DNA from: Mobula hypostoma | Taxonomy: Eukaryota | Length of the DNA: 64,000 nucleotides | Assembly: GCF_963921235.1 (NCBI RefSeq) | Contig: NC_086097.1 | Location: forward strand, 156,056,001 to 156,120,000 | Direction: 5' to 3' | Shown: positions 1 through 64,000 of the stretch, piece by piece | Layout: every line of letters begins with the position of its first letter | Position numbering within the stretch: the stretch's first letter is position 1 | Program-made: the position numbers and the translations under genes | The notes under the pieces: generated by a model | The model's input: the letters and a program-made list of their open reading frames with translations, nothing else | What the model was told of the DNA's origin: nothing | Database searches by the model: none

Positions 1-136
1 CCACTACTGGCTGAATTGGAATATACGCTGAGAAGGTAATATGACTACAAGCATTGTGTGCTTGGGAACAAAATAGCAGAACATTGGTGGTGGTGTTTAT
101 AGTGAGGAGGGTGGCCTCTGGCCCCAGAACAATATT

Positions 137-487
137 GATAGTCATAGTCATAGTCGTAGTCATACTTTATTGATCCCGGGGGAAATAGGTTTTCATTACA
201 GTTGCACCATAAATAATTAAATAGTAATAAAACCATAAATAGTTAAATAGTAATATGCAAATTATGCCAGGAAATAAGTTCAGGACCAGCCTATTGGCTC
301 AGGGTGTCTGACCCTCCAAGGGAGGAGTTGTAAAGTTTGATGGCCACAAGCAGGATGACTTCCTATGACGCTCTGTGTTGTATTTCAGTGGAATGAGTCT
401 CTGGCTGAATGTACTCCTGTGCCCAACCAGTACATTATGTAGTGGATGGGAGACATTGTCCAAGATGATATGCAAGACATTGTCCAA
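137..487 (-). mobile_element. Rex1/Babar LINE, 5'-truncated 3' end with (TATGAC)n tail
   Basis: ORF 299..499 (ILDNVSHPLHNVLVGHRSTFSQRLIPL) is a Rex1 ORF2 C-terminus; tandem catagt tail at 137-163; nearly identical to the 3' end of the copy at 41877-42803. Confidence 0.85.
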
Positions 488-591
488 AACATTGATCAAT
501 TTGTAAGTTGGGCAGAATAATGGCAGATAGAACGTAATCTGAATAAATTAGAACTAATTTATTTTGGAAGGTCTAACAAAAATAGGAAATC

Positions 592-1121
592 CACTCAGTA
601 GCAACTACTGGGTACACCTGCTTGTTATTGCAAATATCTAATCAGCCAATTATGTGGCAACAACTCAATGCATAAAAGCATGCAGACATGGTCAAGTGAT
701 TCAGTTGTTGTTCAGACCAAACATTGGAATCAGGAACATCAGAATGTGGAATGATTTCTGTTGTCAGATGGGATGGTTTGAATAATTCAGAAACTGCTGA
801 TTTTCTGAGATTTTCATGCACAACAGTCTCTAACATTTACAAAGAATCGTGCAAAAAACAAACAAAAAACATTCGGTGAGCAGCAGTTCTGTGGGTGGAA
901 ATGCCTTGCTAATGAAAGAGGTCAGACGAGAATGGCCAATGTGGTTGAAGCTGACAGGAAGGCTACAGTAACTCAAATAACTACATGCTACAACAGTGGT
1001 TTGCAGAGAACATTTCTGAATGCAGAACACGTTGAAACTTGAAGTGGATGAGCTACAACAGCTGAACACCAAGAACATAGAGAAATGCATCCTGTGTCTA
1101 ATGAAATGGCCACTGAGTGTA
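592..1121. mobile_element. Tc1-like non-autonomous DNA transposon
   Basis: Terminal inverted repeats CACTCAGT... at 592 and ...TGGCCACTGAGTG-TA ending 1121; related internally deleted copy at 8831-9027. Confidence 0.75.
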
Positions 1122-1122
1122 T

Positions 1123-2854
1123 ATAGAAATAGAGAAAACCTACAGTACAATACAGGCCCTTCGGCCCACAAAACTGTGCCGAACATGTACTTACCTCAGA
1201 AATTATTTAGGGTTACCCATAGCCCTCTATTTTTCTAAGCTCCATGTGCCTATCCAGGAGTCCCTTAGAACACCCTGTCACATCCGCCTCCAACACCGTC
1301 GCTGGCAGCCCATTCCACACACTCACCACTCTCCACAGAAAGAACTTATCCCTGACATCTACTCTGTACCTACTTCCAAGAACCTTAAAACTGTGCCCTC
1401 TCATGCTAGTCATTTCAGCCCTGGGGAAAAGCTTCTGACTATCCACATGATCAATGCCTCTCATCATCTTGTACACCTCTATCAGGTCACCTCTCATCCT
1501 GCGTCGCTCCAAGGAAAAAAGGCTGAGTTCACTCAATCTATTCTCATAAGGCATTCTCCCCAATCCAGGCAACATCCTTGTAAATCTCCTCTGCACCCTT
1601 TCTATGGTTTCCACATTCTTCTTGCAGTGAGGCGACCAGAATTGATCACAGTACTCCAAGTGGGGTCTGACCAGGGTCCTATATAGTAGCAACATTACCT
1701 TCGGCTCTTAAACCTAAACCCACGATTGATGAAGGCCAATGCACCGTATGCCTTCATAACCACAGAGTCAATCTGCACAGCAGCTTTGAGTGTCCTGTGG
1801 ACTCAGACCCCAAGATCCTCCTGATCCTCCACACTGCCAAGAGACTTATCATTAACAATATATTCTGCCATCATATTTGACCTACCAAAATGAACCACTT
1901 CACACTTATCCGGGTTGAACTCCATCTGCCATTTCTCAGCCCAGTTTTGCATCCTATCAATGTCCTGCTGTAACCTCTGAAAGCCCTCCACATCACCCCT
2001 AACCTTTGTGTCATCAGCAAATTTACTAACCCATCCCTCCACTTCCTCATCCAGGTCATTTATAAAAATCACAAAGAGTAGGGGTCCCAGAACAGATCCC
2101 TGAGGCACACCACTGGTCACCAACCTCCATGCCGGATATGACCCGTCTACAACCACTCCTTGCCTTCTGTGGGCAAGCCAGTTCTGGATCCACAAAGCAA
2201 TGTCCCCATGGATCCCATACCTCCTTACTTTCCCAATAAGCCTTGCATGGGGTACCTTATCAAATGCTTTTCTGAAATCCATATACACTACATCTATTGC
2301 TCTGCCTTCATCAATGTGTTTAGTCACATCCTCAAAAAATTCAGTCAGGGTTGTAAGACACGGCCTGCCTCTGACAAGACCATGCTGACATCTTCCTAAT
2401 CATATTATGCCTCTCTAAATGTTCATAAATCCTGCCTCTCAGAATCTTCTCCATCAACTTACCAACCACTGAATTCAGACTCATTGGTCTATAATTTCCT
2501 GGGTTATCTCTACTCCCTCTCTTGAATAAGGGAACAACATCCACAGCCCTCCAATCCTCCAGAACCTCTCCCGTCCCCATTGATGATGCAAAGATCATCA
2601 CCAAAGGCTCAGCAAACTCCTCCCTCGTCTCCTACAGTAGCCTGGGGTACATCTCGCCTGGTCCTGGTGACTTATCCAACTTGATGCTTTCCAAAAGCTC
2701 CAGCACATCCTTTTCCTTAATATCCACATGCTCAAGCTTTTCAGTCCGCTGTAAGTCATCCCTACAATCACCAAGATCCTTTACGTAGTGAATAATGAAG
2801 CAAAGTATTCATTAAGCACCTCTGCTAACTCCTCTGGTTCCATACACATTTTTC
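1123..2854 (-). mobile_element. CR1 (HER1-like) LINE, 5'-truncated, relatively young
   Basis: ORFs 2341..2604, 1803..2327 (DFRKAFDKVPH, GVPQGSVLGP, KFADDTK) and 1213..1695 (LYRTLVRPHLEYC) reconstruct a frameshifted CR1 ORF2 RT and C-terminus; CR1 3' tail at 1123-1210. Confidence 0.95.
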
Positions 2855-2939
2855 CACTGTCACACTTGATTGGTCCTATTCTGTTACGTCTTGTCCTCTT
2901 GCTCTTCACATACTCATGAATAATAGCAGAAATGCAGAA

Positions 2940-3425
2940 TATATAGGTTGAGTGGTAAAGATACTGTACTTACAGTATTTTCATTAGCCGGGCCATAGAA
3001 TATATGAGGATAGAGGCTGTGGTAAAATTTTACCAAACATTGGCTAGACCACATGGGGCCTATTGTGTGTAATTTCAGTCCCCATACTGTAGAAATAATG
3101 CAGTTGCTTTTGAGAGGGTGCAGAGATTTTCTAGGATGTTGCCCTGGAGATTTCATTTCTTAGGAATGCCTGGATCGGCTCGCAAATATGAGATGAAAGG
3201 TCTTGGCCTGAAATACCGATGTTTACTGTTTTCCAAAGATGCTGCCTGGCCTGCTGAGTTCCTCTAGCATTTTGTGTGTGTTGCCCTGGATAGGCTAGGT
3301 TCATTTTCCTTGGTGCTGAGGAAGCTGAAGAGGAGGGGTTGAGGGCTGATAAAGATATGAAGGGCGTAGTTGGAACAAATAAAAGGAAACTTTTCCCAAT
3401 TACAGAGATGTCTAAAATGGTATGA
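2940..3425 (+). mobile_element. Old CR1 ORF2 C-terminal fragment interrupted by a Penelope terminus (3190-3287)
   Basis: Degenerate TLARPH, ERVQR and RMLPG-like coding sequence; insert gatgaaaggtcttggcctgaaa...gatgctgcctggcctgctgagttcc. Confidence 0.7.
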
Positions 3426-3774
3426 CATAGGATGAAGGTGAGAAGTAAATAAAGTCTAAGGAAAGTAAAATAACAAGTGGGTGTAATTTTTTGTATGATT
3501 TAAGATGGTACGGGTGAAGCAGAATGACAACTTGTGGGTGGCAAACAAAACAAACTGCATTAATCACACTTTTCTTGGATATGATCACTATAATGTATAG
3601 CATGTAACACTTTCAGAGTTGAGCCGTTGAACCAGCACGTACATTTTTAAGATGTGAACTGAAATCTCAAAGGTGCCGGACGGTTGCAGTGTGATGTGTG
3701 TGGACAGAATCAAGGCAGCTTAGTCTGAGCACGAGAGCAGGAAATAAGCTAATGTTTGGCCATTGCTGGAACGG

Positions 3775-4552
3775 ACTTCAAAGGTTCAAAGCTTCATTTA
3801 ATGTCAGAGAAATGTATACAATATACATTCTGAAATGCTTTTTCTTCGCAACCATCCATGAAAACAGAGGTGTGCCCCAAAGAATGAACGACAGTTAAAT
3901 GTTAGAACCTCAAAGTCCCCCCAGCTGCCCTCCGGTGCGTAAGCAGCAGTGAGCAACAATCCCCCCTCCCCCCACCAGCAAAAATAAAGTGCACCCGCTA
4001 CCAGCACTCAAGCGTGAGCAAAGAAATAGCAAAGACACAGACTTGCATTTACCCCAAAGACTACGTTGTTCATCCGATAATTCGACATTGCTGCAGGCTC
4101 TCTCTCTCCTAATAAGGGAGAAAGAGGTGACTCCATTCCATTTTCCAGCGAGCGGGGAGACATAACAAACAAGTCACTGGTTTACGATGTTAGAAGTCCG
4201 TTACGTCACTTTTTTCGAGCTCTGTGCCTGGAAATCGCCAGGATCCCGGGTCCCCAGGCACACAGCAGATGTTCCGACTCCCCCAATGACAGTTACTCGA
4301 GATCGTAGGCTTCTGAAACCATGCCAAAACCTTAAGCGAAGACTTTGGCATGCCGAATAGCGGCAAATTGTGGAACCCCGAGAGCGGGTCCCATTCCCAC
4401 AAAGAACAGTAGTCAGCGTGTAACTCCAGGTCAGGGTCTTCAAAAGAACCCTGAAAAGGAAGGATAGAGATATAGAAGATAGAAATAGGACTGTTTTTGA
4501 AGATGCAAGCAAAGGAATCGCCGTTGGGCGCCATAACTACTTAGTTCCGCCT
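3775..4552 (-). mobile_element. Non-autonomous LINE-derived or SINE-like element, family A
   Basis: ~770 bp colinear homology with 12001-12745; minus strand begins ...ATGGCGCCCAACGGCG and ends in a (CTTTGAA)-type tail after ATTAAA; no credible protein. Confidence 0.75.
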
Positions 4553-4564
4553 CTCAAATTCGAG

Positions 4565-5135
4565 TTGAGGTGAGCAGAGATGATGCAGAATCAAGATGGA
4601 GGGGCTCAGGTATGAGTCCAAGAGGGACGAACGACCCAAGGTGTAATCAATTTAAATGCTGGGCTAAATTGCAATGGTTGGGACCCTGAAACGAGCCAGG
4701 GTTCTGGGCCCGACAGCATATTGAAGTGGCAGAGCACAGCTCCAAGAGCGAGATATGATCTGAGGTTTGGATGATTTAAGTGCCAGGCCATATTGAAAAG
4801 GTCACAGTGTAGGGCCGGAGAGACAAGCTGGTTCAACTCACTGATCCATGGGGTTTACTCGCCTCTGTGCTGAACTGAAGCTGTCGTCTACAACTAATGG
4901 GCTGTTGAATTGGCTCATGTCTGTGGTCTTACTTTTGTGAACTTCAGTTCTGAATGTTACTTGCTTACTTTTATTCTTGAATGGTTTGTTTATTTCTGCA
5001 CATTGGGTGTTTTTGTCGGTATTTTTAATGGGTTCTATTGGTTTACTTTGTTTTGTGGCTGACTGTAAGAAGATGAATCTCAAAGTTGTATTTAGTATAT
5101 GTACTTAGATAATAAATGTACTTTGAACTTTGAAT
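4565..5135 (+). mobile_element. SINE-like or LINE 3' element with AATAAA...(CTTTGAA)n tail
   Basis: 3' part tttgtggctgactgtaagaagatgaatctcaaagttg...aataaatgtactttgaactttgaa is shared with 36430-36845 and 25480-25665. Confidence 0.65.
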
Positions 5136-5224
5136 TTTTAATCCGAAGGGGCGGACGAACCAGGGATACTTCAGGACGAACACTTGAATCACCCAAGGCA
5201 CAGAAAAAACAGGATTAGGTAACT

Positions 5225-8200
5225 GTGATTAGTATTGATGTTCAATCTGCGTCCTCTGAGAGGAGGACCCCCACAAAAGCCACAAAGAATCTAAGGAAAA
5301 GATACCCCCAGGGGTGCCCGAGAGGTGGGGAGGATGAGCACCCCAGTCAGATGGACACAACGACGTCAGACCCAGGCGATGAACAAACGACGATGAGGAA
5401 GCAGTGTGCATGTGGCAAAATCTGCAAGAACGATCGCGGCTTGAAGATCCACCAAGCGAGGATGAAGTGTTCGGCGGGAGTAGGAGCAGCACAACGCGCA
5501 GGTGTCCAACCTGGTGAGACGAAGGAGGGGCCAGGCCCAGAGTCACCCCATAGTGCCCAGAACCTCCAAGTGTTGCAAACTAATCCCTCTAACATGAAGT
5601 CTAACAGGAGGTGGATCAAATGGCCTGCAGCTAATATGACTTCACTGTGGAGGCAGTTTGATGAAGATGTTAACAGAATTCTGGAGGCAACGGCAAAGGG
5701 AGGGGTTGATAGGAAGCTGCAAACCATGACAACAATTATTGTTAGTAACACAGCGGAACGGTTTGGAGAAGAGGAGAAGGAAGGCTCCAAAACATCTTAC
5801 TCGAAGAACCAAAGAGCATTGAGGATCCATAACATCAGGCAGGAGATGAAAGCACTGAAGTCCCAATACAAGGAGGCAGGAGAAGAGGAGCGCATTGGCT
5901 TGGCCCAGCTGATGTGCATACTAAGAAAGAAGATCAGGGTCCTCCACCGGGCAGAGTGGCATCGGAGGCGGCGTCGTGAAAGGGCCCGAAAACGTGCTGC
6001 CTTTATCGCCAACCCCTTCAAGTTCACCAAGGAGTCGCTGGGGGAGAAGCGCAGTGGGAAACTGGCCTGTTCGCAGGAAGACATAGACCAACATCTGAAG
6101 AAGATATATAATGATCCTGAAAGAGAGCAGGAGTTGGGAGAGTGCGACGTCCTAATAGACCCACCTGAACCAGATGTGCAGTTTGACATGTCAGAGCTGC
6201 AACTAAAGGAAGTCAGAGAGGTCGTCCGCAAAGCAAAGGCAAGCTCGGCTCCAGGACCAAGCAAAACCTCGTACAAAGTGTACAAGAACTGCCCCAAACT
6301 CCTGCTGCGTCTGTGGAAGATCCTGAGAATCTTCTGGAGAAGGGGGAAGATCCCAGAACAGTGGAGAGTGGCTGAAGGGGTGTGGATCCCGAAGGAGGAA
6401 AATGCCACCCAGATAGATCAGTTTCGCATCATCTCCCTGCTGTGTGTCGAGGCGAAGATCTTCTTCAGTGCAGTTTCCAACCGGCTGTGCACCTACCTAG
6501 CAAAGAACACCTATATTGATACATCAGTCCAGAAGGGTGGCATTTCAGGGATGCTGGGCTGTCTGGAGCACATCGGTGTGGTGACACAGCTCATCAGGGA
6601 GGCCAGAGAGAACAAGCACAACCTGTCAGTGCTGTGGCTGGACCTGGCAAATGCATATGGCTCCATTCCGCACAAGCTGGTGCAGCTCACACTGACCAAA
6701 TATCACGTCCCCAGCAGAATCTGAGACCTTATCACTGACTATTACAGCAACTTCAGGATGATGGTCTCTTCAGGAGCAATTACATCAACCTGGCACAAGG
6801 TGGAGATCAGCATCATCACAGGGTGCACCATCTCAGTGACACTGTTCTCCCTAGCCATGAACATGCTCACTAAGTCTGCTGAACCAGAGTACAGAGGGCC
6901 CAGAATGAATTCCGCTCAACGGCAACCACCTATCAGGGCATTCATGGATGACCTCACAGTCACCACAGAATCAGTCCCAGGCTGCCGGAGGATTCTGCAA
7001 GGGCTCGAAAAGCTGGTGGAGTGGGCCCGGATGCGTTTCAAACCTGCCAAATCAAGATCGATGGTGCTGAGGAAAGGGAAGGTGGAGAACAAGTTCCGGT
7101 TCAGCATCTCAGGCACAGCCATCCCAACCATCACAGAAAAGCCAGTCAAGAGCTTAGGCAAAGTTTTTGACAGCTCTTTAAGGGACACAACATTCATTCA
7201 GGCAACCTGCACCGAGTTGGATGGCTGGCTGAAATCTGTGGACAAGTCTGGCCTACCTGGGAAGTTTAAAGCCTGGGTGTATCAGCATGGCATTCTTCCC
7301 AGAATCCTGTGGCCCCTCCTCATCTGTGCAGTTCTGATCTCGACAGTCGAAACCTTAGAGAGGAGGGTTAGCAACCACCTCAGGAGATGGCTGGGGCTGC
7401 CAAAGAGCCTAAGCAGCATCGCACTCTACGGACACCACAACAAACTGCAACTGCCTTTCAAATCCTTGGAGGAAGAATTCAAGGTAACAAGAGCCAGAGA
7501 AGTGCTACAGTATAGGGACTCAAGTGACCCAAAGGTGGCTAGAGCAGGGATTCAAGTAGGTACTGGCAGGAAGTGGAGGGCAGAGGAAGCTGTTCAGGAG
7601 GCAGAGGCGAGGCTGCGTCACAGGAGGCTGGTGGGAGTGGTCACACAAGGCCGAGCTGGGCTTGGGTCCTTTCCAACTCCCCAAATGGACACCAGAGGGA
7701 AGAAAAGGCATCGTCTAGTTCAGGAGGAGGTGAGGACAGAAGTGGAGGAGATGAGAGCCTGCAAGGTGGTGGGAATGAAGCAACAGGGAGCTTGGACAAG
7801 ATGTGAGAATGCGGTTGAGAGGAAAGTGACCTGGGCTGATCTTTGGAAAGCTGAACCACACCACATCCAATTTCTCATCCAGGCAGTGTACGATGTGCTT
7901 CCAAGCCCATCAAACCTGCACACATGGGGCAAGGCAGAGTCATGGCGTGCCCACTGTGCTCCAAGTGAGGAACCCTGGAGCACATCCTCAGCGGCTGTGC
8001 AAGGGCACTTGGTGAGGGACGGTACAGGTGGAGGCATGATCAGGTCCTGAAGACCATCGCTGAAGCTGTCAGCGCAGGAGTTGAGTGGGCGAAGCGGTCC
8101 CGACCCTCCAGGCAGACCATTGCCTTTGTCAGAGCTGGGGAGCAGCCAATACCGGTCAAAAGAACATCTACAGGCATCCTGACCTCTGCAAGGGACTGGC

Positions 8201-8601
8201 AGCTGTTGGTGGACCTCGAAGGGCAGCTGAAGTTCCCCAACCATATCGCAGCCACCACCCTGCGACCAGACGTTGTCCTAGTGTCTGAGTCTACTAAGCA
8301 AGTGGTGCTGCTGGAGCTGACAGTCCCATGGGAAGATAGCTTGGAAGAGGCCTTTGAAAGGAAGCTCTCCAAGTACGCAGGACTGGTCAGCAACTGTCAG
8401 CAGGCTGGATGGAGAGCGAGGTGTCTCCCAGTGGAGGTTGGTTGTAGGGGATTCATAGCCCGTTCTTTAGTTAGAGCCTTCAGCATTTTGGGCATCGAGG
8501 GAGAGGGGAAGAGGAGGGCCATCCGCAGTACCACCGATGCGGCAGAGAGGGCCTCAAGATGGCTGTGGCTCAAAAGAGGGGAGCCATGGAGTCATAAGTA
8601 G
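5225..8601 (+). pseudogene. HERO polyprotein ORF (ZnF-RT-CCHC-RLE), disrupted
   Basis: ORFs 5225..6724 and 6758..8050 share a frame, separated by TGA at 6722-6724; a frameshift near 7942 enters the frame of 8206..8601, with TGA at 7966-7968. True start codon uncertain (first in-frame ATG at 5351). Confidence 0.9.
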
Positions 8602-8757
8602 CTAGCCATCTGGATACAAGCTGGGGTCTGATCAGCCCCGGCTGGGTCAAATGGAGGAGGTTGTATGATGTTGAAAGACCCGAAACACCCGATGATTCCA
8701 GGAACATCACTGAAGATGTGTCCAGAAGCATCAATAGATGTATGTACACAGATGTGC
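5241..8757 (+). mobile_element. R2-group (HERO-clade) non-LTR retrotransposon, near full length
   Basis: Single-ORF architecture: N-terminal zinc finger CACGKICKNDRGLKIHQARMKC, RT (WLDLANAYGSIPH, GCTISVTLF, AFMDDL), CCHC knuckle CPLC..EHILSGC, RHD motif and PD-(D/E)XK restriction-like endonuclease (LRPDVVL..LLELTVPWE..KLSKY). Inserted in a CR1 3' tail; possible 8-bp TSD TATTGATG at 5233-5240 and 8758-8765. Confidence 0.93.
8609..8726 (+). ncRNA. Candidate non-circularly permuted (pseudoknotted) hammerhead ribozyme in the HERO 3' UTR
   Basis: CTGAAGA (8710-8716) follows stem I (8666-8672/8703-8709, 7 perfect pairs); GAAA (8682-8685) follows stem II (8644-8648/8677-8681); GTA triplet (8663-8665) ends stem III (8659-8664/8685-8690, 1 mismatch); outer 10-bp stem 8609-8618/8717-8726. 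Confidence 0.65.
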
Positions 8758-8830
8758 TATTGATGGGACGAATAGGCTATGTCAATGTATGACCCTATAA
8801 AATAAATTAAAATTAATTATATAATCAATC

Positions 8831-9027
8831 TACACTCAGTGGCCACTTTAGCAGAAACAGGAAGTGCTCACTGAGTGTATATTCGTGGTCTTCTGCTGCT
8901 GTAGTCCATCGACATCAAGTTGTTTGTTCAAAGATGTACTTCTGCATATTGTTATTGTAACATGTAGTTATTTTTGCATATAATTTGCAGGTGTACAGGT
9001 GTATTAATAATGTGGCCACTGTGTGTA
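8831..9027. mobile_element. Tc1-like MITE, internally deleted relative of 592-1121
   Basis: TA-CACTCAGTGGCCAC...GTGGCCACTGTGTG-TA termini; interior is reverse-complement similar to 592-1121. Confidence 0.75.
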
Positions 9028-9059
9028 TAATAGTATGTTATTAAAACAGTAAAATATGA

Positions 9060-10200
9060 CAGCTGATTGAAACAATAAAGATTTCAAAAGTACACAAAGC
9101 CAATGCTAGACCCCGAGATGGGCTGCTATGTGTCCCACCCAGCTTGATTTTCGAATGAAACTATTTTATCAGACAGTTCAACACAGTTTGAATTTAATCA
9201 AAATGATGAAATAGCCAAGGTAGTCTTAAATATATTAAATTGTGACCCACAATTAAAATATTTGGATGAACTTGTGGTTCGTAGTGATGCAAAGATTTGG
9301 AAGATCAGTGTAACACCTGAAGAATGGCAAAGTCCACCTATTCCAATGGCATAGACTCACAACCCACAAGTGGAAGGGAGTTTGATTAACGTTACCATGA
9401 CAAGGAATGGTTTGCATTAGATTTGATTTCATAATCGTAATAGGTGAATTAAAGAAAACAAAGCAGAAAGTCAAAAGCATTTTACAGCAATGATTATCAC
9501 CAGGACCTAATAATGATTATATTCAGCAAAATCCACTAATTCTATCCTTGCTCCTGCTGGAGACCATCTCATCAAAGAGGATCGAAATGTCATCTTCTTG
9601 GCAACACTGACTGAAAGATATGGGAGTTGGTTGATAGAGCAAAGCGGCCACAACATAGAGAAAATGGAGGAGGGATACCTATCTCATTGGATTCATAATG
9701 AACATTTAATGCAGTTGACTGATTATTAAATGCAACATAATGTGAGTTTCTAATTAAAACTCAGTAATCTATCCTATGCGAATATTCCACGAATAATATT
9801 TTTGGTCTCACTATTGTAATTTTGCCTAATTCTAAAACACTACAAACTTCCTCTGTTTAAAGTAGAAATCTTTGCACATGTATTCCAATAAATGCAAACA
9901 ATAATAGCATATTGAAAGAATTTTCCTGTGTAGCTTATAACACCTCGAAAAGTGAAGCATACAGAGAGATTTCCACAGATTTAGTGGGATATCAGAAAAT
10001 GAGAGATGTGGCAATGTATTTCTAAAGATTTTCAAGCTACATCAGCAAGGCTCAGAATTTACCAGAGGAATGGAAAATATTATCTAACTACATCTGTGTA
10101 ATTCTTTGTATTTGAAAATAACCAGAATAAACCCTTTGTAATGACCTGCTCATGTGATATTAAGGTGTAGGATCCAAAAATCTTCACATCGGGGTAACAA
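9060..10200 (+). pseudogene. Highly decayed coding remnant, probably ancient L1/Tx1 ORF2 endonuclease region
   Basis: Stop-poor plus frames (open runs 9148-9351 and 9517-9726); SNDYHQDL..CWRP resembles the L1 SDH..WRL motif; lies upstream of the decayed L1 RT block at 16.0-17.4 kb. Confidence 0.35.
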
Positions 10201-10294
10201 GAAACTCGTACTTGGGTGGTTCAACTTCTTACTTTGAATGTGACAGAATATACAGCATAAGAAAATTTGGCTGAGATATAACTATACCTGAATC

Positions 10295-11260
10295 CAAAGT
10301 ACAAGTCAAAGTTTAAAATCAGTTTATTATCATTCAACTGTATAGATGTATACCGCCAAACAAAACAACATTCCTCTGGGACAAGGTGCACAACACAGTA
10401 CATATAACTCACACACATAAAACAAAAAAGTAATATTACCACAAATAAATTAACAATAGTAAGGACCATAAATGATACAAGTTAAGAACTAAACAGTTTA
10501 ACGTGACAAACTTCTGAAATGCTCCCTTCACTGCCGCTGCTACTGTGTGGTAACTGGAATGTCCGGAGCAGAAGGCCCCGAATCCTCGGCCTTGCTTGTT
10601 TTGGTGGCCGGGGTTAGGTCGAAGGTGCTTGGCAGAGGATAGTGCTCAGGAGGCTGTATCGGAGGGGCTGGTTGGAGGCTCGAAGTTTTCGGATGGACAG
10701 ACTTGGTGTCGGCTGTGGTCGGCTGCTTCCAAGGCATCGGCAGTTGTCGGTGCCTTGGAGGTTTATGGCAGGGAATTTCTCCCTTTTGCCGCCTGCTATC
10801 GGGGACTCATGAGTTGATTGACTCGGGACTTTGAGACTTTTTTTTTTACCGTGCCCATGGTCTGTTCTTCATCAAATTATGGTATTGGTTTGCACTGCAG
10901 TAACTATATGTTATAATTATGTGGTGCTGTCAGTGTGAGTCTTTGGTTTGTCCTGTTTTCTGGAGGAACATTTTATCATTTCTTAATGCATATATGCATT
11001 TCTAAATGACAATAAAAGAGGACTGAGTGTTCTCATAATCTAATCTAATAAGTGATGAGATCTGAGTGGTGGCAGGGAGTTCAGTTGGGGGAAGAAACTG
11101 ATTCCCATCCTAACAATTCTTATCCTAATGCTACAGTGCCTTCTGCCTGATGGTAGGGGTCAAAGAGATTGTTGGAGGGAGGGAGGGATCACTAACAATG
11201 CTAAGGGCCCTGCATACACTTCTAATAAGTATAAAGTATTTAATAGGTGGAAGAGAGAAA
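10295..11260 (-). mobile_element. Rex1-like LINE 3' end, interrupted by a family B element
   Basis: 11050-11260 reads as a Rex1 C-terminus on the minus strand (ctaccatcaggcagaagg, LPSGRR-like); 3' UTR and tail at 10295-10500. Confidence 0.55.
10505..11048 (+). mobile_element. Non-autonomous element family B, 5'-truncated, (ATCTA)n tail
   Basis: Colinear with 20005-20532; ends aataaaagaggactgagtgttctcataatctaatcta. Confidence 0.8.
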
Positions 11261-11814
11261 GAAAAAGGCAAAATGGAAAGGGAAAATATAGAGAAGATAT
11301 CCGCATGATACCATAACGGTAGAAATTATGGAATTATGGGAGAACAGATGTAATACATTCTAACATAAGAATCATATTTCATGTACCTGTGTTCAAACAA
11401 TTGATCGTTTCCCTCCATAGATATTGCTGGTACTGCTAAGTCACTCCAGTATTATGTCTAAGCTAAACATGACTTACCTTGATGCCTTTAGGCAGACTGT
11501 TTTTCATTAAAAAAAATAGTCTTTAAAGTTTGTCTAGAGGTCAATCTGCAGACATTAAGTGAGTGCAACCATATCTAATCCTTATGAAATCTTTTCTCAT
11601 TAGTTTTATTAAGTTTATCTTACAAGTTCAGGGATAAGGTTTACTTACATTTGCAAAATATGGCATTGTGAAAGTCAGCACGGGTTTATGCAGGGTAGAT
11701 TTACTCTCATCAATTAGATTGAATTTTATCAGGAAGTGCACATGAATGTCAACATGGACATTAGTAAAATACAAGCCAAGGTCTCTCTTAGTACTTTAGT
11801 GCAGAAGATTAATT

Positions 11815-11995
11815 TTAAATTTAAATTAGAGAGACAGCATGAGGACAGGAACTTCTGGCCAAAAGAGCAAGTACTGCCCAATAACACTCAGGTGACCAAT
11901 TAACCTATTAACCTATATGTTCCTGGAATGTGGAAGGAAATTGGAGCATACAAAGGAAACCCACATGGTCATGGAGAGAACATACCAACAGAGAA
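11815..11995 (-). mobile_element. V-domain SINE (HE1-like) fragment
   Basis: Reverse complement reads gttctctccatgaccatgtgggtttcc...ctccaatttccttccacattcc (V-domain); positional homolog at 46220-46460. Confidence 0.7.
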
Positions 11996-12000
11996 ATAAA

Positions 12001-12745
12001 ATTTCAAAGGTACATTTAATGTCAGAGAAATGTGTTAATATACATCCTGAAATTCTTTTTCTTCGCAAACATCCATGAAAACAGAGGAGTACGCCAAAGA
12101 ATGATTGACAGTTAAATGTTAGAACCTCAAATTCCCCCCCCCAGCTCCCCCTACCCACGTATAAGCAATGACCCCCCCCAACCTCCTCCACCAACAAAAA
12201 AGCATTGACACCTCCCACTGAGCACTCAAGTGTGCAGCAAAGCATCAATAAAGACTCAGACTTGAAGTACCCCAAAGACTACACATTTCACAACGAGAAT
12301 GAGACGTAACAAACAACTTGCTGTTTTACGATGTTAAAAGTCTATTGCATCCCTTCTTCCGAGTTCTCTGCCCAAAGAACTCAAGTCTCTGGGCATACAG
12401 CCAGCAGCCAGTTTGCTGCTTTCGATCTTCTGTCTCCCACGACCCACCAGGTGGAGGCACCGACCTCGAGTCTGCCTGCCTCCAGAGTCACAAAATCCTG
12501 GAACCCTGAAGGCGTGCTTGTCTTCTAGGCTGCGTCCTTGGCATATCGAATAGCAGCCAGTCGTGAGACCCTGAGAGCAGGTCCCATTCCCGCAAAGAAC
12601 CAAAGTCAGCATAACTCCAGTTCAGGGTCTTCAAAAGAACACTGAAAGGGAAAAATAGAGATATTATAGATAAAAATAGAGCTACTTCCAAAGATGCAAG
12701 CAAAGGAGTTGTTGTTAGGCACCATCATTCTGCTAAGCTCCGCTT
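12001..12745 (-). mobile_element. Non-autonomous element family A, second copy
   Basis: Colinear with 3775-4552, including cccattccc.caaagaac, cagggtcttcaaaagaac and gatgcaagcaaagga blocks. Confidence 0.8.
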
Positions 12746-12789
12746 TATTGAACCTGAAATTGCAGCAGTGTACGCCAACCACTATGCAG

Positions 12790-13890
12790 CATTAAAATAC
12801 ATGGGATCCTTGGTAACTCGGTAAGTTGCATACAAAATTGTTTTGGTCATGAGAGATTTGGTAGTGGTGGAGGGGTGTCTTTCAGATTGGAGATCTTTGA
12901 TCAGTAATGTGCCACATGGATTACTGTTGTTAGTGAGATCTATGTGTAAATGATCTCGATGAAAACGTAAGGGGTGTACTGCCCTTGCTGAGGTGTCATA
13001 CATTCAGCTAGACAGTCAGCCAAACTGTTCAAAAATAACATGTGAGTCAGGATATAGTGTCCTTGCTCCTACGGTTTATTGCAGATTTAATGGCATAACA
13101 TAATGAAGAAGGAGTGAAAAAGCAATACTTCTGCTGGGGAAACAACAAGATGACTTGAGATAAAAACTTTGTTCGTCCCTAACAAAGTTCTGGCTGACAG
13201 CCAGCCAATGCGCTTTTATACGTACTAATTCCTGGCTGCACAGGAAGTGACCTATACAGATCTGGAACTGCTCATTAAAATAAAAGCTGAATGTGCTTAA
13301 CATAAATCAATTGCCTGAAAGGCAGGACAGAGGGTTTGATAAGAAATCTTGAAGGTGACACTTTGGTACAGTTGAGCATGGTGGTCAAAGGATATAGCAG
13401 GATATAAACCAGTTGGAAATGTGGACAGAAATATAGCTGATGGAGTTTAATTAAGACAAATATGAGGTATTGCATTTTGTGTCAAATGCAATAGGTTAAA
13501 TATAGAGTAAATGGCATAATTCTTAGGAGCATTGATGTGCAAAATGATCTTGAGGAGCATGACCATTGCATTTGAAACTGGGACAAGCGTGGTAAGGAAG
13601 GTGTACCGCACACTTGCCTTTATCGGTTTGAGGATTGGTTGTAAAAGTCGGGAAGCCAATTGCAGCTGAGTAAGCAAGCCACATTTGGTGGTCTAGACCA
13701 CAAATTGGAATATACCACAGTTTTGATTAGGTCAGAAGCCTGCAGTTCTGATTGCCACATAAGAAAGTTGTGGAGGCTTTGAAAAGGATAGAAAACTGGT
13801 TTACCAAATGTTGGTGGGATGGGATTGTGTTTACCAGCAAACTTGGATTGTTTTGCTTGGAGCATAGGAGACTGAGAGAGAACCTGCTCT
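12790..13890 (+). mobile_element. Old CR1 RT and C-terminal fragment, interrupted by the solo LTR
   Basis: Degenerate SNVPHG, NDLDEN and RPQIGI-like CR1 coding sequence; homologs at 25670-27130 and 46470-46860. Confidence 0.75.
12975..13329 (-). mobile_element. Solo LTR, 355 bp
   Basis: TGTACTGCC...GGCAGGACA inverted termini; 4-bp flanks GGGG/GAGG; TATAAAA and AATAAA on the minus strand; empty site in copies B (25765) and C (46620). Confidence 0.85.
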
Positions 13891-14879
13891 GTCAGTTTCA
13901 GTTGCCTGGAATAACCAGCAGGGGGAGTTGTGGAAACAGATGCAAGAGATTCATCTGGACAGGCACATGACAGGCAGAAAGTACTGGGAGTTGGGGAGAG
14001 GTGCAAAATGATTATATGTTTGAATGAAAATGGTCTGACTCACCTTCCTGATCCGTAGATACAATATGGATATGATGAACTGTGTCATTTGCGTGACCAA
14101 ACAACATACCCAAGGATGTGCGGGGAATTGCCCACAAGTGTTGCCATGAATTTCGGCACTAACGTAACGTGCCTTCCATGTGCTCGGCAGAACAACACAT
14201 GACACAACAAAACAGAACTCACCTAGTGACAAAGCAACAAAAGCAAAATAACCCCCTTTCCTCTCTCCAACTCACCCACACATAAAGTCCTTCAACTCCA
14301 GGATAAATCATTTTATCCTGTCCTCTAACCACCAGCAATTCACATATATTGGGCCTTTAACTTCCCAGGGACTCACAAAGATTTGTAGACTGAGGCCTGT
14401 AGTCATTGCACTTCATTTTCTGGAGGTCTGATTGCCATTTGGGCTTCAATCTGGAATTCCAGTTGACCCCTCCACAACCCCATTCCAAGCTTTGCACCTT
14501 GGCATCAATGCAGGACTTACTGATAATAATGAACGAGTACCTAAAATTCAGACCTAGAACTTTGCATATGCAGAATATAACTCTGGTCTCGAGATTTGTT
14601 TACACACAACATCATTGGTCCTTGATCCTGCTACTGAGTGGAACTAAGATCCCAGAACATGCCAGACAACTCCAGCCCTTGTTCTTGTAGGTCTGCGGAC
14701 TTGATTAGCTGACACATCCATGTCACTAATCATTGAACTTACAGCAAAGGCTTAGAATCTGGAATGATCCCAAACTCTCCCACATCCCTCCCCCAAAACT
14801 CTAAATGGATACCCAACTCTTCTCTTTGTGTTCAAAACTATCCCTATGAACCTAAAAAAAATGTAAAAGACAATGAATT

Positions 14880-16005
14880 CTGAGCTGTGGCCTCAGCGAA
14901 GCCCAAAACTTGATGTCATCTGTAATCCATCTTACAAAATTACTTATTCATTTCCTTTCAGTCATTCCATGAACTACTATGTTGGGTCTGAAGCCAAAGT
15001 GGTGTTCATCAAGGTGCGTACGATATCACCTTATAAGGAGAATATCCTGACGCTCTCTTGATCGTATCACTGGTATTGGTGAGTTTGATCAATACACGAG
15101 GAATTTCTGTTCCTTTATATTATTCACATGTCATATCTAGACAAAAAGAGTAAGAGTGATTCAAAAGCATCCCGTGTTTTTGGTAATAAACACTCTCATT
15201 GTTGTCTTTCTTCATAAATAGAATGTTCATCTTTGGTGATGATGCAACATCTCTTCAGTGATAACCCATTTATCCCATCTGTCCCATTTATTGTCCACCA
15301 TTTATTCAAGCATTCATTCTACCATTTGTTCAAGCAGTCAACACCGCACAAGATATTTTTAAAGCTTACTCGCTTCCCTGTCAAATCTAATGGAGATGCT
15401 TCAGCAGAGCTGTCGATAAATGCTAGATACATTTTTACCTTTGGGGTGCTCATTTATGACCAAGATTTTATTTGCAATTTCCTAAAGAATGTGCTTCAGT
15501 TTACTAAAGAAATATTACAAGACCATAAGACATAAAATCAGAATTAGGCCATGGAGCTTATCAAGTTTGCTCCAGCATTCGATGACATCTGATTTATTGT
15601 CCAACTCAACTCTATTCTCCAACCTTCTCCCTGTAACCTTTGGCACCCTTACTAATCAAAAACCTAACAACCTCTACTTTAAATATACCCAATGACATTG
15701 ACTGCACAGCCCTTTATGGCAAAGAATCCCACAGCTCACTACACTTTGGCTAAAGAAATTCCTCTTCATCTCAGTCCTAAAGAAGCATCCTTCTGTTCTG
15801 AGGCTACGCCCTCTGGTCCTCGATGCTCCACCATTAGAAACACCCTCTCGATTTCCACTCAACCAATCTACCCTTTTCAATGCTAGAAATACTTTTGTCA
15901 GGTAGTTGGAGGAATATGGGAATCCACTGATATGAAAAGGCAAATTTCTTCTCCTTATGGCAAAGTAGGCTTAGAGGAGGTTGATAACCATATACAGGAT
16001 TCCAC
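14880..16005 (-). pseudogene. Ancient L1/Tx1 ORF2 C-terminal remnant, interrupted by a CR1 tail at 15518-15885
   Basis: Minus frame EIANKILVINEHPKGKNVSSIYRQL resembles the L1 PxKGxISxxY region; many stops. Confidence 0.35.
15518..15885 (-). mobile_element. CR1 3' end with (AAGACCAT)n tail
   Basis: ORF 15674..15943 contains SRTRGRSLRTEGCFFRTEMKRNFFSQSVV. Confidence 0.85.
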
Positions 16006-16131
16006 GAGTTTAGAGTGTTGCTTAAATAAGTTGTCTGTCATTCAGAAGTCAATTAAATGCTTATTAATTTTGACATCAATTTTGAGCTTGTTTGATTTTC
16101 TCCTGGTTATATAAATAAGAGTCATTTCCAG

Positions 16132-16990
16132 TGTTACGAGAATACACATAAAGTTAAGATGTTTGCTGGCCTGGGCTAGCATCAGTGGCATCAGCAGTTG
16201 GTCTGCCACCTGCCCTCAGGGGAAGGAGAGATAAGGAACAATGGAGCAGCGTCTGGAGATGTGTAATGAAGGGATGTGGGAGAGAGCGCTGTCTGGAGCG
16301 GCTCCCCCCTTTGAACCCTGAACTGTTTGAAGTGATGGACAGGTGATACCCCAGCAGGGGGATAAAAAGGGACAGGTTCGCTAAGACAGACACACACGCC
16401 ACCCGAGGTAACGAGACCCTGGAAGCGGTGCGCCTCTCACGAGTGGGTGAGAAGAATCGGACAACGGCCAGGGTGGAAAGGTACGATCAGCGGGAACCCG
16501 GTGTGTGTCCGCCCTTGCCTGGGTGCCGGGTTCACTGCAGAGGATCGACCGCATCTGGAGGAGGGGTCACAGTCGGTGACCTCAGGTGACATCACCAAGG
16601 ACCCGCCCAAATGCTGTTTGTGAGCCAACTCGCTGGTCTGTGAGTGAAGCCGTTCTGAATGGTCAGTTGTTCCTATTCTATGTCTCTCTTCCCCCACCTT
16701 GTCCATCGCCATGGCAACGATTACTGCGAACTGAACTACTAACTGGACTGAACTTTGAGTCATTTTGAAATTGGTCATTTACCCCTAGACAACGATAGAG
16801 CTTGATTGATGCTGTTATCTTAATTCTGTGCACATGTGTGTTTATCATCACTGAACTGTTGCATTTATTATCCTTTCGATTACTGTGTTGCTTGTTTCTT
16901 TAATAAAACTTTCTTAGTTCTAGTACTCCAGACTCCAACTGAGTGATCCATTTCTGCTGGTTTGGCAACCCAGTTACGGGGTACGTAACA
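16132..16990 (+). mobile_element. Solo LTR (Gypsy-type), 859 bp
   Basis: TGTTACG...CGTAACA perfect termini; exact 4-bp TSD CCAG (16128-16131, 16991-16994); GATAAAA near 16361 and AATAAA near 16902; empty site in copy B near 29145. Confidence 0.93.
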
Positions 16991-16994
16991 CCAG

Positions 16995-17420
16995 TAACAG
17001 AAAGATTGCAAGAGAATACACAATTGTGTTCTGTAGGTGAAAAAGGAAGTGTTAGTATTCTGGAGAATTGAGAGATAGTGAGAATTTGGCTAACTAATGA
17101 TAATCACTAGTGTGTATATATTCCGATCAATCAAAAGAGTGAAAGAAGCAACCAGGATCTAAAGAGAGTAGGGATGCAAGATGAGAGAGGCATCTTGTTC
17201 TGAAGATGAAACTATCAGCAGTAATAAGAGCAAACAATCAGAGCAATGGAGCATAAAGAGATAATGCAGAGCATGGCTAGCTTTCATGTGATATGCTCAT
17301 ATTGCTCACTTTCTGTAACTGGAACGTCTTGGGTTTGGTGATCATTTATCACAGCAGATCACTCACCCATAATAAATCAGGTCTAATTTACACTGCTGAT
17401 GGTTTCTCTAGTGGATTAGT
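16995..17420 (+). pseudogene. Ancient L1/Tx1 RT core remnant (triplicated)
   Basis: Frame from 17158 gives SRDAR*..LVLKMKLSAVIRANNQSNGA*RDNAEHG*LSCDMLILL, matching the spacing of the L1 RGTRQG..EPLAxxIRxxxxIxGI..EHKxSLYADD motif; homologs at 29150-29570 and 50950-51365. Confidence 0.6.
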
Positions 17421-18522
17421 GTTCCATCTGCCACTTCCTAGCCCATTCTACTAATCTTTCCCAGTCCTTCTGTAGACTCCCTAATTCCTCAAAATTACAT
17501 TGCCTTCCACCTAATTTTCTGTAATCCAGAAACTGGTTACAAAGTCAACAATTCCATTGTCCAGACTATTATCATAGACAGTGAAAAGTAACTGACTCAA
17601 TGCCGACCCCTTGCGGAACACCACAAGTAACCGACAGCCAACCAGAAAAAGTCCCCATTATTCTTACTCTTCAACTTCTGCTGTTTAGTCAATCTTCTGT
17701 TGATGCTGGTATCATTTCTGTAACACCATGGGCTCTTACCTTGTTTGGCAGCCTCAGGAGTAGAAACATGTAAAAGGCTTTTTGCAAATCCAAGTAAACA
17801 ACATCAACTGACTCTCCTATGTCTATCCTTCCTGAGAACATAGAACATAGAACGGTACAGATTGTTTGATCATTATGTCTGCCAACACTTGAACCTACTT
17901 TATTATCAATAAAGTAAACACTTCACTGCCACATAGCCCACTATCTTTATTTCATCCATGTGCCAATCTAAGAGTTTGTCAGATGTCCCTATATATCTGC
18001 TTCTACCACTACTCTTGACAATGCATTTGATGCACTTTCCACTCTGTGTAAAAAATTTGCCTCTGGCATCGTCCCTATACTTTCTTCCAATCAGCTTCAG
18101 ATGATATCTCCTCATAGAAACATAGAAAACCTACAGCACAATACAGGCCCTTCAGCCCACAATGCTGTGCCCAACATGTACTTACTTTAGAAATTACCTA
18201 GGATTACCCATAGCCCTCTATTTTTCTAAGCTTCATGTACCTATCCAGGAGTCTCTTAAAAGACCCCATTGTATCCTCATATTAGCCATTGCTAGTTTGG
18301 GTAAATGGTGCTGGCTATTCACTCTATCTATGACTCTTATAATTTAACATACCTACATCAAATAACCTATCCTCCTTGACTCACAAGAGGAAAGACCTAG
18401 TTCACTGAACATTTCCACACAAATCTTGCCCTCTAATCCAGGTAGCATCCAGGTAAATCTCTTCCGTACCCTCTCTAAAGCTTCCACATTATTCCTATAA
18501 TGAAGTGACCAGAACTGAACAA
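17420..18522 (-). mobile_element. CR1 fragments (RT piece and 3' end) with a nested HER1-type tail at 18113-18275
   Basis: Minus-strand GVPQG and LDLQKAF-like sequence; 18113-18270 is near-identical to 1123-1275. Confidence 0.8.
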
Positions 18523-18524
18523 CT

Positions 18525-18865
18525 GACCTCCCCCTTCTTCAGTTTATCTCTTCTCCACTTCTTTTCACCTGCCTATTACTCCCCCGCTCCCCATCCCAGG
18601 TACCATCCTCCATCCCTTTCTCCTATGGTCCACTCTCCTCTCCAATCAGATTCCTTCTTCTCCAGCCCTTGATGTTTCCTGCCCACCTGTCTTCAACTAT
18701 TACCTTCCAGCTGGCCTCCTTCCTCTCCCCTTATCATTTTATTTTCGTACCTTCCCCACCTTTCTCAGTCCCATAGAAGCGTCACAGCACAAATCATTGA
18801 TTATCTGTTCATTTCCATAGCTGCTGCCAGACCTACTGAGTTCTGGTATGTTGGGTGTGTTGCAC
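18525..18865 (+). mobile_element. Penelope 3' UTR/pseudo-LTR fragment with decayed hammerhead
   Basis: Pyrimidine-rich tract, then ctcagtcccatagaag...ccatagctgctgccagacctactgagttc, similar to 24108-24361. Confidence 0.65.
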
Positions 18866-18884
18866 TAAATATAGTTACCCTATC

Positions 18885-19450
18885 CAGTATATAGAATTTG
18901 CAGGATATCCTCTTGGTTGTTGTGGTCTGGTAATACTAAATATCATACAGATCTGCTCATAATTATAGAGGTAAACTAGGTTGTTAATGAAGAGTAATTT
19001 AAACTTCATGTATTATCCATGATACACAGACACAAGGTTTCTGCAGCTGATACTTCATGCTGAAACACTGGCAGTATCATTCATGTTAATGAACATAATA
19101 TCCCTTGTCATTATCATGGAATTTTCTTCAGTCGGACTAATACAGCAGGTCTTGTGACTCTTCTGGGACCAATTTAATGAAAAACAAATTGACGTGAAAT
19201 GTGATGCAAAAGGTATCACTTTATAATCACAAACACTGCAATCATAGGAATGCGTTCAAACAAAAAGTAATCAATCGCTGTATTAAACATCTATATATCA
19301 GGTACCTGTAAATGTGAGGGTGGGTTTTCTTCTTCTCCCATTGTGTTCTTTAGCAATCAACAATATTTCAATAGGATTTCATCTGTTCTAAATTATAACT
19401 CCTGTCTTCTGAAACTTCAAATTACTCCTAGGTAAATCGAAATTCAGTTA
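18885..19450 (-). pseudogene. Ancient L1/Tx1 ORF2 post-RT remnant
   Basis: Minus frames give YLGVI, WE..KPTLTFTG and YFLFERIPM, resembling L1 YLGV..W..L.LS..GR..LYLFQ.IP. Confidence 0.5.
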
Positions 19451-19867
19451 TATGCATTGCCCTGATTGATCCATAGTCCAGATGAAGGGTTGAAGACCAG
19501 AACATCGATGGTTTATTTCACTCCATATATGTTTCTTATCCTACTGGGATCCTCCATTCTCTTGTGTGTGTTAGTTAACACCTCCACCATCTGTAGAATA
19601 TCTTGTGACCATCAAAACCTGAAGGAATCATCACAAGCTCCCACAGCCCCCAATGATGTTGTGATTGCAGCCTCTGAGGCTAACGTGCAAATGTCCTTCA
19701 GGAGGAAGAACCCATGAAAAGCATCCAGCCCAGATTGGGTACCTGGTCAAGTACTAAAGACTTTTGCTGATCAACGGAATGAAGTGTTCAGTGAGATCTT
19801 TAACTTCTCGCTTTGGCAGACTGGGGTACCCACCTGCTTCAAGCACGCTTCAATTATAGCAGTTTCT

Positions 19868-20532
19868 GGTGGGAGGAGAAGATGGTGGCGTGACGCAGCT
19901 CCCAGCAGCCACTCCAGTGGTGATATCTGTTATCTGTCAAGTAGGGTGCCATGCACAACCCTGATTTGATGGAGACGGATGTGAGAATACAGAGGAACAT
20001 CTGGTGAAACTTCTGAAATGCCTGCTTTGCTGCCGCTGCTACTGTGTGATCCAGAATCTCTGGAGAGGAAGGCCCGAGTCCTCAGCTTTGCTTGTTGTTC
20101 AGCGGCCGAGACAGGGTCGAAGCGCTCGGCAGAGGATGATGCTCGGTACTTGGTGTCGGAGGCTCGAAGTTTTCAGACGGACTCAGATTCAGCTGCGGTT
20201 GGGTGCTTCCAATGCACCCACAAGTTTGTGGCGCTTGGAGGTTCATAGCAGGGAGAGTTTCTCCCTTCTACCGTCTGCATGAGATGATGGAGCTATTGGG
20301 ACTTGAGACTTTTTTTACCGTGCCCATGGTCTGCTCTTTATCAAATTATGGTATTGCTTTGCACTGTTGTAACTATATGTTATAATTATGTGTTTTGTCA
20401 GTTTTAGTCTTGGTTTGTCCTGTGTTTCTGTGATATCTTTCTGGAGGAACATTATCATTTTTTAATGCATGCATTTCTAAATGACAATAAACGAAGACTG
20501 AGTATCCTCATAATCTAAAAAAAGTCTAATCT
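19868..20532 (+). mobile_element. Non-autonomous element family B, apparently full length
   Basis: Starts ggtgggaggagaagatggtggcg and ends ctcataatctaaaaaaagtctaatct; interrupts the Rex1 IIxV/KNVVTxLND motif; homolog at 10505-11048. Confidence 0.82.
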
Positions 20533-21847
20533 AAGAACGTGGTAACCCACCTCAATGACTATCATCAGGAGCACTTACATCCACACTGATGAAGAGTTTT
20601 GAGAGAATGGTGATGAAATATATCAACTAAGAAGTGACATAGATCTGCTTCAATATCCCCAGAGCAATAGGTCCACTGCAGATGCCATCTCTTTGGGTCT
20701 TCACTCAACCCTGGAACATCTGGACAGTAAAGATGCATACATCAGAATGTTCTTTATTGACTACAGCTCAGCATTCAATACCATCATCATGTCAAAGCTA
20801 ACCAAGAAGCTTCAGCAATTTGGCCTCAATACCTCCTTGTGCAATTGGATCCTCAATTTCATCACTTGCAGACCCTAGTCAATCGGATTGGCAATAACAA
20901 CTCCTCCACAATCTCCATCTGCACAGGTTCACTACAGGCTTAATACCCTGCTCTACTTGTTATGATTGTGCAGCTAAACACAGTTCCAATGCATTTTCAA
21001 GTTTGCTGTTGTCATTACTGTTGTTGGCCAAATTAAAGTAGTGACAAATCAGCAGATAGGAGGAAGACTAAACATCTGGCAGAGTGCTGTTGCAAGAATA
21101 ACCTCTTACTTAAAGTTAGCAAACCCAGGAACTGTTTGTTGACCTTAGGAGGAGGAAACCCAAGGTCCATGAACCAGTCCTCATGGGGGGCTCAGAGAGG
21201 GAGAGTGTCAGCAACTTTAAATTCCTCAGTGTTATCACTGTCATGGGGGGGGGGGCATTGATGGCGGACCCAAATGCAAGACACAGGCACACAGGCACTG
21301 AAGTACTAAGAACAGGACAGGACTAGAGACTAGAGTTAGGGACGTGACTGGATGCAGACTGGGAGCTGGGGCAAGAAAACCAACCTGGGCTAGGACTTGA
21401 CTAGGAAAGTGGGAAAAGGATGAGGAACAAAGAACTAGGAGCCTGGACAAGGACTCCGAGCCAGAGACTGGACAAGGACCCGAAACCTGGGTCTTGATTC
21501 GGGCTTAGAGCCCGGATCTAGGCGAAGATATGATAAGGCTTGGGTTCCTTGAGGCGTGAGGGTACTTCGAGGCTTGGGTTCGGGCTCTGAGCCAGAGACT
21601 GGGCAGGGTCCCAGAACCTGGGACTTGACTCGGGCTCGGACTCCAGAACTGGGCGAGGACAAGACGTGGCTACAGGACTGGACGTGAGACTCCTGGACAG
21701 GACAAGGGAACCCCAGCACCGGGCTGGTAAGGTACTCCAGGGTTGGGCGAGATACATGGACAAGACGAGAACACAAATCCACGGCTTGGACAGGACAAGG
21801 TTCTTGGATTGTGGCTAGGACTGGACAAGACCCTGAAGCCTTGACTT

Positions 21848-22020
21848 GGTCGAGGGAGAGACGGGAATCCAGAGCTTTGGTCGAGGGAGAGACGGGAACG
21901 CAGAGCCTCGGTCGAGGGAGAGATGGGAGTGCAGAGCCTCGGTCGAGGAAGAGATGGGAGCGCAGTGCCTTGGTCGAGGGAGAGACGGGAGCGCAGAGCC
22001 TCGGTCGAGGGAGAGACAGG
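21848..22020. repeat. 31-bp minisatellite, ~5.6 copies, inside the LTR
   Basis: Unit GGTCGAGGGAGAGACGGGAGCGCAGAGCCTC starts at 21848, 21879, 21910, 21941, 21972 and 22003. Confidence 0.95.
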
Positions 22021-23150
22021 AACATGGAACACAGAGCCAGGAACCCTCTTTGGAAACAGGATGTAGGGCCAGGACTCATACACAGAACACAGAGCTGGGA
22101 CTCCTCCTTGGGTACAGGACATAGAGCCAGGACTCATTACACAGAATGCAAAATACAACAAGACAGTTCCTAATACAAGGCAGCAGCAGACAGCTGGACC
22201 TACCTAGCAAAGACATGGACACAGACAATTCTCAACACTAGGTAGCGGCAAACGGCCAGACCTACCTAGCAAAGGCAAGGACACAAAGACAAATCGCAAC
22301 ACTAGGTAGCAGCAAACAGCCAGACCTACCTAGTGAAGGTGTGGACACAGAGACAGTTGAAAACAATGATAGACAGTTCCTTATCTTGCTCCAGCAATTG
22401 AACCAGACAGCGGGTGCAGACAAGGCTTCAGGCGAGGCGAGGCAAGACAAGGCAAGGCTTCAGGTGAGGCGAGGCTTCAGACACTGGTTGCAGGTCAAGG
22501 CTTCAGGAGGTAGGAGCAGAGAAGGGATACAAACAGGGAGTTTGGATAGGAACAATCCAGCAACCAGAGGCATCTTCTTCTTCTTCTTCTTCTTTTTTGT
22601 TTAATGGCGGTTGGCAACTAGTTTTCAGTGCATTACTGCCACCTGCTAGACTTGTGGTGTTTCAACCAACTATGTCCTGGAGTTCTCTACTTTAGACAAT
22701 CTAGTTCAGCCTGCAGTTCTCTATTAGCATCACTCTGTAGTTGCAATTCCTCGTGAATGCTTAATGCGCTCATTAGATAATGCCACAAACTGCTATTCTT
22801 CCCTAATTATGTCACATGTTTTCGCATTACCTCAATTACACTGATTTCATCTACATCACTTGTAAGACTAAAATCATCTTGTTAAAGAATAGTAATTATC
22901 ACACGCTATACTTTTAAACTTGTTTTTCCAAGTCTATCTGCTTTTTCAGGTTTTCCTTTTCTTGGATCGTAGCCTGCAGTTGTTTACTGAGACCTCGGAA
23001 TTCTTCTTCATTCGCTTCTATGTTTTCATTTTATAATATGAATGTAGATAATTCACTTTGCAACAAATTCTTTTTCCTTTTGTATCCTTGTAATAATTTC
23101 CTCCATTTTCCAATCTCTTTCCAACTCACTGTTGTTCTTGTCGGGTACTT

Positions 23151-24104
23151 CTATTTGTTGTTGGAGTTCTGCACATTTACCCTGGGCTTCAACCATAAAA
23201 TCTGAGGATTTTCCTTAAGTTCTGAAACATTTCTTAAATTCTTGACCATTTGCGATAAATATACTGCCATTAAGATTCCATCTCCCCTGCCCTGTGAACT
23301 GTTGGATCCTCCATTCAGCATTTCTTTGACTTCTTCCCACCTAATTCCTTTAATACCAAGATACTTTTCTGCAGGCTTGATGATAATTTTAATTTTCTCA
23401 GTTCTTTTGTTTGTTTGCGCTGAACAATTAATTGCATCCACCATAAAAAGCATGAACTCCTTTCTACTCATTAATAGTGTATCCTTATTTTTCATACTAC
23501 AGCTCTTACAATTCACCAGTTTATTATTCCCTGTATTTGTTTGCTTGACAGCCTTTTTTTCATCAACTTCTTTCACTGCCTCTGCATAACTGATTCCTTG
23601 AGTTACTTTTACATATTGTATCTCAGCCGCCTTCTTACTATAAATGCACCCTTGATAAGCTGCGCTGTGCTCCTCGCCACAATTGCAGGATTTCAGCCTA
23701 GCGCCTGCCTCACAGTTCCCATATTCAGGTTCTCTAGTGCATCTTCCACATCTTTGTTTCCCTCTGCAGACTGCCGCAATGTGCCCGAATTTCTGACATT
23801 TATAGCATCTTAAAGGAGGTGGTATATATATTCTAAGCGCACAACACATATACCTTAAGTAAATGTTAGTCGGCAATCTCTCTTCATCAAAGTTAATCAT
23901 TACCGATAAACTATCACACTTTTTCCCGTTTCTTGTAACTTTCAAACGTTTGGCCTCAATAATTTTTGCTCCTTTTATGTTCTGTTTAATCTCATCCATA
24001 GCAACTTTTGTTGATATCCCCAAAATAACTCCTCTAGTCCACTTTCTATTTTTGGGTATTGAGCATTGTTCTTCTTTGCCGTCTATTTTACATAATCTGA
24101 TCAC
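23151..24104 (-). pseudogene. Nimb/I ORF1 (gag-like, three zinc knuckles) fused to the ORF2 start
   Basis: RGVILGI..AKRL..PPPLRCYKCQKFGHIAAVC..CGRC..CNCGEEHSAAYQGC; the N-terminal part (ATG near 24743) is cut off by the Penelope insert. Confidence 0.85.
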
Positions 24105-24107
24105 TTT

Positions 24108-24361
24108 CTATCACCTCCCTGCCTCCCTTTCCCCACCCCTTTATCTTTCCCTTACTGGTTTATCACCTACCAGCCTTCTCCTTACCACCCTCCCCCCACC
24201 TTCTTTATAGGGCCTCTGCCCCTTCCCTCTACAGTCCTGATGAAGGGTTCCGGCCCGAAACGTCGACTGATCTTTTCCACGGATGCTGCCCGACCTGCTG
24301 AGTTCCTCCAGCGTGTTGTGAGTGTTGTTTTGACCCCAGCATCTGCAGATTATTTTGTGTT
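24108..24361 (+). mobile_element. Penelope terminal fragment with hammerhead motif
   Basis: Flanking duplication ATCACTTT (24100-24107, 24362-24369); removing it restores the Nimb ORF1 reading SQQGKVIRLCK. Confidence 0.9.
24232..24269 (+). ncRNA. Minimal type I hammerhead ribozyme (Penelope type), intact core
   Basis: CAGTC-CTGATGA-A-GGGTTCCGGCCC-GAAAC-GTC-GACTG: stem I CAGTC/GACTG, stem II GGG/CCC, vestigial palindromic stem III, GUC cleavage triplet. Confidence 0.85.
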
Positions 24362-25800
24362 ATCACTTTACCTTGCTGAGAACTATCCCGACAAATCACT
24401 AATAGCGATCCATTTCATAAAATCTTTGCTCCTTTAATCTCGCGTAGAGTTTTGTTGAGCATCTTTGTCAAACGAATCGGGTTCCAATCACTAAATGATG
24501 TCCCGTCTTCACTTAGTTTTATATTTGTTTTAATTTCATCTTCTTTCCATTGTTTTGCTGTCCTGTTTTGATCATCCGCTGATTCCTCAGAGTTTCATAT
24601 GCCGTACCTCTGCTTTCTTTTCTTCCTCTTTCCATTCCGTTCCTCTTTCCCACCAACCTCCATCTCTAGTTCGCTTCCACTCTCGTCAAGAACTTCCTTC
24701 AACAGCTTGGCCCTTTCCTTGATGTTCTCTCTCTCTCCGCCATTTTCCAGTCACAACTCAATTCAACCAGCCCGCAACCAGAGGCTGAATCCTGAAACTA
24801 TTTATGAAGCTAGCACAAACGAGAATCAGCTGCCTCAACAGAAACTGGGGAAGACCGGAAAACCTGGAATAAGGAACATGGACCGGACCGTGAACCGGAA
24901 TGTGGATTTCACGGACAATCACTTAGGAGACATGTCCTAGGCCCAGTACATAAGTGTAATTACAACGAAAGCATGGGAGCACCTCTAATTCCTTAGGAGT
25001 TTATGAGATTTGGCATGACATCTAAAACTTTGACAAACTTCTATAGCTGTGTGGTGGAGATATATCAACTGGCTGCATCACAGCCTGGTATGGAAACACC
25101 AATGCCCTTGAATGGAAATTCCTAAGAAAAGTAGCACATTTACATGGAGAGTTGTTACAGGGAAGAAGCATCTATCATTAGAGACCCCCACCACCCAAGA
25201 TGTGTTTTCTTCTCACTGCTACCACCCAAGATGTGTTTTCTTCTCACTGCTACCATCAGGAAGAAGGTACAGGAGTCTTGGGGCTCTCACCACCAGGTCC
25301 AGAAACGGTTATTACTCCCAACAATCAGGCTCTTGAACTGAAGGGGATAACTTCACTCATTTTCACTTGCCCCATCACTGAAATGTTCTCACAACTTATA
25401 GACTCACTTTCAAGGACTGTTAAGTTCATGTTCTCAATATCTATTGCTTGCTTTATTATTATTATTATTCCTTACTAACCATATAATCTTTTCATTTTCA
25501 CAGTTTGTTGTCTTTTGTGCATTGGTGCAGTCTTTCACTTATTCTATTATAGTTATTATTCTATTATGAATTTATTGAGTATGCCTGCAAGAAAATGAAT
25601 CTCAGGGTTGTATTTGGTGACCGATATGGACTTTGACAATAAAGTTACTTTGAACCTTTGAACTTTCACACTAGAGACCCTTGACCAGTATTGTGCTTCA
25701 CGGATCACTGCTGGGAGTTTAGTTGTTAGTGAGAACTATGTGTAAATGATCTGGATGAAAACAAAGGTGTTTTGATAAGAAAGCTTAAAAATGACACAGA

Positions 25801-26667
25801 TATAGCCTGGGGAAAAGTACACATGCAGGACAACAAATATTTTTTTGGGTTTTAATTCCTTTATCTGTTTTAGATGTTTAAGTTCCAGAAGAGGGTCGCA
25901 AAACAAAACGAACGAATTTACAACCAGTTCTTGCTGTTACAATCTCAGTTTAACGTTCGATCCACACCCTTGTGTATGGACAGAATTGCGTATGCAGTAT
26001 AAAAAATACCAGTACAAATACAGTAGTGGCAATTCTGAAGGAACACAATACAAACAACATTAGAATCCCACCCACCCTGCATTTTATACATAACAGCGAA
26101 AAATGTAAGCGAATACATCTCATCTAAGATGTACACACGTGCTGAACTTCTGAACAGAGACTAAACATTCATGTTACGCTGTTACATGCACAATCAGTCC
26201 AGGTATAATAAAGTTAGACAAAAGGTACACTTTGGCACAACTTTCACAAGGTATTGCCTGGTAGTTAAATTACAGGAAAACTGACCTACTTGGATGGTGA
26301 GAAACTTTGCATGAGCCACACGATCCAGTGTCGATGCCATTACTCGTGAAAATCGAAAGCATCCACATGTAAAACATGTCAAATTACCGATATTCTCGAT
26401 TTGCCAACAAGCATAAATGAATTCACATGGATATCGTCAACTAATGCTCACCTTTCCTCACCATGCCCAGTCTCGGGGAGGAATTCAATTCCAATGCCCC
26501 AACAGCGTCTTCAGCAGAAACAAAATGGTCTCCCCACTATCCCGCACATGCGTAATGACATCACCGTCTTCCTTAAAGGCACAGACAACTATTCTAGCAT
26601 TATCTGGATGGATGCCTAAGTACACTTTTAACAATACTGAGTAAGATCCGATGGTCACATGGTTACA
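25801..26667 (-). mobile_element. Solo LTR, 867 bp
   Basis: TATAGCC...GGTTACA termini (TG..CA with one change); flanks CAGA/CTGA; empty site gacacaaatattgg in copy C near 46650. Confidence 0.8.
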
Positions 26668-27894
26668 CTGATATTGGTAGAGTTGTGGATATTGAGCATG
26701 GATGTCAAAGGATACAGCAGGATATAAACCAAATAGGAAAATGGACCAAAAATTTACAGATGGACACTCGAAGAAGGATGTGGAGGCTTTGAAGAGGATG
26801 CAGAATTGGTTTACCGGGTGATGTCTGGATGAGATTGTGATAACCATCAAACTTGGATTATTTTTGTTGTAGCATTGGAAACTGAGGGGAGATCTGAGTG
26901 AAATATATAAAATTATGAGAAGTGTACACAGGGCAGATGGAGGCTTTTTCACAGGGTGAAAATGTCAGATATCGGGGGAGAGATGGGGAAAGGTTGGAGG
27001 AGAGGTGTGAGGCGATTTTATTCTGCATTCAGAGTTGTAGATGCCTGGAATCTGATACAAGGGAAGCATTTAAGAGGCATTTGGGCAGACATATAAACAG
27101 GCAGGACCTGATTGAATGCAGATCAGTTGCAAATGGATGAGATTAGTTCAAAGTACATTTTTTATCAAAGCATGTATGCAGTATACAATCCTGAAGTGCA
27201 TCTTTCCCACAGAAAGCCAAGAAACAAAGAACCATTGAACCAACCCGTTCAAAGAAAAATATCAAACATCAAAACCCTCTATCGCCCCATGTGCAAAAAC
27301 ATCAAACAGCAAGAGAAAAATGAGCAAAAACGTAGAATATAAAACAAAAAAGGCACATTTCAGTACAGTTCAGCTCTGTGTTCATTATCTACAGGCCATC
27401 CTGAATGTTAGGTTGACATTATAGGCATCACAGACATGATGGTCTAAAGGACTTGTTCTTTCACAATACGTTTCATATGTTTTGTGTTTTATAAAAATAA
27501 TAAGTTTTTTTGCTGTATTGTTGGGAGTGGGTGGGGGTGGTGCAACGTGACTATATGACAGAATCAAGATGGTTTGACTTACCTTCCTGATTCATTGATA
27601 CTTCGGTATTGCTTTATAAGGTGGATTACAAAGAAACATACAACGAAATGTATTGTTTGCATTACACGGATATCCTGGGGGCAGCTCCCAAGTGTTGCCA
27701 CACATTCTGGAACCAAATGAGCATGTCTATCATGCTCAGCAGAACAACACAGGACACAACAGAACAGAATACATGAAGTGACAAAACATCAATATCAAAA
27801 CAAGCCCCATTTCTCCATCGCACCCATACACAAACATAAACAGTGCTTCAACCCCAGGACAGGTATCTTCTTTCGCCTCCAATCTCCAATTAAT

Positions 27895-28240
27895 ATAGAT
27901 AGAACGTAGAACATAGAATAGTGCAGCATAGTACAGGCCCTTAGGCCAACATTGTTGTGCCGACCCTCAAACCCTGCCTCCCATATAACCCCCCCACCTT
28001 AAATTCCTCCATATACCTGTCTAGTAGTCTCTTAAATTTCACTAGTGTATCTGCCTCCACCACTGACTCAGGCAGTGCATTCCACGCACCACTCTCTGAG
28101 TAAAAAACCTTCCTCTAATATCCCCTTTGAATTTCCCACCCCTTACCTTAAAGCCACGTCCCCTTGTATTGAGCAGTGGTGCCCTGGGGAAGAGGCGCTG
28201 GCTGTTCACTCTATCCATTCCTCTTAATATCTTGTATACA
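27895..28240 (-). mobile_element. CR1 3' end, young
   Basis: ORF 28042..28269 VYKILRGMDRVNSQRLFPR..NTRGRGFKVRGGKFKGDIRGRFFTQRVV; (AGAACAT)n tail. Confidence 0.9.
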
Positions 28241-30709
28241 TAACTTATGGTTTGCAGATATTGAGCCATTGAATTCCCAGTAGATTAACCGAGAATCGTA
28301 AACTTGGAGCAGTGGCCATCAGGCTTTGATTTCTGGACTACCTATTGACCTTTTAGGCTTTGATCTAGACTTCCAATGGACCCCCCCCCCCACCCACCAG
28401 GTTTTGATCCTCAGCATTGATACAGGACTCTCCAGTGATGATGAATGTAGACTCAAAATCTAGGCGTCAATCTCTAGACTCACTAATGATAGCACTCCGA
28501 ACACTAGCATCAAACCCTGGGTTCCCAATTTGCACACCAAAGGTTTCACTTCTCTTCTTTCCTCATGCTGCATGGAACTTAGGTCCTGGAACATGTCGGC
28601 TACTCCAGCCCTTCTCCTTACAGGTCTGTGGACTATGCCTATGTCAACAACCTTCGAACGCGGAGTCGAGGCTTAGACTCTGGCCTGTCCTCTAGCTCCC
28701 CCACAGCTCTGTCCCTGTAGCCTAATGTGATACCTAACACACTTCTTTGTCGTTTGCTTGCTTTTGTTTTGCTCAGAATTTCATCTGCTATTTAAAAAAA
28801 ATACAAAAGCCAATATAGAGAGGTTAAATGTCAAAGCATTGATGACTGCAGCAGTAAATTGATGAGAACAAAGAAAGTGTAGAACACACTGACCAGGCTC
28901 ACGTGAAAAACAGAACATGAAAATGAAATGTTTTATCCTCCAGAGAGAATTACGATGGGGGATAATCACAAACTGTCCAGGGAGAATTGTTCTCTTATCT
29001 GTGTTATGAAACATGTTCAACAGTGTTCACTGTTGCTTAAATAAGTTGTTAATTATGCAGATTTCAATTAAGTGCTTTTAATTTTCATGTCAACTTTGAG
29101 CTTGTTAGTTTTTTCTCTTGGTTAGATAAATAATAGAGTCAATTCTGGTAACATGAAGGTAAAATGCATATACAATTTTGTTCTGTCGGTCAAAACAAAA
29201 GTGCTAACACTCAGAAGAATTAACCTGAAGTGGGAATTTGGCTCACAAATGACAATCACTGGTGTGTATTTATTCAGATCAGAAGAGCGGAAGCAGCAAT
29301 CAAAATCTAAACAGAGTAGAGATGCAAGATGAGAGAGGCAGTTTGAAGATGAAACTATCAGCAGTAATAGGAGCAAACAGTCAGGGCAATGGAGCATAAA
29401 GAGATAATAGCCAGCATGGTTAGCTTTTGTGTGATGTGCTCGGAATGCTCACTTACTGTAACTGGGATGTCTTGTGTTTGGTGATCATTTATCACAGCAG
29501 ATCACTCACCCATAATAAATCAGGTCTCATGTAAATTAATGTTAATGGTTCTCCAATGGATTAGTTGAGCTAAATAACTAACAAAGTGACGTAGCTAAAA
29601 ATCCGCTCTGTGGCTTCAAGCTTTGAAACTTTAGATAAATACATTGTTAGCTTTCATAGTAAATCATGAGAAGTTGATGTTAATTTAAATATGAAATAGT
29701 AACATTGGATAGAATATTACATCAAAACTGCAAAGTAAACGGGATGAAAGTTTGTAATTAGAAGATATTTAACTAATAACTACATTGTTTGTCACCAGTC
29801 AATTATATCATCCTGTGCAAATATGATTCTGCCACTGTAACACCACCATGGGATAGACAGAATTGAAAATAAATGACTAGAAGTTTTCTGATTTAAAAAC
29901 CCGTTTGTGGTTAATGATGATAGTTAGGATGTGTTAGCAAGGAATAATGTAGAATACTGGGTCTGAGCGGCAGCTGCCAGGGAATAGGCCTACATGATTC
30001 CATGAAATGACCAGTTCTTCTTTAGGTTACAAGAAACAAATACTCACAAGTCATGTAAAAGCTTACTTATGCACACATGTTTGAAAGCCAGCCTGTTATT
30101 TGCACTTCATACCATCCTATTTCAAATATTGTCTTGGTGAAAGTCTTCTGTCTTCTCTCCAGTGTAGTTGCAACTGTTCTATATAGTGTGATGACCGGAA
30201 CTGCACACAATATGATAGTTGTAGACCAATCGGTATTTTATAAATCTGTATCATACTCTCCTTGTGTTGGAATAGCTACCAGTTGTTTCATTAGCATCCA
30301 TCTTCATCTCTCCCATGTAGTGTCTACCATTCATTTTAGCAGTCAGTCAAGCAGTTGTTCTACCATTTATTCAACCAGTCATCACCTCATCAGACACTTC
30401 TAGCCCCCCTTTCCTCTCCACTCTGAAGGAGATGGATCAGCAGAGCTGATGTTGGACTAAATCTAGCGTAGCACATACTCGTCACCTTAATTACTGTCAG
30501 CGATTTACTGTAAACATCAGTGCATTCACTTTATAAGATGATACTGGTTACATTGATCAATATCAAATATGGCTTCCGTCTCTACGTGTTAGGAATCAGT
30601 GTATTCACCTTATGTTGCTGTAAGTTAATCTCGATGAATACTAAATGTAGCTATTCAGACCCAACGTTGTAGAATTACTTCACTCATCAATGATTTGCAG
30701 GTATTAAAA

Positions 30710-31350
30710 GCTCCTTTTGTCTGCTCTGCTATTCAATCATGGCTCATTTATTTTTCCTCTCAAACCCACTTTCCTGCCTTCTCCCCTTAACCTTTGACAC
30801 CCTTATTAAACAAGAACCCTTGAAACTCCACTTTAATTGTACCTAATGTCTTGGCCTCCGCACTGTCTGTGACAGTGAATTCCTCAGATTCACTATCTTT
30901 GGCTAATGAATTTCCATTCCACTCAGTTGCAAATGGATGTCCTTCTATTCTAAGGCTGCAAGCTCTGGTCCTAGATTTCCCCACAAGTAGACTCACCCCC
31001 ATGAGTCCTCTCTATCTGAGTATTTCAATATTCTGTAGATTATGATGAGATCCCACTTCATTCTATTGAACTTCAGTGAGTGCAGCCCCACTTTAACCCT
31101 ATCATTCCCAGGATTATTTTCTTGAATCTCTCTGGACCTTCTCCAAGGCCAGCATGTCCTTTCTCGGATATGGGGCCCAGAACTGCTCATAGTAATGTAA
31201 ATACTGTCTGATCAACACCTTAAAAGCCTCAACATGACATTTTTGCGTTTATACCCTTAATCGTTTGGAAATGAATGCTAAGTACCAACTCAGCCTACAA
31301 TTTAATGTTTAGGGAACTCTGCACTAGAACTCCAAGGTTAGTTTGCATTT
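30710..31350 (-). mobile_element. Old CR1 3' fragment
   Basis: KSRTRACSLRIEGHPFATE (30787..31002) and GLHSLKFNRMKWDLI (30993..31190). Confidence 0.75.
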
Positions 31351-31738
31351 CTTTCTCCTGGGCAGGCAGCACCCCAGATCAGCAACTGCCTAGGTTTCGA
31401 GGTTCATGCAATTCATTTGCTCAAGTCCAGGAGTTCAAATCCCATGATTGTTGAATCCTAGGGTCAATACTGGAGGTTGAAGCCCTGAGGTCGAACACCG
31501 AAGGCAGCGGTACTGGTGGTTGAGGCCATTGTCTGCTGTTCTTCAAGTCCAGGCCAGGGAATGGTTGTTGGAGGCCTGAAAGAGGCCTATCGTGGTGTTA
31601 AAGGTGTTTCCCTGTGTTTGAGTGGGTCCGCCGAACATTGTGGACATGCTATGTTGTCCCCAGAATGAGTGGTGTCACTTATGGACTGCTCTAACACATC
31701 CTAAGGTGTTGTTGTTTATCCACACAAACTACACATTT

Positions 31739-31930
31739 CGCTGGAGGAACTCAGCAGGCCGGGCAGCATCAATGGAAAAGAGTAGTGATGACATTTCAGG
31801 TAGAGACCCTTCATCAGGACTGGAAAAAAAAGATGAGGAGTCAGAGGCTGCCTGGCCTGCTGAGTTCCTCCAGCATTTTCTGTGTGTTGCTTGGATTTCC
31901 AGCATCTGCAGATTCTCTCTTGTTTGTGAT
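31739..31930. mobile_element. Two Penelope termini in inverted orientation; minus copy has a hammerhead core (31785-31822)
   Basis: 31740-31768 is the reverse complement of 31846-31875; minus strand reads CAGTC-CTGATGA-AGGGTCTCTACCT-GAAATGTC. Confidence 0.8.
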
Positions 31931-32059
31931 TGGACCACGCATTGCACTGTATGTCTAAGTAAATAAATGTTATCTTGAATCTGAATTTCTGATTCCTGAA
32001 TTTGCTCCACATTTAGAAAATAGTTTATAACTTTTTTTTTCCTGGTACCAGTGTCCATG

Positions 32060-32960
32060 GCTACATAATTCTCTATGCTGTAACTTCTTTGGTCATTCTC
32101 CTAATTTGTTCAAGTCTTTCTGCAAACGTCCTGCCTCCTCATCACTACCTGCCCCTCCACATATCTTCATCTCATCACAAACGTGGCCACAAAAACCATT
32201 AACTTATCATGTGGAAAGTAGTGAACCCAACATCAGTCTCTGCAGAACACCATTAGTCACCAGCTGCCAAACAGAAAAAGCCCCCATTATTCTTACCCAT
32301 TTGTTCTACCAATCAGAAAATCCTCTGTCAATGCTAGTATTGTTTCTGTAATGCTATGGCTCTTATTTTGCTTAGCAGACTCATGATCAGAACCTTGTCA
32401 AAGGCCTTCTGAAAATCCAAGCAAACAACATCCATTAACTCTCATTTGTCTATCCTGCTTGTTATTTTCTCAAAGAATTCCAAAAGGTTTCCTTTTAAGG
32501 GAACCATGCTGACTTTGGCCTACATAATAATAAAAAATAATAATAATTAGAGTCTCTAACAATGGACTCTAATGTCTTGTAAACCACTGAGATCAGAATA
32601 ACTGGCCTACAATTATTTATCTATTGCATCCATATCATCTGAAAGAGCGGAGTGACTTTTGAGATCTTCCAGTTCTCCAGAAATATTCCAGAAATTAGTG
32701 ATTCTTGAAAGATCACTATTAATGCATCTATAGCTAACTTTTTCCAGAACCTGGGGTGTACTTCATACGGTCCAGTTGACTTACCTATCTTCAGACCTTT
32801 CAGCTTCCTAGGCACCTTCTCTCTAGTAATTGCCTCTGTACTCACTTCCACAATGAAGACTGATGCAAAATGCTTACTGAGTTCATCCACCATTTCTGTG
32901 TACCATGTTACTACCTCTGCATTGTCATTTTCCAGTGATACAATGTCCACTCTTAACTCT
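32060..32960 (-). mobile_element. Old CR1 ORF2 fragments
   Basis: ORF 32621..32950 KLKGLKIGKSTGPYEVHPR..NWKISKVTPLF; LDFQKAFDKV near 32400. Confidence 0.8.
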
Positions 32961-33104
32961 TTTGGTATCTGCTTTATGGAGTATGAATTCTATCATGTTA
33001 TAATCACTGCCTCCTAATGGTTCATTTACCTTATGCTCCCTAATCTCTGATTCATTACAAAAATTTTCAAAAATATTTTAATTCTACACTGTCTGTTGAC
33101 TATG

Positions 33105-33312
33105 AATGTTTCATCTGGGTTCTGCAGTTTCCTCTCACATTCCTAAAGATACTGCTAGAATTAGGGTTAGTGAGTTGTGTGCATGCTATGTTGGTGCTGG
33201 AAGTGTGTAGATACTTGTGGGCTGCTCCCAGCACTATCCCCAGACTATGTTGTTAATTGATGTGAACAAAGCATTTCATTGTATGCTTCAATTTACATCT
33301 GACAAATAAAGG
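33105..33312 (+). mobile_element. V-domain SINE fragment
   Basis: gtttcatctgggttctgcagtttcctctcacattcctaaaga (V-domain), ending gacaaataaagg. Confidence 0.65.
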
Positions 33313-33527
33313 TAAATATTTCTTACCTTTAATCAAGCTTGACAAGGTCATTTGAAAAAATACCTCAGAAAGTCTCCATCTTCCTAATAGTATGAACTTT
33401 TGACACTTCACCTGCACTAATTTCCATTCACATCCAGCAATAAAAATAACATAAAAATAATCTAGTGCTTTCTTGTATATGACGAATGGGCTTCGAGCCA
33501 AGTACACGTACTACTATCTTCACCATC

Positions 33528-33765
33528 GGAGGAGGGAGGGGAGGGAACGTCGACTCAGACAAAGAGAGGCCCGCGTCGGGACATTTTCATGCCTTACAAG
33601 GCGCAGATTGGAAGTCTGTGTGGGGCGCCAGTCCTCGCACAGACACTAGAGCAATGTGCGATTAAGTGCCTCGCTCAAGGACACAAACACACTGCCACAG
33701 CTGAGGCTCGAACTAGCAACCTTCAGATCACTGGACGAACGCCTTAACCACTTGGCCACGTGCCC
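33528..33765 (-). mobile_element. tRNA-derived SINE with CORE-like domain
   Basis: Minus strand GGGCACGTGGCCAAGTGGTTAAGGCG (A box)...GTTCGAGCC (B box), then gtgtccttgagcgaggcacttaa; (CCCTC)n tail. Confidence 0.85.
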
Positions 33766-33778
33766 AACACATCATCGA

Positions 33779-34178
33779 AATATGATCCCTTCTTTGTAGA
33801 ACTCGGCATCTTGGACCTGCAGAAGTGGTCCACTGCAGGTGTGATTGATAAGTTTGTGGTCTAAGGTAGATGGAGATGAGTTATACAGCTCTCGTTACAT
33901 GCACATGCAGTTCAACTCTTTGAGTGATTATGCAGAAAGTTTGAAGTCAATAACTCATCTCCGTCTACCTTAGGCACAAACTTATCAATCACCCCTGCTG
34001 TGAACCACTTCTGGAGATCCATGACGTCAACTTCTACAAAGAAGGGATCATATGCTCCACGACCGCTGGACTAAGAGTGTAAATGTAAGATGGAACTATG
34101 TTGAAAAATAAATGTGCTAGGTTTTCTAAAATTGACTCCTTCTACCTTAGGCAATGAACATATCAATCACCCCTCGTA
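33779..34178. mobile_element. Mariner-derived palindromic MITE
   Basis: Right TIR ...TATCAATCACCCCTCG-TA; two internal TIR copies; decayed mariner C-terminus (NFYKEGI..RWTK.VNV..NYVEK*) at 34025-34110. Confidence 0.8.
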
Positions 34179-34189
34179 TGTAGGAAAAG

Positions 34190-34750
34190 GGATGAGGTCC
34201 TGAAGAGAGAAATAGGTAGAAAGCTGAAAAGCAGGAACTTCAGGATCGTGATCTTTAGTTTACTGCCTGTACCATGCACCAATGAAGATAAGAATAGAAT
34301 GGTTTGGTAAATGAATGTATGGATGAGGAACTGGTGCAGGGGGCAGGGTTTCAGATTTTTGGAACAGTGGGATCTCTTTTGGGAAGTTATGACCTGTGCA
34401 AAAAGGATGAATTATACCTGAATCTGGGGGGGGCGTGGGGAGGGGTGCGCTGATATCCTTGCGAGCTAGTTTGCTAGAGCTGTTGTGGAGGGTTTAAGCT
34501 AATTTGACAAGAGGATAGGAATTAGGGTGATAGGACTGAGACTGGAGCTATTGGTACACATGGAAGTGCAGTATATGTTGAGACTGTGAGGAAGGACAGG
34601 GAGATGATAGGGCAAAATTGCAGTCAGTGGGATCAGCTGAAGTGTATCATGGGGCAAAATTAAAAGGGGAGATTGGGGCTGAGAAGAAAAATGTATCAGC
34701 CATGATGAAATTACCTAATTCTGCTCTTATATCTTATGGTCTTATGGTCT
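34190..34750 (+). mobile_element. CR1 ORF1 SGNH-esterase fragment plus CR1 tail
   Basis: MNVWMRNWCRGQGFRFLEQWDLF-like coding sequence; (CTTATGGT)n tail at 34730-34750. Confidence 0.75.
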
Positions 34751-35364
34751 GACACTGTTGAGTTTCTGGCATACTACTGGTGCCTTCCACAGTGAACACC
34801 GACAGAATATTTATTAAGTTTATCCGTTATTTCTTTGTCCCCCATTACTACCTCTCCAGCATCATTTTTCTAGTGTTTCAGTATCCAGTCTTGCCTCTCT
34901 TTTACTCTTTATATATCTGTAAAAATTTTGGTATACACCTCTATATTATTGTGTAGCTTATCTTTGTATTTACATTGTCTCTCCATTTTGTTTTTTAGCT
35001 TTTGCTGCAGTTCACAACCAGACCATAGGATATCTTGAAAGACTTTATCAGCAAAAGGAATGATTGTTCTGAAAACTATATGTAGTGATTCCGCAAATTA
35101 ATTTACAAATCATTATTCTAAGTAAGATTTCTAGAGAGAATAACAATAAATTCTTTTGAAAGAATTTTGAAAATTTAGATATTAATCAACTAATAAAAAA
35201 GCAGAAAATGTTAAAAACGCTCAGCTGCCCAGACAGCATCTGTGAAAAGGGATACAAAGATGACATTTCACATCAAAAACACTTCATCATATAAATCTGC
35301 TTATTTTAATTTGTTAAGGAAGGTTAGATTAGACAAGGAATAATAGAGTAAGGTCAGTTATTCA

Positions 35365-35850
35365 GTTCTGTTTTTTTCATTATATGAAGAATGTGAAAGC
35401 ATTAAAGAGGGTGCAGATGTAACCTGGGTTAGGGACAAGCTTTATGAAGAAAGGCTAAGTGAGCTAAGACTTTTCTCCTCGAAGTGAAGGAGGATAAGAG
35501 GTTACAGTTACATGATAGAGTTGTATAAGATAATAAGAGTCACAGATAGAAGGGCTAACTACCACCTTTTACCCAGGGTGGCAATGGCTAACACAAGAGG
35601 ACGTAATTTTATAGCAATTGGAGGAAAGTATAGTGGAGATGTCTGTGATAAGTATATGAAATGCACTGCCTGGGGTGGCGGCAAAAGCAGATACATTAGA
35701 AACATTTAAGAGACTCTTACATCAGCATGTGGAAGAAAGAAAAATGGAGGGCTCTGTGGGAGGAAAGTGTAAGATTGATCTTAGAGTAATGAAAATAGCG
35801 TGGGCTAGGGAGCATGCCTGTATTGAGTTGTACTGTTCTATATCCTATGC
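35365..35850 (+). mobile_element. CR1 3' fragment
   Basis: ORF 35512 MIELYKIIRVTDR..MANTRGRNF. Confidence 0.75.
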
Positions 35851-36094
35851 CAGGATTGCCATGGCTGATAGATTAATAAAGGAAGGAAATGAAAGATTAC
35901 ATAGAGCTGTGAGACGTTGGCTGCTAGTTAAAGAAATTACAAGCAAAGTTTGTTGAAGACACAAACTAGGGAACTGTAGTGACCAAGGGTGAACACGGCA
36001 AAACTGACCAATCATTCAAAGTTATAGCCTTGGAATTCATAGTATATCTTTCTACTAAGAGTTAAGGATTGATTTATCCTGTACAATATTCACA

Positions 36095-36330
36095 CAACTG
36101 TGAGGAGTCTCCATATATTCTCCCCATGGAATGCATGGGTCTTCCCGGGTGCTCTGGTTTCCTCCATGGTCCAAAGACATACTGTATAGGTTAGTTGGTC
36201 ATTGTAAACTTGGCCCGTGATAAAGTTAGGGTAAATCGGGGTTGTGAGGTTGCTGGGAAAACATGACACTAAGGGCTGGAAGGGCCTACTCTGCACTGTA
36301 ACACTAAATAAACAAATAAAATAAATAAAA
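36095..36330 (+). mobile_element. V-domain SINE (HE1-like) with (AAAT)n tail
   Basis: ttctccccatggaatgcatgggtcttcccgggtgctctggtttcctccatggtccaaagac; CR1-like tail gggctggaagggcct. Confidence 0.8.
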
Positions 36331-37058
36331 GAGATACCAATGCTAAATAAAAATCATTGTGGCAGGGCCCGTATCTTAATGCGAGGCACAATCCACTGTT
36401 TGGACAAGTTAAACGGCTGCCTAGATAGATGGGAAAGGCAGGGTGTTGGGATCAGAGGCGGGAGTCGGGCTGATTTTGCTCACTCTCCCCAGTGTTCACT
36501 GCTCTCTCTACAACACTGAGGCTCAGAGACTGTCCTGGCTGTTGTGCTTTGTGTCTGTGAGCTTTGTGGTAAGTAGCCCCACTAATATAATGAACTAAGA
36601 CCGAGGCTGGGGCCTCTGCCAGGCTGCTCCAGGGATTGGGATCTAAGGACTCGATCTGGTTCATAATGCTGTTGCTCGCTTCTATTGTTTGCATTAGTAT
36701 GTGTATTTTTCTCTTTCTGTGTGCATTGGGTGTTGGTATTTTTTTAAATTGGGTTTCTTGCTTTGTGGCTGCCTGTAAGCAGACAAATCTCAAGATTGTA
36801 AAATTTATGCATTCTTTGATAATAAATGTACTTTGAATCTTTGAATTTGTCAGGCATCCTGAGCATTTTTGCTTTACTAAAACACCTCATTACAGATATC
36901 TGCAAACTCTCAGTTCCAGTACCATCTTGCTTTTATTTCAGTGTTTCTACTGTAAGTCTTGTTTAAATGTACATTAAAAAATGAAATGTGCACCGTAACT
37001 GACTGCAGGGCAACCTGAATTTAAAAAGAACTTCCATAATTCTACACTTGCACCGGAT

Positions 37059-39589
37059 TAGTTGTTCCCAAAGTGGGTAATATTGTCCCCCTGAGAGCTC
37101 AGTAGTGGGTTGGGGGGTGGTAGCTAAGGGATTACAAGTTTAACTTAAGAAATGGATCACTTATTATAACAATTGATCCTCAGTACCTTATTACTTTCCC
37201 CTTTATTGATCGCAGTATTTGAGGTTGGACTTAAACAATAGGCAATTGACAGTGGTGCTTAATCCCTGATGAAAATGGCGGAAGCAGACCAAATGAAGAG
37301 GAAGAGTAGACAGTGTAACGTCGAGTCTCTGAAATATGGATTCACACCAGCACCAAGCAACCAATGTGTCTATCGTGTGAAAAGTATTTTTTTGATGAGG
37401 CAATGAAACTATCCAGGCTCCTTGAAAATGTAAAGAGAATGCACTCTGATAAATAAAATGAAAACTAGGATTATTTTCCATCATTTCATGAAAGCATTTA
37501 AAAAACAGAAAACACTTCAACACTTCGAAACATGCTTGCCAGAACTTCACAACAAAACACTGATGGTTTGCATTTTTCATTGCTCTTTGCTAAATCTGAA
37601 AATCCTTGCACAATTAGAGAACTGGTTCTGCCAGCAATAAGGGAGGTCCTGACTATGTTCTTGCATAAGAGCAAGCCAAATAATTAAAGTAATTCCACTC
37701 AGTGACAATTCTGTTCAAAGATGAATACATGTATGAAATATCTGAGAATGTGGAAGACGCATTGTTCAACATATTTAAGACAGCACAATTTGCTGTGCTG
37801 TTGGTCGAGTGAACTTTGACAGGCAATAAATCTTTGCTTCTTGGTTATGTTCGCTTCAGAAAAGAAAAAAGCATGATTCAGGAGTTGTTATTTTTAAGCA
37901 GACTAGAAACAAATATGAAGGGGGCTTCAATATTTCAGGTTGTTGAGCGATTTTGCAATGAAAAGGATATTCTGCTCATCAACAGTCTTGCTTGTGCAGC
38001 AGATTGGGCATCATCACTGATAGGGCACAACCATGGAGTCATTACTTTCTGGAAAAAAGCTGTACCTAACATATTTAATATTCACTGTGTAACTCGCATA
38101 CAATATCTTGTCACAAAAAAAAAGTTTTCAGATGCACAAATTATTAAGTACTGTTACCACAGCGGTAAATAAAATCACATCCCATGCTCTTAACTGTCAA
38201 CTATTTTGAGAGCCTTGTATTGATTAAGATGAACTGTTTGAATGCCTGTTTTTACACACACAAGTCAGATGGCACTCAAAAAGAAACTGCCTGAGATGCT
38301 TTTATGCACTGTTTGAAAATGTAATAAAATTCTTTGAAGACTTGAATGCTTCATTCAGTAACTAACTAAAAAATGTTAGTCGAGTCAAGTTTATAGTCAG
38401 TCAACGATATACATTTCCTGTATATAACCATATAATGTACATAAAACTGAGACAACCTTAATCTGAATGAGGGTGTAAAGTACAGTCAAACAGATAACAC
38501 ACATAACACAAGATAATTTATGAAGTCTAAGGATAAAATCTACAGACAAATCACACTTAAACAGCAAACTAAAATGCACTAATATCAAATATTGTAAGGT
38601 ATGGAACAGATTAACCAGTGACACTTGAAATACGATGTAGTTTATTTTTCAGAATTATTCACAAAGTTTAATGAAATCAACCTTCAATTGCAAAGAAATG
38701 TGAATATTATCAATGTCAAATCAGTTATCTTCACATTTCTGTCAAAGTTAACGTTATTTAAATGCAAATTTGGCCATCACAGCCTTTTCTAATTTCCGAG
38801 CCTCTCTGAGTTGGAAGAGGAAGAAAGAACACCAAATGATGATATTCATGTACACTGTCCATCAAGGAGAGTTGCACAAAGGTATGTCATAAAGATTCAG
38901 TATCTTCCCTTGGTCCAAATTATTGAATGGGTGATAAATCCATTCCACTTGTGATGAGGAACTAACAGGAAGGATGGCAGAAAACTGACCTGGCTACAAA
39001 ATAACTGTGAGTTGAAGCCAAGATTCGAAAAAATCATATCAAGACTTCTGATTGCAGAAAGAAACCTCTGAGTGGTATCCTACACTGTGGAAAAAAGTCA
39101 AGGTTTTTTTTTTGTTGCCTTTCCAACATAATTTTTAGTGGAGAACAGTTTCAGTGCCATCACCAAACTTCTCTCAAAGCAGTGAAACAGAACACAAATG
39201 ACTGAATATGGGATTTGAGACTCCTGAGTGGCATTCACCCTGTTGTTCTGAAGCTGGAGTCACTGCATCATGCCAATCCACCTCATTTAAAGGTATAAAA
39301 GTAATGAAGTAGTGAATAATTGGACTACGAATGTATGCTGTGAAATTGTTGATGACAGTATTTACTGTAATTAAATAAAGAAATAATTTTTTGTAGCTTT
39401 AAATAGATTTGAATATTTTTTAAAATTATTTGTTACTGTTTTGAATTTGCAAATCCTATTTTTTTCATTGTGCACTGTAAATCAAAACTCTTCACAGCTT
39501 TCATATAATGATTGGAAAGGGAGAAGAGGCACTGCGTATGTGGTCTGGAGCCCAAGGGTGCTGTAACCAAAAACGTTTGGGAACCACTG
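37059..39589 (+). mobile_element. hAT-Charlie (Buster/SCAND3-like) DNA transposon, full length but decayed
   Basis: TIRs TAGTTGTTCCCAAAG and GTTTGGGAACCACTG; degenerate 8-bp flanks CACCGGAT/CATGAGAT; transposase remnants LKYGF, IPLSDNSVQR, LLLGYVRF..QELLF, IHCV and HTQVRW; SINE-like insert at 38380-38640. Confidence 0.9.
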
Positions 39590-39774
39590 CATGAGATCAT
39601 GATTTACGCATTTTATTCTCCTAGTGATAAGCTGCTGTGTTGATTAAACAAAACTTGTATTTAATTCACTGACCTTGATGAACTCTAAGCAGAGTGCACC
39701 CAATGAAGTCTGATATATTAGCAATATCAACAATAGCTTGTATTTATAAATCACTTTCAATGTTATACTATATC

Positions 39775-41062
39775 AAAGTGATAATGAATGCAGTTTTATA
39801 AAACTTTGGTTACATCACATTTGGCGTGTTGTGTTCCATTCTGGTCACCTCATCACAGTAAAGGTGTGGAGGTACGGGAGAGCGTTCGGATGGGTTTCAG
39901 CAGGGTGCTGCCTGGATTAGAGGGTATGAGCTATAAAGAGATCCGGGCTTGGATTGTTTTCTCTGGAGCATTGGAGGCTGAACGGAGGTCTGATAAAAGT
40001 TTATAATATTATGAGAAGCATAGATAGGGTAGAGAATCAGAATCTATTTCCCAGGGTAGAAATGTCAAAAACTAGAGGCCATAACATTAAAGAAAGAGAG
40101 GAAATTTTAAGAGAGATGTATGGGGCAAGTGTTTTACAAAGAGGGTGGTAGGTGCCTATATTACATAGCTGGGGGCGGGGGTGGTGGAAGCAAACATGAT
40201 AGTGGGTTTTAAGAGGTTTTTAGGCAAGCATCAACATGAAAGGGATGGAACAATATGGATCACATGCAGGCAGATGAGATTTGCTTTCATAGATGGCACA
40301 GTGGTGATTGGTAAAAGGACCAGTTGCTGTGCTGTAGTCTTCCATGTTCTAAGTTCAGTATACAACACAGGAAAGGTAACTAGAAATTAAGATGTGCCCA
40401 AAATTTGGATCAAAGTGCTCAAAAACTTAACTTGTCATTTACACATGGAAGCCGAACTTGTACAGGATAAGTCATGTCACTGACCACTGCAGATTCCAGA
40501 GAACTGGAAAATAGCAAATATCCCTCCACACTTTAAGAAGAAATGGGGGCAAAAGACAATAAATTATAAGCCGTTTAGCCTGAGTTCAGTGATTGCCAAG
40601 ATATTAGAGTCCACTATTAAGAATGAAGCTATGGAGTTCTTCGAGGTATATGATAAAATAACCTGGAGTCAGTCTGAATACATTAAGGAGAAATAATGCC
40701 TGTTGGAATTATTTGAGGAAAAAGGAGAGTGTGGCTCTTGCTTACTTGGATTTTCAGAAGGCCTTTGGCAAGGTTCCACACATGATGCTGCTAAACAAGA
40801 TAAGAGCCTATGTTATTACAGGAAAATTACTAGGATTAACAGAAGATTTGCTGACTGGCAGAAAGCAAAGAGCAAAAACAAAGGGGACTTTTTCTGGTTG
40901 GTTGCAGGTGACTCATGATGTTCTGCAGAGATCGGTGTTTGGGTCCGCTGCTTTTCACAGTATATGTTAATGAGCTAAATGTCCTAGAATCATAGAGTTC
41001 TGCAGAGATCGGTGTTTAGGTCCACTACTTTTCACAGTATATGTTCATGAGCTAAATGTCCT
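39775..41062 (+). mobile_element. CR1 fragments (3' end, then RT piece)
   Basis: ORFs 39788 (FYKTLVTSHL..FWSPH), 39954 and 40713 (YLDFQKAFGKVPH). Confidence 0.8.
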
Positions 41063-43900
41063 AGAATCATAGAGAAATGTAGCACAGAAACAGGCCCTTT
41101 GGCTCAACTAGTCCACGCCAAAAACATTTAAACTGCCTACTCCCATCGACCTGCACTGGGATCATAACCCTCCATACCTCCGCTATCCATGTACCTATCC
41201 AAACTTCTCCTAAACGTTGAAATTGAGCTCACATGCACCACTTGTGCTGGAAGCTCATTCCACACTCTCATGTCTTTTTGAGTGTAGTAGTTTCCCTGCA
41301 AGTTCTTCTTAAATGTCTCACCTTTCATAACATTTGGTTGTAGACCCACCCAACCTCAATGGAAAAAGCCTGCTTGTATTTACCTTATATATACCCCTCA
41401 TAATTTTGTATATCTCTCTCAAATCTCCTCTCAGTCTTCTACGTTCTAAAGAATACAGCCCTAGCCTATTCAATATTTCTTTATAAGTCAGGTCCTCCAG
41501 ACCCAGCAACATGTTTGTAAATTTTCTCCATACGCTTTCAACCTTGCTTGCATCGTTCCTGTAGGTAGATGACCAAAACTACACATAATACTTCGGATTA
41601 CGCTTCACCTGTGTCTTATACAATTTCACCATAACATCCCATCTCCTGTACTCAATACATTGATTTATGAAGGCCAAAAGCTTTCTTTATGACCCTACCT
41701 ACCTGTGATGCCACTTTTAACAAATTATGAGCCTGTATTCCCAGATCCCTTTGTTCTACCACACCCCTCTGTGCCCTACTGTTCACTGCGAAAGACCTAC
41801 CCTGGTTGGTCTTACCAAAGTGCAACCTCTCACACTTGTCGGCATTAAATTCCATCTGCCTTTTTCTGCCCATTTTCATAGTCATAGTCATACTTTATTG
41901 ATCCCGGGGGAAATTGGTTTTCATTACAGTTGCACCATAAATAATTAAATAGTAATAATAAAACCATAAACAGTTAAATAGTAATATGTAGATTATGCCA
42001 GGAAGTAAGTCCAGGACCAGCCTATTGGCTCAGGGTGTCTGACCCTCCAAGGGAGGAGTTGTAAAGTTTGATGGCCACAGGCAGGAATAACTTCCTATGA
42101 CGCTCTGTGTTGCATCTCAGTGGAATGATTCTCTGGCTGAATGTACTCCTGTGCCCAACCAGTACATTATGTAGTGGATGGGAGACATTGTCCAAGATGG
42201 CATGCAACTTGGACAGCATCCTCTTTTCAGATACCACCGTCAGAGAGTCCAGTTCCATCCCCACAACATCACTGGCCTTAGGAATGAGTTTGTTGATTCT
42301 GTTGGTGTCTGCTACCCTCAGCCTGCTGCCCCAGCACACAACAGCAAACATGATAGCACTGGCCACCACAGACTCGTAGAATATCCTCAGCATCGTCCGG
42401 CAGATGTTAAAAGACCTCAGTCTCCTCAGGAAATAGAGACGGCTCTGTCTCTTCTTGTAGACAGCCTCAGTGTTCTTTGACCAGTCCAGTTTATTGTCAA
42501 TTCGTATCCCAAGGTATTTGTAATCCTCCACCATGTCCACACTGACCCCCTGGATGGAAACAGGGGTCACTGGTACCTTAGCTCTCCTCAAGTCTACCAC
42601 CAGACCCTTAGTCTTTTTCACATTAAGCTGCAGATAATTCTGCTCACGCCATGTGACAAAGTTTCCTACCGTAGCCCTGTACTCAGCCTCCTCTCCCTTG
42701 CTGATGCATCCAACTGTGGCAGAGTCATCAGAAAACTTCTGAAAATGACAAGACTCTGTGCAGTAGTTGAAGTCCAAGGTGTAAATGGTGAAGAGAAAGG
42801 GAGATTCAGACCCCTCTGCAAGACATGATAGTCTTTCTCACTGTCCACTACATCCCTAATCCTGGTGTCATCCAAAACTTTGCTGATCCCGTTAACCACA
42901 TTATCATCCAGGTCATTGAAATAGGTGACAAACAACGAAGTACACAGCACCAATCTCTGCGGCACACCACTAGTCAGAGGCCTTCAGTCAGAGAGGCAAC
43001 CCTCTTCTACCACTCTCTAGTTTCTCCCACAAAGCCAATGTCTAATCCAATTTACTCCCTCATCCTGAAATCTGAGTGACTGAACCTTCTTGACCAACCT
43101 CCCATGTGGGACCTTGTCAAACACCTTACTAAAGTCCATATCGACAACATCCACTGCCTTGCCTTCATCCACGTTCCAGGTAATTTCCTCGAAAAACTCT
43201 GTAACATTGGTTTAACATGACTTACCATGCCCAAAGCCTTGCTGACTATCCTTAATCAGTCCATGTCTATCCAAATACTTATAATACTTTCCAATAAGTT
43301 TCCCACAACTGATGTCAGACTCACTGGCCTATAATTTCCTGGTTTATGTTTAGAGCTTTTTTTAAACAGCAGAATAACATTAGCTATCCTCCAGTTTTCT
43401 GGTACTCTCCTGTTGCTAAGGATGTTTTAAATATCTCTGCTAGGGCCCCATAAATTTCTGCACTTCCCTACTGTAGGGTCTGAGGGAACACCTGGTCAGG
43501 GCCTGGAGATTTATGCACCCTGATTCGCCTCTGGGTAGCGAACACTTCCTCCTCTGTAATCTGTGCGGGGTCCATGAAATTGATGCCATTTTGCCTTACT
43601 TCTTTAGACTCTGTTTCCATCTCCTGACTAAGTAAAGATGCAAAGAATTAATTTAAAGTCTCCCCCTCTATTTTGGCTCCACACATGGATTACCATTCTG
43701 GTCTTCCAGAGGACCAATTTTGTCCCTTGCAATCCTTTTTCCCTTAGCATATCTGTAGAGTCTCTTGGGATTCTCCTTCACCTTGTCTGATAGAGCAACT
43801 CCCTGCCTTCTTTTAGCTTTCCTGATTTCCTTCTTGTGTTCTCCTGCATTTCTTGTACTCCATAAGCATCTCATTTGATCCTACTTGCTTATACCTAACC
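41063..43900 (-). mobile_element. CR1 LINE ORF2, 5'-truncated, interrupted by Rex1
   Basis: ORFs 43668 (KVKENPKRLYRY..DKIGPL), 42666, 41652 (QMEFNADKCE), 41318 and 41137; tail at 41063. Confidence 0.88.
41877..42803 (-). mobile_element. Rex1/Babar LINE, young, 5'-truncated
   Basis: Uninterrupted 251-aa ORF 42022..42777 (QKFSDDS, YKYLG, RLYFLRRLRSF); (TATGAC)n tail. Confidence 0.95.
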
Positions 43901-44660
43901 TACCGAATGTCAAGGGACTAGATAGGGTGGGTGTGGAGAGGATTTTTCCCGTGGTGGGGACATCCAGAACTAGAGAGTAGTAAATCTGTGGAATGCTCTT
44001 CCACAGTCTGCAGTGGAGGCCAGGTCTGTGCATATATTTAAGGCAAAAGTTGATTGTTTCTTGATTGGTCAGAGCATCAAAAGGTTGGTAAGATGTTGGA
44101 GTCCATTAGTAAGTATGTATGAAGTTTTGGAGTATTTAGAGACACATGATAAAATAGACCAAAGTCAGTTTCGTTCTCTGAAGTAGAAATCTTGCCTGAC
44201 AAATCTTTTGAAATAACTGGAAGGAGAGACAAAGGAGAGTCAGTTGATGTTGTTTACTTGAATTTTCAGAAGGCCTTTGACAAGGTGCCGCACATGAGGC
44301 TTCTAAACAAAGTTATAACCCCTTGTGTTATAGGAAAGATACTAGCATGGATCACAGATTGGCTGACTGGCAGGGGTCAAGGAGTGGGAACAAGAGGTGG
44401 GTATTGGTGTTCCGCAAGGGTCAGTGTTGGGACTGCTTTTTTTCATGTTATATGTCAATGATTTAGGAATTGACAGAACTGATGGCCTTGTGGATATGTT
44501 TGTGGACAAAGATAGGTGGAGGCGCAGATAGTGTTGAGAAAGCAGAGTCCGCAAAAGGACTTAAATAGATTAGGAGGATGGATAAAGAATTGGCAGATGG
44601 AATATAGTGTAGGGAAGTGTATGGTAAATAACTTCAGTAGGAGAAATAATGGCATAGTCT
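43900..44660 (+). mobile_element. CR1 fragments
   Basis: ORF 44192 VDVVYLNFQKAFDKVPHMRLL. Confidence 0.8.
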
Positions 44661-45203
44661 TGCATAGGCAAGTGAGACCTTTGAAGTGAAACTACCTGAG
44701 CCAAATTTACTTACTACAGAAGGACTGTGGCAGTGTGTAATCGATCTAGAAGAACATAGTTTCTCTTTCCGCAGTGGGATGTGATGAAGACAAACAAGAT
44801 AGGATTAAAGGAAAGATGTGAAATACACCATTATCCAAAGGATAATTGTTTTACTAACTTCAAAGCATCAGGTTGCAGTTGTTATTGAGTTTTACATTCT
44901 CTGTTGTGAATGGTGATTGGTCGTGGTCGTGCAAGTAAGGAATTCAAAGATACCACTTAACAAATGCTCAGTGTCCGAACTGATAAAGCAAATTCTGTAT
45001 AAAAATGGCAATTTTCTGTCCTGGCTTTAAACCAGTGGGGTGACAGTGGCCATGCTGTTCTCCTTGTGCACAAGTAAAATATATGTTTGAGTCCTAAGAA
45101 AGTGTGTGTGCTGAGCCCAGTTCTGTTAGTTATTTTATTTAATAATTGGTGCTGAGACTGGGAATGACATGATTAATGTATGAGTAGAATAATGTATGAG
45201 CAG

Positions 45204-45337
45204 GTCCTGACGAAGGGTCTCGGCCTGAAACGTCGACTGCACCTCTTCCTAGAGATGCTGCCTGGCCTGCTGCGTTCACCAGCAACTTTTATGTGTGTTG
45301 CTTGAATTTCCAGCATCTGCAGAATTCCTGTTGTTTG
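45204..45337 (+). mobile_element. Penelope terminus with intact hammerhead core (45204-45239)
   Basis: GTC-CTGACGA-A-GGGTCTCGGCCT-GAAAC-GTC-GAC followed by the conserved gatgctgcctggcctgctg...ccagcatctgcaga tail. Confidence 0.85.
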
Positions 45338-46872
45338 AGTAGGGTTTGTTGGCTTTGGCTAGTACTCACTGGTGTTGAGAAGAATGAGGGAACAATCTCA
45401 TTGAAACCTATCAAATATTGATAGACATAGATGGAGTGCACATGGAGAGGATGTTTTCAATAGTGGAGGAGTCTGGGACCAGAGGGCACAACCTCAGAAT
45501 AGAAGGATGCCCCTTTAACACAGAGATGAGGAGGAATTTCTTTAGCTAGAGGGTGGTGAATCTGTGGAATTCATTGCCACAGATAACTGTGGAGGCCAAA
45601 TCATTGGGTATATTTAAAACCAAGTAAGGGCCTCAAAGATTATGGGGGGAAGGCAGAAGAATGGGGTTGAGAGGAATAATAGATCAGCCATGATGGAATG
45701 GGAGAGAAAAACTCATGGGCCAATGACCTAATTCTGCTCTAATATTTTATGGTCTGCTTATGTCGACTGCTTATTTCCCTCCATAGATACTGTATATTCT
45801 ACTGAATTCCTTCCATGTTTTGTGTATGTTATACATGACTTACCTTGATGTCTTTAGAATTGATTTTTCATGAAATTTAATCTTTACTGTTTATCTGGAA
45901 GTCAGTCTGTAGACACAATAGAGAATAAACATAGCCGGTGCTTATGAATTTTTTTCATTAATTTAGTTAATTTCCCCTTCACTTACAGGTTTGAGGACAG
46001 GATTTGCTTTCATTTGGAAAATAAATTATCTTCTTAGGGGGAGCCTGCATGGCTTTTTGTTACAGAGATTCCGTCTCATAAATCAGATTGAGTTTTTTGA
46101 GTAAGTGATGAACATGATTGACAGAGGTAGGGCAATACCTGTTGCCAACATATACATGGGTAAAGGACAAGGCAAGATGTCTCATAGTAGTCTAGTCCAG
46201 AGATTAATCATAATTTAAATTTAGAGATACAGTATGGTAGTTTGCGCTCCTGGGCCAATGAGTCTGCAGCACCCAATTACAACCATGTGACCAATAATCC
46301 TACTAACCTGTCTGTCTTTGAAATGTGGAAGGAAATTGTAGCATGTAGAGGAAACCCATGTGGTGATGGGGAGAATGTACAAACTACTTACAGATGGAGG
46401 TAAAATTGACCCTGGATCGCTGGCACTGTACGAGTGTTACATTAATTGCTATGCTACCGTGCCTCATCAGGTTACTTGGGATCCACAGTAAGTTGGTAAA
46501 TTGCACACACAATGGCTTGATAGTTGGTAGTGATCTTTGGCCTGTAACATGCCACAAGATTTACTGTTGGGACCTTTGTTGTTAGTGAGATATCTGTATA
46601 AATGATCTGGATGAAAACAAAGGTGTTTTGATAAGAGATCTTGAAGAGGACACAAATATTGGTAGAGTTGTGGATATTGGGGACTGTTCTCAAAGGATAA
46701 AGCAGGATGCAAACCAGATGTAAAGACGGGCAGAGAAATGACTGTTGGAGCTTAATTAAGTCAAATGTTTATGTTGTATTCTGTGTCAAATACATTAGGT
46801 AAGTATAGAGTAAATGGCAGGGTTCTTAGGAACATTGATGTAGAAAGTGATCTTAAAGAGCAAGGCCACCGG

Positions 46873-49800
46873 TGTTAAAAACATTAAATTAATTCAAAGG
46901 AAGGTACAGAGTCCAAAATGCAGCTTTAACTTCACCTTTACTTTAAGTGAGGTAAGCACGTATCACGTGGCAGCGTGACAACAAATGCATTAACATATTT
47001 TATATGTAATCCATAATTAATTATTTTAATGAACAAGAATGCTGAATCAACCAATTTATATGCAAAATTACTCAAGTATTATTGAAATATTAAATACACA
47101 ACACTCCTCCCTGCTTAGCTATAAACTCCAACTCAATATAGAATGCATCTCAACTATGTACAGAGTATACTATATAATATAACTACTATATACAGACATC
47201 CACAGCATAGTAAATTTTAAATGATCCCATTTAGGCTGAAAGGTTTCATTGCTGTGGAGGATTCCTTACTCTTGTGGGATAAAGCCTCTCCTGACAAGGG
47301 GGATTATTCTACTTGGCAGGTGAGATTTGTGGCTGTGAAAACAATCCCCGGTTCTGAAACACTCCCTGGTTCTGGAGTGGTGGTTGTAGGAGTTAACTCT
47401 GCGACAACAAGAAGTTGTTTTGACAGCCCTAGGTACCTTTCTTCCACTTTTCTCTCTCTGAACTTACTTCAATCTCTTCCTTTTTCTTTTTCACATTCCT
47501 TCTCTCTTTCACACCTTAATTTTTCTCATTCACATTTTGCTCTCCATCTCTTCTCTCATTGTCCTTCTTCCAGCTTATGCATTTTGATCTCTGGAAGGTG
47601 CATTTAGGCGTTCACTAGAGTATTCTCTTATTAATCCATCTGTTGCTCCTTATACAATTGATCTCTCCTCGTGGTTTCCTCATCCACAACATCATCTGGT
47701 AAATCCTCTGCTTTCATATCTCCATTGACTCCTTTCTTTTTGGCCTTCCACTCAATGACTTTGGTCTTTGAATCTACATTTACAGGATGCTTTTAGTCTC
47801 CCTCTTGAAGCTCGTGCAATAAACTTAATGCATGTAGAGTGATCATGGTTCTCTATATTCACAAAGGCAAATGCTTGCAACTTTCTTGAGCACCTTGAAC
47901 CCTCCTACAGCTTAAAATCAAGACACATTTCACAAGTAACTGAGTGATTAATATATTAGAAGCTTTCTTAGATATATCGCCTACAAAAACTGTTGTAGTC
48001 AGACCATTGCGTATGTCACTGTCATAATTCCTTTCAGCAGCATGGTCCATTTTATGTCCAATATGCTTTCCAACCAGAGACCCAGAGGTTGGCACCAACA
48101 CATCTTTGTCCTCTGTTGGTCAATAGTTCATGGTATTCGGTGGAGACAGAGGTGCTATCCTTCAGCACATTTTCAAAATTTGCTTTCATATGGCTTCATT
48201 GCAGGGGATATGGCATGCCAATGGTCAATGGATCTCAAGTCAAGCTGTAGTTGTCTCAGCCTATCATGTCCGCACAATGCTGGCCCTTCTGTTTTTAACA
48301 TATACAAGGTGGTTTATTGGTTGCTGTATATTATTGTTGCAGATGTCTTTTACCACGGGAATTACGTATCTTTCCTTCAGTATACATTCTTAGTTTGGTA
48401 TCTGCAGGCTTCAGTTTGGTATGTTTGAAATGCTACTCAAACTCATTTTTGGATTGCCTGAAACAGCTGAACCAGTGTCTAATTCCATTTAAATTAATTT
48501 GCTGTTCAATTCTGGCATAAGCCATATTGCTTGTCCATTGGTAATTTTTACACTGTAAATCTCAAGGCTACACAATCACACTGAGCATTAGCAGATTTTT
48601 CATCAACAGCATCCAGCTTAGTACTCTTTTTGAAAATGCAAACTGAACTTGTGTCTTTTTCGCTTCTATGCGTAATAAATTTATTTTGTCTGCTTAACAT
48701 GCTCTTTGTATGTGTCCTACTCTGTTGCACTTTCTGCAAGTTTTGGCTTTAAATCTGCATTTATTTGTGTGTGTGAGCCGCTGTCACAACAGTAACACAA
48801 TTTATATGGCTAGCTGGTTTCTGTTTAGCTGCTGCAATTTTATTCATGCTCACTTTCATTCCTGACGGCAATTCAATTGCATCTCAGTCTATGGTATCCA
48901 TTGATGCAGGGATTTTGACTGCTCTTTTAAATGTAATCTGTGCTTCAGTTGGGGGCCATTTTTGAATGTTTTCTTGTAAGATTTCACAAATTAAACATTC
49001 CCTCAGTGTGTCATTATGCTCATCACTGAACTGACTATACTCAAACAATCACTTCAGCTCAGCCACGTACGCTGAAATGGACTCGCCTTCTTTTAGCTTC
49101 CACTTACGAACCATAAAAGTGTTCTGCAATCAACAATGGTTTTGGTTCTAAGTGTCCCTGTATCTCTTTGATAATATCAGAAAAGCTCATTTCTGCAAGT
49201 TTAATTGCAGCAGTCAAACTTTGAAGCAAATTGCATGTCTTTAAGCCCACTGAACTTATCAAAATTGGCACTCGCTTCTCATTAGCTATTTCGTTTGCTC
49301 CAAAATACTGTTCCAATAGCTCCGTATACATGAGCCAATTAGAATTTAGAATTTATTCAAATCTTACATTAAAACCACAACTTGAGGAAGTCAAAATCTT
49401 TGCATTATGACTCTGTCACAATGTACGGACATGTGAATTTAGAAGTCTAATGGCTTGTAGAAAGAAACTGTCCTATAGCCTGTTGGTTCTGGCTTTAATG
49501 CTGCGGTACCGTTTTGCAGATAGAAGCAGCTGAATCAGATTATGGTTGGGATGACTGGTGACCCCGATGATCTTCCAGGCCTTCTTTCTGCACCTGCTGC
49601 TATAATGTCCTCAATGTCCCCATTGTGTAAGCAAACCCGCCCATCTTTCTGATGCAGCCAACCACATCTGATTATTTTTTATGATTATTAGCACCCAGTA
49701 CTCACTCTTTATAAACCATGAATCCTTCCATTCTCTTTATGAACTCATGAATTTTTCTGTTTTGACTTTAATAAAAAACTTGACCATGTCTTCCCTTCTG

Positions 49801-50177
49801 AAGATAGTATCTGCCTGTGCTTTTTGTAGCTCGACCATTACGTTTTGTTTTACTTGAACGTTTCACTGTACATAAATGGGTTGGAAGATGTAATGGGTTT
49901 GTTTTAAATCACATCTTGTCACCGATGTTAAGTTTTGTAACTTCGAAACATTAAATTAGTTCAAAGCAAGGTAGGGAGTCTGAAATACAGGTGTAACTTC
50001 GTCCTTACTTTAAGCAAGGTGTGCACATATTACATGGTAATGGGATGATGTGCGCAATTAATATATCTTTACATTTACAGTAACCGGTAATTAATTATTT
50101 TAATTTACAAGAATGTTTAATCAACCAATATATAAGCAAGATTACTCAAACATTATTGAAATATTAAACACACAACA
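46873..50177 (-). mobile_element. Gypsy (Mag/K02A2.6-like) LTR retrotransposon, two LTRs, decayed
   Basis: LTRs 46873-47103 and 49926-50177 (TGTTA...CACAACA); polypurine tract AAGCAGGGAGGAG and PBS-like TCGGTGACAAG on the minus strand; gag LEQYFGANEIANEKRVPIL (49104..49331); flanks ACCGG/ATTGG; nested Rex1 tail at 49340-49615. Confidence 0.9.
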
Positions 50178-51790
50178 ATTGGGCCTCAACTTCTGATTGA
50201 CCCTTGGACTTTAATTTGAACTTCCAATTGATCCGCCGGTGTTAATCCTCAGGAATGATACAGATTTCCCAATGACGACGCATGAAGACCCAGGCCTTGA
50301 GCTCCAGACTCACCAATGACGGAACCCTGAACACTAACCATGAAGCCTGGTCTCATGTCCCTCATACCAAGGGTGTCATTAGTTTTCAAATGGAACTTAG
50401 ATCCTGGATGACGTTGATTACTGCAGCCCTTGTCCTTACTGTTCTTAAGGCCCAACATCTGGATGTCCATGTCACTAACCTTCGAATCTTGAGCTGATGC
50501 GGAGACTCCGGCCTCTCTTCTAACTCCCCCACATCCCTGTCCCTGTAGCCTAAGCTGATATCCAAATCCCTTCTCAGCCTTTTTTTGCATTTATTCTGTT
50601 TATAATTTTGTTTGCTGCTAAAAAAAAATACCAAGCCAATATGGACAGGTTAGTCACAGTTTTGAATACTGCAGCAGAAGTACAGAATAGAATACACTGA
50701 CCAGGCTCACCTGAAGAAGGGAATTTGAAAGTGATATGTTTTATCTTGGTAGAAAATTACTTCGGTGCATGTTCACAAACTGTCCAGGGAGAATTGGTCT
50801 CTTATTTGTGTTATGAAACATGTTCAATGATGTTGAATGTTGCTTATATAAGTTGCTTATCATTCAGAATTCTATTAAGTACTTACTAGTTTTGATGCAA
50901 ATGTTGAGCCTATTAGTTTTGCTCCTGGTTAGATAAATAATAGTTAATTCTATTAAGGTAAATAAGCATACACAATGATGTTCTGTCATTAAAAAAGAAA
51001 ATGTTAGCTCTCAGATCAATTGAGATAAAGTGGGAATTTGGCCAACAAATGACAATCACTGGTGTGTATTTATTCTGATCGGAAGAGTGGAAGAAGCAAT
51101 CAGATTCTAAGCAGAGTATGAATGAAAGATGGGAGAGGCATCTTGTTCTGAAGATGAAACTATCAGCAGTAATAGGAGCAAACAGTCAGTGCAATGGAGC
51201 ATAAAGAGATAATACAGCTTTTGTGTGATGTGCACAGAATGCTCACTTACTGTAACTGGGATGTCTTGGGTTTGGCAGTCATTTATCACAGTAGATCACT
51301 TACCATTGATAAATCAATTCTGATTTATATTAATGTTAATGGAATCTCCAGTGGATTAGTTGTTCTAAATAACCAACCAGGTGATGTAGCTAAAAATCTG
51401 CTCTGTGGCTTCAAGTTTTGTAAGATTTAGGTAACTTCATATATTTAGTTAGCTCTTATGGGACATGGCGAAAAGGTGATGTTAATGAACATACGGAAGG
51501 GATAACATAAAAAATAATATTACATCAAAGCTGCAAAATAAACTGGATGGAAGTTTGTAATTAGAAGATACGTGTCTCATAACTACATTGTTTTATCAAT
51601 GGTCATATCAACCTGTGCAAAATATGTTTCTGCCTACTGATCATAATTCTACCATGGTAGAGGTAGAAATAGAAATAAATAACTAAAAGTTTTCTGATTG
51701 GAAAACCCCATTTGTTTGTTGTTGGTTATAGTTAGGATGTATGTTAGGATGAAATGATGCAGATTAATGGGACTGAGGGACGGTTGCCAC

Positions 51791-52487
51791 TAATGTTCAC
51801 TCTAATTTGTAATGACACAAATTTGTATACACAAAAATCTTGTTCTGTGCAATTGCCCAGCAACAACAACATGGACACACTGAATTTTTAAGTGGATGTA
51901 AACCTGAAGCTATTCTAAAGATAATAAACTACCAAGACCAGTTTGTTGTTCATTGTTTAAAAAAAATAATATAATACACATCAATGAGTCTTATTTCTGA
52001 TTTACTGTGACACCATGAAATATAATAACAATATTCTCACATGTTATTAAAGTTTTTTGAAATGGTCAAACAAAACATAAAATTTCAAAGCTAACTGACA
52101 AGTTCCTGACCTCATGAGCTTCTGGTGTAGCAGTTCTTGCTGTTTCATTAAGCCATTCCACTCTAAATGAACTAGCAGTTCTTCTGTGCTTCATACCATT
52201 TGCTTCTTTGGAATTCAACATAGTGAATCAATGATTTCTTCAACAAAAACAGTATAAATAAGTCATTTCTAAAATCTGCAGGCAAATCAATGCACACTCC
52301 ATGGTGTTGATGACCGTCTGCATCAGAAACCAGGAAAGGATATTTGATTGTGTATGATTGTGAAATATATTTAACATGCCAATGAGGTAGAGGGTGCCAA
52401 CCTTCTGTGCGCAGTTTAAATTCCCTTGTGTGCTAATTGCATAAGTTGTGTGTACTTCCACTTGTGCACCCCTTAGAGGGAACATTG
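51791..52487 (-). mobile_element. hAT non-autonomous element
   Basis: 15-bp TIRs TAATGTTCACTCTAA and TTAGAGGGAACATTG; 8-bp flanks GTTGCCAC/GTCACCAG; empty site GCTGCCAG in copy B (29973-29980). Confidence 0.88.
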
Positions 52488-52869
52488 GTCACCAGGGAAT
52501 AGGCCTACTTGATTCCATGGACTGAGACCTACTTGGAATTCTTCCTTAGTTGACAAGAAACATGCACTCACGTGTTGTGCAAAAGCTTACTAATGCACAC
52601 ATGTGTGACAAGCTAGACTGTATCTTTCACTTTATACATGAAACCTTCAATTTCAGTCAACATCCTTTGCTCCCTCTCTAATACTTTTACATCTGTTGTA
52701 TAGTGTGATGACCAAAACTGCACACAGTGCTATAGCTGTAGACTAATCAGTGTTTTATAAATCTGTAACATAATCCCCTTGCTTTGGAATTCCTTGCCCT
52801 GATTAATTAAGGCAAAACTGGTATGACTTCTTCATTACTTTATCTACATGTTGTTACCTATGCGTGGAA

Positions 52870-53760
52870 CAAGAACAAGAACGACAATGGAACAGTGTGA
52901 TTAATTTCTTTACTGAGTCATGTAACCCACTGTACACACTGGCAACTCTGAGTGCAGGGGTGATGAACCTATCCCACTGAGACAAAATGCATGTCCACTC
53001 GACTGCCCTGTGAAAAAGAGGGTGCCATTAGTGTGACTCGAGTTTCTATCATGCTGCTGTACCTGTGTTGGCCAGAAAGAATGACGGTCGACATATCAGT
53101 GAATTCAAATGAATCAAGGACAGTGGAAGCAGACAGACTAATTGACTTTGTTCTTCTCGTGTGCTTGGGGATGAGGCTGTCATTTTGTGTGCTTGACAAG
53201 CTAGGCTTGATCAATGTTTTAAAGAAGACACAATGATACTTCAGGTAATCTGCTGAACTGGAGATCATTTCCAAATAAGAAGTTATTTGTGAGATGTTCT
53301 TTGGTTGGATATAATATTTAGGTTTGTGAATGTTGGGGTCAGTGCCTGCCTGGAGTGATTTGAGCTTGTTGCTGATTGAGAACACAGAGCCATAAATTAT
53401 CGACTGTCACTTGATGGGAAGAGGGCAATAATTGGATGCTGACTTGGAGCAGAGCCAATAACAAGTGTTAAAGGACAGACACATAACCTGTGGCCAACGC
53501 CACTGGAATGCGATATTTGAATTGATAGGGAATAGATATAAAAGCGCATGCTTCTTGTGTGTTGGCAATGGTAACTTCAAAGAATAATCATCACAGATAC
53601 AAACATGAGCAGCCCTGCATGATGCACGTGCCGAGTGAATTGGGACTATGAGGAATGCCTGGCCAGCATAGACTCCTTTGCCTGCGTAATACCTTTGCCA
53701 TTCTTTGACTATTCATGAGAGTCTGGGATAACTAGTGAGTACGCACACAAAGTACTTAGA
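52870..53760 (+). pseudogene. Ancient L1/Tx1 ORF2 C-terminal remnant
   Basis: Plus frames give QWKQ, LDQCFKEDT..HFQIRSYL, LDADL and TCGQRHWNAIFEL in the order expected for L1 IWxQ, DLF..YLQIR, WExDL and CxRHxLIQFK. Confidence 0.55.
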
Positions 53761-54019
53761 GTATGAATTCACGTACTTGTTAGTTTAAGCAAAAAAAAGG
53801 TACTTGTCAGTAAATACAGATCTCTCTGTGTGTCACTAATTGCTGTTGTAAAAGGTATTTTTTGCACAACACCTTGCATGATGAAGACTGATCCAAAATG
53901 CTTATTGAGTTCATCCATTAGTTCTGTGTTCCCCATTACTACCATTTTTCAATGTTCACATATCCACCCTTGCCTCTCTTTCACTCTTGATATATTTAAA
54001 AAAAATTCATCTGCTATCC

Positions 54020-54425
54020 TCTCGTGAGTGGCCATTCATTGGTCAAGGTCGACCATGGATGTTGCGTGCAAGCAATCTACATTGTTGGTGTAGTGTTGTC
54101 TGTGGCTAACGAGACCAAAGTGAGAGTGGCCGTCTCTGTTGCAAGTTTGCATCTATAAATGGTCTCAGCTCTGTTGGAGATGCAGCGTTCCTTTCTATGG
54201 ACCTGTTTGTCTTCTGCTGCTTTCATGAATCTTTCCTTGTCTGACTTAAGGTGTTGTTTCAGGGCGCTTTTACATCTGGTGCAGTCAGCTGTAAGTTGCT
54301 CTCAGTACTCAAAGTTGATGCCCAGTGCCTTCATGCCCCACTTGCAGACTGTTGTGGGTGGCCAGCAGTTTTCTTGCTTGAGGCTAGCTTACTGTTAAGG
54401 ATGTCTTTTGGGTTGCGTCCATTCT
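54020..54425 (-). mobile_element. RTE (BovB-like) LINE 3' end
   Basis: MQNGRNPKDILNSKLASSKKTAGHPQ, then MKALGINFEY and a terminal zinc-finger remnant. Confidence 0.8.
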
Positions 54426-55035
54426 GCATGTGGCCACACATTTTAATTCTACATCCCATTCCCATTCTGATATGTCTATCCACGGCCTCCTCTACTGTAA
54501 AGATGAAGCCACATTCAGGTTGGAGGAAAAGCGCCTTATATTCCGTCTGGGTAGCCTCCAACCTGATGGCATGAGCACTGACTTCTCAAACTTCCGTTAA
54601 TGCCCCATTTCCCCCTCGTACCCCATCCGTTATTTATTTATATACACACATTCTTTTCTCTCTCTCCTTTTTCCCCCTCTGTCCCCCTCACTATACCCCT
54701 TGCCCATCCTCTGGGCTTTTCCCCTCCTCCCCCTTTTCTTTCTCCCTAGGCCTCCTGTCCCATGATCCTCTCGTATCCCTTTTGCCAATCACCTGTCCAG
54801 CTCTTGGCTCCATCCCTCCCCCTCCTGTCTTCTCCTATCATTTTGGATCTCCCCCTCCTCCTCCCCCTTTCAAATCTCTTACTAGCTCTTCCTTCAGTTA
54901 GTCCTGACGAAGGGTCTCGGCCTGAAACGTCCACTGTACCTCTTCCTAGAGATGCTGCCTGGCCTGCTGCGCTCACCAGCAACTTCGATGTGTGTCGCTT
55001 GAAATTCCAGTATCTGCAGATTTCCTCGTGTTTGG
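54426..55035 (+). mobile_element. Penelope element 3' end: GIY-YIG C-terminus, pyrimidine-rich UTR, hammerhead core (54899-54936)
   Basis: HFNSTSHSHSDMSIHGLLYCKDEATFRLEEKRLIFRLGSLQPDGMSTDFSNFR*; CTGACGA at 54904-54910 and GAAACGTC at 54924-54931. Confidence 0.92.
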
Positions 55036-55477
55036 GCATTTAGTTCCAAGTTTAAGGCCTATCTTAATTTTTAGTTACATTTCCTGTGCTGTAAATTGCA
55101 CTTAGAACCATGGAAGACCATAACACAGTAACAAGGCATTTGGCCAATAATCTCTGCGTCAACCATGATATCAAATATAACTAATCTCGTTGTCTGCACA
55201 TGATCTACATCCCTCCATCCCCTTCATGTTCATATTTGACTGATTGTCTCTTAAAACCCATTGTCAGAGAGAGCAATCAAAGTTTGACCAACCTCTCATT
55301 TATAGCTAATATTCTCCAATCCAGGCAGCATCTTGTTGAAAACCATCTGAACCTTTTCCTCTGCTTCCATGTTTTTCCTGTGATGTGCTGTCCAGAAAAC
55401 AACACAACACTTCAAATGCAATATAATTAAAGTTTCATACAGCTGCATTCATTGTCACTTTTGGTATGTGTATGTTA

Positions 55478-55895
55478 TTGCTCATTGTGCCCTTGGCATT
55501 TAGGGTAGCAATGAAGGACCTCCACCTCTGGTGGTTTTCAGGGATTTATTCATCATATCAGTAGCTCCCTCTTGTTTTTCACTACTGTCAGTCTTTGCAA
55601 GTCCTGAGTGAAGACTTAGGAATACCGTTGTATTCAGTGTAGAAAGATTCTTCTTTGCTGTTTCTGTAACAATTTTGTTTTACCAGTCAGGTTGTTAACC
55701 CTGAGCTGAACCCCTGAACCTGGAGGACTCTTGGACCACTATTAGTCGGGCCTTTGCCCCTTGACCTGTTTAACATGAATGACCCTACCAAGAGCCAAAG
55801 CATAAAGCTCTGAATCCAGCCAACATAGTTCTCTGGATCATTGAGGCACATAAGCCTTTAAACTCAATGGCAAGGTTGTGGTCCTCTTGGAAGTC
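55478..55895 (-). mobile_element. Non-autonomous RTE-type element with HDV-like ribozyme remnant at its 5' end
   Basis: Minus strand cttccaagaGGACCACaaccttgcc...ctatgttggctgg...ggtagggtca...GACTAAtaGTGGTCC resembles an RTE/Expander 5' UTR; RTE-like 3' end at 55480-55540. Confidence 0.65.
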
Positions 55896-55994
55896 ACTTT
55901 AGATATATTTGACATTAAAAATGATTTATAAATATAAGCTATTGTTGATATTGCTAATATATTAGACCACATTGTGTGTACTCTAGTTAGAGGT

Positions 55995-58900
55995 TGTAGT
56001 TGGAATTTGAATTGCGGCCAATCAGGGAAGGGGGACATAAGAAGAAGAGGTGACTTCACACAGGTCTGCGATTGAGATTAAAAAAGCAGCGCTTTGAGGC
56101 AGTTTTCGCAGTTTGAATTGCAGCCAATCAGTGAACAGGAGCATGAGAAGAATAGGCAACTTCACGCATGTCCACAATTGAAGATTAAAAAAAGCAGCTC
56201 TTCACGGCATATTTTGGAGTTTGAATTGTGGCCTATCAGTAAACGGCATTCATTAACAAAGCGAGTAAAAATAAGGCAGGAACAAACTTAATGTTCATTG
56301 TTGAAATGGACTTTACTAAAGTGCACCAGTGTTAGAGTGGGAGGCTTTGGTTTATGTTCATCAGGCTTAGATGAAATAAGGCTTGGACGTATCTGGTAAG
56401 ATTTTTTTTCTTCTTCTTCTTCTTCTTCTTTATTCTTCATTCCTCAACTTTTAGGGCATAATTAGAGAGGTGAGAATAACTTCAGGGGCAGGGGTTCATT
56501 CTTTGTGTAAGATGAGGGAATTCTGGGAGTCCACACTTACAGCCTCCCAGATAACCACATCTGTGTCACCTCAGAGAATGTGTTAAGAAACTGGACCTAC
56601 AGTTCAATGACATTCAGCTCATATGGGAGACTGAAGAAATGACAGGTAGGAGTTACAGGGAGGTAGTCATCCTTAGTTTGCAGGAGGCAGGTAACTGGGT
56701 GACTTTCAGGAGAAGGAAAGTAAATGGGCAGCCAGTGTACCCTGTGGCTGTACAATAAGTACACTGTTTTGGATAATATTGAGGGGTGATGACTCATTCG
56801 GGTGTATTCTGGAGATTTGCAATAGAGCAAATATTAATTTCAAGAGTAACCTGTCTTCAGATCTGAATGTGGATTGTCGATTGAATTTAAAATGCAGGTT
56901 GAAACAATGGACATCCTGGAGCTGTATTTTAGAGTAAATTGCAGACAAGGAGGCAGCGACTGGGTGTTGAGCAATGTTGCCATAGATGAGCCTGCTATGG
57001 ATTCTGCAGAACATAAATATTGAGCAGAAGACACCATGGGAGGATGACAACAAGCCGTGAGCAGTGTGTTAAAAGTAGAACGGTAACTGTACTCTGTAAT
57101 GAAGGCCGATTGCTGAAGGTAGATGACTGGTTGAATAGCTCAGAAAGGAAAAATATTGGGGAAAATAGATAGGAGTTACAGCAGAGACATTAGATTCCAC
57201 AAATTCGATGGCATGGCAGACTGAGAAAGAGAAGAAATTACACACAGCATTTGAAGGCAGTCACCCCGGCTGGAATGGGGAGTGAATACAAATGAGCTGT
57301 GCGCTTTCAGTGGTTGGGAGCAATCGAATGGACAGTCTAGAAGGGGGTGCAACTGGAGTGAGGTCCTTGCTGTCATTCGAAGAAAGATCACCCCAACCCT
57401 TCATGTACATCAATGAAAGGGTCTGAGACATTAATTCTCAAGTTTCTGACAATCTTTTGTCATGGCATAGAGGTTAAACTATTGACATCAGTTCATCCCC
57501 TGATGAAGGGTCTCAGCCCAAAATGTTGATTGTCTGACCTGCTGAGTTCCTCAAGCATTTTGTGTGTGTTGCTTTGGATTTCCAGCATCCTCAGACTTTC
57601 TCGTGAAGCTGAAAAGTGGGGTTGCCAGGGTAGCAACCTTTGATTGCTGACTCTGCTGTGTGCCAGTGAGGGTAAGAATAGAAGCATTTGGCAGATAAAT
57701 GCATGGCTGAGGAACTCATGCAGGGGGCAGGGCTTCAGACTGCTGGATCACTAGGATCTCCTCTGGGGAATGTACAACCTTGCACAAAAGGGATAGATTG
57801 CACTTGAACCCAAGGGGGACCAGTATCCTTGTGGGCAAGTTTGCTACAGCTGTTGGGGAGGATTTAAACTAAATAGGGAGGGATGGGAACCAGGGTGATA
57901 GGACTGATGATGGGCAGTTGGTTTACAAAGAAAAGCAGTGTGCAGTGAGATTTCTAGCAAGGAGAGGCTGACGATAGGTTAACGGGATGTTCAAAAGATT
58001 CAAAAGGTTCAAAAGTTCGTTTATTATCAAAGTAAGGCACTAAGGAGTGTGGTAGAACAACGGGATCTGGGAATACAGGTACATAATTCATTGAAAGTGG
58101 CATCACAGGTAAACAGAGTCATAAAGAAAGCTTTTGGCACATTGGCCTTCATAAATCTATATATTGAGTACAGAAGATGGAATGTTATGTTGAGGTTGAA
58201 TAAGCTGTTGGTGAGGCCTAATTGGGAGTAGTATGTGCAGTTTTGATCACCAAAATGTAAACAAGTTGAAAGATTGTAAAGAAACATTAAAAGGATGTTG
58301 CCAAGTCTGATGGATCTGTGTCATTAGGAAAAATTGAATGAGTTAGGACTGTATTCTTTAGAACTTGGAAGATTGAGAGGAAATTTGATGGAAGTATACA
58401 AAATTATGCGGGGTCTAGATAGGGTAAATGCAAGCAGGCTTTTTCCACTGAAGTTGGGTGGGACTACAACCAGAAGTCATGGATTAAGGGTGAAATGTGA
58501 GAAGTTTAAGGGGAACCTAATGGGAAAAATTCTTCACTCAGATGGTTGTGAGAGCTGCCAGCACAAGTAGTGCATGTGTGCTCAATTTTGATGTTTAAGA
58601 GAAGTTAGAATAGGTACGTGGATAGTAAGGATATGTAGGGCTATGGTCCCAGTGCAGGTCATTGGGAGTGGGCAGTTCAACTGACAGTGTTATCTTTGAA
58701 TGCACGCAGTATACAGAATAAGGTTGATGAACTGGTAGCACAGTTGCTGATTGACAGGTACAATGTTTTAGGTATTACTGGTTCATGGCTGAAAGAAGAT
58801 TATAGCTGGAAGCTTAATGCCCAAGGATATACTTTGCATCAAAAGGACGGGTGAGAAGGCAGAGGGGCTAGTGTTGCTCTGATGGTAAAAAATGAAATCA

Positions 58901-61830
58901 AATCATTAGAAAGAGGTGACATAGGGTTGGAAGGTGTTTAATTGTAGTGGATAGAGCTAAGGAACAGCAAGTGTAAAAATACCCTGATGGGAGTTGTATA
59001 CAGACCCTCAAACAGTAGTAAGGATGTGGTCTACATGTTAGAATGGGAGACAGAAAACACATACCAAAAAGGCAATGTTAAAATAGTCATGGGAGACTTC
59101 AATATGCAGGTAGATTGGGAAAATCAGTTTGGTACTGGATTCCAGGAGGCAGAATTTCCAGAATGCCAACAAGGTGACCTTTCAGAGGAACTCGTGGTTG
59201 AGCCCACTAGGGGATCAGCTATTCTAGTTTAGATGTTGTGCTATGAACTGGAATTGATTAAAAAGAGCTTAATATAAAAGAACTCTTAGGGACAAGTGAC
59301 CATAATATGATCGAATTCACCCTGAAATTTGAGAAGGAGAAGCTAGAGTCAGATGTATCAATATTACAGTAGAGTACAGGGAATTACAGAGGCATGAGAG
59401 AGGAGTTGTCCAGAATTGATTGGAAAAAAAAACACTGGCAGAGGTGATGGCAGAGCAGCAATGATTGGAATTTCTGGAAGCAATTTGGAAGGCACAGGAT
59501 ATATACATTCCGAAGAGAAAAATGTATTCTAAAGGTAAGATTTCACAATCGTGGCTAACAACAGAAGTCAAAGCCAACATAAAAGCCAAATAGAGGGCAT
59601 AAAATAGAGCAAAAACTAGTGGAAGTTAGAGGATTGGGAATCTTTTCAATACCAACCAGGCAACTAAATAAAGTCATTAAGAAGGTAAAAGTGGAATATG
59701 AAAGTAAGTTAGCCAAGAATATTGAAGAGGATACCAAAAGTTTCTTCAGATACACCAAGTGTAAAAGAGAGGCTAAAGTAGATATTGGACCATTGGAAAA
59801 TGATGCTGGAGAGGTAGTAATGGTGGACAAGTGGTGTTATGATGGACAAACTGAATAAATATCTTGCATCAGTCTTCATTGTGGAAGACACCAGCAGTAT
59901 GGTGGAAGTTCCAGGTGTCAGGGGTCATGAAGTGTCTGAAATTACCTTTACTAGGGAGAAGGTTTCTTGGGAAACTAAAAGGTCTGAAGGTACCTGAGGC
60001 ACCTGGAGCAGTTGGTGTACACTCCAGGCTTCTGAAAGAGATGGCTAAAGAGATTGTGCAGTCATCAGTAACGATGTTTCAAGAACAACTAGATTCTGGA
60101 ATCATTCCAGAAGACAGGAAAATTGTAAATTCACTCAACTCCTCAAGAAGGGAAAGAGGAGGAAGAAAACAAATTATAGGCATATTATAGACCACAGTGG
60201 CTGGGAAGATGTTGTAGTCAATTGCTAAGGATGTGGTTTTGGGATACTTTGAGGCACATGTTAAAATAGGCCATACTCAGCATGGTTTTCTCAAGGGAAA
60301 ATCTTGCCTGACTAACGTGTAAGAATTCTTTAAAAGAGATAACAAGCAGGAGAGACAAAGGTGCTCGGAAGCTGAAAAGTCTGTGTGTAGATAAGTCACC
60401 TTGACCAGGTGAACTACATCTCAGGGTTCTGAAAGAGATAGCTGAAGGGATTGTGGAAGCATCAATAATGATCTTTCATGAATTACTTAATTCTGGAATG
60501 GTTTTGGAGGACTGGAAAAATTAAAAATGTCTCTCCATTGTCCACGATGGGAGGAAGGAGGAAGAAAGAAAATTATAGGCCAGTTAGACTGACCTTAGTG
60601 GTTGGGAAGATGTTGAAGTCGATTGTTAATGATGTGGTTTCAAGGTACTTGGAGGCACATGGTAAATAATCAAAGTCAGCTTGGTTTCCTGAAGGGAAAA
60701 TCTTGCTTAATAAATTTGTGAGAAATCTTTGAGGGAAAAACAAGCAGGATTGACAAAGGGGAATTGGTTGATGTGTCCTTGGATTTTCATGAACCTTTAA
60801 TAAGGTGCCACACATGAGGCTGCTTAACAAACTACGAGCCCATGGTATTATATGGAAGATTCTAGCATGGATAAAGCAGTGGTTCATTGGCAGGATGCAA
60901 AGAGTGGGAACAAAGGGAGCCCTTTCTGGTTGGGTGCCGGGGATTAGTGGTATTCCACTGGGTTCAGTATTGGGACCAATTCTTTTTACATTGTATGTCA
61001 ATAATTTGGATGATGGAATTGCTGGCTTTGTGGCCATGTTTGTGGGCAATATGAATATAGGTGGAGGTGCAGGTAGTATTGAGGAAGTAGGGAGGCTACA
61101 AAAGGACTTGGACAGATTCGGAGAATGGGCAAAGAAGTGGAAGATGGAATACACTGTTAGGAAGCGTACGGTAATGCACTTTGGTGGAAGGAATAAAAGC
61201 ATAGACTATTTTCTAAACAGGGAAAAAATTCAAAAATCTGATGTACAAGGGGACTTGGGAGTCCTCATGTACGCTTCCCTAAAGGTTAACTTTCAGGTTG
61301 AGTCAGTGGTGAGGAAGGCAAAGGCAATATTAGCATTCATTTAGAGAAGACTAGAATATAAAAGCAAGAATGTAATTCTAGACTTTATAAGGCACTGGTT
61401 AGGCCTCACTTGAAGTATTGAGAGCAGTTTTGTGCCTCCCATTTAAGGAAGCTGATATGGGAGAGGGTTCAGAGCATGTTCACAAGAACAATTCTGGGAA
61501 TGAAAGTCTTATCATATGAGGAGTGATTGATGGGTCTGGGTCTTTACTTGCTGGAATTTAGAAGAATGAATGAGGATCTCATTGTAACCTATCCAAAGAC
61601 CTAGAGAGAGTGGAAGCGGAGAGGATGTTTCCTATGGTGAATGAGCCTAGGACCAGGGAGCAAAGACTTAAAATAGAGGGAATTTGCTTTGGAATGGAGA
61701 TGAGGAGGAAGTTCTTTAGCCAGAGGGTAGTCAACCTGGGGAACTCATTGCCACAGTGGCTGTGGAGGCCAAGTCATTGAGTATATTTAAAGAGGGTGTT
61801 GATAAGTTCTTGATTAATTAGGGTGTCAAA
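55995..61830 (+). mobile_element. CR1 LINE spanning 5' UTR, ORF1 and ORF2, decayed and mosaic, with nested inserts
   Basis: ORF1 remnants near 56480-56830, esterase at 57610-57870, endonuclease (GVVYRPSNS..MGDFN, 58987), RT (GIPLGSVLGP, 60805); nested Rex1 piece ~56840-57490, Penelope terminus 57495-57607, CR1 3' end 58030-58680. Confidence 0.85.
56006..56290 (+). repeat. Three ~107-bp monomers with CCAAT box at the CR1 5' end
   Basis: tttgaattgyrgccwatcag at 56006, 56112 and 56220; gattaaaaaagcagc repeated. Confidence 0.75.
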
Positions 61831-61832
61831 GG

Positions 61833-63410
61833 TTGAAGCAGGACATGTGGAAGTTATGTGCGATCCTGAGGGTCCATGGCAGCTGGAGAGGTAAGTGACT
61901 GGATTGATATGATGGGTGAGCTTGAAAGGTCCAATGAACAAGGTGAGAGCTTGCGGATTTGGTGTGGAGGGGCAGATCGCGGGTGGACAGCCAGACACGT
62001 TTACCAGACCAGAGTAGTCTGGCTGGGTGCTGATGGCAGTATGCCATTTGACAGCAGGAATGGCCCTCTGTGCCCTTCTCCAAACATTCCACTTGTGGTA
62101 GACCAGGACCCAGGTGGACAGAATCTCAACCATGGGCTCCTCCATGAGCAACAACAGGTGTTGGTAGCCATGAAGCACTGTGGCAGAGGTGGTGTGTAGA
62201 TTCTGGGGCAGCTCAGCCCAGGACAGATACTGCTTCCATGTCGAAGGATTAGAGGTGGCAAAGCATTGCAGAGACTACTCCACTTGCTGATTAGCTCTAC
62301 CTGACTGCAGATGATAACCATGGGACAATCTTACTGAGTTACAAAGGAGGAAACAGAGGCTCGCTAGAAGCGAGAGGTGAAGTGTGGTCTCCGGTCAACA
62401 CTATATCCTCAGAGAAGCTGTAGAAGTGAACTAGATGTTGAAGAACCAGGTCCACCAGCTAAATAGCTGATCGATGTTTAGTGAGGGCAATGAAGAGAGA
62501 CACCTTGGAGAACTGATCCACCACTGTCATGATCACCATGGCCCTATTGGAAGGTGGTAAATCAGTGATGAAATCCATGACTATGTGGGTCCATCAGTAT
62601 CAAGGAACTGATAGGAGCCACAGGAGCACAGAAGGGCTCTGCTGGAGGAATTGGACCAGGCATACTAAGGACAGGAAGCGATGAATTGACGTACATTCAT
62701 GATCATGTTGGGCCACCAGATCCAGTGTCACAGAAAATCCAGAATCTGTCATGTGCCTGGATTGCTGGGGAGGGATGAGGAGTGGGTGAATTGGAGTGCA
62801 TCAGAGGGCAAAGCTGCCAGCATCTACATGAGGTTTTTAGATGTGTTGGCAGCAGACTAGGTTATTCATGAGGTAGTGATTTGATGAAGGAGAAGAGAGG
62901 AGTGGCAATTTGGCTGTAGTCTCTGAGGAAATGGCGGCTGAAATTGGAGAATCCAGGAAGCATTTGAGGGAGCGCTGTTGGGCCCATTCAACAATGGCAT
63001 GCCATTTTTCTAGGTCCAGGGTAATACCTCAGGGTGAAAGGTCGTAACCTGGGATGGAGACAATTGGAATGTGGAACTGGCATTTTAAGGAGACGCCAAA
63101 GGACTGAACAGGTGTGCGAGGCTTGGTCTTGGGGGTCATTGGAGAAGATGAGGGTGTTGTCGAGGTAGGTAAACACATAGCTATGTAGCATGTCTCAGAG
63201 GATCTTATTAATGAAAGTTTGGAAAATGGTTGGACTGTTGTAAAGTTCGAAAGGCATCACCAAGTACGTGTAGTGGCCAATGGTTGTTTGAATGCTCTCT
63301 TCCACTCATCCTCCTGTCGAATGTAGATCAGTTTGTGCGCACTCCGTAGATCCAGTCTGATGATGATCTGTGCTCTGTGGAGTGTTTGCGAATGTGCTAT
63401 CCATCAATGT
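61833..63410 (-). mobile_element. Gypsy (Sushi/chromovirus-like) pol remnant: RT, integrase, chromodomain region
   Basis: YVFTYLDNTLIFS (62988..63191), WTHIVMDFITDLPPS near 62560-62595, FIGPFKLTHHINPVTY (61774..62178). Confidence 0.88.
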
Positions 63411-64000
63411 CTAGTAGTGGTAAGCACATTAAGTTGGGGTTACTGTCTGTTACTACAATAACACCGTAAATAAAGTCAGTGAATAAAGAAAATCATGAAT
63501 TTTTTCATTGGCTGCCCATTTTAAGTCTAGGAACTCTACTTTATGGGCAGGATGTCTTGATTCACTATGGGAGAGTCCCGTACTGGCATAGGTGATGACT
63601 CTAATGTTCCTTTCCTGTTCTTGGTAGAGGGTGGCCCCTAAACCAGTAGTGCTGGCATCTGTGTGTAAAATGTATGGCAGTTGAGAGTTAGAAAACTCCA
63701 ATACACAAGTAGGTGCAACTTCCTTTATGATTAGGTCAAATGCTTCTCAACATGTGGTAGTCCACTTGCTTCCAAATGGATTATAATACTGGCTATCTTT
63801 CTTCACCTTGGAGTTCTTTCTGGCAGGTGGGTACCCCGATGTCAAATCATTGCACTGCTTAACTTTTCAAGAAAAATCCTTGATAAATCAGCAGTAATAT
63901 CCAATAAATGTAAGGAAGGACTTCAGTTCCTTCAGATTTCTGGAAATTGGCTGGGTTTTGACCACAGCTATCTTGTCAGAGTCAGTTTAAACTTCTTGAT
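63410..64000 (-). mobile_element. Second Gypsy pol remnant (RT/RNase H), runs off the window
   Basis: YILHTDASTTGLGATLYQEQ..VITYAS..HKVEFLDLKWA (63453..63701). Confidence 0.88.

Follow-up and report, generated by a model that had tools for sequence, protein, structure and literature searches.

A self-cleaving hammerhead ribozyme is predicted in the 3' untranslated region (UTR) of Hero/Zebulon-like LINEs, whose RNA appears to serve as a template for more than one round of copying, probably in circular form, and we consider this combined reading reasonably probable. Activity of the ribozyme is judged very likely from comparative evidence, and a covalent circle as the template would be an even call. 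The partial tandems formed by full-length insertions, the variants shared between their ends and the scarless crossings of the predicted cut point to copying more than once around, which suggests a circular-RNA route. In its broadest form the reading would give a whole clade of R2-group LINEs (i) a protein-coding circular RNA of ~3.6 kb, (ii) a seventh hammerhead architecture, of the SGC class with a four-way junction at A9/G10.1 and a k-turn, possibly switched by protein, that cuts and closes this circle, and (iii) rolling-circle target-primed reverse transcription beginning at an internal site; this form is put forward tentatively, as falling slightly short of an even chance. If true, the rolling-circle reading would mean that non-LTR retrotransposons can replicate in a novel way, and would connect them with the SGC ribozymes found in viroid-like RNAs.

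The element and its predicted ribozyme in the window

The window, that is the whole 64-kb stretch of Mobula hypostoma DNA that was analysed, contains a copy of such an element with the following features:

5243..8751, + strand: R2-group (Hero/Zebulon-like) non-LTR retrotransposon, decayed and 5'-truncated, of a young high-copy family
5243..8601, + strand: single ORF with N-terminal zinc finger, reverse transcriptase (RT), CCHC knuckle and restriction-like endonuclease
8609..8618, + strand: 5' strand of the closing helix P0 (partner 8717-8726), 10 of 10 pairs changing on both sides
8619..8643, + strand: hairpin between P0 and G10.1, part of a predicted gap-free four-way junction at A9/G10.1
8644..8648, + strand: stem II strand 10.1-10.5, located 5' of the cleavage strand (partner 8677-8681), 96.3% paired
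8650..8656, + strand: 5' strand of the pseudoknot, the putative stem I-II interaction helix (partner 8696-8702)
8657..8658, + strand: GA of a k-turn-like motif (opposite a 3-nt bulge plus GA, 8691-8695), 39 of 60 loci
8659..8665, + strand: 5' strand of stem III, with U16.1 (8664) and the predicted cleavage nucleotide H17 (A8665)
8666..8676, + strand: 5' strand of stem I (8666-8672) and short linker to stem II, 94.3% paired
8677..8690, + strand: block G, with the stem II 3' strand, G12-A13-A14-A15.1 and the stem III 3' strand
8691..8702, + strand: k-turn-like bulge plus GA (8691-8695) and 3' strand of the pseudoknot (8696-8702)
8703..8716, + strand: 3' strand of stem I and CUGANGA (C3-A9)
8717..8726, + strand: 3' strand of P0, immediately after A9
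8728..8751, + strand: terminal hairpin (8728-8741) with an AUG at 8738-8740, and element 3' end

The window copy itself is decayed: it is 5'-truncated at 5243, and its ORF is broken by a stop codon (6722-6724) and a frameshift near 7969-8050. The repeat family is young (40 scored matches, identity 96-100%), and intact siblings extend 128 nt further at the 5' end, upstream of which part of the 3' end is present a second time; in one sibling (L294) the ORF is intact at 1166 aa. The window copy differs from its siblings by T at 8615 (C in 24/24) and by A at 8650 and 8651 (C in 24/24 and 22/24, respectively), the latter two changes removing two conserved C-G pairs from the pseudoknot.

The element protein matched the Pfam model RVT_1, and the endonuclease domain, which gave no Pfam match, was read from its motif. 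With the exception of the RT, the domain labels (zinc finger, CCHC knuckle, restriction-like endonuclease) are presumed from sequence motifs. The best PDB matches were R2 proteins (E 6e-24), with L1 proteins also among the matches, and the single ORF with the RT followed by a restriction-like endonuclease has the layout of the Hero clade. Neither a GIY-YIG endonuclease nor a telomerase-like RT was matched by Pfam in the element protein, so the element is not placed among Penelope-like elements, and as an autonomous coding LINE it is not a retrozyme (non-coding, non-autonomous, LTR-derived). Sequence identity was 63% over 1088 aa to AAN12398 from Tetraodon, which clusters with BAC82599 at 90%, and 64% over the RT region to BAC82598 from Takifugu. 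We take AAN12398 and BAC82599 to be Zebulon and HEROTn. The name HERO is used provisionally because of the similarity to two pufferfish proteins presumed to come from named Hero elements, the identity to AAN12398 and BAC82598 being 63-67%.

A reading of the window made from the sequence only had proposed a hammerhead starting 8 nt past the ORF stop, and the stop codon at 8599-8601 places it there. All six helices that it listed pair where it put them, including its G-U pair and single U.C mismatch, and the core words are in place (CTGAAGA 8710-8716, GAAA 8682-8685, GUA triplet 8663-8665, with the predicted cut between 8665 and 8666). Its TGGA/TCCA helix is real but too short, as the family has 7 bp at 8650-8656/8696-8702; T8661, which it regarded as a lesion in need of repair, is the family majority (20/24 siblings). 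The terminal hairpin and the k-turn-like motif are additions to that reading. Folding of 8600-8760 gave a z-score of -3.15 (1 of 200 shuffles as good) and a minimum-energy structure in which stems I-III do not occur together, pseudoknots being beyond what such folds can represent.

Several further observations were made. The loop of the hairpin (8627-8635 in the window) and its homologues are often either palindromic over a short stretch (UGAUCA or UGGCCA) or tetraloops of the GACG type, and could mediate RNA dimerisation or protein binding. Just 3' of the element lies an inverted repeat (8828-8882), probably a small inverted-repeat element; its resemblance to mir-9256 in Rfam was weak, at 31.5 bits where the gathering score is 80. 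Elsewhere the window contains decayed RT fragments (1213-2399, 42022-42837, 60793-61344) and an ORF with a gag-like zinc knuckle (23151-24107), all labelled from their translations, and tandem repeats at 21435-22480. The same genome has a second Hero-like family of ~55% protein identity (L111, L114, L115, L136) with the same motif containing CUGAUGA.

Tandem insertions and the route of copying

Full-length insertions are partial head-to-tail tandems. Of the 30 copies found by their 5' region, half (15) extend to the 5' start, and every one of these runs on through one exact junction into the element's own 3' end. The 21-base junction motif had 100 exact matches in the genome, and 40 insertions showed the layout truncated 3' part, 128 nt, unit. 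In the metagenome the motif was followed by the N-terminal ORF region in 10 of 55 loci, in one of them weakly. The tandem layout is probably already known for Zebulon; the title of a 2003 paper by Bouneau et al. states a tandem structure.

The two repeats of an insertion are related to each other more closely than to those of other insertions. In a shared-variant test, from which 5 of the 40 insertions were excluded because they had no usable 3' end, the two ends of one insertion shared 32 of 154 variants (21%), compared with 4.1 +/- 1.9% for cross-pairs (maximum 10.4% in 1000 permutations), a figure to which gene conversion could add. One copy (L265) has the same deletion, 5763 to 8426, in both rounds. 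The shared variants and the repeated deletion argue for one template copied more than once, and that both repeats derive from a single template is rated as highly probable.

The predicted cut was crossed by 61 of 100 upstream parts, and none of the 60 readable crossings carried an indel. The rate of second-round truncation, at first 0.59% per nt, drops to 0.23% at a best change point of 8664 (support 8655-8680; 11 of 2000 null scans as good; L143 and L279 treated as censored), the idea of this test having come from loci overlapping 37 of the 100, and the 63 new loci alone giving no significant change (p 0.07-0.13). Copies starting at 8666-8743 are in surplus. There was no pile-up at 8666, where 1 of 100 copies starts, with 1 more at 8664 and 0 of 58 first-round copies. 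End-to-end template jumping, which predicts 86-nt insertions or scars at 8666, was rejected, since none of the 58 first-round copies showed the former and none of the 60 crossings the latter.

At the other end of the insertions, 9 of 22 and 6 of 25 copies have a 3' flank that extends the junction sequence for 2 nt or more, which is commoner than expected by chance, and reverse transcription would start internally at the element 3' end (~8751). No consistent target-site duplications were found in 32 insertions, and the flanks were unrelated to each other; HERO is described as having no specific target site in the accessible part of PMC3636483. The 1166-aa ORF of L294 opens at the AUG in the terminal hairpin, upstream of the tandem junction. 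For distant families, it was not confirmed that such an AUG is kept in frame through the junction, the single copies there having stops. Contigs of three runs from the same species, guessed to be RNA, cover the element, data of a kind that cannot show ends, strand or circles.

The proposed cycle would start from an active locus of the tandem layout found in the DNA, the transcript of which would contain two ribozymes. With both of them cleaving after H17, an RNA one unit long (~3.6 kb) would be set free that begins with a 5'-OH at 8666 and ends in a cyclic phosphate at 8665. Four helices would hold its ends together, and the joining would be the work of the ribozyme or of an RtcB-type ligase. 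The protein would then nick non-specific DNA and begin reverse transcription internally at ~8751, a step partly visible in the insertions, and proceed once around and into a second round until it stops, whereby the partial tandem that forms the observed footprint would be rebuilt. Some templates were probably cut only at the upstream ribozyme, which would account for the surplus of starts at 8666-8743. The sequence-only reading had spoken of a 3' self-cleaving module that would sever the last ~90 nt of its own RNA. The motif does lie at the 3' end, and with the element ending at 8751 the cut is followed by 86 nt, but it would act in forming the 5' end and the circle rather than purely at the 3' end. 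Since full-length copies carry a second, upstream 3' end, the puzzle of the severed end likely has its answer there.

The main rival, which we regard as unlikely, is a linear template. Here only the upstream hammerhead would cut, setting a 5' end at 8666 in the way that the HDV-like ribozyme does in R2, with no covalent circle formed, and the cDNA would switch by homology from the 86-nt terminal repeat to its downstream counterpart, much as retroviruses do in strand transfer. Such a template would account just as well for the scarless crossings, the variants shared between ends and the deletion present in both rounds, and the surplus of starts at 8666-8743 fits it. In addition, 14 of the 58 copies have internal deletions whose ends are scattered, which suggests that the RT jumps readily. 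The R2 RT is capable of template jumping. However, one of two identical ribozymes would have to stay uncut, the strand transfer would have to take place without RNase H, which the R2 group is not known to have, and only 1-2 of 100 copies begin at the supposed 5' end.

The internal deletions join ~5670-5860 to ~8310-8530, with ends that are clustered but non-identical (L201-L258, L259-L298), and many other copies are 5'-truncated near 8410-8470. Introns and microhomology events were considered as their origin, and neither pattern was seen, nor any special long-range duplex. The clusters suggest a hotspot at which the RT stalls and jumps, giving rise to mini-elements ~1 kb long; the deletion 5763 to 8426, present in L265 and L281, is an example of those that seem to replicate. 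A short ACA/ACAG stutter resembling priming slippage was observed where the 3' end meets the flank in L261, L262, L273, L275, and L283. On one metagenome contig, two different Hero-like families lie head-to-tail ~3.7 kb apart (L055, 1291-4905; L061, 5021-8635), an arrangement that may have arisen when the RT switched from one family's template to the other's, or through insertion beside a related element.

Conservation and strand order of the predicted ribozyme

An alignment of 57 endonuclease domains was used to fetch 80 metagenome loci (protein identity 39-85%). A descriptor applied to 85 loci gave 63 calls and left 22 loci without one; 60 calls were kept, 3 with scores of 10 or lower were dropped, and for L044 the call was adjusted manually. 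Since the descriptor itself contained the core words and the 16.1-15.1 pair, with H17 and N7 left free, the invariance of these words and of this pair is partly circular. Forty-four copies were aligned in an unguided manner by MAFFT, 16 near-duplicate or weaker loci being omitted. A covariance model from 44 copies matched 68 of the 80 metagenome loci, in each case on the sense strand, and the 64-kb window once only. Of these 68 loci, 26 had not been used for training, some near-duplicates among them. The 12 loci that it missed comprised 6 with no more than ~200 nt of downstream sequence, 2 without a protein end and 4 truly without the motif (L088, L091, L095, and L106, with 334-501 nt downstream). 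In one locus (L107:1-87) the motif occurs ~1.4 kb 5' of the endonuclease match and may represent the upstream repeat of a deleted element.

The motif is a clade-wide, strongly covarying predicted hammerhead. In the 44-copy alignment all six helices proposed by the sequence-only reading covary, with paired cells at 86.0% compared with 60.5% after shuffling, covariation at 0.62 compared with 0.20 after shuffling and 0.09-0.14 with slid partners, and changes on both sides in 38 of 41 base pairs. Relatedness can beat shuffles, and the weight thus rests on the slid control and on the many pair types per column. Stems I, II (rewired) and III were paired in 94.3, 96.3, and 94.0% of the cells, the 10.1-11.1 pair was G-C in 36 and G-U in 4 of the 44 copies, and 6 of the 7 pseudoknot pairs change on both sides.

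The full hammerhead core (C3 U4 G5 A6 N7 G8 A9 and G12 A13 A14 A15.1) is present, with CUGANGA in 58 and GAAA in 57 of the 60 loci, figures partly selected by the descriptor; the core words were seen also in the matches made by the model only, with some decay. The cleavage triplet follows the NUH rule of hammerheads (H not G), since H17 is U in 23, C in 19, A in 18 and G in none of the 60 loci. On the protein tree H17 changes at least 20 times among A, C and U and never to G, N7 changes 19 times, G8 once and G5 never.

Because of this H17 pattern, a non-catalytic fold derived from a hammerhead and kept as a platform for the element protein, in the manner of the R2 3' UTR pseudoknot, appears quite improbable. 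Near-fixation of G5 and G8, the shift of the truncation rate at the predicted cut and the fully paired junction of 42 of 60 loci, which preserved core stacking would predict, likewise argue against such a scaffold. Its tandems would have to come from uncut read-through transcripts together with template switching or gene conversion. It gains from the uncoupling of A9 from G10.1, which could disable the core, from the finding of neither a scar nor a sharp pile-up at the cut, and from Penelope hammerhead mutants that still insert in vitro according to the accessible text of PMC11167929.

Rfam searches found no ribozyme family in window positions 3000-12000 at E up to 10, in 18 loci at E up to 1 or in the motif-negative loci, and no relatives were found among viral contigs. 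That short hammerhead words occur by chance in an ordinary structured 3' UTR, as this Rfam result and the lack of joint stems I-III in the minimum-energy fold might suggest, is refuted by the presence of the motif in 68 of 80 related loci with a single match in the window and by covariation far above the shuffled and slid controls.

For the predicted active hammerhead, the strand order was then compared with the published types. The blocks are ordered S-G-C, as in type SGC, which agrees with the earlier description of a scrambled, pseudoknotted order outside types I-III. That CUGANGA is uncoupled from stem II, as also proposed earlier, is borne out by the partner strand upstream, which lies 19-25 nt 5' of H17. 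A canonical SGC stem II located 3' of CUGANGA, with a bulged U, was plausible in the window copy and rejected across families, where its partner pairs in 53.6% of the cells, the level of the slid control. From A9 the chain enters P0, and from the P0 partner it passes through the hairpin to G10.1 with zero unpaired bases in 42 of 60 loci (7-17 for offset controls). We infer a four-way junction at A9/G10.1, in which stem II presumably keeps its stacking on the A9.G12 pair, with P0 stacked on the hairpin. The pseudoknot sits after the 10.x strand and before the 3' strand of stem I, the position of the SGC I-II interaction helix, and by analogy with SGC would act as a tertiary contact of stems I and II. 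Together the stem II strand and the placement of the pseudoknot indicate a circularly permuted SGC ribozyme opened inside block C, so that the predicted ribozyme would be a type-SGC permutation opened at A9/G10.1, with two added helices completing the four-way junction.

The pseudoknot is joined to stem III by GA opposite a 3-nt bulge plus GA in 39 of 60 loci. Bulges of 1, 2, and 4 nt occurred in 1, 2, and 0 loci, and those of 0 and 5 nt in 16 and 9 loci, the latter two counts probably reflecting register shifts. Within the 39 loci L1 and L2 are purines in 32 and 33, and L3 is U in 29. The kink-turn consensus consists of a 3-nt bulge followed by tandem G.A/A.G pairs between two helices. The predicted motif fits this consensus and may bend stem III towards the I-II pseudoknot.

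Comparison with known systems

In type SGC (Eckert et al., 2023; PMC10085705) CUGANGA leads into the stem II strand, and the search patterns given in the accessible part of that study require CUGAUGA(U)G and then stem II, so that a split form would be missed. The same source reports no SGC in genomes of known organisms, a single GCS candidate being the only exception overall. The Hero motif resembles type SGC in the S-G-C order, the short linker between stems I and II, the full core and a helix linking the distal ends of these stems. It differs in that the 10.x and interaction strands precede block S, where type SGC has them behind CUGANGA, that two helices at A9/G10.1 and a k-turn-like motif are added, and that it is located in a chromosomal LINE. 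As far as the permutations are set out in the accessible text of PMC10085705, the split of block C fits none of the six and breaks with the assumption of an indivisible CUGANGA block. Since block C is not intact, the motif, judged by its predicted strand order, is strictly not a type SGC member. No tested precedent for a split block C was found in the searched literature, and the predicted activity is therefore an extrapolation. In the searched literature we could not find a description of this hammerhead architecture, no ribozyme or circular intermediate was described for Zebulon, HEROTn or HEROFr, no paper combined Hero, retrotransposon and hammerhead, and no description of the motif in Hero elements was found.

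For ribozyme structure, the motif would be a natural hammerhead in which a supposedly indivisible block is split with rich covariation, and it would place an SGC-class motif in animal chromosomes. It also provides an account, open to testing, of how Zebulon/Hero elements come to be partial tandems. R2-group proteins are under development for gene insertion, and a protein of this group that primed internally on a stable circle, with products longer than one unit, would provide a different kind of tool.

R2 retrotransposons belong to the same protein group, R2 proteins being the best PDB matches of the element protein. R2 is site-specific and primes at the 3' end of its own RNA, in which it differs from the Hero elements with their unspecific targets and presumed internal start. 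As far as described in the accessible part of PMC6765202, R2 likewise uses a ribozyme that frees the element RNA from a co-transcript and has short, internally deleted derivatives, but its ribozyme is 5' and HDV-like, of another class and in another position. Penelope-like elements with pLTR hammerheads share with Hero, as it is read here, the partial tandem, a hammerhead in the terminal repeat, internal initiation of reverse transcription and an ORF start near the ribozyme (accessible parts of PMC11167929 and of Weinberg et al., 2019; PMC6765202). In contrast, they have a GIY-YIG endonuclease and a telomerase-like RT instead of an R2-group RT and a restriction-like endonuclease, and their hammerheads are ordinary small ones with no circle shown in these parts. 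For a Penelope-like element the hammerhead was dispensable for insertion in vitro (Frangieh et al., 2024; PMC11167929, as far as accessible). In retrozymes, two terminal-repeat hammerheads give rise to unit-length linear and circular RNAs, and the elements are non-coding, non-autonomous and LTR/gypsy-dependent with target-site duplications, as summarised from the accessible text of Cervera et al. (2016; PMC4918200), whereas Hero is an autonomous coding LINE with no consistent duplication. The likenesses suggest convergence of Hero, Penelope elements and retrozymes on a cycle of hammerhead plus terminal repeat, in which the Hero motif, by analogy, would work like the terminal-repeat hammerheads of the other two while being a member of neither family.
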